Shown: piece after piece, positions 1-64,000 of the stretch | Layout of the letters: every line of letters starts with the position of its first letter | Numbering within the stretch: the stretch's first letter is position 1 | Assembly (NCBI GenBank): GCA_965208675.1 | Contig: OZ242351.1 | Coordinates: 1,856,001-1,920,000, forward strand | From: Candidatus Poribacteria bacterium | Lineage (GTDB): Bacteria; Poribacteria; WGA-4E; PCPOR2b | Direction: 5' to 3' | DNA: 64,000 nucleotides | Position numbers and translations under genes: made by a program | Notes under the pieces: generated by a model | The model's database searches: none | Told to the model about the DNA's origin: nothing | Seen by the model: only the letters and a program-made list of their open reading frames with translations

Positions 1-537
1 ACTCAAGCGGTATTGATCCAGACCATCGTTGTAGGTGATTCGATCCGACACTTCGAGCTCCCCGCCGACAAGGTAATCCCCCATCGCATTGATTCTCTCG
101 ATACTCGGGTGAGCTGGGTGGGTTAAACCGAATGTCCGTGCTGCCCGCTCCTCTTTTGCGTGCCGGTAAAATTCTGGATCGCGTAAGATTGCAACGGCAT
201 GTCCTTCGGTGTTAACGAGCGCCACTGCTTTCTCATTTTTCAAACGGTTATAATTGTCGGTAGAAACGTCGAACGTAATCGGAATGGACATATTCACACG
301 CGTACCGTCGTGCTGGCGTAGGCAGTTAAAATGAAGCGTCTGCAAAAATTCATCTTCCCGCATAAACCCGCGAAGCGGGCTCGCCCATCCTTCGCTGAGG
401 ACATGTATCCACTGGACATCATAATCGGTAACCGGAAGTTTTGGAAGGTCTGTTGCTTCGGCACGTTTTTTTACCCGTTGATTGTCGGGTACGATTAAGT
501 CTACTAGAGCACCGCCGTCTGGTGCAATTAAGGACAT
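1..537 (-). CDS. sat: Sulfate adenylyltransferase (ATP sulfurylase), 5' part; runs off the left edge of the window
   Basis: Not in the ORF track. Manual translation from ATG at 537 (GAGGAG RBS upstream) gives 179 open codons: [16 protein letters not shown]...[30 protein letters not shown]...[10 protein letters not shown]...[22 protein letters not shown], the N-terminal domain of ATP sulfurylase. Confidence 0.93.
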   Translation of the reverse strand, partial: [179 protein letters not shown]

Positions 538-638
538 ATTTTCTCCTCATAATGAGTAAATTTTGGCATGGTAATCAGGTACAATTTGGGACGATTATAT
601 CACAATTGCGAGATTGAAGTCGAGGCTATTAAATTGTG

Positions 639-667
639 TTGACATAAATCGCAGATCCGCATAAAAT
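639..667 (+). promoter_or_regulatory. Sigma70-type promoter for the 733-4283 gene run
   Basis: TTGACA (639-644), 17 nt spacer, TAAAAT (662-667); followed by GGAGG RBS and ATG at 733. Confidence 0.7.
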
Positions 668-732
668 TAGAGATCGTAAATCGTTCCGGCATCTATAGGA
701 GACACCGGTGTAATCGGAGGAGAAAAATTCAC

Positions 733-1608
733 ATGAAGGGACTAAGTTGTAATTCAGGGCTTTTGTGCAAATACAGCACAGAAGAGGCGATTAACATACT
801 CGCAGAACACGGCTATCAAGGTATCGACATAAGTCTTGAAATTGCGCCGCCGTTTTTGCCTATGCCGCCGCCCCACATGAGTCCGGATGACAATGCGAGC
901 ACAAGAAGGCGGGTGCGCCAAGCTGCGGAACAAGCCGGAATCACAATCGTTGCGTTGAACGCCCACAATAACCTGATTCATTCTGTGCCCGAGACTAGAC
1001 AGGCGAATTTAGAGTTCGTTAAGGGCGCGCTGCAACTCGCGTCTGACCTTGAAGTCCAATGTGTGGTTGCCGGCTCCGGAATGAAAGAATTCTACGGATG
1101 GGAAAGCCGATACTGGGAATGGATGGTAGTTGCCTTGCGGGAATTAGTTTCGGAAGCAGACCGTTTGGGAATTTCGCTGGCTGTTGAAGCGGGCGGACTG
1201 CCCGGTATCCTCGTGCACAACTTGATTCGTATGCAACGCCTGCTTGAATACGAGGGCTTAGAGTCGTTGGGCGTGCTGTTCGATCCGAGCCACTACTATA
1301 TCAGAGGAGACGACGTACCCGAAGCCTTCAAGGCGCTGAGCCGCCGCGTAGCACACGTACACGCCAAGGATGCCAAAGGATATGTCGAAGACTACGCATT
1401 CCCGCCGCTCGGGGTGGGCGACATTGATTTCGAGGCATTGGTCTCGGCGATAGTGGAGTGTAACTACACAGGTTACATTTCGATTGAGTATGAGGCGTTT
1501 GCATGGGGCTATGAAATGGAGCCTACACAAGTACTTTCCGAGGGCAAGACTCTATTAGACGGCATTATTTCCGCGGCTGCGAGACAACCGAATCAGCAAT
1601 CACGCTAG
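733..1608 (+). CDS. Sugar phosphate isomerase/epimerase (xylose isomerase-like TIM barrel, AP endonuclease 2 family)
   Basis: Metal-binding motifs LAVE, FDPSH, HVHAKD, G-GDIDF and ISIEYE. Confidence 0.85.
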   Translation: MKGLSCNSGLLCKYSTEEAINILAEHGYQGIDISLEIAPPFLPMPPPHMSPDDNASTRRRVRQAAEQAGITIVALNAHNNLIHSVPETRQANLEFVKGALQLASDLEVQCVVAGSGMKEFYGWESRYWEWMVVALRELVSEADRLGISLAVEAGGLPGILVHNLIRMQRLLEYEGLESLGVLFDPSHYYIRGDDVPEAFKALSRRVAHVHAKDAKGYVEDYAFPPLGVGDIDFEALVSAIVECNYTGYISIEYEAFAWGYEMEPTQVLSEGKTLLDGIISAAARQPNQQSR

Positions 1609-1673
1609 AATTTCAGAGAAACTAACCCGCTAACCCGTCATGAATTCAAGATGAAGACTAGGGGGAATTTATC

Positions 1674-2717
1674 ATGCTAGCCGCCGTTCTGAGAGAATTA
1701 AGCAAGCCCTTGCGCATCGAGGAGGTGGAAACGCCGTCGCCCGATCCGGACGAGGTTTTGGTGCAAGTTATGGCATGCGGCACGGATGCTACCGATCTAA
1801 AGATGATTGATGGATTCGGTTACGCACCCGATTTGCCGTTCATCACGGGCCATGAAATTGCCGGCGTCGTCTCTGAATTTGGCAACCAAGTAACCGATTT
1901 CAAACCCGGTGACCGGGTCGTCGCCCACAATTTCTTTACATGCGGCAAGTGCTTGCTCTGCCGCACAAACCGTGAGCAGTTGTGTATCGACATGTCCGGT
2001 GTCATGGGTGCTAGGATAAAACACGGCGGCCACGCAGAATACGTCCTTGTCCCCGCTCGGCAGCTTGTTTCCGTCCCGGACGGTGTGCCTTGGCCTGATG
2101 CTGCCGTGTGCTGCGACGCCGGCATCACGGCATTTCACGCCGTGGATAGAGCGGAGGTAAGCCTAGGCGAAACTGTGGTCGTTATCGGAGTCGGCGGCGT
2201 GGGGTCTGTCGTTACCCAACTGGCAAGGGCGGCTGGCGCATATGTCATCGCCGTTGACCGATTGGCGGTAAAGGTGGCACGCGGCCTCGAAATGGGAGCT
2301 GATGTCGCGCTCAATGCCAGCGAGACGGATGTCGAAACAGAAGTCCGCGAACTCACGGATGGGCTCGGTGCGGACTGCGTGATTGATGTCGTCGGCAACA
2401 GAGAGACACTGACGTATGGGGTCAACACGTTGCGCCACGGCGGGCGATTGCTGGTTATAGGCTATACGCCGGAACTATACGAACTCAGTGGCAGACAACT
2501 TGCCCAGAACGAGTTGATGCTTATCGGTTCACGGTGCGGTCGGCTTCAGGATTTGGCGAGTGCTGTTCGGTTGGTTGCGGAAGGAAAAATAAAATCCATC
2601 GTCACCGATTTGTATCCATTGGAAAAAATCAATGATGCGTTGGATGACTTACGCGCGAGCAAAGTGTTGGGGCGGGCTGTCTTACTCACACCCGCTGGTA
2701 GGAAGGCAATGGAATAG
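1674..2717 (+). CDS. Zn-dependent alcohol dehydrogenase (MDR family)
   Basis: GHEIAG motif, structural Zn cluster CGKCLLC...C, Rossmann GVGGVG. Confidence 0.9.
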   Translation: MLAAVLRELSKPLRIEEVETPSPDPDEVLVQVMACGTDATDLKMIDGFGYAPDLPFITGHEIAGVVSEFGNQVTDFKPGDRVVAHNFFTCGKCLLCRTNREQLCIDMSGVMGARIKHGGHAEYVLVPARQLVSVPDGVPWPDAAVCCDAGITAFHAVDRAEVSLGETVVVIGVGGVGSVVTQLARAAGAYVIAVDRLAVKVARGLEMGADVALNASETDVETEVRELTDGLGADCVIDVVGNRETLTYGVNTLRHGGRLLVIGYTPELYELSGRQLAQNELMLIGSRCGRLQDLASAVRLVAEGKIKSIVTDLYPLEKINDALDDLRASKVLGRAVLLTPAGRKAME

Positions 2718-2782
2718 GTGTAAACGATGCGGGAGACTCATGTTTGCTTCGTCGAACTTAAACCTTCGCTGAGGTGATTGTG

Positions 2783-3619
2783 ATGGATGGAACACGCATT
2801 GATGACCGCGACTGGTCTGCTTTGACATTGGGCGAACAGATTCGACAGATAGAAGTCGAAGGATATCTACAGTTGCCAAACCTGTTGACTTCCAAACAAA
2901 TTGCTCGGCTCAAGGCAGAAACGGCAAAGTTGGAAACCAGCGCAGTGGATTACAGCGTGCACCAGCGGGGGCGCTCAAACGTTCAGTTTCTCGGCGGAGC
3001 GATAACCGAACTCGCCGCCCATCCGGCAACCCTATCCTTTTTGCGGAGGCTACTCGGTGATGAAGTAATTCTCATGAGCTATGGTTACGCCCGTTCGGAA
3101 CCCGGGCATCCGGGCATCAGCCTCCACACAGACGGACAACCCTATGGATCCCAGATTTTTGGATATGAGGGGAGTGTCCCTGTCATGGTGCGGGTGTTGT
3201 ATTACCTCGACAATCTTACGCCTGAAATTTCCCCGTTCCGCGTTGTTCCCCGCTCCCATCTATGTATGCATGCCGACGCAAACCCCTACAAACGCTATGA
3301 ATCCCATCCCGAAGAGGTCATGGTGCCAGCTAAAGCGGGTTCTGCGGTATTGATTAACCACCGAGTTTTCCACGGCAATTACCCCAACACCGGCGACCTT
3401 CCGCGGGAGATGTTGGCCATTGCCTATCGGCCTGCTTGGGCAAGCCCAATTAAGGATGTACCACCTTGGGATGAAGCCGGTTTAACCAAACTGCCCGATT
3501 CGCTACGCCCTCTTTACGCCGACCGGAATACCCGTCATTGGGACTTTCATGGAGGCAATAAACCCACAAATATGGCGTCCGAAGCGCCCGGGATGAACCC
3601 GAGCCGATGGATCGACTGA
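2783..3619 (+). CDS. Phytanoyl-CoA dioxygenase (PhyH) family Fe(II)/2-oxoglutarate dioxygenase
   Basis: EGYL near the N-terminus, HTD, VVPRSH, GSAVL...H, distal Arg. ATG 2783 follows GAGGTG (track starts at 2774). Confidence 0.85.
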   Translation: MDGTRIDDRDWSALTLGEQIRQIEVEGYLQLPNLLTSKQIARLKAETAKLETSAVDYSVHQRGRSNVQFLGGAITELAAHPATLSFLRRLLGDEVILMSYGYARSEPGHPGISLHTDGQPYGSQIFGYEGSVPVMVRVLYYLDNLTPEISPFRVVPRSHLCMHADANPYKRYESHPEEVMVPAKAGSAVLINHRVFHGNYPNTGDLPREMLAIAYRPAWASPIKDVPPWDEAGLTKLPDSLRPLYADRNTRHWDFHGGNKPTNMASEAPGMNPSRWID

Positions 3620-3653
3620 TGGTTTGGTTAATTCCGCCGCACTTTATATCACG

Positions 3654-4283
3654 ATGAACAACACTTGCGCAAATTCATCGCGCGCATCGACCGCAAAGCG
3701 ATCTTTTGACATTATGTTTTCGGTATTGGGCCTTCTCGCCGCATTTCCCCTTTTTCTAATGATTGCGTTTGCTATCAAGCTCGATTCAAAGGGCCCAGTG
3801 TTCTTTAAACACCAGCGAATCGGATTGAATGGCATTCCTTTCCTGATGTACAAGTTTCGCACAATGGTGGCGAGCGCCGCAAACATTGGACCCGGCATCA
3901 CCTATCACGAGGACACCCGAATCACCGCGCTCGGACAACTCTTGCGTAAAACGAAGCTAGACGAGTTGCCTCAAATGATAAATGTCTGGAGAGGGGAAAT
4001 GAGTTTTGTCGGGCCTCGCCCTGAAGTGCCCAACTATGTTAAACACTATTCCTCAGAGCAAGAACAGGTACTGGCGGCAAAACCTGGTATCACTGGTCCT
4101 TCGCAGATTGAGTGGCGGGACGAAGCTTCATATATCCGAGATGTGGAAAATATTGACGAAGTATATATTCAACAGATTATGCCCAAAAAACTTGTTCTCG
4201 ACCTTGAATACGTCAAATCGCCGATATCGCTCATGAAGGATGTACAATATATTCTCACAACCGTCAGAACGCTTCTAAGTTAG
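3654..4283 (+). CDS. Bacterial sugar transferase (polyprenyl-phosphate phosphoglycosyl transferase)
   Basis: KR-FD, KFRTM, D-RIT--G--LRKTKLDELPQ, GEMSFVGPRP, KPGITG. Start uncertain (3624 or 3654). Confidence 0.92.
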   Translation: MNNTCANSSRASTAKRSFDIMFSVLGLLAAFPLFLMIAFAIKLDSKGPVFFKHQRIGLNGIPFLMYKFRTMVASAANIGPGITYHEDTRITALGQLLRKTKLDELPQMINVWRGEMSFVGPRPEVPNYVKHYSSEQEQVLAAKPGITGPSQIEWRDEASYIRDVENIDEVYIQQIMPKKLVLDLEYVKSPISLMKDVQYILTTVRTLLS

Positions 4284-4423
4284 ATGTCTCTCGGACACCA
4301 AATCTGCCATGCCTGAATTCGGCGGATACGTGTGACGGCGTTGACGCTGAATCGCCGTGAGCCGTGCTCTTCCAAACCGTTTTGCTGCCCGCAATTCAAG
4401 CCGTGCACGTACGGTTAAATTGG

Positions 4424-5140
4424 CTAAATCTCTCTGCCTTCCCAGTCTCGTTGGACTGCCCGAAGATCTTCTGTTCTATCAATCCACCAAAATTTTTCAT
4501 TTTCGTCCATCCGGTAACCGTATAGATTCTGGCCTGATTTTAATAGTTTGGGAAAGAGATGACGCCCAAAATCATAGTTTTGGTTTTCCGGGATGTGTTT
4601 TAAGATGTCGGGCTCTAACACGTACACGCCGGCGTTAACCCAATGGCTAAAGACCTGGTCAGGGGACGGTTTTTCCAAAAACCGCAGGATTCGGCAATCC
4701 TCATCATAGTCAACAATTCCGACTTGAGAAACCTCCTCGCGCCAATGCAGCGCTATTGTGGCAATCCCCCCTTTTGCGTTGTGAAAGTCAACAAGTTGCG
4801 GCAAGTTGAGATGGCAGAGATTGTCGCCGTACCAGAGGATGAAAGTTTCGTCAAAAAAATCGGGGATTACCTTCAACGCGCCCGCCGTGCCCAGAAGCGA
4901 TTCTTCATAAGAGTAACGGATGTTTACACCCCACTTCGCGCCGTCTCCAAAATAGTCCATAATGACATCCGGACAGTAGTGGAGATTAATTGCGATATCC
5001 TTGATTCCGTATGCCATTAGGTTTTCAACGTTATGCTCCAAGATGGGTTTCCCACCAATTCGCACCATCGGTTTAGGTATTCTGTCAGTGTAGGGTCTAA
5101 GCCGAGTACCCTGACCCGCGGCTAACAGCATCGCCCTCAT
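4424..5140 (-). CDS. Sugar-phosphate nucleotidyltransferase (mannose-1-P / heptose-1-P guanylyltransferase-like)
   Basis: LAAGQGTRLRPYT--IPKP, E--LGTAGA, EKP, NAGVY. Confidence 0.88.
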   Translation of the reverse strand: MRAMLLAAGQGTRLRPYTDRIPKPMVRIGGKPILEHNVENLMAYGIKDIAINLHYCPDVIMDYFGDGAKWGVNIRYSYEESLLGTAGALKVIPDFFDETFILWYGDNLCHLNLPQLVDFHNAKGGIATIALHWREEVSQVGIVDYDEDCRILRFLEKPSPDQVFSHWVNAGVYVLEPDILKHIPENQNYDFGRHLFPKLLKSGQNLYGYRMDENEKFWWIDRTEDLRAVQRDWEGREI

Positions 5141-5254
5141 TCAATACCCTCAATCTTGTATGTCAATAGAGTTGGTCATCTCGCCGGTTCACACCCATTC
5201 AACCATCGCGGTTTTCGTCCGCATAAACGTACTTCGGTACATCGTCTCCGCTTT

Positions 5255-5983
5255 TCACTCTTGTATTTTGTTTTGGCATTGATTGAGCATCTGGTTTGCG
5301 ATAAACAAGGATTCAAAAGTGCCTGCGTCAGTCCAATCGCCTTCAAGAATATCGTACTTGAGTTCAGACCGCTTTATATATTCGTTGTTCACATCGGTGA
5401 TTTCGAGTTCACCCCTTTTCGAGGGACGCTGGTTTTCAATATAGTTAAATACTTGCTCATCGTACATATAGTATCCGATGACGGCGAAATTGGTTTTGGG
5501 TTTGCCGGGTTTTTCTTCGATTTCAACTATTTTTTCTTCATCTAGCGCGGCGATCCCGTATCGTGTCGGTTCACCAACCTCTTTTAACAAGACTCTCGCT
5601 CCACTTTTCTGCCTACTGAAATTCTCTATGTAAGGTCTTATCGATTTAACAGCGATATTGTCGCCAAGCACAACCACGATTCTTTCACCCTTGGCAAAAT
5701 TCTCCGCGAGCAGAAGGGCGTGGGCAATCCCTCCAGATTTCTCCTGCACCTTGTAACTGAAATCGACGCCAAATTCGTTGCCGCCTCCGAGCAGATTGAC
5801 AACGTCTCCCATGTGTTCGGTACTGGTTACAACCAAGATTTCTGTGATGCCTGCCGAAACAAGTTGCTTAATCGGATTAAGAATCATCGGCTCCCTACCC
5901 ACAGGAAGGAGATGCTTGTTTGTAACCTTTGTTAAAGGATAAAGACGAACGCCCTTACCGCCCGCCAAAATGACACCTTTCAT
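5255..5983 (-). CDS. Glucose-1-phosphate thymidylyltransferase-like protein (short RmlA/SpsI type)
   Basis: GVILAGG-G-RLYPLT---NKHLLPV, LGDN, EEKP, S-RGELEITDVNN, W-DAGT. Confidence 0.88.
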   Translation of the reverse strand: MKGVILAGGKGVRLYPLTKVTNKHLLPVGREPMILNPIKQLVSAGITEILVVTSTEHMGDVVNLLGGGNEFGVDFSYKVQEKSGGIAHALLLAENFAKGERIVVVLGDNIAVKSIRPYIENFSRQKSGARVLLKEVGEPTRYGIAALDEEKIVEIEEKPGKPKTNFAVIGYYMYDEQVFNYIENQRPSKRGELEITDVNNEYIKRSELKYDILEGDWTDAGTFESLFIANQMLNQCQNKIQE

Positions 5984-6056
5984 TTCAAATACGTCCTATC
6001 GTACCCATTCATTGTGAACCTTGGGCGCGCTGCCATTTGTAAAGCCATTTGTATTC

Positions 6057-6079
6057 GTAGGGGCGAGGTTTCCTCGCCC
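6057..6079. repeat. GTAG-family REP-like palindrome
   Basis: GTAG followed by the hairpin GGGCGAGG-ttt-CCTCGCCC in an intergenic gap. Confidence 0.6.
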
Positions 6080-6234
6080 ATTGACCAAGCTAGTTGGAAA
6101 ATTCCAACCTTGTAGGTTGAACGATTACATATGTTGGTTCAAATTCATATCTCGACGCTGAAACGCTAACTCTGGAAAAATTGCCCCCCCAGAAGCAAAT
6201 ATCAACAGAACCTATTGCTCGGAACATAAAATAA

Positions 6235-6807
6235 TCACCCAGTTTCATCCATTGCAAGATTAGCATCAATGAAATTGCACATGATGTGGCCGATGACAAG
6301 GTGCGCTTCCTGAATGTGCGCGGTAGTGTTGGAAGGTACAGAGATACATAAATCCACTATGCCTTTCAAAATTCCCCCGCCACTTCCCGTCAACCCAACG
6401 GTGAATATGCCTACTTCTCTAGCTTTTCGCATCGCATGAAGGACATTCGCACTGCGGCCCGAAGTCGATAGCCCAATTAGGAGATCGCCCGGCCGCCCCA
6501 AGGCTTCAACCTGACGTTCGTACACCCGTTCATAACCGTAGTCGTTTGAAATCGCGGTTAGCGCGGATGTATCCACAGTTAAAGCGATTGCAGGATACCC
6601 GCTTCGTTCTTTAACGAAGCGGCCGACAATCTCGGCTGCCAAATGTTGGCATTCGGCGGCACTGCCGCCGTTGCCGCAAAAGAAGATGGTGCGGCTGGCC
6701 TTCAACGTTTCAACCGCCTTTTCGCCCAATTGCTGAATGGGAACTGAATACTCGCTATTCAGCCGCTGTATCACACCAATATGTTCTTGGAGAATTTCAT
6801 CTATCAT
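6235..6807 (-). CDS. gmhA: Phosphoheptose (sedoheptulose-7-phosphate) isomerase
   Basis: CGNGGSAA--QH-AAE, TAISNDYG, STSG-S-N, IQEAH. Confidence 0.95.
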   Translation of the reverse strand: MIDEILQEHIGVIQRLNSEYSVPIQQLGEKAVETLKASRTIFFCGNGGSAAECQHLAAEIVGRFVKERSGYPAIALTVDTSALTAISNDYGYERVYERQVEALGRPGDLLIGLSTSGRSANVLHAMRKAREVGIFTVGLTGSGGGILKGIVDLCISVPSNTTAHIQEAHLVIGHIMCNFIDANLAMDETG

Positions 6808-6876
6808 GCAATGTTCTATAGACGGTATTGTTCAAGAGGATGATTTACCTACGTTGCTGCATTCACCGGAGAATCG

Positions 6877-6908
6877 TCCCCTTTGCCAAGGAGGAACTAG
6901 AGGGGGTC
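6877..6908. repeat. Dispersed CCCCTT..AAGGGG palindromic repeat, same family as the copies at 61321-61575
   Basis: Reverse complement gaccccctctagttcctccttggcaaagggga closely matches 61544-61575 gaccccctctaactcccccttggcaaggggga. Confidence 0.65.
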
Positions 6909-7049
6909 GGGTAAATTGCACTCCTGCCAAATCCAACAGCTCGTCTGAATTAAATTATCGAAGCCACCTGAGACATAGCCGCCGATTTCAATCACGTTTT
7001 TACCGCATACACCGTTTTATTTAAACTATTCAAAATATCAAAGCCGACG

Positions 7050-7787
7050 TTAATTCCTGGTACTGGGCATGGAATCGAAGCCAAGCAGCCGTTTTAATCT
7101 CGGTGCGGCGCGATTCAGCACCGTGTCGGATGCAAGTTTTGCGTGGTCCTGCTGCGGTTTCATGAACACTCGACAGAAAAAACCGAGCAGTGCAACCCGA
7201 TCGCGATCTGTGCAATTCGCGGAGGATCCGTGCCAAGCAGAACCATTGACAATCAAAACCGAACCTTTCGGGCCGGGTATTTGTACTTCATCGTCATACT
7301 CGACGCCGGGCTCCGGCATCGCTTCAAGCCGGCGGTGGCTGCCGGGGACGCAACTGGTCGCGCCGTTCTCAAGTGTAAAATCGTCGAGAAACCAGACGCT
7401 GTTGGCAACGATGGGGAAGCTCGGACGAGGCGTAGGCATAGCACTCAATGGGTAGTCGATATGGAGACCGCCATCCGGAGCTCCGGGACCGATAACGTTG
7501 ACCGAAAAAGAACTAAGTGTACAGTCTTCACCGATTAGATACTCGATTGGCGCGAGAATGCGCGGATGCTGAATCGCCTTTTCAAACAATTCTCCTTTGT
7601 TGACCAAGTTCCAGACCCGCTGGGCGCAGTCTTCAAAATACATAAAGCCGCATCCAGCTTCTCGCTCCTTTGCAGCAAGAGAAATTGACAGACTTCGTAA
7701 TTGATCAGCCTCGTCATTCGTGATGACATTCTTCAGAAGGACATAGCCGTGTTCATCAAGTTGCGATTTCTCAGAATCTGCCAGCAT
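7050..7787 (-). CDS. PhyH family Fe(II)/2-oxoglutarate dioxygenase
   Basis: HGYV, HID, DFT-ENGAT--VPGSH, WHG, distal Arg. Confidence 0.9.
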   Translation of the reverse strand: MLADSEKSQLDEHGYVLLKNVITNDEADQLRSLSISLAAKEREAGCGFMYFEDCAQRVWNLVNKGELFEKAIQHPRILAPIEYLIGEDCTLSSFSVNVIGPGAPDGGLHIDYPLSAMPTPRPSFPIVANSVWFLDDFTLENGATSCVPGSHRRLEAMPEPGVEYDDEVQIPGPKGSVLIVNGSAWHGSSANCTDRDRVALLGFFCRVFMKPQQDHAKLASDTVLNRAAPRLKRLLGFDSMPSTRN

Positions 7788-7898
7788 TCAATCTCGCTCC
7801 AATAATTTAGATTTTTACCACTGCGTGGTTTCAAACGCCCATGCAATTTGCATATTGACTTTCTTGAGGTTCGATTTCCTGTTATGCTAAATTTCCTT

Positions 7899-8705
7899 TC
7901 AGGGACTGTTATCGGTATTGACCGGACCTTCATCATTGTTGACAAACCGATCCATCGTGTTTTGCGTAAATGGGGAGGTTCGGAAGTCGGCGATCCACGG
8001 TTCACGAAAGTAAGCCTGTTTCTCCCTTGGCAGCCCCACTAACACTTCGCGCGGGACGGTGAGGCGGTGCCAATTTGTTGCAAGGTGGGAATAAGCGTTG
8101 AACACAGCGATACGCGGCGTATCCCGCTGCCAAGGGGGACCAGCGTGACATAGGCTTTCGGTGAAAATAACCGCGCTGCCGGCTGGACACTCGAAACTCC
8201 TCAAAAACTCGCTGCGCTGCCCCGGCTCCAACGACATATGATCCGGATGCATCGGGAAATTTGCCTTATGGCTGCCAATGATGAAATGCGTGGCTCCATC
8301 TTCTTTGCCGATATCCGTCAGTTCGAAAACCACCCGCACCATCCCGGCGTGAATACGCCCATCCTTGACACGATACCCAAAAATAGGATCGGCTTGTATC
8401 GGTCCTCCGCCGTGAAGCGGTCCGGGCGACTCGCCTTTATTGCGCCAGATACAGAAGCTGCTTTCAATCCGAACATCAGGTCCGATGACCTCGTGAATCA
8501 CGTCAATGACTTTCGGATGGTCAATCAGCAGGCTGGAGGGGCCTCCCGGTACGGCTCGATGTGCGGGAGGCAGCGATTCAGGGTCATGTTTGATACGGTC
8601 AATCTGGTCAACGATTGCGTCAATTTCATGCGGAGCCAGAATTGCCGGGCGTATTAAAAAACCGGCTAGGTCAAACCGAAAACGTTCTTCATCGGTCATC
8701 GCCAT
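7899..8705 (-). CDS. PhyH family dioxygenase with an atypical HxG metal motif
   Basis: FDLAGFL, LHGGG, GAT-FIIGSHK, GSAVIFTESLCH. Start ATG 8705 follows AGAGGA (track extends the ORF to 8822). Confidence 0.85.
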   Translation of the reverse strand: MAMTDEERFRFDLAGFLIRPAILAPHEIDAIVDQIDRIKHDPESLPPAHRAVPGGPSSLLIDHPKVIDVIHEVIGPDVRIESSFCIWRNKGESPGPLHGGGPIQADPIFGYRVKDGRIHAGMVRVVFELTDIGKEDGATHFIIGSHKANFPMHPDHMSLEPGQRSEFLRSFECPAGSAVIFTESLCHAGPPWQRDTPRIAVFNAYSHLATNWHRLTVPREVLVGLPREKQAYFREPWIADFRTSPFTQNTMDRFVNNDEGPVNTDNSP

Positions 8706-8852
8706 CGTTCTATCCTCTATTTTTTTAGGCTGTGAGATATGGTATCCGGACCAATTCGCATCGTGAATCTTTTTCTGCACTGCCCTCGTATTGCAGGACA
8801 TGAGTACGGCAACGCGATGCATGGGGCTCCCGCCTATTTTTCAAACAGGCTC

Positions 8853-9782
8853 TTATGCGCCGCTGTGCTTGTCCAGAATTTCAGCGATGCGTTCACAACC
8901 GAAGTGTTGTGCCCATTGCATCGGCGTTGCCTTAAATTTGGGATCGCGGATGGTTACATCAGCGCCGTGCTCTAGAAGAAAGTTTACGGTACCTAACCGC
9001 CGAGACTCTACATCTATCGGATCCGCGGTTGCGCCGAAATTGCCATTGGTTGCCAGCCGATGCAGGATAGTCCACTTACCTTCTCCTAAGTCTGGTACCA
9101 TAGCGTTCACGTCCACGCCCTGTTGAATGAGGTGTTCCGCAACCTCCAGCCGATTATTTAAACATGCGTACAAGAGCGCTTGACTCAGGATATTTTCGGG
9201 TGTACGCTCACACCTATAGACAGTGCCATTGCTCCGTTTCCACTCATGTCCGTATGGATCGGCAAGCACGCCTGCTCCCGGTTTCAGGCTGCCATCCGCT
9301 TTGAAGTAACTCTTGACCCTGTCCAAATCGCCGATACCGGCGGCAAATCGTAAGTCAATATTTGCACGCCATTCCACGAGTAACTCCGAAACCGTTGTGG
9401 ATCCGAAGAATAGCGTATATGCCATCGGTATACCGTCGTTGTCCGTGCCGTTGACTGACGCACCACTCTCAAGCAGCGCGCGCACAACGTGCGGCGCATT
9501 GTAGCTGACGGCGGCGGCGAGCGGATAACCATCAAAGAAGTCAACATCGGCACCGGCATTCAACAGTGCTTTGGTCATCGCATAATCGTTTGTTCCCGCT
9601 GGGATTTTCCCCTCAAAAACTGCCGCCGCGACGTGTACAAGTAATATCGGCTCATTTAACCAGTTCGGATCTGCAATCGGTGTATTCTGGCTGAGCACCG
9701 CTTTTACACGTTCGATATCATTGTCTTCAATTGCTTTGATTATCTCACGCACCAAAGGATTAAGATGTTGGTCGTTTTCCAC
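8853..9782 (-). CDS. Ankyrin repeat protein
   Basis: Repeated ankyrin motifs PL-AA...LL--GA-VN, ALLYAC...LIQQGVDVNA, LLEHGADV...TPMQWA. Confidence 0.88.
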   Translation of the reverse strand: MENDQHLNPLVREIIKAIEDNDIERVKAVLSQNTPIADPNWLNEPILLVHVAAAVFEGKIPAGTNDYAMTKALLNAGADVDFFDGYPLAAAVSYNAPHVVRALLESGASVNGTDNDGIPMAYTLFFGSTTVSELLVEWRANIDLRFAAGIGDLDRVKSYFKADGSLKPGAGVLADPYGHEWKRSNGTVYRCERTPENILSQALLYACLNNRLEVAEHLIQQGVDVNAMVPDLGEGKWTILHRLATNGNFGATADPIDVESRRLGTVNFLLEHGADVTIRDPKFKATPMQWAQHFGCERIAEILDKHSGA

Positions 9783-9973
9783 GATCCGCTCTCCGAGCAG
9801 CGTATGCAGGCTTCGCGTTGAATCCTTACGGCTTTTCGTGCTGTACCGTTACTAGATTCAGTAATTCACCAATCCCTAATTGTGAGCATCGGTTGATACA
9901 AAACAGCAAGATTCCCAGTCGCTCGGCAGTCCGTTCAAAAACTAAAACCTTGTGCAACCTGGCGAACGTCACT

Positions 9974-10780
9974 CTACCGCGCGGTATCCCATGCCTCATA
10001 CCATTCCGTAACGGCATCAAGATTGGCGGCATCGCGATACAATAGTCGCGACCGTACAGAGATTTGTTCCCCGGAACTCACATTTTCGCCAATTAGCGAG
10101 AATGCTTGCCCGTTCGGGAATATGTCGACCGAAATTGCGGGGCATCTCATCAGCTCGATCATTTGAATCAGAGCGAATTTGGTTCTTTCACTCCTATTAA
10201 CTATCACCGGCAGCGTATACTTCCGTCCGTCATCGTTGGCACAGCGGCCGTAATCTTGAAGCCAATCCCACCGCCCATCCTGCATAAGCACGGATGCCTC
10301 ATCATCGCGCGTAAAAAAGAGTTGTTCATTCGGTTGAAAATGTGGTCGAATCCACTCCTGGCCGACATTAAGCAAGGAAGCGTACTGCTCATCGAAGTAG
10401 GAAGAGACGACTGCTTCAAAACCCCCGCAGCCGCGAGAAAACTTAAAATCGAAAGTCACATCAATACAGTCATCGGCTTGGAAATCGTAGGTCAACACCG
10501 TACGGATGTTCCACGCGTCCATCTCGTCGAAGTCTACAGACAGCGCACCTTCATCAACTTCATAGTACGATTCAACGCTGGGGATAAAATGTCTCAACCT
10601 CCCGCTACTTGAAAGGTAGAGTTCAAGGTTGATAGCGCACATTCCGGGGCGAGTGATTGGCGTGCCGTTTTCCTCAAGGATAAGTCCATTACAGCCGCCG
10701 TGCGGATGTATGATTCCGTTCAGCGTCCTCAATTGAAATCCGTAGCCGCCATTTTCGTTTAATTTCAAAACCGGCATCAA
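9974..10780 (-). CDS. Hypothetical protein (predicted beta-rich, no family recognised)
   Basis: 268-codon ORF with GGGAG RBS, co-oriented with its neighbours. Confidence 0.65.
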   Translation of the reverse strand: MMPVLKLNENGGYGFQLRTLNGIIHPHGGCNGLILEENGTPITRPGMCAINLELYLSSSGRLRHFIPSVESYYEVDEGALSVDFDEMDAWNIRTVLTYDFQADDCIDVTFDFKFSRGCGGFEAVVSSYFDEQYASLLNVGQEWIRPHFQPNEQLFFTRDDEASVLMQDGRWDWLQDYGRCANDDGRKYTLPVIVNRSERTKFALIQMIELMRCPAISVDIFPNGQAFSLIGENVSSGEQISVRSRLLYRDAANLDAVTEWYEAWDTAR

Positions 10781-10852
10781 TCAACTCCCTGATATTTAGA
10801 AACACAAATGCGTTACAAGCATTGAATCATCGATGGCTTTTCATTTCAGATT

Positions 10853-11341
10853 TCACAACTCACGAATTTCTGCTTCCAGTGTATCAAGTTCCACAATTGC
10901 TGCGGTACACCTGCCGGTTGTCCAACCGCCGGTCTCACCGGGGTTGAGAAGGAGTGAACTTTCTCTCCGAACATCAATCTCATGGGTGTGTCCATAGATG
11001 ACGATGTCGTAACTACCGCATTGCGCGATGGGTTCGGCAAGTTCGGGGTAGTGGGTCGCTGCTATCGTGCGCCCGCCGATTTCAACGATGGCGAGATTAG
11101 GATGAACCTCCCCGATAGCTTTAAATTGCTTGGCAATGCCAATACGCTCCCCGTCGTTATTGCCGAAGACGCCGACGACACGGCATTTCAGATTATGCAT
11201 CGCTGCTACGGCAAAAGGGGCAACAGAATCTCCGGCGTGAATTACTAACGAAACCCCTTCATCGTTGAATAACTCCACAGCCTTATCAATCATGGGTATA
11301 TTGTCGTGGCTATCGGAAAGTACGCCGATTTTCATCGTCAT
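10853..11341 (-). CDS. Metallophosphoesterase (YfcE/MJ0936 family)
   Basis: SDSHDN, HAGD, GNND, GHTH, NPG motifs. Confidence 0.92.
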   Translation of the reverse strand: MTMKIGVLSDSHDNIPMIDKAVELFNDEGVSLVIHAGDSVAPFAVAAMHNLKCRVVGVFGNNDGERIGIAKQFKAIGEVHPNLAIVEIGGRTIAATHYPELAEPIAQCGSYDIVIYGHTHEIDVRRESSLLLNPGETGGWTTGRCTAAIVELDTLEAEIREL

Positions 11342-11428
11342 CTCCAGAATTTCGCGCGGATTATGGCTCAGACATCAATTAATCGGGTTTCCGCGTTTTA
11401 TTGCAAATCGGTTGTGCGGTCATTGCCG

Positions 11429-12217
11429 TTATGTCCAAGCCCCTTTCGCCATCAGACCGCCGTCCACACATACGTACTCCCCCGTCATGAAAGAAGCCTT
11501 GCCGCTGGCGAGGAACAGCACAGCATGGGCGATATCCTCGGGTTGTCCAATGCGCCCTATAGGGTGCGCCGTTGCAATCTCCTCTCTCAATACCTCCTCG
11601 TCGCCCTCAATGATTTCCAGCGATTCCGCAACCAACGGCGTGTCAATTGTACCGGGGTTAACTGCTAGTACCCGAATGTTGTCTTCGGCATACTCCAGGG
11701 CTAACTGGCGGGTCAGAGACAGGATACCGCCCTTGCTAGCTGCGTAAGCCGGCACTCCCTTCATGGATTGTAGCCCCTGGACGCTGGCGGTGTTGACGAT
11801 TACTCCGCCGCAGCGTTTTTTCATTTCCGGCACACATGCCTTCGTCATCAAGAAAAAACTTTTGAGGTTCACATTGATGATACGGTCCCACAACGCCTCG
11901 GGTAGTTCATGGGCTGGTAAATAGCTGCTTGCCGGCTGGATACCAACGTTGTTGCAAAGAATGTCTACGCCGCCCCATGCCGACACCGTTGCTTCGACCA
12001 GCGCCTCACATTCGCAGCTTTGCGATACGTCAGTTTGCCGGAAGCGGATGGTGCCTGCAAGCGCCTGGCATGCGGCGGAGAGTTCGGCACCCGCACTTTC
12101 GTCGACGTCAGCACACATCACTTGGGCGCCTTCCTCGGCAAAAGCCAGGCAAATACCTCGTCCGATGCCCTTGGCGCCGCCTGTGACAATTACCGCCTTA
12201 TCCTTAAAATCTGACAT
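11429..12217 (-). CDS. Short-chain dehydrogenase/reductase
   Basis: TGGAKGIG, NNVG, YAASK, PG-IDT. Confidence 0.93.
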   Translation of the reverse strand: MSDFKDKAVIVTGGAKGIGRGICLAFAEEGAQVMCADVDESAGAELSAACQALAGTIRFRQTDVSQSCECEALVEATVSAWGGVDILCNNVGIQPASSYLPAHELPEALWDRIINVNLKSFFLMTKACVPEMKKRCGGVIVNTASVQGLQSMKGVPAYAASKGGILSLTRQLALEYAEDNIRVLAVNPGTIDTPLVAESLEIIEGDEEVLREEIATAHPIGRIGQPEDIAHAVLFLASGKASFMTGEYVCVDGGLMAKGAWT

Positions 12218-12299
12218 TATCTAAATTCCATCTGCAGGTAAAAAGGCAATGCTCATGCAAATTTTTGGAATCAGCCCGTAGCCACCACCCAAAAGAGAA

Positions 12300-13472
12300 T
12301 TATGGTGAAAACTCAGCAACGACAACTGTAACATCATCGTCAAACGCTTGTTCCCCGCGATAGTCCTTAAGCTCTTCATATACGCGGGTAATCATTTCGC
12401 TAGGCGCCAGGGCGGCGTATTTGTATAGAAAACACTCCAATGCATCGCCGCCAAATATCTGTTCGTGCTGGTTTTGGGTTTCGATGACGCCATCAGAATA
12501 CAGAAACAGACGGTCACCGTGCTCCCATTTCACCGTCATCTCCTCTGGGCGTTGATGGAGAAGGGTTCCCAAGGGAAGCGAGTCAATTTCCAGTGTTGTC
12601 CACCTGCGCTCGCCGCACCGGTACAAATAAGGGTACGGGTGACCGGCGTTGGTCAAAGTAAATGTACCGTCCGCGGGGTTAAGTATCATGTAGGAAAACG
12701 TCATCAGTAGACGGGTGTGGCGGTAGTTTCGAACAACTTTGTTTAAAGCAACGTGAACCGAATCAGGCGACGCGTCCCGCTCCGCCTGAAAGTGCAAGGC
12801 GCTGCTGACGATTGCAACTAACAGGCTGGAATGAAACCCGTGCCCGGCAACATCACCAATTGCGACGCTGACGCGTCCATCGGGCAATGGGAAATAGTCA
12901 TAATAATCGCCGCCAACAATCGCAGCCGGTTGGCTTCTTCCGGTGAGGTGAACCCAATCCAGCGTCAGGTTGCCGCTGGGCAGCATCGCAGCCTGAATTT
13001 CATGTGCACGTTGGAGGTTATATTGGAGTTGTTCTTGTGCGTGGAGGATGGCGGCGCGCTGTTGCGTATCGTTCCGAATCTTCTGAACTAGCAGCCGGAG
13101 TAACGCACTCACAATCTGCGGTGAGGTCGTCAAGGCACGATGGAAATCCTCTCGGTAGAGCTTTAGAAGTACGGCATCGGTTATCGCCTCAACCGTGGCG
13201 CTGCGTGGAGAATCGTCTAACAACGCTAATTCGCCCACATAATCGCCTGGATCTCTCGTCCCGATTAGTACGCTGCCCGAATGAATCTCAAGCTTACCTT
13301 CTAAAATTAAGTAAAGGCCGTCTCCAGGGTCTCCCGCGTTAAAAAGAGCCGTTCCCGCGGACAACCGAACCTCCTCCATCTTGTCCCAGATGGAGGAGAG
13401 TATTTCGCTCGGCGCATGGGCGAACAACTCCATCGCCTTTAAGGTGTCCAGAGATTCCTTCGATTGCAACAC
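12300..13472 (-). CDS. cNMP-binding domain fused to a SpoIIE/PP2C-type Ser/Thr phosphatase
   Basis: N-terminal GE-ALL---PRSATV-A; C-terminal VGGDYYD, IGDVAGHG, NAGHP, YSDG, DDVT. Confidence 0.92.
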   Translation of the reverse strand: MLQSKESLDTLKAMELFAHAPSEILSSIWDKMEEVRLSAGTALFNAGDPGDGLYLILEGKLEIHSGSVLIGTRDPGDYVGELALLDDSPRSATVEAITDAVLLKLYREDFHRALTTSPQIVSALLRLLVQKIRNDTQQRAAILHAQEQLQYNLQRAHEIQAAMLPSGNLTLDWVHLTGRSQPAAIVGGDYYDYFPLPDGRVSVAIGDVAGHGFHSSLLVAIVSSALHFQAERDASPDSVHVALNKVVRNYRHTRLLMTFSYMILNPADGTFTLTNAGHPYPYLYRCGERRWTTLEIDSLPLGTLLHQRPEEMTVKWEHGDRLFLYSDGVIETQNQHEQIFGGDALECFLYKYAALAPSEMITRVYEELKDYRGEQAFDDDVTVVVAEFSP

Positions 13473-13727
13473 GGTGTTCCCCCCGCTGTCCTTGTGAATA
13501 AAATTTTATCAACTAGCCGAACACGTGTCAATAAGAAACACCCCGATTGCCAGCACGCAAACTTTCGCGATTCATATTGGAAGTAGAGATTTTTTCATAG
13601 TGAGTTGTATGCGGGATAACACCGAAAATGATGGGAAATCGAGCCTTGGAGAGAACCTCAAATTTGCGGGTGGCGGGCAAACGTTGTTGACAAGCGAACT
13701 CTATGCGTATTGTCCGATAAGGGCAAC

Positions 13728-14099
13728 TCAACGTCCGTGAATCCGCTGGCGGTAGAGCAAATCCATCAACTTCTTGACATCGTCGTTATCTGGCTCTAAA
13801 CGCATCACCTCTTCGCCTTCAGCGATTGCTGCATCAAGGTTGCCTACATTGTAATATGCCCATCCGAGGGCGGCGTGGATAACGGCAGAATACGGATTTA
13901 AGCGGAGCGCATGTCTGTACTGTTCGATTGCCTTGTGAAATTGTTTCTCCTTAAGATGAATGTTGCCCTGTTCAAAGAATCGGTTGCCGTATCCCGTTGT
14001 CATCGGTTCGTTCGCTTGTTGTGATTGGTATGCATTACTGCATCCAGCCAGCATAAAAGCGCAAACCAAAACCGCAGTAGTATACCGCATTTCTTTCAT
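13728..14099 (-). CDS. TPR-containing lipoprotein
   Basis: ATG 14099 follows a GGGAG RBS; lipobox LAGC; two TPR motifs (QG--H...A---Y--AL-LNP, LG-AYY--G--D-A). Confidence 0.8.
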   Translation of the reverse strand: MKEMRYTTAVLVCAFMLAGCSNAYQSQQANEPMTTGYGNRFFEQGNIHLKEKQFHKAIEQYRHALRLNPYSAVIHAALGWAYYNVGNLDAAIAEGEEVMRLEPDNDDVKKLMDLLYRQRIHGR

Positions 14100-14368
14100 A
14101 TGGCTCCCCGCGCCAATACACAGAATTTTCACAAACCTTACCGCAGAGAACCTAGCAATCACAAGGAATTTACGTTCGCTCGTTTAATGCTGACTGGAAG
14201 TCTACAGTAGTCCCAAACCTACCACACCCGGTGTAATGCGTCCCTACAGCTGTCAATGCTAGCACCCGTGCGTCAACATGACTAGGCGCGTGAAACACCC
14301 AAGCAAAAGTATACACTAGGAACTCAGCGTTTAATGGACGCACTAACAGTAAAGCGTTGAAAGAGAAA

Positions 14369-14382
14369 TGAAAGCGCTTTCA
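14369..14382. promoter_or_regulatory. Perfect palindrome TGAAAGCGCTTTCA, LacI/CcpA(cre)-type operator candidate
   Basis: 14-bp palindrome with central CG, flanked by related sites GTAAAGCGTTGAAA (14349) and TGTAGGGAGCGCTTTACA (about 14396). Confidence 0.45.
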
Positions 14383-14520
14383 AGCTAATCTCAGTGTAGG
14401 GAGCGCTTTACACGTAACGATTGCGATCTAAAACGAAACATTGCGAAAAGATTAGGTTCTGTTGACATTTTGAGGCTACTGATTCGGCAAACGTTGTCAC
14501 CATTGGATAATCTGATATAA

Positions 14521-14575
14521 GTAGCGCAAACTGTTAGTTTGCGGGCTCAAATCACAATCTAACAGATTGTGTTAC
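14521..14575. repeat. Short REPIN-like element (two inverted GTAG-type REPs)
   Basis: GTAGCGCAAACTGTTAGTTTGCG ... CACAATCTAACAGATTGTGTTAC; each half is a hairpin and the halves are inverted relatives. Confidence 0.65.
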
Positions 14576-14654
14576 AAAAGATTCCTTTGTACTTGATAGG
14601 GACTGCCGTTTAACCGTTCAATTCAACCTACGGGATGCCAAATGTCAACACGCC

Positions 14655-15272
14655 CTAGTATACGTCCGACCCCTGAAGCGGGAGCGGTACGGCCCAAACA
14701 TCACGATATCGCACCTCATCACCGTGGTACTGCAGCAATAGCGGGCCGGGTTCTAAAATATCTTCGTCGACTGCCCCTGCCGAGGTGCTCGGGATATGGA
14801 CGTTGTTCTGAATTACCAAACCGTTTTGCAACACAGTTACTCGGGCAGCCTCTATCTGATTGCTCGAGCCATCGACGCGCGGCGCTCGGAAGAATACATC
14901 GTACGTTTGCCACTGAAGCGGCGGTTTGCATGCATTCACTAATGAAGCGTGTTCGTTATAAACTGCACCGCAGTCGCCCATGCCGGGTACTTCAATGCCG
15001 TAAGAATCCAACACCTGAATTTCGTATCGGCCTTGCAGGAATACCCCGCTGTTTCCCTTCGCTTGGCCAGTCGCGTCCGGCATATCGGGAGTCATAAACT
15101 GCAGGTGCAGCATGAAGTCCGTAAACTTTTCCTCGGTTAGAATATCGGCGTCACAGGTGGTCATCGCACCGTCTGCGATCGCCCAGGTCGCTGGCGAACC
15201 ATCGCGTTGCGTCCAATTGTCAACGTCTTGGCCGTTAAAAAGAACAACTGCTGAATCTGGCGCTTGTAGCAT
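14655..15272 (-). CDS. DUF1080 family protein (3-keto-disaccharide hydrolase-like)
   Basis: LFNG---W, F-DF-LH, GNSGVFLQGRYEIQVLDS, LQ-HG--V-YR--W. Confidence 0.9.
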   Translation of the reverse strand: MLQAPDSAVVLFNGQDVDNWTQRDGSPATWAIADGAMTTCDADILTEEKFTDFMLHLQFMTPDMPDATGQAKGNSGVFLQGRYEIQVLDSYGIEVPGMGDCGAVYNEHASLVNACKPPLQWQTYDVFFRAPRVDGSSNQIEAARVTVLQNGLVIQNNVHIPSTSAGAVDEDILEPGPLLLQYHGDEVRYRDVWAVPLPLQGSDVY

Positions 15273-15414
15273 TGTCGCGTTCCTTTCTTGATTAGAGGTT
15301 TATCAGTTTTGAACCATGTATTCCCAACGCTGACCCGCAAATGAGGTGGGCTTCAAGAATGTCTCCTGAATAATCGACGCCCCAATCCAATACTCATTTA
15401 TCGCTGCATTGAAA

Positions 15415-16128
15415 TCATGGGGTATCCACGGATTTCGTTTGTTGCAACACTTGGTGATTAAGAATCCGCTGCCGGTCTACAGATCGCAGGAAGGGTTCTG
15501 CTTTGTGCACGAAATCCTCCAGGGTTTGTTCTATTGTTAAGTTCGTTGTATCTATCGTTATTTTCGCATCAAATAGCGAATTCTTGTAATGTTCTTCAAA
15601 TCGATCCAGCACAATCTCTACATCACTCTCTTTTATCGGGCAATTCGGCTGTGGATTCTGGCGCATACGCTCACGGACGACTTCCGGAGACGCCTTCACG
15701 AGCGTCAAGAGCATTTCCGGTACCAGCGCTTTTACCTCATGTTCAACAAACTGCGCAAGCCACTGGTGACCCGGTTCCCACGATGATTTAAAGTCGCCGT
15801 AATATAGCGGGCCATACACAGCATCGGCGTAATACCAGTTAACCAGAAAGAAATCGTCGCCTCGAAGAAGGTGCGGCTGTAGATGGTAAAGGATTTGGAA
15901 ACGCTGAAATTTCTCAACCAGCGAGGGAACCGTTTTGAGTAGTTCGATGATAGCCTCATTCTCCGCTTGGCTATCGGGTCCTTGGCCGACGTTTGGCAAC
16001 ACGAAGTGGTCGTGCCAATACGGATATGCGATAGGTCCCATCATTTCCTCGTGCCATCTTGTGATGCCCTGGGCAAGCGTCGTCTTGCCTGTATATTCAC
16101 ACCCGATGATGAGAATTTGCATTTGCAA
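15415..16128 (-). CDS. P-loop nucleoside-monophosphate-kinase-fold protein, substrate unknown
   Basis: Walker A GCEYTGKTT, lid-like ASPEVVRERM, C-terminal IDTT----EQ. Confidence 0.7.
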   Translation of the reverse strand: MQMQILIIGCEYTGKTTLAQGITRWHEEMMGPIAYPYWHDHFVLPNVGQGPDSQAENEAIIELLKTVPSLVEKFQRFQILYHLQPHLLRGDDFFLVNWYYADAVYGPLYYGDFKSSWEPGHQWLAQFVEHEVKALVPEMLLTLVKASPEVVRERMRQNPQPNCPIKESDVEIVLDRFEEHYKNSLFDAKITIDTTNLTIEQTLEDFVHKAEPFLRSVDRQRILNHQVLQQTKSVDTP

Positions 16129-16314
16129 TCTCCTTATCCTGATTTAGGGTTACTATACCTCGCCACAAGATTATTTGTCTCTTCAGGGTTTAGTGAGAAA
16201 ATGGAATTAAATTAGAACTTGACACGGTTGGAGCGTTCTCCGTTTCGCGGCATTTTCGATCAAAACCCTCTCCAATTCAAGACCTAAACTCAATTCTGAC
16301 TTCGTCAAATCATA

Positions 16315-18771
16315 TCAGACGTTCTCAACGTCGTTTTGACGCTTTCCGGCGGCTTGGATAATACGGTCAACCAACCCGTTCGACGCGCAGAATGCAGAAA
16401 TGTCCTTGCCCTCCATAGCCGCCGGCAACGCCCAAAGCATCAAGTTCTGAACATAGTGCGCGCCAAACAACCGGTCGCCGTTATCGCCGCGTACGAGATT
16501 CGGCAGGTTCCAGGTAGACAGCGTGTTGATGGTAAGATTATGAATACACCGGCGCGCCAGTTCCAGGCCAAAATCCTTATCCCCCTCGTACATGTAAGTC
16601 ATCGCAAGCATGAACAGCTCGGGCGTGAAATAGGCAGTTGGACCATATCCCAAACCCTGGGAAAGACTTCCGTCTGGACGAGAGAAATTCAATGCGCCAT
16701 AGGGGGTCAACGCCGCGCAAGTGTTTTTGATTGTCTCCAGAGTTTCCTTGACTCGGTCGGATCGAAAAACGCCCGGCAACCCGTGGAATCTTGCCATCCA
16801 CTGCCCGTCAAGTTGATACCCAAATACATCATCTGATTTTCGGCCGGTTTTGGGCTCATTGTAGCTCAAGTAATATGTCCCTGCCCACATCTTGTCTTCC
16901 ATCGATTGACTCCCCTGCTCCAGCCAATCCTTACATTGCCGGGCAAACTCCTCATCGCCCACCTGCTCTGCCAGCCGTTGCGACATTCTCAAATTCGCGA
17001 GGTGGATGCCTCCCACGTGCGATGTCATCCCAAACCATAATACCGCTTCAAACCATTCGAGGTGGTGTCCCGGCGGCTGATTAGGTCCGTACGGATCCAA
17101 ATTTCCACTCGGTACACTGATGATACCGTCGGCGCCGTCCTCTGGCCTGAGGTTCATCGTGTAGATTGTATTTTTCTTAATGGATGGGTAGAACTCTGCA
17201 AGGATTTCCCGGTCGCCCGTGCGAAGCAGGTATCGGTCAACTAAATCAACGTAGCAAGGGCCATTGGTGGTCGTCTGATAGCCCGGTGTTGGCATCGCAA
17301 ACTCGGCGCCCATCGTCGGCTCGTAGCCGCCAATAGCAGCGCCCACAACGCCGCCAAATATCCACGGCGCTGCGCCATTCGCAAACTGGTAGGCTTTGTA
17401 GCCGCGCAGCGTTGAAAGGGCGAGATCGGGGAAAAAGAAAACGAGAGGCGCATTGGCGTAAAAGGTGTCCGGGATGGGCTCAACGGCTGGATTCTCGGTG
17501 ATTCCATCAATCAGCCCAAACAGCCCTTCCTCCGGGTGACACCACGGTCCAATCGGTGGGCGCGCCGCTGCCCACAGGCCGTTGATAGCAAATAAGTGAA
17601 GTATGTTTACCAGCGAATCTTGGAGCCAAATCGGGAGGTTCGCCTCCGTATAGATAACCTCCTGCCACGCTAGGACGCGCCGCAAAAGAGAGTCGTGTTC
17701 GCGGCTTAGAAACTGTGCCGCATCAAGGGCACTCTTGTATCGGGTAGTGTACATGTGGGTGAATGTGTGCGGGCCTTCTCCTATCCACATGGGCGCATAC
17801 CATGCAAGCACAAACCGTACGACTTTTCCCTCTCCCGGCGACAGTTGGTAGCCGACGGAAATCGACCCGCTAAAGTCCGTTTCACCGGGTTCGGGAAGTT
17901 CAGAGCCAATTTTCGCCCAAGCTTTACCGCTGCTCATAGACGGGCTCCGAATCGCCAGTCCACCGCCGGTTTCGATTTCCGCCTCTCCAACTACACCGAG
18001 TGCGTAGCCGATTTCTGGAACCTTTTCCGATGTAACAACCAACCCGGTAAATTCTCCGTGTACGGTTTGCCGCTCCGCCTTCACCGGTTCCGGCGCAAGT
18101 GAAATCCACGTATGGCCGTACGGCATCGGCGCTTTTTCACGCGGGCTGTGCGCTTCAATCTGGGCTTCAGCCTGGGTCGGTCCGGGAAAACTGAAAGCCA
18201 ATCGCCCTTCCTGCGCCGTGTCCGTCACATTGCGGAGATGTACTTCAAACACGATTCCGGGAGTGTTGGTGGTGCCAGAGTCTCCGGGGAGAAACGGCGC
18301 CCAGGCGCGCAGTCCAACATTGACAGGCGATCCCGGCATCTCGTATTCCAGGTCCGCTACCGGATAATGGCCCCAATAATGAATTTCGCGCGGCGTCTGG
18401 ATGCCAAACCACATGTAACCGCCGTACGCTTCCCGCGGATCGCTGAGCAACCAAACCTGTTCGCCTACCGTCATACCAAGAAACGGCAGCGCCAGCGGAC
18501 CGCCTTCAGGACAGATGGAGTTGAAAATCGTGCAGTATCCGAAGGTTGCATCAGTGTTCAAATCGAGTCGCCCTGTGTCAATCCCGCCTAAAGGCATTCC
18601 GTTCTCGATTCGCTGTTTGCGTCTGTATATCACACCGCATGCAGGTTCGCTAAATCCGTCCGCCGGGAATTGCGACCATTCAAGCACCGGTGCATCTGTA
18701 GAAAAAAGCCTCCGGTTATTCAAATGTCCGGAATCTCCTTCGTGCAAACCTGTTATTGCAGTCGTGCTCAC
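16315..18771 (-). CDS. Glycoside hydrolase family 116 (GBA2/glucosylceramidase-like)
   Basis: GMPLGGI-TG, YWGHYPVA, FVLAWYAP, HMY---, W-G-YY, QLDGQW, Y---L-LW. Confidence 0.85.
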   Translation of the reverse strand: MSTTAITGLHEGDSGHLNNRRLFSTDAPVLEWSQFPADGFSEPACGVIYRRKQRIENGMPLGGIDTGRLDLNTDATFGYCTIFNSICPEGGPLALPFLGMTVGEQVWLLSDPREAYGGYMWFGIQTPREIHYWGHYPVADLEYEMPGSPVNVGLRAWAPFLPGDSGTTNTPGIVFEVHLRNVTDTAQEGRLAFSFPGPTQAEAQIEAHSPREKAPMPYGHTWISLAPEPVKAERQTVHGEFTGLVVTSEKVPEIGYALGVVGEAEIETGGGLAIRSPSMSSGKAWAKIGSELPEPGETDFSGSISVGYQLSPGEGKVVRFVLAWYAPMWIGEGPHTFTHMYTTRYKSALDAAQFLSREHDSLLRRVLAWQEVIYTEANLPIWLQDSLVNILHLFAINGLWAAARPPIGPWCHPEEGLFGLIDGITENPAVEPIPDTFYANAPLVFFFPDLALSTLRGYKAYQFANGAAPWIFGGVVGAAIGGYEPTMGAEFAMPTPGYQTTTNGPCYVDLVDRYLLRTGDREILAEFYPSIKKNTIYTMNLRPEDGADGIISVPSGNLDPYGPNQPPGHHLEWFEAVLWFGMTSHVGGIHLANLRMSQRLAEQVGDEEFARQCKDWLEQGSQSMEDKMWAGTYYLSYNEPKTGRKSDDVFGYQLDGQWMARFHGLPGVFRSDRVKETLETIKNTCAALTPYGALNFSRPDGSLSQGLGYGPTAYFTPELFMLAMTYMYEGDKDFGLELARRCIHNLTINTLSTWNLPNLVRGDNGDRLFGAHYVQNLMLWALPAAMEGKDISAFCASNGLVDRIIQAAGKRQNDVENV

Positions 18772-18894
18772 TTAATGCTCTCCTTTTGTTGCATGGAATT
18801 TTCACGAGGATCGAGAAGAATCCAAATGCTTTATTCCGATTTCACTCGGTTTCAAGGATATATTCAGTTCCACTCACATTTACACATGTTTCGG

Positions 18895-18992
18895 TAGGTA
18901 GGGATTCAAATCGCATCGACCCACAGGATAAATACAGGTTCGGTTAAGAAACCGAATCCGCCGCAGTGTACAAATAAACATTTGTTTTACTA
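18895..18992. repeat. Composite of REP-like hairpin remnants
   Basis: Begins GTAG, contains TTCGGTT-aaga-AACCGAA and ACAAAT-aaac-ATTTGT, ends CTAC. Confidence 0.4.
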
Positions 18993-18999
18993 CAGCCGC

Positions 19000-20049
19000 C
19001 TAGGCTGGTAATTTTTCTAGTTCTAATTCTATGTCGTATTGCTCACTGTACTCCAGGAGCTTGCTCCAAACGGTCTCCGGTAATTCGATCCCAACGCGCA
19101 ACTGTTCCTGTTCAACCCTCCGTTCCAAGTCTCCGGGGACAAGTACTTCCGAAAACCCGGGCGCTGGCGGCGTGGACCGCATACCCTCAAGAAAAGCGCT
19201 GGCATTCTGCCGATAATCCTCAAGAGGCTGAAAGGCGCTCACATCAATCGCCTGAAAAAGCGTCCCGCCGATGCCGCCTGATTCGCGGTTGAAGGAACCC
19301 GCAAGCGCCCCGAGAAGACATGTCATTAAAGAGATCGCATATCCCTTGATTCCGCCAAAAACTAGAAGTCTTCCGCCTTCAATGTAATCATCAGGCTCAA
19401 CGCTTGGCTGTCCGTGCTTATCCACAATACATCCGGGCGGGAGTTTCATTCCCTTCATTTTGTAGACGTGGACTTTTGAATTCGCAAACACTGTTGTTGC
19501 GAAATCTGATATGAAAGGCTTGCCGTCGGCACTCGGAACGCCAAGCGCCACCGGGTTTGTGCTCAGACGGTTAGCAATCACTCCATGCTCGGTCATTTCG
19601 CCGGGCCCCGGCGCACCCCACCCCTCGGTCACTATGCCGATAAACCCTTCCGACGCAGCTTGTTCAACGTATTCGCCCAATCTACCAATATGATTCATGT
19701 TTACGAAGCTGACCGCTCCTATCCCGGTAGAACGTGCCTTCTGCATGGCGAGATTCATACTCCATTGTGCGGAATAGTGCCCCCAGCCTTTGCGTGCATC
19801 CACAAATGCCGTACTCGGGGTTTGCTGGAGAATCTGCGGTACATTGCTAGGAAATAAACCCTCGTGCTCTATGGAATGCATGTAATGCCTAATTAGGAAC
19901 ACACCGTGAGAAGTATGGCCTTTGAGGTCGGCGTTCACAAGAATTCTTGACACCGATTCCGCTATGTTGGGAGGGGTTCCAACAGTCTCACAAAGCTGGG
20001 CGATGAAGGTCTTAAGCTTATTGGCTTGTATCCGGCGACTGGTTTGCAT
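19000..20049 (-). CDS. Ldh_2 family (malate/L-lactate/sulfolactate-type) oxidoreductase
   Basis: G--SHG, NHIGRLG, TNPVA, D-AT, FGG-KGY, V--PG--E. Confidence 0.9.
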   Translation of the reverse strand: MQTSRRIQANKLKTFIAQLCETVGTPPNIAESVSRILVNADLKGHTSHGVFLIRHYMHSIEHEGLFPSNVPQILQQTPSTAFVDARKGWGHYSAQWSMNLAMQKARSTGIGAVSFVNMNHIGRLGEYVEQAASEGFIGIVTEGWGAPGPGEMTEHGVIANRLSTNPVALGVPSADGKPFISDFATTVFANSKVHVYKMKGMKLPPGCIVDKHGQPSVEPDDYIEGGRLLVFGGIKGYAISLMTCLLGALAGSFNRESGGIGGTLFQAIDVSAFQPLEDYRQNASAFLEGMRSTPPAPGFSEVLVPGDLERRVEQEQLRVGIELPETVWSKLLEYSEQYDIELELEKLPA

Positions 20050-20143
20050 GCCTCTCCTCCAGAGTATTTACCATCCACGGCTGAGGTGTAGCATTAATAT
20101 TTTAAACCCAGAGATAGCTGAAGATGAATCAATAATCATGTAC

Positions 20144-21418
20144 TTACCCGTTGATTTGCATTAGGACAGATTCAAGCCGGTCGACTTGTTCTTTCCGCAG
20201 CCGGTTATACACCCGCTCAGAGATTTCGCGCGCTTCGTACAACGCATCCAACCGCGTAATTATCTCAAGCCGGGCAACGCGCGTGCGCTCAAGGTCGGCA
20301 GCGTCTAACTTTCCCAGCCAACTTGCATCGGGTAATCCTTGAGGTTTCTGAGTATCGTCAGCAGCATTCAGTGTAGGACGCCGCATTTTGAAGATTGCCG
20401 CTACCAAAAAACCACCTGCAAGGGCGGCTGAGATTGCAATCAGCGCAATCAACGTTGGATTTGACGGATTCCGGTTCATCGCCTTGAAGCGCAAATCTGC
20501 TATTTGCCCGGTTGTTAATGGCTTTGCGGGATCCGTCGCATAAATAGTGTAAATCTGCTCGTGAACTTGCTCCCTGCGCCCCGCACCCAAAATTCTCGAT
20601 TGTGATGCCAGCGGGGTTCCTTCCGCAACAAAAACGTAGACCTCATCCGTATCAAATGTCAATTTCCGAGATAGGTCTAACCCCGAGTCGATGTGTGCGA
20701 CATAAGAAAATCCAACCTGTGAATTCCCCGGCTCCAATGGCTGATTAGCAACCAACCGAGTCGTCTGGGCAGTCGTATCCTGCTTGAAACTCGAATCTAT
20801 CCGTAGTGCTTCGTACCCCTTCGGCAGATTAAAATACAGACCCGTCGGTTGATTGTCAAGATCGAATCGGAACGCTGCCTTGCTCGTGTTTTCGACGCCA
20901 ATAATCTCCATCACCGAAACGGCTTGATGTTGAGCATGATCTGCCGGAGGCGGGGTAATGACAATTGTATGCTGCCGAATCTTCACCATCGAAGGGTCGT
21001 CGGTAAAACCTCCAATGTCAATATTTACCTTGACTTTAGGCACCCACTCCGACAGAACAATGTCTTTCTCGACATATTCCTCCCCGTCGTACGTGGTCGA
21101 AACCACGTAGTGTACGTCGAAAGCAGTCGAAAGATTATCAAAGGCAAAAGCCCCGCTGTTGTCTGTTGTCGTGTCGCGCTGCTGGACATCCTTGCTGTCC
21201 TGGTGAATTCGTAAAATTACTAACTGTTGAGACAGTGGTTTATCTTTCCCCCTATCTATGACACGCCCTTCGATTTTGCCTGCGTCGTTTTGTCCAACCG
21301 CGGGAGACAGAACCATTGAAACCGCGAATAATAAAAACAAAACCTTGGAAATGAATCGCAAAAAGCGCACGTTGCGCGCTATACCAATTACACGTTTGTC
21401 GTGCATATTTTTTATCAA
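20144..21418 (-). CDS. Membrane-anchored protein at the end of the ccm cluster (N-terminal carboxypeptidase-regulatory-like Ig domain, C-terminal TM helix and CcmI-like tail)
   Basis: Signal peptide, GKIEGRV...TTD-SG-F-F, TM helix near residue 330, tail LDALYEAREISERVYNRLR; overlaps the upstream gene by 4 nt. Confidence 0.75.
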   Translation of the reverse strand: MIKNMHDKRVIGIARNVRFLRFISKVLFLLFAVSMVLSPAVGQNDAGKIEGRVIDRGKDKPLSQQLVILRIHQDSKDVQQRDTTTDNSGAFAFDNLSTAFDVHYVVSTTYDGEEYVEKDIVLSEWVPKVKVNIDIGGFTDDPSMVKIRQHTIVITPPPADHAQHQAVSVMEIIGVENTSKAAFRFDLDNQPTGLYFNLPKGYEALRIDSSFKQDTTAQTTRLVANQPLEPGNSQVGFSYVAHIDSGLDLSRKLTFDTDEVYVFVAEGTPLASQSRILGAGRREQVHEQIYTIYATDPAKPLTTGQIADLRFKAMNRNPSNPTLIALIAISAALAGGFLVAAIFKMRRPTLNAADDTQKPQGLPDASWLGKLDAADLERTRVARLEIITRLDALYEAREISERVYNRLRKEQVDRLESVLMQING

Positions 21419-21753
21419 CCCCGTGATTGCTTCTCTTGTTTGTATCTCTCGATTTCTTCTTCCACCGACACCGTGTTAGTCGTATCAATCTGTGTCATAA
21501 CCGCTGCTGTTTCTTGAAGCAGTTGCGCTCGTAGGGTTTGATAATCCGCCTGCGATAACTTGCCCGTTTCGTAATCTTCCTCAAGGTCTAAAAGCGCTGA
21601 ATAGCCGCGCTCACGCTCAAGGACAAGCGTTTGCATACGTGCCTCCGCAGGTTCAATTTCTGGCGAAATGCGGGGTTGGGACCAAAGCGGGAGACCCAGA
21701 TAGACCAAAAGGGGAATTCCAAGCAACAAAATCCATAAAAACACAAAAAACAT
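21415..21753 (-). CDS. CcmI-like small membrane protein (cytochrome c maturation accessory)
   Basis: One TM helix then L-DLE-DY--GKLS--DY--LR; ATG 21753 follows GGGAG; lies after ccmH. Confidence 0.7.
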   Translation of the reverse strand: MFFVFLWILLLGIPLLVYLGLPLWSQPRISPEIEPAEARMQTLVLERERGYSALLDLEEDYETGKLSQADYQTLRAQLLQETAAVMTQIDTTNTVSVEEEIERYKQEKQSRG

Positions 21754-21781
21754 GATTACTCCCGGCATATAATGCCCGACG

Positions 21782-22288
21782 CTACCTTTGTTGTTTGTAT
21801 CGTTCCAATTCTTCCTCAATTTCAGCGTATCGACTTGCTGAATTGGACATCTGCTGCTCGGTCGAAGCGGTCGAATCCGCTAATGTCGTGCTGCGCTTCG
21901 ATCTAAGCACCAAAAAGATAATCACACCGAGCAAAACAATGATAACCGCCGGCATCGCATATGCGACGATATTAAATCCCTTGGCAGGCATCAGAGCCGA
22001 GAACTGCGTTCCGTACATTTCAAGATAGTCAGTCCGAATCTGTTGAACCGTACCGCCGGCGGCGAGGTGACTGCGAAAATCTGTTTCAATCTGTTGAGCA
22101 GTGCCGCAGACGCAATTCCTTATCGTCTCTCGCACGCAGCCGCAGTGACAGTACACGCTTGTCATCAATTCTTCTAGGTTTGATTCGAGCGATGGTTCGC
22201 TTGCGGACAACTGTTCTTGAGCAGCCGCTGCTGAAATTAAGCAGCCAAACGACATTAAAATCAAGAGAACGGTGCTGCGGATTTTCAT
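21782..22288 (-). CDS. ccmH: Cytochrome c biogenesis protein CcmH-like (Cys-rich variant)
   Basis: Signal peptide, CHCGC...CVC, then I---L--G-T--QI--------YG, C-terminal TM helix; immediately after ccmF. Confidence 0.8.
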   Translation of the reverse strand: MKIRSTVLLILMSFGCLISAAAAQEQLSASEPSLESNLEELMTSVYCHCGCVRETIRNCVCGTAQQIETDFRSHLAAGGTVQQIRTDYLEMYGTQFSALMPAKGFNIVAYAMPAVIIVLLGVIIFLVLRSKRSTTLADSTASTEQQMSNSASRYAEIEEELERYKQQR

Positions 22289-22289
22289 T

Positions 22290-24305
22290 TTACACATTGC
22301 CTTTTGCGTGCTTCTCGCACATTGCGACTAAACCGCCAATCATCATGACGGCAACACCAAGCCAGACTACATTGACAAGCGGATTATGGTAAACTTGGAC
22401 AGAAACGATGCCTCCCGACTCCAAATGGGCAGGAACGTTTTCAGGAAGGGGCCCTAACGCAATATAAAGGTCGTTCAATCCGAAATGACGAATCGAAGAT
22501 TCGATCGTATCTTGGTCGCCCTGCTCGGCTTTGTGATAAAATCCGCGTGCCGGCCGCATCGTTCCCATCGGCTTACCGTCTTTTTCAACCGCGAATACTA
22601 CGCCGCCGAGCGAGAAATTCGGGTGCTCCTCCTGAAACGCACTTTCCACCGTGAGATTGAATTTCCCTATCTCCATTGATTCCCCACGTTGCAGCCCCTT
22701 CGATTCCAACAAATAATAACCCTTAGACCCCAGAATTCCAATGTATACAATCACGATTCCGATATGGACAATGTATCCACCGTACCGGCGTTTGTTACGT
22801 TTAACCAGTCGGATTAGCCCATCAACGAAACCGGTTTCTTGACGTTTGGCACGCAATTTAGCGCCGCGGTAGAATTCGTCAGAGATAGCCGCGAGGACAA
22901 ATACACCGGCAAAAACGCATAGCACAGAGTAGACTGCTGAAGTGTGCCCTTTCAAAGCCAGATACACCAATGAAAGCACGGCTCCGACTATACCGAATAC
23001 AATCGGTTTCGCAAACATCCGCCTGAAGTTGCTTGGCGTCAACTTTTTCCAGGAAGTGATAGGGCCAATCCCCGTCAACAACAAAAGTAGCAGTCCGGGA
23101 ATGATGACTACCTGATTGAAGAACGACTCGGGCACGGCAACTTTCTCACCGGTAACGCCTTCTGTGATAATTGGCCACAGCGTTCCCCAGAGTATTATCA
23201 GTGTCAATCCCACAAGCATCCAATTATTGAGAAGGAATGCGCTTTCACGGGAAAGCAGGGATTCGAGTCGATTGGGGCTTTTCAGGTCGTTCCAACGGTA
23301 CGCAAGAAGCGCAATCACACCTAGAGTGGAAAGACCAATGAATATCAGAAAATAGTGTCCGATGTCGGACTGTGCAAACGCATGCACAGAAGAGACGATT
23401 CCGCTGCGGGTGATGAACGTTCCCAACAGTGTAAACTCAAACGCCAGCGTAATCAAGATGATATTCCAGAGTTTGAGCATATTCCGCTTTTCTTGAATCA
23501 TCACCGAATGCAGATAGGCGGTCCCAAGCAGCCACGGCATGAACGAGGCATTTTCGACCGGATCCCACGCCCAATAGCCGCCCCACCCGAGTTCGCGATA
23601 CGCCCAATTCCCGCCGAGCGTAATGCCGAGCGTCAACACAAGCCAGGATGCCATCATCCACCGCCGAGATCTGACTATCCACTCGCTGCCTGTCTTGCCT
23701 GCGGCTAGTGCGCCAATCGCAAAGGAGAAGGGTACGGTCAGGCTGACGAAGCCGACGTATAGGGATGGCGGATGAAATACCATACTCGGCGTTTGCAGGA
23801 GCGGATTCATCCCATTGCCGTCCGGGGCGATTCCATCGTTTGGAAAACGCTCTAGTGGATTATAGACGCCCTCAATTAAGCCTGTTACGAGAATGATAAA
23901 AAAGAGCTGCACTATTGAAATAGGGATGAGGGCATAGTCCGCCAAATGATCTGTCGCACGTTGGCTTGTCCATATAACCAAGGCACCAAAAAGCGTCACC
24001 AGCCAAAGCCAAAACAGGAGAGAGCCGGACATCCGTCCCCACAACGCAGTGACCTTGTACATCAGGGGTTGGTCGTAGCTGGAGACCTCGACGACATATC
24101 TCATCGAAAAATCGTCCGTAACAAAACCGTAGATTAGCGCACCAGTCGCAAGCGTTATTAAAGCGAACGTGCCAACGACGCCGTTGCGTCCGCTGACGAC
24201 CGCATTGTAGCTTTTGCGGCGCAGTCCCATCCACAGCATCACCATCGCCCACAGACACGAAAAAACTGAAAGCCATATTGCTGCTTGTCCCAATTCTGCC
24301 ATCAT
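22290..24305 (-). CDS. ccmF: Heme lyase CcmF
   Basis: [30 protein letters not shown] (WWD domain), TRSG---SVHAFA, many TM helices. Confidence 0.97.
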   Translation of the reverse strand: [671 protein letters not shown]

Positions 24306-24325
24306 AAGACTATTCCTGAGTATGC

Positions 24326-24772
24326 CTAATATTCGCCTTCACTTGCCTTGCTAGCTTGCGCAGTAACTCCTTCAACTGCTTCGTATTTCGACGCACACTT
24401 CGTTTGGAGTTTGGTGGCAATGATAAGATTTTCCGCCGCCTTATACTCCCCCTGAACAAAAACGTTCCCACCATCTTTGAAATTATCCGGTTTGATTCTA
24501 TTAGCATACAGGACATTTACTTCCGCTTTGCTTTCACGATCCCGCACGGCAAAGGTAAGCTGAAACTTCGTTGGATCCCATTCGGTTGTGCCCTCAGAAA
24601 TCAGCCCGTCGACTTGGATGCCCTTATTGTCAACTTCTTGTGCGTGCGCTACGAGCCCATCGGGTGTGAAGTGCCGCATGCTGGTGTTCTTTACGCCGGC
24701 AACAACCAAGAACACCAGCGCACAAGCGATGATCGCGCTCGCACAAATTACCTTAATTCTTCTTCTATTCAC
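24326..24772 (-). CDS. ccmE: Heme chaperone CcmE, CxxxY variant
   Basis: N-terminal TM helix, PD-FK-G--V-V-G, KCASKY in place of HxxxY. Confidence 0.93.
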   Translation of the reverse strand: MNRRRIKVICASAIIACALVFLVVAGVKNTSMRHFTPDGLVAHAQEVDNKGIQVDGLISEGTTEWDPTKFQLTFAVRDRESKAEVNVLYANRIKPDNFKDGGNVFVQGEYKAAENLIIATKLQTKCASKYEAVEGVTAQASKASEGEY

Positions 24773-26310
24773 GATTTGCTCTCCTTTCCCGCGTAAAATA
24801 TGGCTATCTCTTCTGCTAAATTCTCAATAGTCGTTTCGTTTGCAACTACATCCACCGTTAACCCGCTTCGTTGGACCGCTGATGCTGTTGATGGACCGAT
24901 TACCGCGGTGTGGACATTTGCAAGTAACGCCGCCGGCGAATGCTGATTAAACATATCCAGAAAGTTTGTAATAGCCGATGCGCTTGTAAACGTCACCATG
25001 TCAATCCTCCCGTTGAGCAGGTCAGCTTCGATTTCCCCACTTCGTTCCATGCCGGCTTTAACGGTATCGTAGATTGGAATAACATCAACAATCGCCCCCC
25101 GCTCGCGCAATCCGTCCGGAAGCTCATGAGAGGCGATTCTTGCACGAGGCACCAAGATTTTTTGTGCTGTGACCGGCTCCAACTCAGCAGCAATTGCCGC
25201 GCTATGAGATCGAGATGGCACAAAATCTGTACAAATCCCAATCCTGTCCAACGCTTCGACCGTTTTCTGACCAACTGCACAAATTCGTGCGTCTCCAAAC
25301 GACCGGGAATCGCCTCCCGATTTTCGTAAATTGCAGTAGAAAATCTCAACCGCGTTGACGCTCGTGAAGATTATCCAGTTGTATCCGGCGAGTCCACCGA
25401 TTGCCGCATCAAATGCCGCATTGTTGTTGATTGGCTGAATCTCGATTGTGGGAAACTGAACTGTTTGTGCGCCGTAGGATTCCAATTTTTCTGCCAATTC
25501 GCTGATTTGCGCACGCGCGCGAGTCACAACAATCGTTCGCCCAAAAAGTGGTTTTCGATCATACCAACGCAGATCATTGCGGAGCGTGTTCACCTCACCC
25601 ACAACAATCGCCGCCGGCGAGCGGAAACCAACCGATTCCGCCTTTAGTGCAATATTCGCTAGTGTTCCCTCAAGGGTTTCTTGCTGCGGCGTTGTGCCCC
25701 AATGAATCAAGGCGATAGGGGTTTCCGGATTACGGCCGTAATTGATGAGTCGTTCTGTTATTTGGCGTAAATGTCCGATGCCCATGAGGACAACAAGCGT
25801 ATCGACCGCCGTTGAAAGCTGTTCCCAACGAACGGGCGAATCTGACCCCAATGCAGCTGAATGTCCTGTCACGATGGCAACCGAAGATGCATATTCTCGG
25901 TGTGTCACCGGGATGCCAGCGTACGCCGGCGCAGCGATAGCCGAGCTAATACCGGGCACAATTTCAAATTCAATCCCCGCATCTGCGAGTATTAAGGCTT
26001 CCTCCCCACCCCGTCCAAAGACAAACGGATCGCCGCCTTTTAGCCGCACGACCGTCTTTCCTGCCATCGCGTGCTGAACCATCAGGCTATTAATATCAGA
26101 CTGTTGCCTCGCCTGCTCGCCCGCCATTTTTCCGCCATAAATCTTCTTGGCGAGAGGCGAAGCGTGCTCAAGTAATTTGACGTTGACGAGGAGGTCATAG
26201 ATTACGACATCTGCCCGTTGGAGGCATTCAACCCCTTTGAGCGTGATTAGTCTCGGATCGCCCGGCCCCGCTCCAACGAGGTAGACTTTCCCACATTTAG
26301 CGGACATCAT
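24769..26310 (-). CDS. cobA: Fused uroporphyrinogen-III C-methyltransferase / uroporphyrinogen-III synthase (CobA-HemD)
   Basis: VYLVGAGPGDP, RLKGGDPFVFGRGGEE, then a HemD domain VTRA, FTS-NAV, FTSAS, IGP-T. Confidence 0.96.
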   Translation of the reverse strand: MMSAKCGKVYLVGAGPGDPRLITLKGVECLQRADVVIYDLLVNVKLLEHASPLAKKIYGGKMAGEQARQQSDINSLMVQHAMAGKTVVRLKGGDPFVFGRGGEEALILADAGIEFEIVPGISSAIAAPAYAGIPVTHREYASSVAIVTGHSAALGSDSPVRWEQLSTAVDTLVVLMGIGHLRQITERLINYGRNPETPIALIHWGTTPQQETLEGTLANIALKAESVGFRSPAAIVVGEVNTLRNDLRWYDRKPLFGRTIVVTRARAQISELAEKLESYGAQTVQFPTIEIQPINNNAAFDAAIGGLAGYNWIIFTSVNAVEIFYCNLRKSGGDSRSFGDARICAVGQKTVEALDRIGICTDFVPSRSHSAAIAAELEPVTAQKILVPRARIASHELPDGLRERGAIVDVIPIYDTVKAGMERSGEIEADLLNGRIDMVTFTSASAITNFLDMFNQHSPAALLANVHTAVIGPSTASAVQRSGLTVDVVANETTIENLAEEIAIFYAGKESKS

Positions 26311-26330
26311 GCATGTGTTACTTTCACCTT

Positions 26331-27239
26331 TTACCTTAGAAGTTTGCCCGCGCCGCCATCAATCAGTCTGCTTACGAGGTTGGAAGCCATTTCATCGGCA
26401 CACGCGGGGCTGCCTGAAAACCGCTCAAGCATGCGGTGCTTTCCATCCGGGCTGCAAACCGCAGCCATTATATGAAGCGTATTGCCCTTCAGCTCTGAAT
26501 ACGCGCCAATCGGGACTTGACAGCCACCGCCCAATCCCCCTAACACAGCCCTTTCCGCGAACACCTCGGTTTCGCTTTGACTATCGTTGATTGCGGCCAA
26601 CAACACTTTTATCTCATGGTCATCTTCGCGCGCTTCTATACCCAAGGCGCCCTGTCCGGGGGCGGGGACCATCCGGCTACTCTCAAAATACTCCGTAATT
26701 ATTTCCTCGCCAATCAGCCGTTTAATTCCCGCCGCAGCAAGGATAACTCCATCAAGCTCAGTTTCGTGTAATTTGCGGAGGCGCGTATCAAGATTTCCTC
26801 GAACATTTACAACCTGTAAATCAGGGCGTAAGTGCAAAAGCTGGGATTTTCGGCGCGGACTCGTCGTACCAATTTTTGCTCCTTTTGGGAGTTGATTGAG
26901 GCCTAGTCCGGATTGTGTAACTAGCACATCGCGCGGATCTTCGCGTGCAGGAATTGCGGCGATACAAAGCCCGCCCGGTAATTCTGTAGGCAGGTCTTTC
27001 ATGCTGTGGACAGCGAGGTCGATTCCGCCATCCAAAAGTGCAATCTCAATCTCCTTTGTAAACACCCCTTTGCCAAGCCCGGCAAGAGAAGATTCTCTAA
27101 TTTTGTCCCCAGTCGTTTGGATAATTTGAAGTGTTACCCCGATGTCGGGGAATTGTCGGTTTAGCTGCTTCTTAACATACTCCGCCTGCCAGAGCGCAAG
27201 CTGACTGCCGCGTGTGCCAATGGTGATGGTTTGTCTCAT
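26331..27239 (-). CDS. hemC: Hydroxymethylbilane synthase (porphobilinogen deaminase)
   Basis: IGTRGS-LALWQ, KGVFTKEIE, AVHS-KDLP, RGNLDTRL, GGCQVPIG (track starts at 27263). Confidence 0.97.
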   Translation of the reverse strand: MRQTITIGTRGSQLALWQAEYVKKQLNRQFPDIGVTLQIIQTTGDKIRESSLAGLGKGVFTKEIEIALLDGGIDLAVHSMKDLPTELPGGLCIAAIPAREDPRDVLVTQSGLGLNQLPKGAKIGTTSPRRKSQLLHLRPDLQVVNVRGNLDTRLRKLHETELDGVILAAAGIKRLIGEEIITEYFESSRMVPAPGQGALGIEAREDDHEIKVLLAAINDSQSETEVFAERAVLGGLGGGCQVPIGAYSELKGNTLHIMAAVCSPDGKHRMLERFSGSPACADEMASNLVSRLIDGGAGKLLR

Positions 27240-27259
27240 TAGCTGCATCCGTCCGTGTT

Positions 27260-28576
27260 TCAAACATCCGTTTCACCAGTGTGCTCCAACCCAAACAGCA
27301 CCTGCAATGCGCGAACATACGGGACATTATCTTCATTGATGTTGTCCGCTATCTCAAGAGAATCAGAATCCATAGCAACCTGCCTCAAATGCGTCGTTGG
27401 TTGATGCAGTAACTTTTTAGTAATGGATTGAATCATGGATTCAACGATTTTCTGCTGCTGGGGTGATAGCTCCGCCTTGTCCAAACAGATGTCCAATTCT
27501 CTTGAGGCAATACCCTGAAATTTCTGGTATAAAGCCTTTATAATCGGGTTTACATCAAGTGCCTGCAACTCTAAGTAAAACTTTAGAGCTTCTGCTTCGA
27601 CAATTTGTGCCGCAATTTCCGCTTCCTGCCCCCGCTCTTTGAGGTTTGAAGCGACCACAGCTTCAAGATCGTCGATGTTGTACAGAAACGCATTTTCCAC
27701 CGCTCCCACTCGCGGGTCAATATCCCGAGGCACCGCTATGTCGATTAGAAACATGTAGCGGTGTTTCCGCTTTCTCATAATTTCCACAAGCGATTTGCGG
27801 TGGATTAAGTGATGCGAGGCGTTGGTAGAAGTAATCACAATGTCGGCGTCAACGAGGAAGTTCAAATTTGCATCATAGGTTAATGGGGTACCGCTGAATT
27901 TTTCAGCGATTTCCACGGCGTGCTCGAACGTTCTGTTCGCAACGATTACTTTCGACACGCCATTCTCCACGAGGTGTTTCGCCGTGAGTTCGCTCATTTC
28001 ACCCGCACCGATAATCACAACCGTTTTGTCTTCGAGGCTCTGGAAGATTTTCTTGGCGAGTTGAACCGCTACAAAACTGATTGAAACCGCACCGGCGCCT
28101 ATGTCGGTTTCCGTACGAACTCGTTTCCCGACGCGAATCGCTTTTGTGAATAAGCGCTTAAGAACATCACCGCTTGCACCAGCCGAAAGAGAATCGTCAT
28201 ACGCCGCCTTTACCTGTCCGAGAATTTGCGGCTCGCCAACAACCATGGAATCCAGGCTGGTTACAACGTTAAACAGATGCCGAACGGCATCAAGGTTTTG
28301 GTAATTGTATGTGAATTGCGCGAGTTGACGCCGATCAACCTGATGGTAATCCGATAGAAAATCGAAAAGCAAGGTACAGCCATCTTTGCTGTTAGCCGCA
28401 GCATAGATTTCGACCCGGTTGCATGTCGAGAGGATAACGGCCTCTTTAATCCGGCGATTATCCTTCAATAATCGGAACGCTTCCACATATTGATCTTCGG
28501 AAAATGACACCCGTTCTCGGCAATCGAGCGGGGCAGTATGGTGGCTGGTACCGACAACAAATATCTGGTTCATCAT
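27260..28576 (-). CDS. hemA: Glutamyl-tRNA reductase
   Basis: STCNRVE, SLDSMVVGEPQILGQVK, GAGEM, DIAVPRD. Confidence 0.98.
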   Translation of the reverse strand: MMNQIFVVGTSHHTAPLDCRERVSFSEDQYVEAFRLLKDNRRIKEAVILSTCNRVEIYAAANSKDGCTLLFDFLSDYHQVDRRQLAQFTYNYQNLDAVRHLFNVVTSLDSMVVGEPQILGQVKAAYDDSLSAGASGDVLKRLFTKAIRVGKRVRTETDIGAGAVSISFVAVQLAKKIFQSLEDKTVVIIGAGEMSELTAKHLVENGVSKVIVANRTFEHAVEIAEKFSGTPLTYDANLNFLVDADIVITSTNASHHLIHRKSLVEIMRKRKHRYMFLIDIAVPRDIDPRVGAVENAFLYNIDDLEAVVASNLKERGQEAEIAAQIVEAEALKFYLELQALDVNPIIKALYQKFQGIASRELDICLDKAELSPQQQKIVESMIQSITKKLLHQPTTHLRQVAMDSDSLEIADNINEDNVPYVRALQVLFGLEHTGETDV

Positions 28577-29389
28577 TTAGAATGCGTGCATACTAGGTAA
28601 AAACAGATTAACGCCGACATAAGTAAACAGCACGGCGGCAAAACCGACGATAGCGGAATAAGCGGTTTTGCGCCCATACCAACCGAATACTTGGCGAATG
28701 CTGAGTTGCAAAACATAGATAAGCCATGTTGCGATGGTGAAGATAACTTTTGGGTCAACCCATTTCCACGTGACCTCTGGGACATTTCGCGTCCAAAACA
28801 CTCCGATAATGATTCCAATGGTCATTAGAACCACACCGGCGACGACGCACTTATGGCCAATCCGATCCGACCTCCCAAGCGCGGGCAAAAGGTTATAAAG
28901 GAGCGTGTGCTTCTTTTCCCGTATCCGCTTTTCTTCAATTAAATACATTAGCCCAAATCCAAATGCCGCGACAAACGCCGCATAAGCTAGAAAGATGAAG
29001 GATGAATGGGTGATGAGCCAGTAATTTTGCAGTGCAGGGGAGATTGCTGCGTTCCCCTTCGGTAGGGTATAAGCGATTAGGTTTGCAATGAAGGCAGCAG
29101 GAACAACGAAACTCCCGACAGTGCGCAGACGAGTCAGGTGAGCAATACACAAATAAATCAATATAATTGCCCATGCGAAAAATGAGGCTGAATCATACCA
29201 GTACGCCATCGGGAACTCCCCTTGGCGCAGCCAGCGTAAAACCAAATAAAACGAGTGCAACGCGAACCCCCCGATTGTTACCCAATAAGCGAGTCGATCA
29301 ATTTTTCGATCGCCGGTAGTGAGGAATATCGCGTGAAAAATACTTGCTGCCAAGTATATCAGTAGCGTCAGTAAAAATAGAAAGTCCAT
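28577..29389 (-). CDS. ccsA: CcsA/HemX-family heme-handling membrane protein
   Basis: About 8 TM helices, WLITH, W---DPK-----W--Y, GVNL----H; abuts hemA like B. subtilis hemX. Confidence 0.88.
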   Translation of the reverse strand: MDFLFLLTLLIYLAASIFHAIFLTTGDRKIDRLAYWVTIGGFALHSFYLVLRWLRQGEFPMAYWYDSASFFAWAIILIYLCIAHLTRLRTVGSFVVPAAFIANLIAYTLPKGNAAISPALQNYWLITHSSFIFLAYAAFVAAFGFGLMYLIEEKRIREKKHTLLYNLLPALGRSDRIGHKCVVAGVVLMTIGIIIGVFWTRNVPEVTWKWVDPKVIFTIATWLIYVLQLSIRQVFGWYGRKTAYSAIVGFAAVLFTYVGVNLFLPSMHAF

Positions 29390-29464
29390 GAGACGTAAAG
29401 CGAAACATGAATGCACCCGAAAACCAAATCGAGGCAGGGTGCGGTTACACAGAGTTAGCTAACG

Positions 29465-30682
29465 TTAGTTTATGTTTCGATCCCCAAATTGACGAAGAAT
29501 GTGTTGGCGTACCCTCTCGCTCTGACCTTGACGAACGAGGTTAAACGCGCATTCCGCCGAGCAACTAGGGTTTTCAAAGCGTAAACAGCATTTCATTCCT
29601 TCGTTCGGTTCCCAGTCTAGGAGTGGAACTTGATCGATGAGGTTCTCGAAAAATGCTTGTCGATCTTGCTGCGTTGGAACAGATTCCATCACAAAGGGAC
29701 GCAATGCACCGAGAAAATCAATGAACGCGCCGTACCCATTATTCTCGAATTGAATTGCCAGTTCCGCCTGTAGATGCTTGGCTGTGCCCTGTTCCTTTTC
29801 GGTTGGTGTTTTTGCGGAAATACCGATTATCAAATTCCCGTCTACTACCAGAATTGGGGTGATAAACGTCCCCAGCTCTGGGGTATTGACGTATTCAAAC
29901 AACTGAATCCCATTGAGAGCGTCTGTCGACCCATTCCCTGTTCGTGCGGCGAAAACGGTGTCATCACAGCTCGATTCTATATTGTCGAAGTAGACTAGAA
30001 ATGCCTCCGATATGCGATTCACATCCTCGTGCGCGGCGTCAATCTGTTCAACAAATGCGCCGCACTGCCTCAATAGATGCACGCGCCGTCCAATTTCCTC
30101 GCTCATGCCATTGGGGTTGCCGATGATATTACACCGACGACTCTCAACCAAAAAATAGACCGGATACGGATGGCCGCAGTCCTCGCGAGAAAGTGTGAAT
30201 TTCGCGTCGACCGGTGTTGTGTAAAGAGTCTCGGTTTCGAACTTTGTTTCGAGAAATTCTCGGATGCGCCTAGAAATCGCCGGACTTTTCCCGCTTGTGG
30301 AGATACTAACCGTCAGATCGCCGCGCGTCACAACAGACGCCGCCGCAAAGGTGCATTCAGGGATTACATCAACGACGTTAACCAAATTAATGCCATGTTC
30401 CTCGTGGGCATCATGAAATACCCGTGTGTTGATTTCAGGGGAATCCGTTGCGGCGCAAACTAGGAACATACCTTCCGAATCGCCCGGTTGAAATTGGCGT
30501 TGGCGCCATTGGATCCAATCTGCTTGTGCAAGTTGGTTGAGCGTCGTCGTCGTATCGGGGCTAATCAGCGTCACCAGCCCGCCGCAACGCAGAAGGGAGA
30601 TGACTTTTCGCTCGGCGACGATTCCTCCTCCGAAAACGAGGCATTTTCGATCCTGGAGGTTCAAATGTGCAGGGTAGAACAT
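29465..30682 (-). CDS. Precorrin-2 dehydrogenase / sirohydrochlorin ferrochelatase (SirC/Met8-like) with an internal duplication
   Basis: YP--L-L--RKCLV-GGG-VAERK, VNVVD-P--C-F, ISTSGKSP; a second degenerate copy follows. Confidence 0.88.
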   Translation of the reverse strand: MFYPAHLNLQDRKCLVFGGGIVAERKVISLLRCGGLVTLISPDTTTTLNQLAQADWIQWRQRQFQPGDSEGMFLVCAATDSPEINTRVFHDAHEEHGINLVNVVDVIPECTFAAASVVTRGDLTVSISTSGKSPAISRRIREFLETKFETETLYTTPVDAKFTLSREDCGHPYPVYFLVESRRCNIIGNPNGMSEEIGRRVHLLRQCGAFVEQIDAAHEDVNRISEAFLVYFDNIESSCDDTVFAARTGNGSTDALNGIQLFEYVNTPELGTFITPILVVDGNLIIGISAKTPTEKEQGTAKHLQAELAIQFENNGYGAFIDFLGALRPFVMESVPTQQDRQAFFENLIDQVPLLDWEPNEGMKCCLRFENPSCSAECAFNLVRQGQSERVRQHILRQFGDRNIN

Positions 30683-30740
30683 AGAGATTGTATTTAAACC
30701 GACAGTCAGCTAGGGCGCCTAGAACCCTTCCGCGAAGCCA

Positions 30741-31730
30741 TCACCGATCTCTGGATACCACATAATCTGCGAGTTGTTCAATCGCGGTCTTGGCGGGCGT
30801 GTCTGGCAACCCAACCAAAGCCGCTTTTGCACGATCCGCATATTCTTGGGCAATCTGGAGGCAATACTCCTGCACCCGATACCGCCGAAGCAGTTTCGTA
30901 ATCCAATCTATTGCCCAATCCTCGTCGGTTTCCGTGCTAAAGACTCGTTCTAACGTGCCCTTTTCATCCGAAGTACAGACGCCGCGTGTATAGATGATTG
31001 GAAACGTCAACTTGCCTTCGCGCAAATCGTTGAAGGATTCCTTGCCCAGCTTTGTTTCATCGGATACAAGATCGAGAAGATCATCAATAATCTGGAAGGC
31101 GGTGCCAATTGATTCACCGTAATCTGTGAATGCTTGTATGGTCTCCGAATCATCTGTGCCAAGCATCGCTCCCATTTCACACGAAGCAGTGATTAGCTTC
31201 CCGGTTTTCAGTCCAATAATCTTCAGATAATCATCCTGCGCAACATTGAAATCCCCGTTTTTGTACGCGTGAATGACTTCCCCCTCACACATGGCTTGAG
31301 TTGTGTCTGAGAGTATCCGCATCGCCGAATCATCGGCGCGTCGAGCGACAAGCATTGAAAGCACTCGCGCATGAAGGTAGTCCCCCACAAGCACTGCAAC
31401 CTTATTCCCCCACTTGGAATGCAACGTTTCATGGCCCCGCCGAATCGGGGCTTCATCGAGGACATCGTCATGAACGAGCGAAGCGACGTGAATCAGCTCA
31501 GTAACGGCAGCAAGCGTGTGTGCATCCTCGCCTTCATATCCGCACGCTTTTGCAGAAAGTACCAGTAGAATTGGGCGAAGCCGTTTGCCGCCGCCTTCGA
31601 TTACATGCTGAACGGCAAGATCGACAAAATCATAATGGCTCGTCGTTTTTTCGAGAAGCTTACTTTCGATTGCATCTAAATCGGCAGCAATAAACTGGCA
31701 AATCTCACTGAGGTTCGTTGTTGACATCAA
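30741..31730 (-). CDS. Polyprenyl diphosphate synthase (IspB/HepT-like)
   Basis: GGKRLRP, LVHDDVLD, RRG, KTG, FQIIDDLLD, DLREGK-T. Confidence 0.95.
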   Translation of the reverse strand: MMSTTNLSEICQFIAADLDAIESKLLEKTTSHYDFVDLAVQHVIEGGGKRLRPILLVLSAKACGYEGEDAHTLAAVTELIHVASLVHDDVLDEAPIRRGHETLHSKWGNKVAVLVGDYLHARVLSMLVARRADDSAMRILSDTTQAMCEGEVIHAYKNGDFNVAQDDYLKIIGLKTGKLITASCEMGAMLGTDDSETIQAFTDYGESIGTAFQIIDDLLDLVSDETKLGKESFNDLREGKLTFPIIYTRGVCTSDEKGTLERVFSTETDEDWAIDWITKLLRRYRVQEYCLQIAQEYADRAKAALVGLPDTPAKTAIEQLADYVVSRDR

Positions 31731-31850
31731 TCTTCATCCGTGAGAATAAGTATTATCTTTCGTGGAAATCACAATCGAACGTCGTATCTTATACGAACTT
31801 TGAAATATCAGACGATTTCTGTTTTACCCATCTCTCTTCGTTGCCGCACC

Positions 31851-33134
31851 TTAAATTCGCGACAACACTTCATCCGCGGCGCGCACGGTGCGTTCAATGT
31901 CGCTTTGAGAGTGCGAGAGCGAAATAAAACCTGCTTCAAATTGAGAGGGTGCGATGTACACACCCCGTTCAAGCAGTCCCCTAAAATAGGCGCCAAATCG
32001 ATTAATGTCCGATGTCTGCGCAGTCTCGCAATCAGTGACAGCATTATTCGTGAAATAAAACATCAACATCGAGCCGACTCGGTTGTGGCAAGCATCAATG
32101 CCGGCCCGATCCGTCGCATCTTTTAGCCCTTCAGCGAGTGCTTGCGCGCGACCTTCGAGTTGTTCGTAAACACCGGGTTCAGCAAGTGTTTTCAGCGCGG
32201 CAATCCCGGCGGACATCGCCAGCGGATTGCCGGATAGCGTACCAGCCTGGTAAACATCGCCGATAGGGGCTACGCTTTGCATGATTTCTTTTTTTCCGCC
32301 GTACGCGCCAACCGGCATCCCTCCTCCGATAATTTTGCCTAAACATGTCATATCGGGAATGGCGCCGTATCGGGATTGCGCCCCGCCGTACGCTACCCGA
32401 AATCCGGTGATGACTTCGTCGAAAATCAGGAGAATGCCGTGTTCAGACGTAATCTCTCTAAGTTCAGCCAAGTAGCCGTCATGCGGCGGAATCACGCCCA
32501 TATTTCCTGCAATCGGCTCGATGATTAGACAGGCAACTTGATTGTGGTTCGCTTCGATTGTTCGGCACACTGCGTCGGCGTCATTAAAAGGAACCACTAG
32601 CGTGTGACTCGTAAAATCTGTGGGGACTCCCGCACAATCTGGAAGCCCAAACGTTGCGACACCGGAGCCGGCTTTGGCGAGTAGCGCATCAACATGCCCG
32701 TGATAACAGCCTGCAATTTTGATGACCTTGTCGCGCCCCGTATACCCGCGCGCCACACGGATAGCGCTCATTGTCGCCTCCGTACCGGAATTGACCATCC
32801 TAACCAACTCAATCGAGGGCACCGCATTCACGATTAGCTCGGCGAGTTCAGTTTCTAACGCCGTCGGTGCGCCGAAACTGGTGCCGTTCTCCATTGTGCC
32901 GCTGATTGCGTCCACAACTCGCGGGTGGGCGTGTCCGAGGATTAATGGCCCCCACGACGCAACATAATCAATATACTCATTTCCATCAATGTCAACAATT
33001 GTCGATCCATTGCCGCTTTGAATAAAAAGGGGATTGCCGCCGACCGCGCGAAAGTTCCGCACCGGGCTATTGACGCCGCCGGGAATGAACTGTTGGGATT
33101 TTTTCCACGCTTCTAAGGACTTGGGGTTGTTCAA
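31851..33134 (-). CDS. hemL: Glutamate-1-semialdehyde 2,1-aminomutase
   Basis: PGGVNSPVR, NSGTEATMSA, FDEVITGFR, GKIIGGG-PVGA, YQAGTLSGNP. Confidence 0.98.
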   Translation of the reverse strand: MNNPKSLEAWKKSQQFIPGGVNSPVRNFRAVGGNPLFIQSGNGSTIVDIDGNEYIDYVASWGPLILGHAHPRVVDAISGTMENGTSFGAPTALETELAELIVNAVPSIELVRMVNSGTEATMSAIRVARGYTGRDKVIKIAGCYHGHVDALLAKAGSGVATFGLPDCAGVPTDFTSHTLVVPFNDADAVCRTIEANHNQVACLIIEPIAGNMGVIPPHDGYLAELREITSEHGILLIFDEVITGFRVAYGGAQSRYGAIPDMTCLGKIIGGGMPVGAYGGKKEIMQSVAPIGDVYQAGTLSGNPLAMSAGIAALKTLAEPGVYEQLEGRAQALAEGLKDATDRAGIDACHNRVGSMLMFYFTNNAVTDCETAQTSDINRFGAYFRGLLERGVYIAPSQFEAGFISLSHSQSDIERTVRAADEVLSRI

Positions 33135-33152
33135 CGGGTTCCTCCTCTGAGA

Positions 33153-34130
33153 TTATCCTTCAAGCCATTCCACAACCGACTTCGCAAAGTAAGTCAAAAT
33201 TATGTCCGCGCCTGCACGTTTAATGCTTGTGAGCACCTCAAGTGCAACCTGCCGTTCATCAATCCAACCGTTCTGTGCGGCGGCTTTAATCATCGCATAT
33301 TCCCCGCTCACGTTATACGCAGCAATCGGCACCTGAAAACTCTCTTTCACGCGCGAAATTACGTCAAGATAGGAAAGTGCAGGTTTGACCATGAGAATGT
33401 CTGCGCCTTCGTCAAGATCCAACCCCACCTCCCGCAGCGCTTCGTCAGAATTCGAAGGATCCATTTGATAAGAGCGGCGGTCGCCGAACTGAGGGGCGGA
33501 TTCCGCAGCCTCACGGAAGGGTCCGTAAAAGGCCGAGGCGTATTTCGCGGCGTACGCCATTATTGGAATCTGTTCGTATCCATTTTCATCCAGCGCCCTC
33601 CGAATAGCGCCAATTCGCCCGTCCATCATGTCCGAAGGCGCGATGACATCCGCTCCTGCACGGGCGTGGGACAGCGCTGCCTTGGCTAGCAGCGATAAAG
33701 TCGCATCATTCAGCACTTCTCCCTCATGAACAACACCGCAATGTCCGTGATCCGTATATTCGCAGAGACAGACATCGGTCATCACGAGGAGATTCGGTAC
33801 GGCATCCTTGACCGCTCGAATTGCTTGCTGGATAATCCCATCCTCAGCATAAGCCTGCGAGCCGGATGCATCCTTGTATTGTGGAATCCCGAAAAGGATG
33901 GTGCCCGGAATCCCAAGGCCAACCAATGTTCTCGCCGCCTTGACGAGCCGGTCGACGGAGTATTGAAAACATCCTGGCATTGACGGGATTTCATGCGCAA
34001 CATCTACTCCATGAACAACAAACATGGGGTAGATTAAGTCATCGGTGCACAGTGTCGTTTCACGAACCAATCGCCGCACGTTCTCGTTGGCACGCAGACG
34101 ACGTGGTCGGTAGATTGGAAATTGGCTCAT
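33153..34130 (-). CDS. hemB: Porphobilinogen synthase (Zn-type)
   Basis: [42 protein letters not shown]. Confidence 0.98.
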
Positions 34131-34405
34131 CCTTCATTCCTCGATTCAGGGATTTCGGTGTAACCCTACTCGCGTATCACCATCTACCTTACCAAAGTAA
34201 AATGTCCGAATCTCTTTACCGTCCGAACCGTAAATTGCTAATTTAAAATCTCCCGGTTCTGCCAACTGAAACGGAATCCATGTTTCAGGATTAAATGGAT
34301 TTTTGATTCCTCCCATTTGGGCGGCAGATTCCGTAAATTAGACCGTTCCTGAATCATAATCTGTCTCACGAAAATCTACCAAAACGTGCACGTATTCAGG
34401 AATCG

Positions 34406-35083
34406 TCAAACGACTGATTTCGAAGTCGTCTCGCATTCATGTTGCAAAAAGTAGGAGAGCCGTTCCAGTTCTATTGAAAAATCGACGTTCCTCAATTTGA
34501 TGCGACGAGGCGCCGACAGTCGAGCCGGGGCAAAATTAAGAATCGAGCGGACACCCGCTAAAACAAATACATCTAGTACATTCTGAGCCGCCTGCGGCGG
34601 AACTGCGATTATTCCAATCTCTATCTGCTCGCATTCGACAATCTGAGGCAGCCGATTAGGATTATAGATGACCACATTGTTGATGACCCGATCCCATTTT
34701 CGTGCATCGTTGTCAAACGCAGCGACAATTTCAAAATTGTGTTCACTCAGAACCCGGTAACCGAGCAAGGCACTGCCTAAATTCCCTACGCCGACAAGCG
34801 CAATCCTTCGGCGCACGTGAACGCCGAGAATCTCGTTAATCGACCGTCCGAGCGCGCAAACCTCATATCCAATCCCCCGCTTACCAAACTGCCCGAAATA
34901 GGCAAGATCCCTCCGAATCTGCGTTGCCGGAAAATTGATTCGTTCCGATAAATCACGTGACGAAACAACGGTCGTTCCCTCTTCCTCTAGTGTTGCGAGG
35001 AGTCGAGAGTATAGAGATAGCCGATGAATTGTCCCTTCGGAGATGGTTTCAGACTGAAAAGAACTTGGGCGCGATTCTAGCAT
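34406..35083 (-). CDS. rex: Redox-sensing transcriptional repressor Rex
   Basis: RL--Y, QIRRDLAYFG-FG-RG-GY, GVGNLG-AL, ILNFAP; likely start 35083 (track 35167). Confidence 0.95.
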   Translation of the reverse strand: MLESRPSSFQSETISEGTIHRLSLYSRLLATLEEEGTTVVSSRDLSERINFPATQIRRDLAYFGQFGKRGIGYEVCALGRSINEILGVHVRRRIALVGVGNLGSALLGYRVLSEHNFEIVAAFDNDARKWDRVINNVVIYNPNRLPQIVECEQIEIGIIAVPPQAAQNVLDVFVLAGVRSILNFAPARLSAPRRIKLRNVDFSIELERLSYFLQHECETTSKSVV

Positions 35084-35331
35084 TAGACCAAACTTCAAGG
35101 CGTAAAAAGATTGGTACATTATAACTGATCTATACATCGAGCGCAAGAAAAAGCGGAAGTAAAACACGGAATCTCGTGGGCAGGTAAATCGACGTGGAGA
35201 ATGCCCGCGGCATCAACCTGCTGGACATGAAGTGAGGATAATGAAGTGAATAAAAGGGAAAAAATAACCGGGGAGATTACAGGCTGTTTACCATGAACGA
35301 ATGCGAATCCGAGCGTTTGTTTAGCGCACTG

Positions 35332-35934
35332 TTATGTGCCATTGGAAGCCAAATTCCAGAGCCGTTCGACCAAACTTGCCAGCGGCAGACCGACCACGTT
35401 GAAATAACAGCCTTCGATGCGTTCGACAAATGCAGCCGCCCGCCCTTGAACGCCATAAGCGCCTGCTTTATCCAACACCTCGCCGCTGCCGGCGTACGCC
35501 AATATTTCGCGTTGATGCAACTTCCTAAACTGAACCACAGTCTTTTCACGCCACACGATTTCACGCTTTCGCTCGAGATCCACCAGAGCGACGCCAGTTA
35601 TCACTTCATGGCGCACTCCGCTTAGTTGCGTCAGTATCTCAATCGCGTGTTCTTCGTGCTCCGGCTTGCCGATGACCTGCTGATTGATGACCACAATGGT
35701 GTCCGCACCGATGACAAGCCCGTGCTTGAGGTTCGCCGAAACTGCTTTAGCCTTCGCCAGAGCAAGTATCTGTACACCCGTATCGGGCGGCGCGTGAATG
35801 GTCTCCGATTCATCGACACCGCTCGGGCAGATTTGGAACTCAAACCCAATCTGTCTCAGTAGGTTAGCACGCCGTGGTGACGCCGAAGCGAGCACAATCT
35901 TGGGAAAATGTTCGAGCAAGTCAGATTTAATCAT
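35332..35934 (-). CDS. maf: Maf family nucleoside triphosphate pyrophosphatase
   Basis: LASASPRR, IGADT, GKP, DKAGAYG-QG, NVVGLP. Confidence 0.96.
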   Translation of the reverse strand: MIKSDLLEHFPKIVLASASPRRANLLRQIGFEFQICPSGVDESETIHAPPDTGVQILALAKAKAVSANLKHGLVIGADTIVVINQQVIGKPEHEEHAIEILTQLSGVRHEVITGVALVDLERKREIVWREKTVVQFRKLHQREILAYAGSGEVLDKAGAYGVQGRAAAFVERIEGCYFNVVGLPLASLVERLWNLASNGT

Positions 35935-35943
35935 GGAAGACGT

Positions 35944-36231
35944 TCAGTTTAACCGATACCACCGACGCTTACCTTCAGACCTAACCTGCACCAGCTCGGC
36001 TTTCATGAGCTCCTCCAAGCCCTGATCAATTTCTTCTTTGGATAGACCAGCAAACCGCCTCACTCGGTGATGCAGCCGAGGGGCGCGAAACCACTCCTGT
36101 ACTTTGGGCGGAACGTCTTTATCCCGAAAAACACCGAGTGCACTGTACAGGCAGAGCGCTGCCGAAGAAAGCTCTACCAACGGGTTAACAGTTGTGTTGT
36201 GGGGTTCGATTCCTGGCATAGCGGTCGTCAC
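35944..36231 (-). CDS. Small winged-helix-like protein
   Basis: GLS-EEI--GL-EL----LV followed by the wing EGKRRWYRL; GGAAGGA RBS; 9 nt upstream of maf. Confidence 0.6.
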   Translation of the reverse strand: MTTAMPGIEPHNTTVNPLVELSSAALCLYSALGVFRDKDVPPKVQEWFRAPRLHHRVRRFAGLSKEEIDQGLEELMKAELVQVRSEGKRRWYRLN

Positions 36232-36487
36232 TTCCTTCCGTTAATTGCGTTGACATCGCAATTGATATACGTTCAAACCCAACAAACCGTTTCGATAATA
36301 AGCGTTAAAAGCGGAATCGTCCTAATTAACTTGGACGCAAATGTACACGATTCAGTTGAATCCGCTGATTTATTGTGTTAAAATTCCGTATTAACGTTAT
36401 GAAATAGGATTTTAGTTGCGAGAATCGGGATGGGCTGAAACTACCAGTTTATCCCAGCGATTCGGACAAGGAAGGAGGCAAACTACA

Positions 36488-36832
36488 ATGGCAAGTTTAT
36501 CAAATGAAAAATGTGTCGCCTGCCGCCGTGACGCACCGCTAGTCACGGAAGCGGAGATCGCCAAACTTAAACCGCAAATTCCCCAATGGCACCTAATCGA
36601 ACGAGCGGGCATCAATCGGTTGGAACACACATTTCAATTCTCGAATTTCGCCCAAGCGTTGACATTTACAGGCAGGGTCGGTGAGTTAGCGGAGACAGAA
36701 GGTCATCACCCGGCAATCCTGACGGAGTGGGGCAGCGTCACAGTGACGTGGTGGACACACAAGATTAGAGGGCTGCATCGCAACGATTTCATCATGGCCG
36801 CAAAGACCGATCAGATTTATTCATCGTTATAA
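36488..36832 (+). CDS. phhB: Pterin-4-alpha-carbinolamine dehydratase
   Basis: [27 protein letters not shown]; ATG 36488 follows GGAGG. Confidence 0.93.
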
Positions 36833-36849
36833 TATTAAGGCTGCTAATC

Positions 36850-37398
36850 ATGAGTGTCTTCCGTGACCATTACATCGGCGGGCTGGTCGCCTACGGCTGG
36901 TTTTTCGTTATTTCAGTCGGCGCATCGTTAACTAGCCATTATTTACTTCAATACCCAATAGATTGGAATCCAACTATCTCTTTGGACCCGTGGAAAATTG
37001 GGGGCTGTTTCACCATTGCTGTGCTGTCAGGGATGTGGCCCGACGTAGATATCAAGAGCAAGAGCCAATCCATCTTCTATCGAATCTTTCTTGCATTCAA
37101 CCTGATTTTGATTTGGCGTGAACACTATATCGAATCGGCGTTTCTCGGACTCTTCGCGATGCTGCCGCTCATCGGGAAACATCGGGGCTGGACGCATTCC
37201 CGGCTGACTATGCTGCTACTGCCTGCAATTTTTCTGATTATTCCATTTTGTTTGGAGCGTGAGATTTTCAATCCTATGCAACTCTTGTCCTCACTCAGCC
37301 TCGATCTGATTAAGGATGAACTGCCCTTCTACGCCGCTAGCGTCATCGGGTACGCAACCCACCTGCACCTTGATGGCATCCTTCTTCGTTTCCGCTAA
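36850..37398 (+). CDS. Membrane-bound metal-dependent hydrolase (YdjM/YbcI-like)
   Basis: H near the N-terminus, PD-D, HRGWTHS, G---HL-LD. Confidence 0.85.
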   Translation: MSVFRDHYIGGLVAYGWFFVISVGASLTSHYLLQYPIDWNPTISLDPWKIGGCFTIAVLSGMWPDVDIKSKSQSIFYRIFLAFNLILIWREHYIESAFLGLFAMLPLIGKHRGWTHSRLTMLLLPAIFLIIPFCLEREIFNPMQLLSSLSLDLIKDELPFYAASVIGYATHLHLDGILLRFR

Positions 37399-37431
37399 GC
37401 GCAATGGCGTAGACGAAAAATCCCGCCATTT

Positions 37432-37830
37432 TCACCGTTGCTTGAGTTTCGCCCACATCATAAACCGCTTAACTCGCGGCTCCACCGTCCTTGGCGGCGG
37501 ATGCGATTCCGCATCCCACGGTTTTGTTGGCGGGTCTGCGTTGAATTCCTCGTCGTTCGTGAACCCATCCCCGTCCGAGTCCTTCTGGCCAAGTTCCTTC
37601 GTATACCGGTCGCCTGCGGGGAGAGCAATTTCTCTGTAATCATTGCCGAAGGCGTTTTGCGCCCCACCCCCAGCCGGATCATTGTGACATGTGGCGCAAT
37701 TCCAATTTTTCCCTTTGTCCGGCAGCTTTTCTAGTCGGAAAGCGCGGCTGCTCGAAACCGATACCCAAATCCACAAAAGGAAGCATGTTGAGACAATAAA
37801 CAAAAGCGAAATTAACTTGATCGATTTCAT
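37432..37830 (-). CDS. Small secreted c-type cytochrome with a Ca-binding DSDGDG loop
   Basis: Signal peptide, CATCH heme motif, GGG--NAFG-D, DSDGDGFTN-EE. Confidence 0.78.
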   Translation of the reverse strand: MKSIKLISLLFIVSTCFLLWIWVSVSSSRAFRLEKLPDKGKNWNCATCHNDPAGGGAQNAFGNDYREIALPAGDRYTKELGQKDSDGDGFTNDEEFNADPPTKPWDAESHPPPRTVEPRVKRFMMWAKLKQR

Positions 37831-37888
37831 CTTTAGGTTCCTTATTCATTTAGTTCTCGGTATGACTGCCACCATCTATCATTTGATA

Positions 37889-38581
37889 TTATTTTCTTAT
37901 TGACATCTTACGCGTCGCGGTGAAGTCGTTTGCCTTCAGCGTGCAAAAATAGAGTCCGCTAGCCACGGACTCTCCGCGCTGATTGCGACCGTCCCAATGG
38001 ACAGCGCGGTTGCGGTTTTGGTACAATCCCGCCGCGTGATGCCCCAACTCCAAAAGCCGAACCACCGCTCCGTTCATATCATAAATCGTTAGTGTCACCT
38101 CCGCGGGTGTTGCCAACTGATAAGGTATCCAAGTTTCCGGATTGAACGGATTCGGGTAGTTCGCTTGCAACAAGGTCTCTTGGGGGATTAGCGTGGCTAA
38201 CAGTGCCTCAAGGTTTTCAATGCCCTTTCGAAAGACAATCGAACCGTCATCTTCAAGCCGCGCCTGTGCAATCCACGCTTCTACCGTGGCGGCATCTATG
38301 TGTCCTTTCGCAACTGCAGGCGCGGCGACGCCGCCAAACCCCTTCGCTACTAGAGCAAGGTCGAAAATGTCAACCATCCCATCGCCATTAATATCCACGT
38401 CCGAATTGGCGGGCACGCTCTCGCCAAACTGTCGTGCAACCAGAATCAAATCAAAAATATCAATATCACCGTCACCATTTACATCTCCACTCCGTAGCCG
38501 TTGCTCCACAGTAATGAAAACTTCAAGCGGTGCCGCAGGAATGTTTTCTCCGGCGCTCGACCCAAATTTGAAGTTCTGCAA
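37889..38581 (-). CDS. C-terminal fragment: end of cohesin, dockerin, FlgD-Ig / T9SS-CTD-like domain
   Basis: GDVNGDG-IDIFDL and DINGDG-VDIFDL dockerin pair; NYPNPFNPETWIPY...WDGRN--GE-VASG-YF. No convincing RBS of its own. Confidence 0.7.
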   Translation of the reverse strand: MQNFKFGSSAGENIPAAPLEVFITVEQRLRSGDVNGDGDIDIFDLILVARQFGESVPANSDVDINGDGMVDIFDLALVAKGFGGVAAPAVAKGHIDAATVEAWIAQARLEDDGSIVFRKGIENLEALLATLIPQETLLQANYPNPFNPETWIPYQLATPAEVTLTIYDMNGAVVRLLELGHHAAGLYQNRNRAVHWDGRNQRGESVASGLYFCTLKANDFTATRKMSIRK

Positions 38582-38584
38582 TTC

Positions 38585-41500
38585 CTAATCCGTTTCGCCT
38601 ATAGATTTCGACTTAAAGGTCACGTGTAGGATGGCGCCGCTGCCACTCACGCCGCGTTCTGCAAGAAGCGCCGCTTTAAGCCCTGTAATTTTTCCCGCTG
38701 TGTTGTCAATGCGACCCACCTGAAAGAATGTTGCGCCGCCATCGGACTTCAGAAATTCACCTTCATTAACCTCAACAGCTTCAAGTCGAGCGGGGTCGAA
38801 GGCGATATCAAACTGCCAACCTGAAAAGTCGGAGACATTTTCTGCACGGACATCGAAGTTAAAGGTTCCGCCGAGGTAGATTGGCACCTCGGAAAATGCG
38901 TATCCTATACCGGTCGCTAACGTGTATTCGGTGCCGGGTTCAAATCCGAAAAAAGAATTATAGTTGGCTTCAATCGCCACTAGTAAGACATTTTTGCCTT
39001 GCCGAAGGGTGACCGGGAGAAAATCCGTGTAATCAAACGACGCATGGTAATCGAGGGACTCGTAAATCATATCTCCGTTGAGCAATACCCGAAAACTGTT
39101 ATGGCTGCCAACATATAACGTGGTTTCTTGTTGCCGCGGTGAATAAACGGACACGGTGCCATAGACGATGGCGCCATCAATGCGGCCGCCAAGCATTTGC
39201 TCCACGTTGTCATCCCCCGTAGGCGGCAATCGGCGGGAGGTCCAAACATCATTTCCGACCGAATCTCCAGCAGCTGCCCCTTGTGTAGCAACCTCGACTT
39301 CTGTCACTCTGCCTCTACTCGCTTTTGCCAATGAATCCGTATCCGCGAGAAGTCGCGTATCTGGTATTGTAACCCATAACCAGGGGCCCTCTATTTTCGG
39401 AGCTTCGGTGGGAAACACCGGATTACTGTGCCAAACGATCGTCGTATTCTCGCGTAACGCATTCAAAGGCGAAATATCAGAGATTTTGTTTACATAGAGC
39501 CCAAGCCATTTCAAGTTGGTTAACCCTGAAAGCGGCGTCACGTCCGAGATGTCGTTTTGTGCAACATTTAGCCACTTCAAGTTGGTTAACCCTGAAAGCG
39601 GCGATATATCGGATATGTCATTGACTGCAAGATTCAGATGATTTAATTCGGTTAGTCCTGAAAGAGGCGGTAAATCCGAGATTTGATTGGCATCAACGGC
39701 TAACCACTTCAAGTTGGTTAACCCTGAAAGCGGCGAAAGATTCGTTACCTGATTACTACCAAGGTGTAACCATTTCAGGTGAGTTAACTCCGCAAGGGGA
39801 TACAGGTCGGATACCTGATTACCACGAAAGTCTAGGCGCGTGACATTCGTTAACTCGATCAGCGGCGACAGATCTGACACCTGATTACCAGCAAGTTCAA
39901 GGTGCGTGAGGTTTGTTAACTTCCTTACGGGCGATAGGTCAGATATCTGATTAATTCGAGCCCAGAGTTCGCGTAATTCGATTAAGCCTGCGATTGGCGT
40001 TAGGTCGGATATGTTGTTACCCCAAATAGATAAAAACTCCAGATCTATCAATCTTGCAATTTCCGATAGGTCGGATACCTGATTATCACCAACATCTAGG
40101 TGTGTGAGATTCGTTAACCCCTTCACGGGCGATAGGTCGGATACTTGATTGTGAGGTATAATTAACCGAGTTAGCCCTTGTGCATGCTGCAACCCTGTCA
40201 AATTGCGCACACTCTTGTGCCGAATATCAATGATTCTCAGCTCTCCCATTTCCTCCACGGTAATCGGCGCGTTGGCGCTTTTGCCAAGCGACTCCGCAAT
40301 GGCTGCGCGCAGATTCGCATCCGGGATATTGACATGTGCACCCGGCAACTCATCTGGCGGCGTCACGTCGGAGGGCTCGCCAACCTCCAATGCATACATC
40401 ACATCTCGAAAACTTGTGGTCCAGACATCACGTTTCACGCTGCCGTTCGCACTATCTAAAGCTAACAAACCCAAGTTTTGTAACGCTATACTCTCACGAA
40501 TCTTCTGCAGGAAGGTCTCGACCTGCAACCCAACTACGGCAGCGGCATAGGCTGCGTCCACAGGTCCGTGAAACACGTCGTGGAAACGTGATATCGGCTC
40601 AACCCCGCCAAACTCACCACCCGTAGCTTCAAGCGCGTCACGGTAGCGGTTTATATCTTTTTCCACACGGGCATCCATGTCTGACTTTTGAACGTAGAGT
40701 CGTAATGCTTGCGCTTTGTCGTAAGGCGGGTTGGCGTGGCTTTCAATCGCGGAACGCACTTCGTCTTCGAATTTATTCATGCCCTCAATGTGGCAGCCAA
40801 AACAGGAAATTCCGTTGCGCACCGTCGGGTCGCTCGCGGCGGGGTTGGAAACGATGTTTATCGGGGCTTCATTCAACCGTTCTCCGGACTCATCGACAAT
40901 TAAGTATCCTTGCAAGCCGTTTGGCAGATTGAAGATAATCTCCCCGCCATCTTGCGTAAAATCCAGCGGGTGTGTAAAGATGTTTTGCGTTCCGATATTT
41001 CCGGCAAAGTCATAGCTTTTCCAATACGCCCCATATCGAGAGGCATGGCGTTCTACCACTCGGTTGTTATTAGAGACGCCTGAATTGTTGAACCCCGCCC
41101 GCCAAACGTGAACCCCCGGTGCATTGTTAAGGTTTCGTTCGACATTGACCTCCAATCGGCTTTCCAACTCACTGTCCGTAAACGGCAGAGAAAGCAGGTC
41201 GTGGTAGAGCGGAGGGCTAGACGCGGTTGCAAGAAACCAGTCAATATGAACCGACGGTATGACGCAGTTCATCTCCGTCTGTAACCTTGCCAGTTGTTCC
41301 TGCAGCGCGGTCTGTGCCGGTGCGTCAAACGAAATATGGTAGGGATACACATCTTCTATTTTCGTCCAGCCATCATCGACATCCCACTCGTAGTGCCGAA
41401 GATCGATGTAAAATATCGTCTGTTGCGGGTCAATGGGTTGTGGGTTGGTGACTTCACTCCCCCATGAGAGGCTATTGATTAGTTTGGAGAGTGCATTGCG

Positions 41501-42052
41501 GTACTCACGAAGTATCTCCACGCGCTCGTCTATGTTATAGAGATGAGTAAGTGTCAAGTAGCGGGCGAAGGATCGGTCAAACGGTGCGAGCGACATGAGG
41601 TGGGATTCAATGGTAACGAGTATTTCACCGGGGGAGATGAACTGCCTATCGGTTATTGGTGCCGCCGCCCAATCGCGCGCGCCGGTTAATATCCAGCGTC
41701 GAATGATGTCAATGGACTGGGCGGGCAAGGGCTCCGCTGCAAGTGGCATTTGTAACCCGCCGTCCTCAGTGGGACCTAGCAGGCGTTTGTACAAATCGGA
41801 GCCATCGGGGTTGCCTGGAATAACCGTACTCCCTTCTATGAGCAAGTCGTATTCCATAAGGAGTACGTCTCGGTAGGCGCCATCGGGACCGTGGCAGTTA
41901 AGACAGTTTTGCTCAAAGATGGCATAAGCATCTTGGGCTAGATGCGATTGGGCGAATATGTGTTGAGAACCTGCGATAATGAGAATTAGAGCGAAAAATG
42001 CGATGCGATACTGAGCCCCAATCGGAGTTGATGAAAAATTCAATTTGAACAT
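38585..42052 (-). CDS. Secreted multidomain protein: planctomycete-type cytochrome c domain, second CxxCH domain, 12 internalin-type LRRs, cohesin
   Basis: Signal peptide, CLNCH...PG-PD-S-L...MP, CFGCH, IPD-NLR-AI LRR cap, 22-aa LRRs, GWQFDI-FDP cohesin. Confidence 0.85.
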   Translation of the reverse strand: MFKLNFSSTPIGAQYRIAFFALILIIAGSQHIFAQSHLAQDAYAIFEQNCLNCHGPDGAYRDVLLMEYDLLIEGSTVIPGNPDGSDLYKRLLGPTEDGGLQMPLAAEPLPAQSIDIIRRWILTGARDWAAAPITDRQFISPGEILVTIESHLMSLAPFDRSFARYLTLTHLYNIDERVEILREYRNALSKLINSLSWGSEVTNPQPIDPQQTIFYIDLRHYEWDVDDGWTKIEDVYPYHISFDAPAQTALQEQLARLQTEMNCVIPSVHIDWFLATASSPPLYHDLLSLPFTDSELESRLEVNVERNLNNAPGVHVWRAGFNNSGVSNNNRVVERHASRYGAYWKSYDFAGNIGTQNIFTHPLDFTQDGGEIIFNLPNGLQGYLIVDESGERLNEAPINIVSNPAASDPTVRNGISCFGCHIEGMNKFEDEVRSAIESHANPPYDKAQALRLYVQKSDMDARVEKDINRYRDALEATGGEFGGVEPISRFHDVFHGPVDAAYAAAVVGLQVETFLQKIRESIALQNLGLLALDSANGSVKRDVWTTSFRDVMYALEVGEPSDVTPPDELPGAHVNIPDANLRAAIAESLGKSANAPITVEEMGELRIIDIRHKSVRNLTGLQHAQGLTRLIIPHNQVSDLSPVKGLTNLTHLDVGDNQVSDLSEIARLIDLEFLSIWGNNISDLTPIAGLIELRELWARINQISDLSPVRKLTNLTHLELAGNQVSDLSPLIELTNVTRLDFRGNQVSDLYPLAELTHLKWLHLGSNQVTNLSPLSGLTNLKWLAVDANQISDLPPLSGLTELNHLNLAVNDISDISPLSGLTNLKWLNVAQNDISDVTPLSGLTNLKWLGLYVNKISDISPLNALRENTTIVWHSNPVFPTEAPKIEGPWLWVTIPDTRLLADTDSLAKASRGRVTEVEVATQGAAAGDSVGNDVWTSRRLPPTGDDNVEQMLGGRIDGAIVYGTVSVYSPRQQETTLYVGSHNSFRVLLNGDMIYESLDYHASFDYTDFLPVTLRQGKNVLLVAIEANYNSFFGFEPGTEYTLATGIGYAFSEVPIYLGGTFNFDVRAENVSDFSGWQFDIAFDPARLEAVEVNEGEFLKSDGGATFFQVGRIDNTAGKITGLKAALLAERGVSGSGAILHVTFKSKSIGETD

Positions 42053-42369
42053 ATTGTCCTCATTTTCACAAATTTAATTCAGAGGCGAGAAAAACAAGTC
42101 TATTTCAGAATTCTCTCATTCCGTTCCCCACTATTCATTACAAAAATAATAACTGAACCGCTATATCCTGTCAATATGAAATATTCTATTTGTTTTTTAT
42201 AATGCCAACTGTCACTTGCATAGGGACGCCGATTCTCGGGATAATTTTTCTCTATACGCTTCGCAATTATGCTACAATGTGATTTGTTGTGGGAGTGCGA
42301 GTCCATTCGGCAATGGATTAAATTGTTCATCGGACAAAATTACGTTCAATAAAGGGATTACTACATTAT

Positions 42370-45201
42370 ATGGCAAATCGCGAGAAATGTTCTTATCAAA
42401 ATTCACGTATCAATTTCAAAAAATCTGCGCTAATCTTTCTGATTTTTAGCATTTTGCAAGTGAATCAAATGAATCAAACCTACGCGGACATTGTCAAAAT
42501 CCAGTCAGGTGATTCGGTAAGCCGCGACAATTTGGGACACAGCGTATCCATCAGTGGAGAATACGCCATCGTTGGCGCTCCGGGACAAATCGGTGATTCC
42601 GGCACGGCGCAAATTTTCTCTCTGAGCGAAAGAGGTTGGGCTAGGCAAGTAAAACTCACCGGCAGCGATCCGGCGCCCAGCGACAGATTCGGTTCGAGTG
42701 TCTCTTTAAGAGGGGATTACGCCATTGTTGGCGCGCCGGGAGACGCAACACTAGGACCAGACGCAGGCGCAGCGTACGTCTTCATTAGCAAACAGACCGG
42801 TTGGGCACTACAGGCAAAACTAATCCCGTCCGACGGAGAGCCGGAAGACCTATTTGGATTCTCAGTCGCAATGGATGGCGATACCGTTATCGTTGGATCT
42901 CACCGGAGCAACGTGCCCGGTGCAGATGCCGGCAGTGCCTATATCTTTGTGCGCCGCGGGTCTGATTGGATTCAACAGGCAAGACTAATCGCCAATGATG
43001 CGAATGAATTTGAGTGGTTCGGTTACGCTGTCGCCATCAGCGGAGACACCGCCATCGTTGGAGCAATTCGATCCAATTCAACAGGTAAAGATTCGGGGGC
43101 GGCGTATATCTTCGTGCGGAACGGCGACCTTTGGACGCAACAGGCGAAACTTGTCGGAGATAACACAGAACCGCGAGACAACTTTGGATTCTCTGTTGCT
43201 GTCAGCGGAGATATTGTTGTCATTGGTTCGCCCGGCAACACCTCTACGGGTTCCGCATATATTTTTGAGCGTGAAGGCGCCGAATGGGTTCAGCGCAGGA
43301 ACCGTGTTCGGCTTCGGATGTTTCCATACGATCCAAGAGGCAAGGGGTTGATCCAAAAGTCAGCGTCAGGCTTCGGTTACTCCGTTGCAATCACCGGAAA
43401 GAAAATCATTATCGGATCGCAATCCACCAAGATAGGAACGGCGGCAGTGGGTACAGCGTACATCTTCGAGCCCGATGAAGGAACTTTTTGGAGACAATCA
43501 GAACAACTTGCCGCAAGCAACGGAAAAAGGGACGATAAATTTGGCGCCGCGGTTGACATCGGTGAAGACTACCTGATTGTCGGGGCGCCGTCGCACAGCG
43601 CCGGCGGGAGCGACTCCGGCGTGTCCTATATCTTTGCACTCCATGAGAATGGTTGGACGCAGCGCGGAATTCTTGTTGATGACGATACCGCAATAGATGA
43701 CCGGTTTGGCGGAGCAGTATCTATCAGTGGTAACACTGCTATTGTTGGCGCACAAGAAAATGACGATGCCGGAAGCAACGCCGGCGCCGCTTATGTCTTC
43801 GAGCGTCAAGGCACAAATTGGGCGTTGCAAGCCAAACTCTTTTCTAACGAGGCAACATTGGGTGAACTGTTCGGATGCGCCGTCTCAATAAGCGGTGATG
43901 TCGCGCTCATTGGCGCGTGCGGCAATGATGACAATGGTCCTAGCGCCGGCGCCGCCTATGTCTTCATGCGTCACGGTATCGATTGGATTCAGGCGGCGAA
44001 ACTCATAGGCGGCGACACAAGGATGTTTGACCATTTCGGCGCTTCTGTTGCTATCGACGGCACAACCGCCGTTATTGGGGCATTTGGCAACGACAATGCC
44101 GGAGAAAACTCCGGTGCGGCCTACATCTTCACAAGCAACGGAAATACCTGGACGCAACAAGCCAAAATTACGAGTGACGACGCCATTACAGAGGACCTGT
44201 TCGGATTCTCTGTATCGGTTAGCGGTGATACTGCCATCGTCGGCGCCCATCAGAATGACGCCGCTGGCCCTGATTCTGGCGCCGCCTACGTCTTCGCGCG
44301 CAACGGCACGCGTTGGCAGCAACAAACAAAACTGCAACCCAAAGATGCGGGAATCGGCGACGAATTTGGTTACGCGGTAGCTATCCACGAGAATTTGCTC
44401 GTCGTGGGAGCGCGCAAGGACGATCACGCGGAAATCGACGCCGGATCGGCGTATATCTTTATTCGAAACGAGGAAGGTTGGCAACAGGATGAGAAGATTG
44501 TCGCGGACGACGCCGGGTTAGCGGATGAATTCGGCGCAGCTGTCGCTATAAATGGAAATCGCGTTCTCGTTGGCGCGTGGAAGGACGATCACCCTTTACT
44601 CCGCGATACAGATGACCCAGCCGAGGAAATTGATAAAGGGTCGGTGTATCCCTTCTTGCGTAGCGGATTTTTCTGGACTCAGAAGGAGAGAATTAACGCG
44701 CTTAGTCCATTCCGCTATGAGCAATTTGGCGTGGCTGTCGCCATTAGCAGAAATTTTGCCATTGTTGGAGGGCCCGGCAACGATGAAGCCGGAAATGACG
44801 CAGGGGCGGCATATATCTTCAATCCCAGGTCGCTCAATTTTATCCTGCCCAACGAGTCGTTCGCCGTTGAACCGTCTTCGAAAAAGATAACATCGCTCGG
44901 ACAAATCAAACGATCATCGCTCCTCCAGAATTACCCCAATCCGTTTAATCCCGAAACCTGGATTCCCTATCGGCTCTCAACGGCGGCAAATGTTGAAATT
45001 TTAATCTATGGTATTACCGGAAATCACGTCCGCACGCTTCAGTTAGGCAATAAAGCCAGAGGAGCGTATACTGTAAAGGATGAAGCCGCTTACTGGGACG
45101 GCCGAAATGATACGGGTGAGCGGGTTTCCAGCGGGATATATTTCTATCGTTTGTCAGCGGGCGATTATGCTGCTACTCGGCGGATGGTGATTGTCGAATG
45201 A
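42370..45201 (+). CDS. Secreted FG-GAP (integrin-alpha-like) repeat protein with FlgD-Ig / T9SS-CTD-like C-terminus
   Basis: 14 FG-SV-ISG---VGA...G-AYIF repeats; ends LLQNYPNPFNPETWIPY...WDGRND-GE-VSSG-YFY. Confidence 0.9.
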   Translation: MANREKCSYQNSRINFKKSALIFLIFSILQVNQMNQTYADIVKIQSGDSVSRDNLGHSVSISGEYAIVGAPGQIGDSGTAQIFSLSERGWARQVKLTGSDPAPSDRFGSSVSLRGDYAIVGAPGDATLGPDAGAAYVFISKQTGWALQAKLIPSDGEPEDLFGFSVAMDGDTVIVGSHRSNVPGADAGSAYIFVRRGSDWIQQARLIANDANEFEWFGYAVAISGDTAIVGAIRSNSTGKDSGAAYIFVRNGDLWTQQAKLVGDNTEPRDNFGFSVAVSGDIVVIGSPGNTSTGSAYIFEREGAEWVQRRNRVRLRMFPYDPRGKGLIQKSASGFGYSVAITGKKIIIGSQSTKIGTAAVGTAYIFEPDEGTFWRQSEQLAASNGKRDDKFGAAVDIGEDYLIVGAPSHSAGGSDSGVSYIFALHENGWTQRGILVDDDTAIDDRFGGAVSISGNTAIVGAQENDDAGSNAGAAYVFERQGTNWALQAKLFSNEATLGELFGCAVSISGDVALIGACGNDDNGPSAGAAYVFMRHGIDWIQAAKLIGGDTRMFDHFGASVAIDGTTAVIGAFGNDNAGENSGAAYIFTSNGNTWTQQAKITSDDAITEDLFGFSVSVSGDTAIVGAHQNDAAGPDSGAAYVFARNGTRWQQQTKLQPKDAGIGDEFGYAVAIHENLLVVGARKDDHAEIDAGSAYIFIRNEEGWQQDEKIVADDAGLADEFGAAVAINGNRVLVGAWKDDHPLLRDTDDPAEEIDKGSVYPFLRSGFFWTQKERINALSPFRYEQFGVAVAISRNFAIVGGPGNDEAGNDAGAAYIFNPRSLNFILPNESFAVEPSSKKITSLGQIKRSSLLQNYPNPFNPETWIPYRLSTAANVEILIYGITGNHVRTLQLGNKARGAYTVKDEAAYWDGRNDTGERVSSGIYFYRLSAGDYAATRRMVIVE

Positions 45202-45266
45202 GCGCAGCGGTCAACAACCACCATGGAAACCGAGTCGTAAGAAGTTGGCGCGGCAGCGGGCTTCAA

Positions 45267-47726
45267 TTAGCTTGTGTCTGTAATGATTAACGGATCAAGC
45301 TCGTGCGATGCTTTGATTTGGTCAATCAATTCCGCGGCTTTTTCCTTATCGCTAAACTGGCCGACAGTCACACGATACCACTGCTCAGAATCAATCATCA
45401 CCGGAGCAAGATGAACTGCTTCCTCCAAGCCTAACGATTGCAATAACTCAACGAGCACTTCAGCGTTCTCTCGGCTTTTGAATGAACTCACTAGCAGTGT
45501 GTACTTTGGCGCGTACATGGATTCAGCTTCAATCGCGTCTTTTTCAGTGTATTGCGATGCCGAAACCGCCGCGTTTTCCTGCTCTTGTGATTCCGCCTCA
45601 TCTTTGATTACTACTACTTCAACACGCCGATTTTTTCGTCGATTCGCCTCTGTTTCATTATCGGCGACGGGCCGCTCTTCACCATAGCCGATAGCCGACA
45701 ACTGCGATGGGTCGATATCAAATTCATCTACAAGATACATCATAACCGCATCCGCACGTTTTCGAGACAACTCGAGATTGAATGCGGCATCGCCGCGGTC
45801 GTCAGTGTGCCCTTCGATAACGGCTCGAGCGTACGGGTCAGCGTTGAGTGCTTCTGCCACTTTTTCGAGTGATGATCGAGACTCATCATTGATTTCGAAC
45901 GAGTTTGAGTCGAATGCCAATCCCGGCGTCGCCAGTATTTGTTCGCGCGCCTCACTTTGTTCAATCACGGCAGGCTCTTCGTCAAGCCCTCTCTGCAAAT
46001 CAATGAACGCGAAGGTGGTTTCGTTAGTTGAACGATTCCCCGCAAGGTCGTGGACCGTAAGTCCGCATCTGTATCGGGGATCCGCGCCCGCGGGAAGGCC
46101 GTGTCGGCGCCAGTTGTTCCAAACCATCGTATTCGGCGGAGTGCCCTCTCCTTTAATCTGGTCGATAGCGCGGCCGGTATCGTTGAAGAAATTAAACTCC
46201 CAGTGCGTAATCGGATTCTGGTCTGAAGCCTGCACATGAACGGTCGGCACGTTGACAACTAAGTCGTTGCTTGCAAATTCATCGTGAGGTTGTGCGCCCG
46301 CCTGCGTCGACAAAATCAGCGGTTCTGCGGATACTTTCAGCACAGCAGGGGTCGTATCAACGATAAATGCCATTTTGCGCTGTGGAAGTCGCTTGCCTGC
46401 CTCATCCGAATAGATGAGTTGCGCGGTGTACCGCCCATCACCCACTGGATTCCCTTCCACATCCTTCCCATTCCACTCAACGGCTTTCATCGGTTTTCCT
46501 GTGCCAGAAAACGTCTGTACCGTTTCGCGAAACTCGTTCCGGATTTCCAATTGCCAAGCGGCATCTTCAGCTACGTCAATTTCAAAAACCGCCATGTCCT
46601 TGACCCCATCGCCGTTTGGCGAGATGGCTTCTTCAGACATCCGCAAACCTGTTTGAACCTGCTGCGGCATCAATATCTGTGTCGGTTCCGGCAGTTCCGC
46701 GGGTTTCATCGGTTGCGCTTCTGCCGCGGTTACGATTGGCGGTTGATGCGCAGGCGTGCTTTCGGATCCGCCCCAACGTATCGTCGCCGAAATCCAATGG
46801 ATTCCCTGATCCAATTCATTTCCACTAACGTAAGCATAGTCAACCTGCCCGGAATCACTGCGAACCCCAAATCCCCTCGACCATTCACCTTCTGTGAATC
46901 GGTCGTAGTTGGCGATTCCCGTATAGCCGATTCGGAGGCCAAATCGATTATTGAATAACCATCTCTCTGCACCTAAATGCGTCCGAAAGCGATTCTGCCA
47001 ATGGTCTTGTTTATCGTTGTGGAGGACGATATCGCCGGAAAAGATAGTGTTGCCGTCGAGGCGGTAGGTCGTTCCGAGCCGGGTTATAGGCGCTATTTTT
47101 TTGACAAGCTGCCCGTTTTCAAAGAAATGCCCTCCCAACTCTTCAAAAGCCAAGCCGAAGGCGAGTCGACGACCTTCACGGTGCAAATCCCGTGAAAACG
47201 AAAAGCCCAAATCGAAACTCCATCCGAGCTGTGTCCGCAATGCAAAGTTTCGGCGATGATGGCGAATCGCCGCGCCGGCCGCAACATCCCGCCCTAACGA
47301 GAGGCCGTATCCGACCATCATGAGCCGGTTCACTTCAACATCGTTTCCCCATCCATCAAACCACGAGGATACAGACACATTCCCGATATTTTGCTTTGCA
47401 ATTCCTAATTCCTGCGGATTGAGTGCAAATGAAAAGGCGGCTTCACGTTTTCCAGCGGATTCCGAGAATGGCAACCCGACCAGCGTTGTCTCTGAACCGT
47501 TCAAGTAGCCTAACGCTGAAGCATTCCAAAAAAGGCTGTCACTCGACGATTCACCAGCGGTGAATGCGCTCCCCATTCCGAGCGCCCGAACATTAGTTCC
47601 AACGAATATCCGGCGGCGATGCTCGAAATCTGAATTTGTCAACCCAATTGATGTGAGCCCTAATGAGAAGATGAATATTGCCAATGCCAACTGTGCGTAA
47701 ACTGTAAGATTGTTGTGAGTTTTCAT
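45267..47726 (-). CDS. Outer-membrane protein: PorV/FadL-like beta-barrel, FlgD-Ig domains, OmpA C-terminal domain and SPOR domain
   Basis: RALGMGSAF...LFWN-SAL barrel motif; ISPNGDG-KD...WNGKD--G--V-DG-Y; IEGHTD--G----N--LS--RA...GYGE--P...NRRVE; terminal WYRV-VG-F. Confidence 0.85.
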   Translation of the reverse strand: MKTHNNLTVYAQLALAIFIFSLGLTSIGLTNSDFEHRRRIFVGTNVRALGMGSAFTAGESSSDSLFWNASALGYLNGSETTLVGLPFSESAGKREAAFSFALNPQELGIAKQNIGNVSVSSWFDGWGNDVEVNRLMMVGYGLSLGRDVAAGAAIRHHRRNFALRTQLGWSFDLGFSFSRDLHREGRRLAFGLAFEELGGHFFENGQLVKKIAPITRLGTTYRLDGNTIFSGDIVLHNDKQDHWQNRFRTHLGAERWLFNNRFGLRIGYTGIANYDRFTEGEWSRGFGVRSDSGQVDYAYVSGNELDQGIHWISATIRWGGSESTPAHQPPIVTAAEAQPMKPAELPEPTQILMPQQVQTGLRMSEEAISPNGDGVKDMAVFEIDVAEDAAWQLEIRNEFRETVQTFSGTGKPMKAVEWNGKDVEGNPVGDGRYTAQLIYSDEAGKRLPQRKMAFIVDTTPAVLKVSAEPLILSTQAGAQPHDEFASNDLVVNVPTVHVQASDQNPITHWEFNFFNDTGRAIDQIKGEGTPPNTMVWNNWRRHGLPAGADPRYRCGLTVHDLAGNRSTNETTFAFIDLQRGLDEEPAVIEQSEAREQILATPGLAFDSNSFEINDESRSSLEKVAEALNADPYARAVIEGHTDDRGDAAFNLELSRKRADAVMMYLVDEFDIDPSQLSAIGYGEERPVADNETEANRRKNRRVEVVVIKDEAESQEQENAAVSASQYTEKDAIEAESMYAPKYTLLVSSFKSRENAEVLVELLQSLGLEEAVHLAPVMIDSEQWYRVTVGQFSDKEKAAELIDQIKASHELDPLIITDTS

Positions 47727-47997
47727 GGTACAAGCTCCACTTCTGAGTTGTGTGTTGTATTGCGCTGCCGCGCCATACAGTGTCCTCTATTATATGAACA
47801 TTAACATCGCAGAACAATTTTGCCATACAAACGACTTTAATTGACTGATGGATACAAAAAAGGGGACGAATCATGGTCATACATGGGGTGGGGAGCTTGT
47901 GTCGTTTACGCCGCGGCTGCAACTAATCATGAAACGTCGAACGCAACAACTCAATGCCGCAAACGCAGTCAGGTTCGGCTATTGTGGTGAGAACGGC

Positions 47998-48891
47998 TTA
48001 ATTTGCGCTGCTAGATTTTGCAAGAAACTCTTCAGCGAACGCAATAATCGCTTCTGCGACCTTGATGCCGGTCGACGCTTCGACCTCCTCAAAGCCGGGC
48101 GATGGATTGACCTCTAATACCAGCGGGCCCGCGGATGTTTGCAACAAATCAACGCCAGCCACTTCTAGTCCCATCGCAGCCGTGGCGCGAAGCGCTGTGT
48201 CAATGTATTCGTCTGTGAGATGAATCGGATGTCCTTCCCCGCCGCGATGGATATTTGTCCTAAACTCCCCTGCGGGCGCCGTACGCCGCATCGCGGCGAC
48301 TACCTTTCCGCCGACAACAATTACGCGTGCATCATGTCCCGAAGATTCCTGGATAAACGGCTGAATAACGTAATCTTGATGCAGGTCGCACATTGCATCA
48401 ACCGCAGAGGCGAGGGAGGTCTGCGTATCCAGAAGTAGAAACGCCTTCCCGTGCGTTCCTTCGAACGGTTTCATGATGAACGGGAATTCGCCCGTCTCCT
48501 GGACGCATCGATCCAAAAATTGAGCTGAGCCGGCGGTGAAACTCGGCGGTACCGGCAAACCGTGTTGAGCGAGGATGCGGAGGGTTCGGAATTTGTTCCG
48601 GGCATTGGCAATCGATTGCGCCCGGTTGATGGCGGAGACGCCGGCCCATTCAAAGTGTGCAATGACCTCCTCGCCGTATTTCGCGGTGGAAGAACTCAGG
48701 CGAGGCAGAACGACATCGAAATCGTCGACCGGGGAATCTTCGTAGTAAATCTGCCTCCCTTCACCGCCAACGTGGAGGTAAAACCCGAATGGGTTGAGGA
48801 CAAATGGAGTATGCCCCATCGCACGGGAAGAATCAACCAATCGTCGGGTCGCATAATTCTGGCTGGCGAGGGAGAGGATAGCAATCTTCAT
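47998..48891 (-). CDS. rimK: RimK family alpha-L-glutamate ligase (ATP-grasp)
   Basis: R-K-RT---L, KP--GT-G, Q-FI, D-R--VVG, EFRTN-HRGG, AGVDL, EVN-SPG. Confidence 0.88.
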   Translation of the reverse strand: MKIAILSLASQNYATRRLVDSSRAMGHTPFVLNPFGFYLHVGGEGRQIYYEDSPVDDFDVVLPRLSSSTAKYGEEVIAHFEWAGVSAINRAQSIANARNKFRTLRILAQHGLPVPPSFTAGSAQFLDRCVQETGEFPFIMKPFEGTHGKAFLLLDTQTSLASAVDAMCDLHQDYVIQPFIQESSGHDARVIVVGGKVVAAMRRTAPAGEFRTNIHRGGEGHPIHLTDEYIDTALRATAAMGLEVAGVDLLQTSAGPLVLEVNPSPGFEEVEASTGIKVAEAIIAFAEEFLAKSSSAN

Positions 48892-49059
48892 GTTTTCCTA
48901 ATGCGCAATATAACAGGAATGTGTCCGTTACGAAACACGCAAATAATAACACAAATTGACCCGAATATCAAAACCAAGCGGTCAGAGCGTTGTTACTCGT
49001 CGAGCCAAAGCCCAATCATACGAACGCTAAGCGAGCGCGATAGTCGTCGCCCGCTGGGA

Positions 49060-49090
49060 GAAACCAAGTTTTTTAGAAAAACTCGGTTTC
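49060..49090. repeat. Intergenic hairpin
   Basis: GAAACCAAGTTTTTT-ag-AAAAACTCGGTTTC imperfect palindrome. Confidence 0.45.
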
Positions 49091-49215
49091 ATTCTGGACG
49101 CATTGAGAAACGGCGTTTTCCGCTTGACAGCCTCAACGGAACTGGGTCAAAATACGGCGAGTGACTACGGTTTAATCCGGGGCGCGACGGCATTTATGTG
49201 AAGCTGTCCGCAATC

Positions 49216-49351
49216 GTAGGGGATCAACCGAGTGAATAGCGAGGGCGATAGTGTTTGTCTGGTCATCTCGCCCTTTGACCAACACCGCTATCGGCCCGCC
49301 GCCCATACAGATTTGATGTGTGAATAGAGGGTTAGGCGCCCCAACCCCTAC
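49216..49351. repeat. GTAG-bounded REP/REPIN-like element
   Basis: Starts GTAGGGG, ends GGGTTAGGCGCCCCAACCCCTAC (a GTAG-REP hairpin on the minus strand). Confidence 0.5.
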
Positions 49352-49464
49352 GGTGGATTATGTGTCTGTGCGGTTATGATTTAACGCCGTCTGGACCTAA
49401 TGTCTGCCAATAACGCGGTCCCAGATGCACCATTTCCTATCATCAGCCAATCTTTGAACTGAAG

Positions 49465-50331
49465 ATGACCCACTATCAAGAGGTGCGTAAGTTTCTTAAC
49501 CGCACTGGAACCCGCCCTAGAAAAAGGCTAGGTCAGAATTTTTTGATTGAGCCAAGCGTTTTAGAAAAGATTGCCGACGCTGCAGCATTCACGGGCATAG
49601 ATTCTGTATTGGAGATCGGAGCAGGGTTGGGTTTTCTGACATCAGCACTGGCTGGAAAAGCCAAACAAGTCATTGCGATAGAGGTAGACAACGTATTATT
49701 TCGAGAATTACAGTGTAGATTTACGGATTTTCCGCAGGTTAGGTTGATTCACGGCGATGTTCTCAAAGTAAACCTCTCTCCTTTGCTCAACCAATTCTCT
49801 CGCTCCAATTCAAAAGTCATCGCAAATTTGCCTTATTCCATCACGACCCCAATCATCTGGAAGTTGTTGGGCCACCATAAACAGATTGGAATCTGTGTCC
49901 TGATGATGCAAAAGGAGGTTGCTGAACGAATTGTTGCACCACCGGGCCGCAAAACTTACGGGGCGCTCACAGTTGGAATTTCTTACTACGCCGAAACCGA
50001 GATTGTCGATGTTCTTCCACCAGATTGTTTCTATCCGGCGCCGCAGGTCGAATCTGCAATTGTCAAGCTCAAGATACGAGATGCACCGAAGGTTCGCGTC
50101 GCTGATGAAGCCTTATTCTTTCGGATTGTTCGCGCGTCGTTCCAAGCGCGCCGCAAAATGTTGCGAAACGCGCTGCTAAAAAATAACGTTCCTATCACCG
50201 CCGAAGCACTGGATTCCGTTTGTGACAAACTTGCAATTGATCCACGCCGGCGGGGCGAAACATTGGAAATTTCAGAGTTTGCCGCCCTTGCAAACGGCGT
50301 TGCGGAATTAAACAATGGCCCAGGACGTTAG
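49465..50331 (+). CDS. rsmA: 16S rRNA m6,2A1518/1519 dimethyltransferase
   Basis: KRLGQNFL, LEIG-G-G-LT, ANLPYSITTP, MMQKEVAERI, F-P-P-V-S, RRK-LRN. Confidence 0.97.
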   Translation: MTHYQEVRKFLNRTGTRPRKRLGQNFLIEPSVLEKIADAAAFTGIDSVLEIGAGLGFLTSALAGKAKQVIAIEVDNVLFRELQCRFTDFPQVRLIHGDVLKVNLSPLLNQFSRSNSKVIANLPYSITTPIIWKLLGHHKQIGICVLMMQKEVAERIVAPPGRKTYGALTVGISYYAETEIVDVLPPDCFYPAPQVESAIVKLKIRDAPKVRVADEALFFRIVRASFQARRKMLRNALLKNNVPITAEALDSVCDKLAIDPRRRGETLEISEFAALANGVAELNNGPGR

Positions 50332-50445
50332 CTTCTAACGATTGAGCGCGCGGCGATTCTATTGCAACCAGCATTGACCCCCTACGACAAATGCAAACCC
50401 GCAAGCCAAAGTAAAAACGTCCGAACCGAACTAAAACTGTACATT

Positions 50446-51975
50446 ATGCAAAAAAATTACATTTACGTCCTCATATTAGCCGCGCCGCTGGTGTTTTCTT
50501 GCGCTCGCTCGAACCCTCCTCACGAGATTCAGCCTCCGGTTGTCCATGCCCCGGCGATTGACGCTGCATCCGCGGCGTATTCCGATGCTTCAACTAAACA
50601 CCGGCAAATGGCTCACGGTCGAGTTCCGGCGTCAAATGAGGCCTGGGCGTCTCTCATAGAGGAATTTCAGGGCATCATTGACGCAGATGCGAAAGGTGAA
50701 TGGGCGGACGATGCACAATACGCGATAGGTTCTTGCTGGATGTGGTTGAGACAGGACGCTGAGTTGCCGCCGATTCAGCGGGCGATTGGCGCGTTTCAAA
50801 AGTTGATTCAAGATTATCCCGAATCGCCGCATGTCCCTGAAGCGCACTACTGGCTAGGGCATTGCCACGCACTTCTCGGCGACCATAATCGGGCTGCGAC
50901 GTACTACCAGAAGGTGATTAGCCAATACCTCGATCATCCGATCGCCGATGAAGCACAGTTACAGCTCAGCCGGTCTTATGAACGCCAACGCCACTTTACC
51001 TTGGCAAAGACCACATACCAAGCCCTTTCGGAGCGTAGTAATAACCCTGAGATTATCGCCCAAGCTAAGGAACGCATTGCTAATCTGCAGTCTAAAGAGA
51101 TTGAACCTACCGCCGCTAACACGAGCAGTTTGCCGCCCAAACCAATCGAACGGGCGCCGGTACTTCCTAAGCCGCAACCACCAAAAAAGGCGCCAATATT
51201 ACGAAAGACAGCACCTACGCCTGCAAAAAAGGAGGCTGCGCCCGTCAAACCAATCGCCAATCCGTCGTTGATTCAACAACTCGGACTTGATGTAAAAACC
51301 ATCATCATAGATCCCGGGCACGGCGGAAGAGATCCCGGCGCGGTTAATCGGGCGAAGCAGGAAAAAAGTATTGTGCTAGGCATCTCAAAAATGCTCCGCG
51401 ATCTCTTGGTGGAAAAGGGGTATAAAGTTCGTATGACCCGTGAGACCGATGTCTATATCCCACTCGAAAATCGAGCAAAATTTGCAAAGAAGGGGCAAGG
51501 CGATCTTTTTATCAGCATTCATGCCAATGCCAGCCACAGCGCCAGCGCATCAGGAATCGAGACGTACTATCTCGCGCTCGCGTCCGATGAATCCGCGCGA
51601 ATAACCGCCGCACGAGAAAACGCAGGTACGAATTATAGCATTCAAGCACTCGATAAATTGGTGGGAGATATTCTCAAGGAAAGCAAGAGTTCAGAAAGCC
51701 GCAGCCTCGCACAGTTTATTCAAGAACAACTGGTTGCCGCAACGGGCGCAAGGAATCGCGGTGTAAAGCACGCGCCCTTTGTTGTGCTGATTGGCACCAA
51801 AGTGCCGTCGGTACTCGTCGAAATTGGGTTTCTATCCAATTCAACGGAAGCGAGAAAACTCGTTGCCAAGACTTACCAGCGTAAAATTGTCCGCGCGATT
51901 GCCGAGGGCATTGAGCGCTACGCCAGGAATTTTCCGCTTGCGGCGGCACATCTGAATCCAATAGCAAGCAACTAA
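50446..51975 (+). CDS. Lipoprotein N-acetylmuramoyl-L-alanine amidase (Amidase_3) with N-terminal TPR region and Pro/Lys-rich linker
   Basis: Lipobox VFSC after ATG 50446; TPR motifs (YP-S----EA-Y-LG); IDPGHGG-DPGA, FISIHANA, P-VLVEIGF. Confidence 0.9.
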   Translation: MQKNYIYVLILAAPLVFSCARSNPPHEIQPPVVHAPAIDAASAAYSDASTKHRQMAHGRVPASNEAWASLIEEFQGIIDADAKGEWADDAQYAIGSCWMWLRQDAELPPIQRAIGAFQKLIQDYPESPHVPEAHYWLGHCHALLGDHNRAATYYQKVISQYLDHPIADEAQLQLSRSYERQRHFTLAKTTYQALSERSNNPEIIAQAKERIANLQSKEIEPTAANTSSLPPKPIERAPVLPKPQPPKKAPILRKTAPTPAKKEAAPVKPIANPSLIQQLGLDVKTIIIDPGHGGRDPGAVNRAKQEKSIVLGISKMLRDLLVEKGYKVRMTRETDVYIPLENRAKFAKKGQGDLFISIHANASHSASASGIETYYLALASDESARITAARENAGTNYSIQALDKLVGDILKESKSSESRSLAQFIQEQLVAATGARNRGVKHAPFVVLIGTKVPSVLVEIGFLSNSTEARKLVAKTYQRKIVRAIAEGIERYARNFPLAAAHLNPIASN

Positions 51976-51990
51976 ATTACGAGGAACCCG

Positions 51991-53343
51991 ATGAAACAAG
52001 GTACTGCGCTGAAAATCCTAATCATCGACGACGAACCCAGCATCTGCGAATCGTTGCAAGGCGCCCTGCAAGACGAAGGATATTCTGCAGAGACCGCGCT
52101 TAGCGGGGAAGACGGGCTTCGCCGCGTGGCGACGAAACAAATCAACCTGGTGTTTTTGGATATTCTGATGCCGGGTGGAATTGATGGTCTCGAGACACTG
52201 CGGCGGATTAAACAACTTTCCCCTGACACGGAAGTCATCATGATCACTGGACACGGCACATTCGATCTTGCATTGGAAGCCGGGAAGCTGGGCGGGTTGG
52301 ATTTTCTCGGAAAACCCCTCTCGTTGGACACGGTTCTGCAGAAGGTTGAACGGGAGATTCAGAAGTTCGAGATTAGGCGGTCGCAAGCTAGCGAGGGTGC
52401 CAATCTTCAAATGATTGGGGACAGCGGCCCCATGCAAGGGATTATGGCGAAGATTCGACAGATAGCCCCAACTAGCGGGCGGGTACTAATCACCGGCGAA
52501 AGCGGTACCGGCAAGGAACTTATTGCGGATTCCATTCACGAACTTAGCGCCCGAAATCAAGCCCCTTTGGTTAAGGTGAACTGCGCCGCGCTGCCCGATG
52601 AACTGATCGAGTCGGAACTTTTTGGGCATGAGCGCGGGGCGTTTACGGGCGCCGCAAATCAACGCGCTGGTAAATTTGAACAAGCCGACGGCGGCACTAT
52701 CTTCCTTGACGAGATTGGGGATACAAGCGCATCAACTCAGGCAAAAGTGCTCCGCGTGATTGAGTATCAAGAATTCGAGCGAGTCGGCGGCGAAAAGACA
52801 ATTCACGTTGACGTCCGCATCATCTCAGCCACCAACCAAGACCTAAAAGCCTCAATCGGCGAGCACACCTTTCGAGAAGACCTGTATTACCGATTGAATG
52901 TTGTGCCCATCCATGTCCCGCCGTTACGGGAACGAAGAGACGATATCCCCTTGCTAGTCAATTTCTTCTTAAACCGGTTTTGCCAGGAAAACCGTAAACC
53001 TGAGATGGCATGCACCGAACCCGCCCTGACGATTCTCCGCGGCTATGATTGGCCCGGCAATGTGCGGCAACTCCGCAACCTCATTGAAAGACTCGTCATC
53101 TTATGCCCGCAACAACACATCGACGTTGAGGATATCCCCAATGATTTATTTTACACGGATGCAGACGGCATCAATACTCAATCCCCGCTAAGGGACGCCC
53201 GGCACGAATTTGAAGGGCGCTTTATCCTCAATTGCCTGCAGGCGAACGATTGGAACATCACCGAGACATCGAAACAACTCGGTATCGAACGCACGAATCT
53301 GCATCGCAAAATGCGCCATTTCAAACTTAAACGCGATGCGTGA
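51991..53343 (+). CDS. Sigma54-dependent response regulator (NtrC/NtrX family)
   Basis: Receiver IIDDE...LDI-MP, GESGTGKE, ESELFGHERGAFTGA, WPGNVR-L-N, Fis-type HTH. Confidence 0.95.
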   Translation: MKQGTALKILIIDDEPSICESLQGALQDEGYSAETALSGEDGLRRVATKQINLVFLDILMPGGIDGLETLRRIKQLSPDTEVIMITGHGTFDLALEAGKLGGLDFLGKPLSLDTVLQKVEREIQKFEIRRSQASEGANLQMIGDSGPMQGIMAKIRQIAPTSGRVLITGESGTGKELIADSIHELSARNQAPLVKVNCAALPDELIESELFGHERGAFTGAANQRAGKFEQADGGTIFLDEIGDTSASTQAKVLRVIEYQEFERVGGEKTIHVDVRIISATNQDLKASIGEHTFREDLYYRLNVVPIHVPPLRERRDDIPLLVNFFLNRFCQENRKPEMACTEPALTILRGYDWPGNVRQLRNLIERLVILCPQQHIDVEDIPNDLFYTDADGINTQSPLRDARHEFEGRFILNCLQANDWNITETSKQLGIERTNLHRKMRHFKLKRDA

Positions 53344-53433
53344 ACCACACGTACCCCACCTTCTCATCTTCAACCTCCGTCAATACCCCCTGTAAACGCG
53401 ATCTCCTAATCGCAACATTCACTTGCTAGTTCC

Positions 53434-54035
53434 TGTAGGTTGGGTTAAGCGGGTAACTGCTAATGCGCGCCATGCGAAAACCACGTTCCAGATCTGCGGC
53501 AACGTGCATCGCAGGATAACCGCAGCGAACCCGACGCTTTTCATATATCCGAACCGTTTCCGATAAACCAAATATTTTCCGACTAACCAAAAACATTGGG
53601 GGTACGTAAAGGAAAAGCAATGGAAAATGACCGCTTTCCGGGTGAGCCGATGTTGATGGTTACCTTTTTCGAATTGCGCCGACACGCTTGTGGCGCGGGC
53701 TCATTGGAAACGTGAGGTAACCAAAAGGTAACCAAGAAAAAAAGATCTTCAAGTCTTTTGAGCGGATAAATATGCTATTATATTAACATTAACAATGAGA
53801 GAGATTGAAGATTTTCACAGCATTTGCCGTTGAATCGGACAGAATGTCAACGCAATCGCGACGCGAACCCAACGTTTTTCATATTTCCAAACCGGGGCCG
53901 ATAACCCAAATACTTTCCGACTAGCCAAAACCGTTGGGTTACGCTACACGAACCATAAATCCTAACCCGTTCAAAACATCTAACGCACCCAACATACGCA
54001 CTTCTGTTCACCACAACCGCTTAACCCAACCTACA
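53434..54035. mobile_element. Rearranged copy of a REPIN/MITE-like element (two overlapping partial copies separated by about 260 bp of unrelated DNA)
   Basis: Left end TGTAGGTTGGGTTAAGCGG at 53434; similarity to 54154-54417 stops near 53600, resumes near 53863 and runs to CCGCTTAACCCAACCTACA at 54035. Confidence 0.7.
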
Positions 54036-54085
54036 AAGGCTTCAACATCAAATAATTATTCCCTCCCCTAATCATAGCCTATCAT

Positions 54086-54149
54086 CTAATCACACAGATC
54101 ACAGTTCAGACAACACAAATAATTTCTATCGAACATCACGGCCTGGCAG
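54086..54149 (+). repeat. 64-bp direct repeat, copy 1 (copy 2 at 54422-54485)
   Basis: ctaatcacac[a/g]gatcacagttcagacaacacaaataatttctatcgaacatcacggc[c/g]tggcag; two mismatches between the copies. Confidence 0.9.
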
Positions 54150-54153
54150 TTCC

Positions 54154-54417
54154 TGTAGGTTGGGTTAAGCGGGTAACTGCTAATGCGTGCCATGCGAAAA
54201 CCACGTCCCAGATTTGCGGCAACGTGCATCGCAAGATATCCGCAGCGAACCCAACGTTTTTCATATTTCCGAACCGGGTCCGATAACCCAAATACTTTCC
54301 GATTAACCAAAAACGTTGGGTTACGCTACACCTACCATAAATCCTAACCCGTTCAAAACATCTAACGCACCCAGCATACCCACCTCTGTTCACCACAACC
54401 GCTTAACCCAACCTACA
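54154..54417. mobile_element. 264-bp non-autonomous REPIN/MITE-like element
   Basis: 19-bp perfect terminal inverted repeats TGTAGGTTGGGTTAAGCGG / CCGCTTAACCCAACCTACA, inner inverted pair GCGAACCCAACG / CGTTGGGTTACGC, no credible coding capacity. Confidence 0.78.
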
Positions 54418-54471
54418 AAGGCTAATCACACGGATCACAGTTCAGACAACACAAATAATTTCTATCGAACA

Positions 54472-57267
54472 TCACGGCGTGGCAGCCGGAATCGCGTACG
54501 GTTCATGACCGTAGACGACTTTGCCCTTAAACCGGAGCGGGTGGTTTTGCGAGCCGTCATGCGCGACCATCCAAAGCTGGCCGTTATTCTCATAAAGAAT
54601 CGTTGAACCGTTAGGCAGCCACATCGGCTTCTGCCCGCCGTACCGCGTTAATTGCTTTTCCGCCGGTACTCCCTCCGAATTGAATTCAGCAATCCAGATT
54701 TGGCGAAACCGCCCGTCGGCGCGGGAAAACGCCAAAACGTTAGGATGGGATGGCGACCATGCCGGCTCCGCGTCATCATCAGGGCTGATGGATACCGGAT
54801 CCAGCCGATGTGTTACCGTATCGTAAACATAGATATTCCGATCGTTCCCCGCGTCCGAATTTTCAATACTTCCTCTCGTGCTGTACGCGAGAAGCTCACC
54901 GCCGCTGTGCCAAGTCGGAGTAAACATCTCCCTCGCTGTTGACGGAAGCAGAATCTCCTCCTGGCTGGGAACATGCCGAATGTAGATTCGGCTGCGATTA
55001 ACACTGCGCCTTGCGAAGGCGATGTAATTTCCATCCGGAGAGATTGCCGCATCTGATGCCAATTCACGCTTGCTAAGCAGTAAAATTTCTTCGTCCCCGG
55101 CAGCGTCGCGGGCGATGACGTTCCCTTCGAGATCGATATAGGTGAGCGTATCGTCCAGTGAAGCCGTTGGACGCCTGCCCGCACCGAACGGCTGCAAGAC
55201 ATCGTTTGGCGCGTATCCCCAAATAATGTCATCATAACTATAGTAGATTATGGCGTTCAGGAGGGCTAGTTCCGGCTGGTGCTCTTCGTTGGCGTAAGAA
55301 GGGTTAGATGCCGTGTCCGTACTCCCATCTGCCGATTTTTCCGATGGAATTTCAAGGTCGCTTTGGGTTTGGGGCGGGGCAGATTTTGGCTCAAAATTCT
55401 GATGATCCTGCAACCGCCAACCGCCGCCAATCGCTTCAAAGATAAAACCAACGCCTTGATTCCAATACCACCACTGCTCAACCTCGCGCCCAAAGCGTGT
55501 GAAGTTTAACACGTCTTCCGGCTCACCGTATTGGAACTTAATTTCCGATCGGTGTCCATCCTCGATTTCAGCCATGTTACCCTCTTCGTCAATGTACATG
55601 GCGAAGATTTCGATGTCAATATAGGGGGTCGTGTATCCCCTAAACACGGACACCAACTGCGGCGTGCCCCGCACAGGAAAGCGTGTGCCGTAGATGCCAA
55701 CTCCGTCTTGCAAGCCCGCCTTGCGGTCGCCGTCGACATCTACCATCGCCATCACATAGTACGCGCCGGGCGGCACCGTCACCTCGTAGCGTCCATTGCC
55801 CTCCAAATTCAATGTAACTGGCATCGGCGATTCAAAATCGGGTGTTTTCGAAAGTGACAGAATGCCTTCTCTGAATGATTTTCCTTCCCAAATTACGCGC
55901 CCTGTAATTCCGCCTTCGGTGTTCTGGCTCAAATCGTTCAAGTCCGCCGTCCGAATCGCTTCGAGCTGACCACCGGCACTGTAGCGGGCAGTCACGTGGA
56001 GTTTGATGTCAAAACTCTCCGCCGGTTTCAAAACCAGCGTCGATGGCGGCATACTCGTCATATCGTTGCTGCCGTACGCGCCGATGCCGTCGCCTTGACT
56101 GTAGCTGCCGTCACCATCCGCATCAACATTAACAATAAGATAGTAGCCGCCCGGCGGCAGTTGCAGGGTGAATTTCCCTTCTTCATCTGCCTCAACCTTT
56201 TTCACAATTTTCACCAGCGCCGGGTCCTGGTACACATAGATTGCACTCCCTTTGAGCGATTTTTCATCCCACACGACTTCGCCCAACACACTCGCCGGTG
56301 CGCGTTCGGTTGCGCGCGGCGTTGGAGGCGTCTCCTTACCGAATTCCGCCAGCGGGACAATTTTCCCGCTCTCGGTCTGCTTCCCTGTCACCTCGATTTG
56401 AATATCCGCCGTAAATCTGTTTGGGTCCACCAAAATCGGCTGTGGGAATGCCCCTTGATTACGCAGATCGTCAATGCCGTAGATGCCTAATTCATCGCCG
56501 TGATCAAAAAGGTTGGTACGATTTGCATCAATGGTTGCCATTAGGTAATACTTACCGGGGGTTAATTTAAGCGTAAAGTTCCCGTCGCTTGCAATCTGTG
56601 CGCTCCCGGCGCGAAATTTCCACGAAAGATCGGTATATGCCAAAATGAGCGCGTCTTCGAACGATTCGTTCCCCTTCCGATGCAGCTGCCCTTTGATGCC
56701 GGAGGTAATCTTGGTCACATCCCTCTTGAATTCCTCAAATGGATTTTCGCGATAGTCATACGCTGCAACTATCTTCCCTTTTCCGTCAACGTTCTGCATT
56801 CTCGCCGTTATCTCGATGGCAAGGCCGCTGACTGTTTTGTGGGCACCGATGTTCACCAACTGCTTGCGCTGATTTGGGTGATTCCAATCTGTAATGCCGT
56901 AAATACCCATACCGTCGCCAATATCGAATTTTCCCGAGCGATCCAAATCCACGAAAGCAACGAGATAGTAGCCCCCCGGTTCGACGCGAATTTCAAACTC
57001 ACCGCCCCTCAACCCCGTAACACCCGTATATAACGACTTCAGGTCCTCATCACTATAGACCTGCACGGTTGCCTGCGACAAATCTTCGCCCGACCAGACA
57101 ATCTCGCCTTTGAGTGTAGCTGTCGCGCGTTTGCCAAAATCCTCCACCAAAGCCTTTTCCGCATCCGTTTGCGGTTTGTGTTGCGCCCAAAGTGCGCTAT
57201 TGGCAAGCATGAAAATCGCGATAGGTATTATTATGGGGAAAATGCGTCTGCGTTGAATCGGTGTCAT
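54472..57267 (-). CDS. Secreted protein with four Ig-like Ca-loop repeats and a C-terminal TolB-like (PD40) beta-propeller
   Basis: Signal peptide; four G-V-W...PG-YY-----D-D--G----GDG-G-YG units; ISPDG--IAF, P-W, PAWSP motifs. Confidence 0.8.
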   Translation of the reverse strand: MTPIQRRRIFPIIIPIAIFMLANSALWAQHKPQTDAEKALVEDFGKRATATLKGEIVWSGEDLSQATVQVYSDEDLKSLYTGVTGLRGGEFEIRVEPGGYYLVAFVDLDRSGKFDIGDGMGIYGITDWNHPNQRKQLVNIGAHKTVSGLAIEITARMQNVDGKGKIVAAYDYRENPFEEFKRDVTKITSGIKGQLHRKGNESFEDALILAYTDLSWKFRAGSAQIASDGNFTLKLTPGKYYLMATIDANRTNLFDHGDELGIYGIDDLRNQGAFPQPILVDPNRFTADIQIEVTGKQTESGKIVPLAEFGKETPPTPRATERAPASVLGEVVWDEKSLKGSAIYVYQDPALVKIVKKVEADEEGKFTLQLPPGGYYLIVNVDADGDGSYSQGDGIGAYGSNDMTSMPPSTLVLKPAESFDIKLHVTARYSAGGQLEAIRTADLNDLSQNTEGGITGRVIWEGKSFREGILSLSKTPDFESPMPVTLNLEGNGRYEVTVPPGAYYVMAMVDVDGDRKAGLQDGVGIYGTRFPVRGTPQLVSVFRGYTTPYIDIEIFAMYIDEEGNMAEIEDGHRSEIKFQYGEPEDVLNFTRFGREVEQWWYWNQGVGFIFEAIGGGWRLQDHQNFEPKSAPPQTQSDLEIPSEKSADGSTDTASNPSYANEEHQPELALLNAIIYYSYDDIIWGYAPNDVLQPFGAGRRPTASLDDTLTYIDLEGNVIARDAAGDEEILLLSKRELASDAAISPDGNYIAFARRSVNRSRIYIRHVPSQEEILLPSTAREMFTPTWHSGGELLAYSTRGSIENSDAGNDRNIYVYDTVTHRLDPVSISPDDDAEPAWSPSHPNVLAFSRADGRFRQIWIAEFNSEGVPAEKQLTRYGGQKPMWLPNGSTILYENNGQLWMVAHDGSQNHPLRFKGKVVYGHEPYAIPAATP

Positions 57268-57343
57268 CCGATGTTAGTGCTCCTGCGTTACGGTTACTCG
57301 GTTAAAACTACCCGATTACCCGAAGACCTCTATCGGCGCATAA

Positions 57344-58519
57344 CTATTGGTAGCCGGTCAGTTCGGTATACCCCCAACCGCTTACCGGTGCGCCGTTAAA
57401 CTCTCCCTCGACTCGCACTGCGCCTTCCCAGTAGGTGAACTCAGTGTGGAACTCTTGATTGGATATAAGCGGTTCAACGCTAACTTGGCAATTCAATTTG
57501 GGAAGTGCAACTTGCCAGCCAGAAGGATACCGTATGCCGGTTTCAGGGCTCTTCCAGTCGCGTGTAACGGTCAGTGTAAAATCCCCGGGACGAATGGCAA
57601 CCTGCACGCCATCGGGGTAAGCTAATGTGCCTTCAAACGTTTGTGAATCGCGCGTCTGATCCGCTCTACGAAAGCAATACAGCATCAGGGCGGCGCCGTT
57701 GTCCAACTGTATGCTAAACCAATCCCAACCCACCACGCCATCGGCGAGCGTGGTCGTTCCAAACTCATGATCCATCCAACTGACACCGCTGACCGCCTCT
57801 TTTTTACCGTCAACGGTGACAAAACCTGTCGTGCGCAAACCCACAAGGCTGTAATAGTAGTTTGCGTTGCCCGGTTCGGGTCCCTTTTGGCTTAAACCGC
57901 GATCGCCGTGCAGCACCGCGGGGCGAGTCTCCCGCAGCGTTAGATGAATCCCCGCTCCGGGATCGGTCTGATCATCGACCGCTGATAAGCGAACCACGCC
58001 CGAATCTGTTTCCCGCGCTGACCAGTCCTCAAGCCAAACGGAATATCTCGGTTCACCGGTCGCACCCGCGAGTCCGGCTGCACCCCGGCTAAAGCGTTCA
58101 AAACTGTAAAACTCGCCGCGTGACGCATCGGTCAACGCAAAGTGCGCCATATAGATTTGATTGGCGGAAAAGTTCGATGACCGTTCCTGTACCTGCGGCG
58201 TTAACGCACTGCGGAAAAACGTCAGTTGGTAGCCAAAATCTTTACCGCCGTCGGATTTTAAATTTCCGGTATAATACCACCATTCTATTTTATAGGGAGG
58301 ATGCGGCCCATGGTCGCGTGGAAATTCAAATTCCATCGGCTCAAACGCGCGCGCAAATCCCGCATCGGCGTCGCCGCGCATCACGCTGAGGAAATTGGAG
58401 GCGTCTTCCGTTCCGGTTCCGAACGCTGAACAGAGACTCAATAAAACCGGCGCCAAAAAAATGCAGAATATCAAACGCAAAAGCTGAATTCTGGATTTCG
58501 TTAATTGGATAGCTGGCAT
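57344..58519 (-). CDS. AttH/CrtC-like secreted hydrolase (lipocalin-like)
   Basis: FPRDHGPHP---EWWYYTG, YYYS, WMDHEF, GWDWFS, YWEG, GY-ELTGY. Confidence 0.92.
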   Translation of the reverse strand: MPAIQLTKSRIQLLRLIFCIFLAPVLLSLCSAFGTGTEDASNFLSVMRGDADAGFARAFEPMEFEFPRDHGPHPPYKIEWWYYTGNLKSDGGKDFGYQLTFFRSALTPQVQERSSNFSANQIYMAHFALTDASRGEFYSFERFSRGAAGLAGATGEPRYSVWLEDWSARETDSGVVRLSAVDDQTDPGAGIHLTLRETRPAVLHGDRGLSQKGPEPGNANYYYSLVGLRTTGFVTVDGKKEAVSGVSWMDHEFGTTTLADGVVGWDWFSIQLDNGAALMLYCFRRADQTRDSQTFEGTLAYPDGVQVAIRPGDFTLTVTRDWKSPETGIRYPSGWQVALPKLNCQVSVEPLISNQEFHTEFTYWEGAVRVEGEFNGAPVSGWGYTELTGYQ

Positions 58520-58778
58520 CTCAATCTCACGAAAGCTCCCGTGTTGTGCGTAAACCGTTAACTAATTCCGCCGCACCAACCGGAAGTGCATAAATGCTAA
58601 TTATATCAAAATGCGGCTATATGTTCAACCTCCAAACCGTGCGGAACTACCCGACGTGACCCGCAACGGATTGGACGCCTAGGATGAACCTTTTCGAGCC
58701 GCGCGCACCACGATTATTCAATTTTCTCCCCGCGCTGCTCTGCTTGAACGCGCCGCACGGTTCCCATTCGCTTTTTTC

Positions 58779-58806
58779 TTGACACGGCACGGAATTCTGG
58801 TACAAT
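58779..58806 (+). promoter_or_regulatory. Sigma70-type promoter upstream of the HEAT-repeat gene
   Basis: TTGACA, 16 nt spacer, TACAAT with an extended -10 TGn. Confidence 0.55.
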
Positions 58807-58947
58807 ATTTCCGCCTTAATTTTTATGCTACGCCCATGGTACGCGGGGCATCGTGCCGCGCATTTGTTACGAATCATCGAATTACAACAAATAACCGTTC
58901 AATTGCGTAAATCCTATTCGTACGTAATTTAGCTAAGGAATCTAAAC

Positions 58948-60144
58948 ATGAGAAAGTTAATTGCAATATCAATACTCTTCATCTGGATTGTTGGCATCGG
59001 ATGCGAACAAAAACAGCGGGTCGACAATCTCAAAGTTGGGCGCGGAAAGTTGCTTAATGCAGGACTCGCGCTCGAAGCAGTCGAACCGCTTAAAATCGCG
59101 GTTACAGAAGAATACGACAAAACCGAACCCCGAACCCTCTTAATCCTCGCTTACTACCATGGGCTGTCCTCCGGCAGCGCTAAAACTCACGGTCTGGAAG
59201 AAGAGTTCAATCTCGAACGGGAGAAAAGGCTTGAAGCGCTCGGCGATGCGGAGATGAAATTCCTCCTCGACCTCTTGGTGAAACGCTCCCGCGTCCAGAA
59301 AGATGCAATGAAAGTCCTAACCGACAAAGGCGTCATTGCGACTCCCCTGCTAATTGATGCACTAGGCAAGGTCGAATATCAAAATATCCAACACAATGTC
59401 AGAGATATGCTGGCAACCATCGGTTCCGATGCGCTCAATCTGATTATATCCGAGATTAGTAATCCCGATACAGCGCCAGCAGTGAAGGTTTCGCTTGTCC
59501 GGTTGATTGGACGGATAGGCGATGCCGGCGTCGTTTCTGATGTGGAGGCGCTCGGCGATAGCACGACCGATGCCGGCTTGAAGATGGAAATCTACGCAGC
59601 GCTCTATAAACTAGGGAAGAGCAACTATAAGTCACAGATTCTGAAAGGCTTACGAGCTAGTGATGTGAACGTGCGCCGCGCCGCTGCGAAAGCAATTATT
59701 GATTTTGAGGAATATTCTGCGTCGGATGTCATCCAAGCGCTTGGAGATTCAGACGACCGGGTTCGAGAATATGTTGCGGCAGTCCTTCAGAAGCACCCGG
59801 ATAAGGCTGCGGTCCAGCCGCTTGTAGGAGTATTGAAGAGTGCTGCGGACCACGCCGCGAAACAGGCGGCGTTCGATGCGCTGAAGGTACACGTGGCGAA
59901 CGGGTTGGCGAGGCGGTTGGCGGCTGATTTAATCCGAAAGGAGTTATTAGGCGGGGACATCAGCAATCCTGAGGATAGGCTTCGCATTGTTCAACTGCTT
60001 CGGGAAAAGGAGTTAATACGCCAAATTGAGGCTGCGCCCGTGGAGTTGCAATTGAAATATGACCTCGAACAATACCGCCAAAACACGGAACAGCATGGAC
60101 TAGTGAAGAGCGAGTTGGGACGGCTGCTAGAGGTATTGAAGTAA
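58948..60144 (+). CDS. HEAT-repeat lipoprotein
   Basis: Lipobox GIGC; HEAT motifs L-ASD-NVRRAAA-A, ALGDSD-RVR--A. Confidence 0.82.
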   Translation: MRKLIAISILFIWIVGIGCEQKQRVDNLKVGRGKLLNAGLALEAVEPLKIAVTEEYDKTEPRTLLILAYYHGLSSGSAKTHGLEEEFNLEREKRLEALGDAEMKFLLDLLVKRSRVQKDAMKVLTDKGVIATPLLIDALGKVEYQNIQHNVRDMLATIGSDALNLIISEISNPDTAPAVKVSLVRLIGRIGDAGVVSDVEALGDSTTDAGLKMEIYAALYKLGKSNYKSQILKGLRASDVNVRRAAAKAIIDFEEYSASDVIQALGDSDDRVREYVAAVLQKHPDKAAVQPLVGVLKSAADHAAKQAAFDALKVHVANGLARRLAADLIRKELLGGDISNPEDRLRIVQLLREKELIRQIEAAPVELQLKYDLEQYRQNTEQHGLVKSELGRLLEVLK

Positions 60145-60195
60145 TCGCCGCACGGTATTAAGTCAAACGGGAATACGTTCAATAAGAAGAGATTC

Positions 60196-61221
60196 ATGGT
60201 TGGCACAGATCGAAGCCCCCTTATGCAGGCTGAAATCCGCACTCACACACCCTATCGGGTCAGCGTTAATCAATACAGCGAATTTCGGGGACGTGGGTTC
60301 CTGACCGTGCGCGGCTTAATCTCGCACGACGATGTCCAAGAACTGAACAATCACATGGACGACGTGTTGGCTGGGCGTGAGTCGTTCCCCGAAGTCCCGC
60401 CGGCGCCCGAGCACCTGCCGCCCAACGAAATTGCCAGTTACTGGGAGCGTGTCCATATGCTGCACCGGGTTTCGCCGCTGCACGAGCGGTATCTCCTCCA
60501 CCCCCGTATCCTCGACGTGCTTGAGGCGATTATCGGTCCGGATGTGCTCGCGCTCCAGACAATGTTGTTCTTCAAACAGCCGGGTCAACCCGGTCAGGGT
60601 TATCACCAGGATTCTTATTACATCCCGACGCTGCCGGACACATTGTGCGGCGCATGGCTCGCCCTTGAGCCGGCGACCGTGGAAAACGGCTGCATGTGGA
60701 TGGTCGCCGGGTCACAATGCGAGCCCATCTACCCGGACTTAGACGGCGTCACCGAGAACGGCGACTGGGGTCTGCGCGATATCCAACCGATTGCCGCCGC
60801 TAGCCATCCTGACGAATCGATCAACGGCTTAGCGCGGGTGGCGCACAAGTATGCCGGGAAAGAGGTGCAAGTCGAAGCACAACCCGGAGATGTGGTCTTC
60901 TTCAACGGTCACATTCTGCACCGTTCGCATGCCAACCGATCGAAGACGCAGTCCCGCCACACGTTCGTCGGCCACTACTGCAACGCCCGTTCGTTAGTGC
61001 CCTGGAACTACAAGAAGAACTCCTACGAAGGCGATTCGGCGAACTATCTGCATATCCTCGCGCGCGGATCGACTCACCTGCCCTACGCGCAACCGAACTT
61101 TGATACGCCCTGCGCCGCGAACCGCCCCGACCTTTACGGCAAACGCCCCAGCCGCGTTCAACCTGTTTCGATGACGCCGACCGACAAGGGAATTAGCGTG
61201 CTAGCGCCTGATTTGCAATGA
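60196..61221 (+). CDS. PhyH family Fe(II)/2-oxoglutarate dioxygenase
   Basis: GFL, HQD, W-ALE-AT-ENGC, PGDVVFF-GH-LHRS--N---R. Confidence 0.92.
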   Translation: MVGTDRSPLMQAEIRTHTPYRVSVNQYSEFRGRGFLTVRGLISHDDVQELNNHMDDVLAGRESFPEVPPAPEHLPPNEIASYWERVHMLHRVSPLHERYLLHPRILDVLEAIIGPDVLALQTMLFFKQPGQPGQGYHQDSYYIPTLPDTLCGAWLALEPATVENGCMWMVAGSQCEPIYPDLDGVTENGDWGLRDIQPIAAASHPDESINGLARVAHKYAGKEVQVEAQPGDVVFFNGHILHRSHANRSKTQSRHTFVGHYCNARSLVPWNYKKNSYEGDSANYLHILARGSTHLPYAQPNFDTPCAANRPDLYGKRPSRVQPVSMTPTDKGISVLAPDLQ

Positions 61222-61320
61222 GCTGCCGTCATCATCGCTTAACCCAACCTACAAAAGCTGTCGGGACCTGCCTCCTTTAAAATCAATCTCGAAATCGCGG
61301 CACATAAACTATGGCAAACC

Positions 61321-61575
61321 ACCCCCCTCAATCCCCCCTTATAAAGGGGGGAGGTTAGAATGTTTCCTCCCCTCATTCATGACGTAACCATGCTGTGAAG
61401 CACCTGTGGGAAGGGTTTCCTAGCCCTGATTACCGAGACAGGGATGTCCCTCCCACAGCGGGGATGTCTTGTTGATTCATTACAATTATCATTCCCCTCC
61501 TTACCAAGGAGGGGTTAGGGGAGGTTGAATCGACGATTTGACAGACCCCCTCTAACTCCCCCTTGGCAAGGGGGA
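61321..61575. repeat. Cluster of CCCCTT/AAGGGG palindromic repeats and one GTGGGA-bounded REP-like unit
   Basis: Copies at 61321-61352, 61493-61525 (inverted) and 61544-61575; CTGTGGGAAGGG...CCCTCCCACAG at 61404-61458. Confidence 0.65.
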
Positions 61576-61654
61576 GAATTTTTCTGTTTTATTCTCCTTC
61601 TTACTGAAGAGGATCAACTGACCGATTAGGGAAGGCGATAGTTTTTATAGTTCT

Positions 61655-62001
61655 TATAGGTTGGGTAGAGCGAATAATCCCAAAACGGTTCCGGTAGGAT
61701 TTAACCTTTCCGAATTTCCAAGGATGCTACTGTCAATACACGCGGAGCGAAACCCAACGCATTTGTAACCTCTCGCAACCCTAACAGGGTCCGGCTTCAA
61801 TACACCGCTTCGAATTTCAAAAATTCCCTTTGCATTTCCCTGTTCCTATTGTTCTGGCGATGACGTCTACCGTTAGGCTTTCCGAACATTTCAAAATCGT
61901 TGGGTTTCGCTCCACGATTACATTTACCAAACAATCTCAACAAATGTACTGCTTACGAAATACTGTGCATGTATCGCCAAATTCGCTCTACCCAACCTAC
62001 A
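61655..62001. mobile_element. 347-bp REPIN/MITE-like element related to 54154-54417
   Basis: Terminal inverted repeats TATAGGTTGGGTAGAGCGAAT / ATTCGCTCTACCCAACCTACA (one mismatch); inner pair GGAGCGAAACCCAACG / CGTTGGGTTTCGCTCC. Confidence 0.75.
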
Positions 62002-62128
62002 AAAACCATGCGTGAACATGCCCAATTATCGAATGTCTTTAATTCACGCCGTCATCGTTAATTGACATACCACCATAATATGTGTGAACATGAATGTAGA
62101 TGACTATTACTGCCGCCGGAACGATTTT

Positions 62129-64000
62129 ATGAACCTGCCGAATCAATCACACACAAATTTAACAAAAGGGCTCACTCTCCGAGCACTCGGCATCGGCATT
62201 GTTCTGATGGTTTTAAACGCATACTGGTTGAATGATGCCGCTTGGGGCGGTCGGACGTTGCACACCTACATCTCCTTGTTCGTCAATACGGTATTCTGCC
62301 TATTTGTGCTTGTACTGTTGAATCTTGTACTGAAGCGAACCTTCCCCCGCCATGCACTCCACAACACCGAACTCTTCGTTGTCTACGTCATGCTGGTCAC
62401 GGTTTCCACGCTCGGCGGTAACACAAATATGGGCTATCTGATATATCATTTGGCGCATCCGTTCTGGTTCGCCACGGCAGAAAATGACTGGCTACAGCTT
62501 TTCGGCGGACATATCCCCGACTGGTTCGCTGTCCGGGACAGAAACGTCCTACGCGGATTTTACGAGGGGGAGTCCTCTTTTCTTGCCGCCCAAAACCTCT
62601 CCGGCTGGCTGGTTCCAGCGTTCGCTTGGTCCGCCTTCATATTTGTCCTTTACTTTGTCCTAATCTGCATGAATGTGATCCTCAGAAGACAGTTCACAAC
62701 CCATGAACGGCTGACCTATCCCATCGCTCAACTGCCGCTGGAGATGGGACGCACGCCGGCACGCTTTTTTCGAAACCGACTGATGTGGATAGGGTTCGGA
62801 ATCGCAGGGGGGATTGAACTCATCAACGGATTTCATTTCCTATACCCCGCCCTCCCGTCTATCCCTGTGGGGCAACGCGTGTTCTCAGGCATATTTCAGG
62901 AAAAACCGTGGGACGCTGTCGGCAGCGTGCTTTTTTCGGTTTGGCCCTCAGTGGTCGGCTTGGCGTTTTTCCTGCCCCTAGATTTAGCGTTCTCCGCGCT
63001 GTTCTTTTACTTTTTCGGGAAAATACAACTCGTCGCGTGCAGTGCGTTCGGATGGCATACGACCCCTTACCTTGATGAACAATCGCAGGGGGGCTGGATC
63101 GGATTGGGGCTGCTCGCCTTATGGATTAGCCGCCGGCACCTGAAAACCGTCTTCGCCGCGGCGGCGGGTAGGCGCCCCAAATCGCCGGGTATGCCTGACC
63201 TAGAGGAAACCGCGCAGAGCCGGATAGACGATTTCTCGGAGCCGATGCCGTACCGGTACGCCGTCTGCGGAATGATAGGCGGGTTGCTCCTAATCATGCT
63301 GTTCGGCTACAAAGCCGGGGCTTCGCTTTGGGCGATTGCGGCCTTCTTTGGCATCTATATTATTATGGCGATTAGTCTGACAAAGGTTCGGGCGGGACTT
63401 GGACCGCCCCTGCACGAGATGTACGGAAAGGATCCCGGTGCAATAATGGTCTCCGCCTTTGGTGCGCGGCGCATCGGCGCGGCGAATTTAACTGTTTTGT
63501 CCTTCTTCTTTTGGTTGAACCGCGTCAACACTGCCCATCCGATGCCAAATCAATTGGAGGCATTTCACATCGGCCGCCAAACCGGGATAAATGGGCGACA
63601 CCTGCTCATTGCGATGTTAATTGCGCTAGGCGTCGGCATACCGCTGACATTTATCACCTATCTTCAACTCTCATACAATCTCGGCGGCCTCGGCGCATTT
63701 CACACGCATTTTCCCATGGCTTGGGGGTTCATTAGCTTAGAAAAGCGGCTGGTCCATCCCACGGGCACCGACTATGCCGCGGTGACTGCCATGGGAATAG
63801 GCTTCGGTTTCACCATGTTCCTCACCGCCATGAAAATGCGGTTTCTCTGGTGGCAGCTCCATCCAATCGGTTATGTGCTCGGCACAGGGCGATGGGGCGG
63901 GGATATGAATTTCTTCTGGTTCCCTGTTCTTGTCGGCTGGGCAATTAAATCTATCGTTCTGCGTTACGGCGGGCTGCGCACTTATCGAAGCGCAATTCCG
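62129..64000 (+). CDS. Polytopic membrane protein of the DUF6785/DUF6784 (OPT-like putative transporter) type; runs off the right edge
   Basis: Not in the ORF track. From ATG 62129: MNLPNQSH...GLTLRALGIG...; motifs ERLTYPIAQLP, PMP-QLE and WWQLHPIGY; many hydrophobic helices. Confidence 0.8.
   Translation, partial: MNLPNQSHTNLTKGLTLRALGIGIVLMVLNAYWLNDAAWGGRTLHTYISLFVNTVFCLFVLVLLNLVLKRTFPRHALHNTELFVVYVMLVTVSTLGGNTNMGYLIYHLAHPFWFATAENDWLQLFGGHIPDWFAVRDRNVLRGFYEGESSFLAAQNLSGWLVPAFAWSAFIFVLYFVLICMNVILRRQFTTHERLTYPIAQLPLEMGRTPARFFRNRLMWIGFGIAGGIELINGFHFLYPALPSIPVGQRVFSGIFQEKPWDAVGSVLFSVWPSVVGLAFFLPLDLAFSALFFYFFGKIQLVACSAFGWHTTPYLDEQSQGGWIGLGLLALWISRRHLKTVFAAAAGRRPKSPGMPDLEETAQSRIDDFSEPMPYRYAVCGMIGGLLLIMLFGYKAGASLWAIAAFFGIYIIMAISLTKVRAGLGPPLHEMYGKDPGAIMVSAFGARRIGAANLTVLSFFFWLNRVNTAHPMPNQLEAFHIGRQTGINGRHLLIAMLIALGVGIPLTFITYLQLSYNLGGLGAFHTHFPMAWGFISLEKRLVHPTGTDYAAVTAMGIGFGFTMFLTAMKMRFLWWQLHPIGYVLGTGRWGGDMNFFWFPVLVGWAIKSIVLRYGGLRTYRSAIP

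Follow-up and report, generated by a model that had tools for sequence, protein, structure and literature searches.

A eukaryote-type ATP sulfurylase is the only ATP sulfurylase of a poribacterial genome and was probably acquired from a eukaryote

A chromosome of Candidatus Poribacteria encodes, as its sole ATP sulfurylase (ATPS), a protein that is a member by descent of the eukaryote-type clade in a prokaryotic host. We consider it probable that this protein, P0001, is a working enzyme of eukaryotic lineage, which the ancestor of one poribacterial class acquired once from a eukaryote and which displaced the ordinary bacterial enzyme (Sat).

Results

The ATPS gene is intact and continues beyond the window

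The window, that is, the whole stretch of 64,000 nucleotides that was analysed (G000:C1:1856001-1920000), begins inside the ATPS gene. The part within the window encodes the PUA-like domain and the beginning of the catalytic domain. The features at this end of the window are:

1..537, minus strand: ATPS gene, first 179 codons; open reading frame with ATG start, open at the window edge
G000:C1:1855311-1856000, just beyond the window, minus strand: remaining 229 codons of the same gene, from the open reading frame and its translation
543..548 (plus strand ctcctc), minus strand: Shine-Dalgarno-like GAGGAG, as read from the sequence, 5 nt before the ATG at 537-535
594..623, minus strand: sigma-70-like promoter match (TCGACT, 18 nt spacer, TG-TATAAT), 10 of 12 consensus positions
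733-1608, plus strand: xylose-isomerase-like gene, divergent from ATPS, with the promoter match in the intergenic region between the two

The complete open reading frame (G000:C1:1855311-1856537, minus strand) is uninterrupted and encodes the 408 residues of P0001. Recovery of the full gene, which the initial annotation of the window had left to the adjacent sequence, thus yielded an intact gene, and its statement that introns are absent holds over the entire length. The sequence directly 5' of the start reads ...TTATGAGGAGAAAAT-ATG (reverse complement of window positions 538-560), and the bacterial ribosome-binding site reported there would correspond to the GAGGAG. All five protein strings quoted in that annotation are present in the translation of 1..537: LIAPDGG at P0001 residues 3-9, a 30-letter string at 42-71, AILRDPEFY at 116-124, and two 10-letter strings at 128-137 and 169-178. 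The sigma-70-like match may represent the ATPS promoter, for which it is a weak pointer only, the scan having returned three sites against 2.5 expected by chance.

P0001 has the features of a functional ATP sulfurylase

The 179-residue fragment alone matched Pfam PUA_2 (PF14306) at 2.2e-46, far beyond chance. The full protein comprises PF14306 (residues 4-165, 1.4e-46) and the ATP-sulfurylase domain PF01747 (residues 174-403, 3.5e-65), and no match to the APS-kinase domain (PF01583) was found in the Pfam search. P0001 scores above the cut-off of TIGR00339 (373.3 bits, cut-off 322.95), but below those of NCBIfam NF003166/PRK04149, which describes ordinary bacterial Sat (218 bits, cut-off 387), and of NF004040, which describes bifunctional Sat/APS kinase (178.9 bits, cut-off 669). 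The active-site motifs Q199-L-R-N-P-I-H-N-G-H208 and G301-R-D303 align with those of the soybean and human enzymes; following the structural literature, we take QxRNPxHxxH and GRD to be the catalytic motifs that bind ATP and sulfate. 13 of 13 bacterial copies preserve FQLRNPIHNGH (residues 198-208) and VGRDPAG (300-306) without change, none of the 12 eukaryote-type copies contains an internal stop, and a dN/dS of 0.10-0.13 within the genus indicates purifying selection.

The genome has a single PF01747 match, and it encodes the other components of sulfate assimilation: an APS kinase CysC in a separate bacterial-type gene (G000:C1:1188154-1188774, 0.67 Mb from ATPS), CysH adjoining CysK, and a sulfite reductase (NIR_SIR). 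A second PF01507 match in this genome was considered as CysD and ruled out. Judged from homology, purifying selection and its position as sole candidate in a genome with these four components, P0001 is predicted to be a working stand-alone ATP sulfurylase (EC 2.7.7.4), which converts ATP and sulfate to APS and PPi. Given the presence of CysC, CysH, sulfite reductase and CysK, it would be the only sulfate-activating enzyme of the genome and would feed a bacterial-type pathway of assimilatory sulfate reduction.

P0001 resembles plant and animal enzymes

Among solved structures, P0001 matched soybean ATPS at 1.2e-166 and human PAPSS2 and PAPSS1 at 6e-152 and 7e-150. Soybean and human sequences together span 1e-166 to 1e-148, whereas the other 12 of the 16 solved sequences, which are bacterial, archaeal and fungal Sat, lie at 3.5e-43 or worse. 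P0001 has 61-67% identity to the named eukaryotic sequences (plants, charophyte, glaucophyte, algal transcripts), but no more than 27-28% to ordinary Sat from related Poribacteria. This ordinary Sat starts with MIKPHGSD... and carries ...GSGYFNPLTGYM... opposite a 14-letter P0001 block; both stretches differ from P0001, so that the contrast with ordinary bacterial Sat drawn in the initial annotation holds in outline. P0001 displays the eukaryote-type states GWAxPLxGFMRE, GRDPAG and a 5-residue insert before HPLGG, signatures that we derived from 25 displayed rows of a 64-row alignment rather than from a published definition. Unlike eukaryotic enzymes, it starts at the conserved core (MSLIAPDGG), without a transit peptide and without a kinase domain. 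As a separate observation, a protein-cluster search returned generic ATP-sulfurylase clusters of mixed bacteria only, with no alignment given.

Plant ATPS (soybean, PDB 4MAF; Arabidopsis APS1-4) is, like P0001, a two-domain, stand-alone enzyme unfused to APS kinase. The soybean protein aligns end to end (P0001 residues 3-407 with 2-401), identity to land plants is 62-65%, and the blocks FQLRNPxHNGH, HPLGGxTKxDDVP and VGRDPAG are common to both. In contrast, the N-terminus of the plant proteins is longer by 40-150 residues, while P0001 lacks a plastid transit peptide and is encoded on a bacterial chromosome behind a Shine-Dalgarno box. P0001 also contains a 6-residue insert (ERLDSGGKSAP region, residues 311-321) that occurs in most bacterial copies and is absent in plants and animals, and its C-terminal motif is GFMSEKAW, compared with GFMGExAW in most bacterial copies and GFMCPGGW in plants. 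The metazoan PAPS synthases (human PAPSS1/2; PDB 1X6V, 2QJF, 7FH3) belong to the same family clade (1e-148 to 1e-152 over residues 11-408), and their sulfurylase domain has the QLRNPxHNGH state in common with P0001; however, they bear an N-terminal APS-kinase domain, while APS kinase is separate in the genome of P0001. Ordinary homo-oligomeric Sat, as found in other Poribacteria and solved for Thermus, Aquifex and Allochromatium, matches P0001 in its Pfam domains and presumably in the reaction catalysed, and is likewise the single sulfate-activating gene of its genome, but differs from P0001 in the motifs FQTRNPxHRAH and GRDHAG and in lacking the 5-residue insert before HPLGG. Plant and human ATPS are homodimeric, and the fungal and some bacterial enzymes are hexamers.

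The bacterial proteins form one clade on the eukaryote-type side of the family

We calculated a careful maximum-likelihood tree from 64 rows hand-picked from more than 500 proteins; 34 of the rows were treated as eukaryotic and 18 as bacterial. A source name was available for 26 of the 34 eukaryote rows; the other eight were judged by architecture or position (six on the SAR side, two basal in the animal clade). Two of the named rows, in the glaucophyte group, carry transcript or gene-model identifiers only, and we assume their identity from their place in the tree. Names of animal and SAR rows were obtained by homologue searches with P0124 and P0126, respectively. The set leaves out P0131, P0133 and P0139 as long-branch sequences, P0126, P0134 and P0141 as unnamed ones, plant and poribacterial rows that were redundant, and three distant outgroups; P0128 (Amorphochlora) was kept under its name, and P0187 had been dropped from the first tree as a partial match. 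Sponges, choanoflagellates and red algae are not represented, and no row is named fungal.

The eukaryote-type proteins were separated from ordinary Sat, including that of other Poribacteria, by a 100/100 split whose branch measures about 3.4 substitutions per site, and the split recurred in five further trees. Together with the solved relatives, it bears out the assignment of P0001 to the plant/animal type, and nesting among ordinary bacterial Sat, which the initial annotation had named as the outcome that would overturn its view, was not found. The 18 bacterial rows form a single clade (99/94) inside the eukaryote-type group. At its base stands a subclade of four sequences (P0019, P0022-P0024), of which P0023 is encoded on a contig of 105.8 kb; a metagenome scan yielded no contig of this subclade. 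The branching order of the clade, (f9, (f4, (g3, g1))), matches the taxonomic ranks, and ATPS identities of 96, 86, 85 and 68-70% run in the order of DnaK identities (96, 91, 90 and 74%), a rough yardstick given that these genomes hold two DnaK paralogues, of which the best-matching copy was compared.

The initial annotation had also described the N-terminus as plant-like and the distal part as animal-like. Trees of residues 1-170 and 171-408 showed no supported conflict, and we rejected a mosaic gene: the bacterial clade was monophyletic in both quick trees (88 and 90) and occupied the same region, and the trees differed only at branches with support of 79 to 91, values that are less trustworthy where long rows are included. 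The LIxPDGG start, although plant-like, is a retained ancestral state, since the outgroup has the similar xIxPHGG.

The locus is a genuine part of poribacterial chromosomes

The ATPS gene lies on a Candidatus Poribacteria chromosome that was assembled as a single 4.89-Mb contig (96.4% complete). The same neighbour genes stand on either side of it in three of three sister genomes, all of which are complete poribacterial chromosomes. In more distant Poribacteria it is found on long contigs that otherwise carry genes with 55-79% identity to those of the present genome. Contigs from independent sponge-metagenome runs bridge both junctions, X5 and X6 that between ATPS and a neighbouring PHP-family gene, X6 and X8 that between ATPS and the xylose-isomerase gene; in this check, which relies on contig bridging, X1 was not counted as independent because it is near-identical throughout and possibly the source of the assembly. 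The GC content of the gene is 54.7%, compared with 50.6 ± 3.2% for 1802 long open reading frames (91st percentile), and its GC3 is at the 80th percentile. These values are not anomalous, and composition, which we considered as a sign of recent transfer, was discarded as uninformative.

That a eukaryotic fragment of algal or plant origin was mis-assembled or mis-binned into the bacterial genome is hardly conceivable in light of these results. The odd affinity of the protein is all that speaks for such an artefact, while the single contig, an intron-free gene with a Shine-Dalgarno box and no transit peptide, the same bacterial neighbours in other Poribacteria, the bridged junctions and a GC and GC3 inside the range of the genome speak against it. 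We therefore rejected chimerism or contamination, and the chimerism check that had been proposed for this locus came out in favour of a genuine junction on either side.

Eukaryote-type ATPS is the sole ATP sulfurylase in a minority of Poribacteria

Among the 176 poribacterial genomes, 12 carried eukaryote-type ATPS, each time as the sole ATP-sulfurylase gene. Each of 41 related genomes contained exactly one Sat match, of the eukaryote type in 10 and of the ordinary type in 31, and the two remaining carriers also had one each. Ordinary Sat is thus the usual type in the phylum; it was seen in genera g5, g7, g8 and g11. No other bacterial group with the eukaryote type appeared among the best 120 of 3381 database matches, in a contig search that used P0001 alone and reaches close relatives only (three close poribacterial loci), or in 80 loci kept from the metagenome scan, nine of which were examined for open reading frames and neighbours. 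At least 12 studies contributed runs with the label 'sponge metagenome' in which the ATPS locus is present. For six of the nine examined loci (L031-L033, L064, L066, L093), the ATPS indicates f4-type Poribacteria, as do the neighbours where the contig is longer. The other 74 of the 80 match P0001 at 73% or less, mostly below 62%, many of them partial or interrupted, and were not assigned to a group.

A gene for a PHP-family protein follows ATPS in genus g1 (the present genome and three of three sister genomes), in f4-g10 (two of two loci examined) and on two metagenome contigs; a third g10 genome (G069) had no eukaryote-type match. In G009, of genus g7, ordinary Sat stands directly upstream of the PHP orthologue, which is 72% identical. 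This arrangement, seen on one 5.7-kb contig of one metagenome-assembled genome, suggests that the eukaryote-type gene may have displaced ordinary Sat at least partly in the same operon position, upstream of the hydrolase gene.

The product of the PHP gene scores below the cut-off of Pfam PHP (23.3, cut-off 26.4) and above that of the NCBIfam CehA/McbA metallohydrolase family (110 bits, cut-off 80). Its similarity to 3',5'-nucleoside bisphosphate phosphatase is N-terminal only (36 bits, cut-off 400), and matches in the PDB were weak. Because the genome encodes three Inositol_P (CysQ-like) proteins, a role of the hydrolase as pAp phosphatase is not required. Both types of Sat are paired with a PHP-family hydrolase, and this conserved pairing suggests a missing accessory step of sulfate activation in the phylum.

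Discussion

The initial annotation had left two accounts of the gene, eukaryote-to-bacterium transfer or a bacterial sister lineage of the eukaryotic enzyme, and our evidence ends at the same choice, with transfer favoured and sisterhood unrejected by the AU test. The direction of transfer hangs on a root that passes through the branch of about 3.4 substitutions per site and that is not secure. In five of five trees that include SAR, this group branches first, and the bacteria fall together with glaucophytes, plants and animals; in the 64-row tree, the bacterial clade owes its place among the eukaryotes to branches with support of only 93/90 and 90/75. Two conserved signature sites, T200L in the QxRNP motif and F298Y, unite the bacteria with non-SAR eukaryotes, and no site was found that unites them with the outgroup against all eukaryotes. 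Because the bacteria nest among eukaryotes when SAR is included, an ancient transfer from a eukaryote to a bacterium is favoured. Its opposite, namely that, among surviving prokaryotes, the poribacterial enzymes are those most closely related to the ATP sulfurylase present in the last eukaryotic common ancestor (LECA), is possible but doubtful. It comes in two forms, a Poribacteria-like donor to stem eukaryotes or a common unsampled bacterial lineage, and requires no move from eukaryote to bacterium. A topology with the 34 eukaryote rows as one group and the bacteria as its sister withstands the AU test (delta lnL 5.0, p 0.306), and in a quick tree without the 13 SAR rows the outgroup roots inside the bacterial clade, leaving the eukaryotes monophyletic (92) and nested in paraphyletic bacteria. 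Simple long-branch attraction does not explain this root, since the outgroup joined the bacterial rows and not the longer metazoan branch, whereas SAR is the longest ingroup branch and its basal position could itself result from long-branch attraction. The bacterial proteins have, moreover, retained outgroup-like N-terminal states (xIxP[DH]GG).

Several observations weigh against this opposite direction besides the trees and signature sites. The eukaryote type is confined to a small part of a phylum in which ordinary Sat is the usual enzyme, and the searches described above yielded no further bacterial group. The stem that joins the bacterial clade to the groups of eukaryotes is short (0.10) when set against how deeply the eukaryotes radiate. 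Identity to plants is higher for the bacteria (62-65%) than for SAR (about 50%), and the very long stem to ordinary Sat would have to have evolved in a bacterial lineage without any other descendants. That the poribacterial enzymes are the only known prokaryotic sister, or a paraphyletic stem, of the LECA enzyme, with no eukaryotic import at all, seems unlikely to us. Contact between host and symbiont, as implied by the sponge-metagenome runs, and the strong similarity to the sulfurylase domain of animal PAPSS would also fit a symbiont that took the sulfurylase half of the bifunctional PAPS synthase of its sponge host. We regard this as very improbable: the bacteria lie outside the clade that the nine sampled animals form (100/99), forcing bacteria and animals into an exclusive clade costs 18.1 lnL units (AU p 0.042, a marginal rejection), plants and glaucophytes are closer to P0001 (62-67% identity) than is P0124, a nematode representative of PAPSS and the only animal sequence whose identity was determined (55%), and P0001 contains no trace of an APS-kinase domain. 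A very early donor on the sponge stem would still agree with the tree, whose animal rows include no sponge.

Most likely, then, the gene would have entered an ancestor of one poribacterial class in a single acquisition from a eukaryote. As the donor form we envisage an unfused, non-SAR enzyme branching near the radiation of glaucophytes, plants and animals, and not the PAPS synthase of a sponge host; the support for glaucophytes as sister of the bacterial clade is 61-79. After the acquisition, the gene would have been inherited vertically, which, with 164 of the 176 genomes lacking it, implies many independent losses since the class ancestor, and in its carriers it would have displaced ordinary Sat.

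There is a precedent in the same enzyme family. A transfer from eukaryotes to cyanobacteria was proposed for the ATPS of marine Synechococcus and Prochlorococcus (Patron et al. 2008, PMC2275785). In that study, a bacterial ATPS likewise branches with eukaryotes and apart from that of its relatives, but it belongs to another ATPS clade, the green-algal/plastid type, which is sister to the fungal type. The clade of plants, animals and stramenopiles is described there as comprising eukaryotes only, and in the published phylogenies this branch contains no prokaryote and its origin is called unresolved (PMC2275785, PMC4220642), which is compatible with a bacterial source as well.

A coherent, old and functional bacterial clade on the plant/animal/stramenopile branch offers a handle on the origin of this branch. 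If the clade is nested, it represents a rare and clean eukaryote-to-bacterium transfer of a core metabolic enzyme, which was fixed, displaced the native homologue and has long been inherited since in a lineage living inside animals. If it is sister, it represents the closest relative that a LECA enzyme has among prokaryotes, and would point to a Poribacteria-like (PVC-related) bacterium as the source of the enzyme by which eukaryotes activate sulfate, a question that the 2008 phylogeny had left open. On either reading, these bacteria present a natural experiment, in which two enzyme versions of 27% identity were swapped in otherwise similar genomes, once at the same operon slot, and which could reveal whether the eukaryotic enzyme is distinct in its kinetics, regulation or oligomeric state.

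The ATPS gene and its product

The gene that the initial annotation assigned to a plant/animal-type ATP sulfurylase (ATPS) lies at the window edge. We refer to the window's own genome and contig as G000:C1, on which the window covers 1856001-1920000, and to the locus stretch around the gene as L028.

Window 537 to window edge (1), minus strand: first part of the ATPS ORF, 179 aa, ATG start, open at the edge
G000:C1:1855311-1856537, minus strand: complete ATPS ORF (product P0001), 408 aa, uninterrupted
Window 543-548, minus strand: GAGGAG box, 5 nt upstream of the ATPS ATG, read from the sequence
Window 733-1608, plus strand: xylose-isomerase-like TIM-barrel gene, divergent from ATPS
G000:C1:1854318-1855268 (L028:9318-10268), minus strand, outside the window: PHP-family protein, 316 aa, directly downstream of ATPS, 42 nt apart
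G000:C1:1845464-1853736 (L028:464-8736), outside the window: cluster of six genes, all on one strand, downstream of PHP

All protein strings quoted in that annotation are present in the translation from position 537 to the edge, and the bacterial ribosome-binding site it mentioned corresponds to the GAGGAG box. P0001 consists of a PUA_2 domain (residues 4-165) and an ATP-sulfurylase domain (residues 174-403; both Pfam). It passes the TIGR00339 'sulfate adenylyltransferase' model (373 bits, cut-off 323) and falls short of what is required by the model for the ordinary bacterial subfamily (218 bits, cut-off 387) and by that for bifunctional Sat/APS kinases (179 bits, cut-off 669). Judged by sequence, membership of the ATP sulfurylase family is clear.

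Among solved structures, 16 distinct sequences match P0001. Soybean ATPS is the best match (1.2e-166, aligned end to end) and human PAPSS2 and PAPSS1 reach 6e-152 to 1.5e-148, while the remaining 12 (Aquifex, yeast, Penicillium, Methanothermococcus, Allochromatium, a Riftia symbiont, Thermus and Thiobacillus) match at 3.5e-43 or worse. In a collection of 5.8 billion proteins, the best 120 of 3381 matches fell into two sets: 22 proteins of 401-419 aa with 66-97% identity to P0001, 21 of them on metagenomic or unnamed contigs and one (P0009) on a 5.87-Mb record, and eukaryotic proteins with 61-67% identity, which include the glaucophyte Gloeochaete, algal transcripts, Chara, liverworts and many land plants. 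In contrast, P0001 shares only 27-28% identity with the ordinary type of Sat that related Poribacteria have. These comparisons show that the plant/animal-type observation and the family assignment were right.

A Cocos nucifera 'hypothetical protein' (P0007, 595 aa) obtained 781 bits from two tandem partial plant-ATPS copies (residues 4-277 and 297-589); it is a duplication or annotation artefact in the plant record and no close relative of P0001. A 128-kb metagenome contig (L062), about half of which lies in long ORFs, carries a 588-aa ATPS-like ORF at 7419-9185 with 48% identity, which is probably eukaryotic or some other divergent member of the family.

Host genome and integrity of the locus

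G000 is a single contig of 4,892,038 bp, 96.4% complete and 1.14% contaminated, and its closest relatives are three complete chromosomes of Candidatus Poribacteria, a candidate phylum at NCBI. In all three, the ATPS neighbors are conserved on both sides: the PHP-family hydrolase on one flank (82-95% identity), and the TIM-barrel protein, a Zn-dependent alcohol dehydrogenase and a PhyH-family dioxygenase on the other (89-99%). The 4-kb stretch around ATPS occurs in 23 listed runs from 14 studies, mostly labelled 'sponge metagenome'. We mapped Logan contigs from four runs to this stretch. Those of run X1, which may be the source of the G000 assembly, span it entirely; in runs from three other studies, the PHP/ATPS junction is spanned by X5 record 2 and X6 record 10, and the ATPS/intergenic/TIM-barrel junction by X6 record 13 and X8 record 23. 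The GC content of the gene (54.7%, 91st percentile) and its GC3 (58.1%, 80th percentile) lie within the range of 1802 long ORFs of the genome. Sister synteny, junction-spanning contigs from other studies and base composition together rule out the chimerism for which a check had been advised, as well as contamination.

Two short stretches of the window have matches elsewhere in G000:C1. The start of the TIM-barrel gene (window 720-898) matches 681166-681330 and 676453-676618 at 70-73% DNA identity, where paralogous genes for a sugar-phosphate isomerase or epimerase presumably lie. In the divergent intergenic region, 82 nt (window 591-672) match 1581888-1581973 (73%, E 9e-5), possibly as a regulatory or repeat element common to both sites.

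Distribution and history within the phylum

Within the same order, 41 genomes were compared with P0001, and every one yielded a single Sat match: eukaryote-type in 10 (69-100% identity, E <= 7e-192) and ordinary in 31 (28-33%). Across the phylum, 12 of 176 genomes carry the eukaryote type: all four of genus g1, to which G000 belongs, the single g3 genome, six of seven in family f4 and one genome of another order (f9/g28). A single PF01747 match was found in G000, and likewise in each of two carriers outside the 41-genome set and three further genomes. The two types are thus mutually exclusive in the genomes examined, and the eukaryote type took the place of the ordinary Sat. None of the 12 eukaryote-type copies has an internal stop, and dN/dS within the genus is 0.10-0.13.

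The branching order of the bacterial proteins matches taxonomic ranks. Identity to P0001 is 96, 86 and 85% within g1, 76% in g3, 68-72% in f4 and 66% in f9, and the best DnaK copy follows the same order (96, 91 and 90% within g1, 74% to f4). On long f4-type metagenome contigs, the ATPS is 67-68% identical to P0001, and other well-matching genes are mostly 55-79% identical to G000, a few far lower. Branching and identities therefore give no sign of recent exchange of the gene, which looks old and vertically inherited. Vertical inheritance implies many losses, because 164 of 176 genomes are without the gene. As a side observation, G000 has two DnaK genes (G000:C1:1144302-1146290 and 15725-17653, 71% mutual identity), as do other sampled genomes of its family, f1.

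Sulfate pathway and the neighboring hydrolase

G000 encodes a separate bacterial-type APS kinase (NF003013, 303 bits), a phosphoadenylyl-sulfate reductase (NF002537, 217 bits, cut-off 154) adjoining cysteine synthase A, a sulfite/nitrite reductase-type protein and one Sulfotransfer_3 match. CysD is absent, as the second PF01507 match in the genome fits only uncharacterised PP-loop models. FQLRNPIHNGH and VGRDPAG, which we take to be the catalytic motifs, are unchanged in 13 of 13 bacterial copies and line up with their counterparts in the soybean and human enzymes. Given the pathway genes, the absence of CysD and the invariant motifs, we read P0001 as the cell's only, predicted active, ATP sulfurylase. 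It would make APS for CysC, CysH, sulfite reductase and CysK in turn, and part of the PAPS may go to sulfation.

The PHP-family protein matches the NCBIfam CehA/McbA metallohydrolase model (110 bits, cut-off 80), with Pfam PHP below cut-off. Its pairing with ATPS recurs in the three sister genomes, both loci examined in g10 of family f4 (63% identity) and two metagenome contigs. Of the 176 phylum genomes, 166 have an orthologous or paralogous match (E <= 1e-20), and orthologues (72-76%) occur in two genera without eukaryote-type ATPS. One of these genera is g7, where a 5.7-kb contig of genome G009 has an ordinary Sat (81% identity to the g5 Sat) immediately upstream of PHP and oriented alike. 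As the eukaryote type stands there in g1 and g10, both types can occupy this slot, which, on the basis of that one contig, argues that they are functionally interchangeable. The shared slot is consistent with one type displacing the other in place, or with an ancestor that had both in tandem and descendants that differed in which one they lost. That the hydrolase takes part in sulfate activation, for example by hydrolysing PPi or pAp, is conjecture.

The six genes beyond it (two without Pfam match, a C-5 cytosine DNA methylase, and one protein each with HATPase_c_3, Z1-domain/ResIII and DUF4420 of the PD-(D/E)XK kind) look like a restriction-modification or defence island. The cluster appears strain-specific, since the 5-kb stretch that follows PHP in the three sister chromosomes (L005-L007) holds no match to any of the six.

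Phylogeny and direction of transfer

We computed a careful ML tree (IQ-TREE, LG+C20+F+G4 PMSF) from 64 hand-picked rows and 416 columns: 18 bacterial, 3 glaucophyte-group, 7 streptophyte, 9 animal, 2 unnamed near animals, 13 SAR-side (7 named) and an outgroup of 12 ordinary Sat, three of them poribacterial. Animal PAPSS and the SAR triple fusions (APS kinase-ATPS-pyrophosphatase; oomycetes, chlorarachniophytes, ochrophytes) were included by name and their architectures checked. The split between eukaryote-type and ordinary Sat received 100/100 on a branch of ~3.4 substitutions per site. The poribacterial ordinary Sat rows formed a tight clade, so this type is coherent within the phylum too. 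All 18 bacterial eukaryote-type rows formed one clade (99/94), branching as (basal four sequences, (f9, (f4, (g3, g1)))). Rooted on ordinary Sat, SAR (96/93) was basal and streptophytes branched next, followed by glaucophytes, animals with the two unnamed rows, and bacteria in one group of weak support (90/75).

A first quick tree, of 81 rows, was similar: SAR was basal, and the branching order among bacteria, streptophytes, glaucophytes and the animal group was not resolved. Another quick tree, with a reduced outgroup, agreed with the careful tree, bacteria being sister to glaucophytes (61). In quick trees of parts of the protein, bacteria were sister to glaucophytes (79) for residues 171-408 and to glaucophytes plus animals for residues 1-170. 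These partial trees agree, and the suggested mosaic of a plant-like N-terminus and an animal-like distal part was not borne out; otherwise the initial observation was confirmed and its interpretation supported.

The direction of transfer is not safe, and we moderately favor a eukaryote-to-bacterium transfer. Bacteria were nested among non-SAR eukaryotes in five of five trees with SAR, and at two sites, T200L (inside the QxRNP motif) and F298Y, outgroup and SAR share one state and plants, glaucophytes, animals and bacteria another; in no conserved column do bacteria side with the outgroup while all eukaryotes differ. These signature sites (2 versus 0 for nesting) speak against a bacterial sister or source lineage of eukaryotic ATPS, as do the narrow bacterial range of the eukaryote type, the short stem of the bacterial clade (0.10) and the distances, bacterial proteins being nearer plants than SAR is. 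Such a lineage nevertheless draws on several points: holding the 34 eukaryote rows together with bacteria as sister was not rejected (delta lnL 5.0, AU p 0.306); without the 13 SAR rows, the quick-tree root fell inside the bacterial clade, with eukaryotes monophyletic (92) within paraphyletic bacteria; and the basal position of SAR may partly reflect long-branch attraction, of which the tree tool warns, because SAR is the longest ingroup branch. We regard this origin as doubtful, if well worth considering.

Within the favored transfer from eukaryote to bacterium, the sponge host as donor accounts for a very small share and is unlikely: the nine sampled animals, with no sponge among them, form their own clade (100/99), and an exclusive clade of bacteria and animals was marginally rejected (delta lnL 18.1, AU p 0.042).

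Passages of Patron et al. 2008 (PMC2275785) place streptophyte plastidial ATPS isoforms in a eukaryote-only clade, see the closest relatives of the animal and choanozoan enzyme in plants and stramenopiles, and propose a eukaryote-to-cyanobacterium transfer in the other ATPS clade; a passage of Prioretti et al. 2014 (PMC4220642) calls ATPS phylogeny unresolved. Full-text literature searches of partial coverage returned no report of eukaryote-type ATPS in Poribacteria, which is no proof of its being unpublished. The enzyme family is known but its host is unexpected, and this is the first prokaryotic clade we could find attached to the eukaryotic ATPS branch. The clade looks old and functional and has replaced the native enzyme; the interesting part is the direction in which the gene was transferred.
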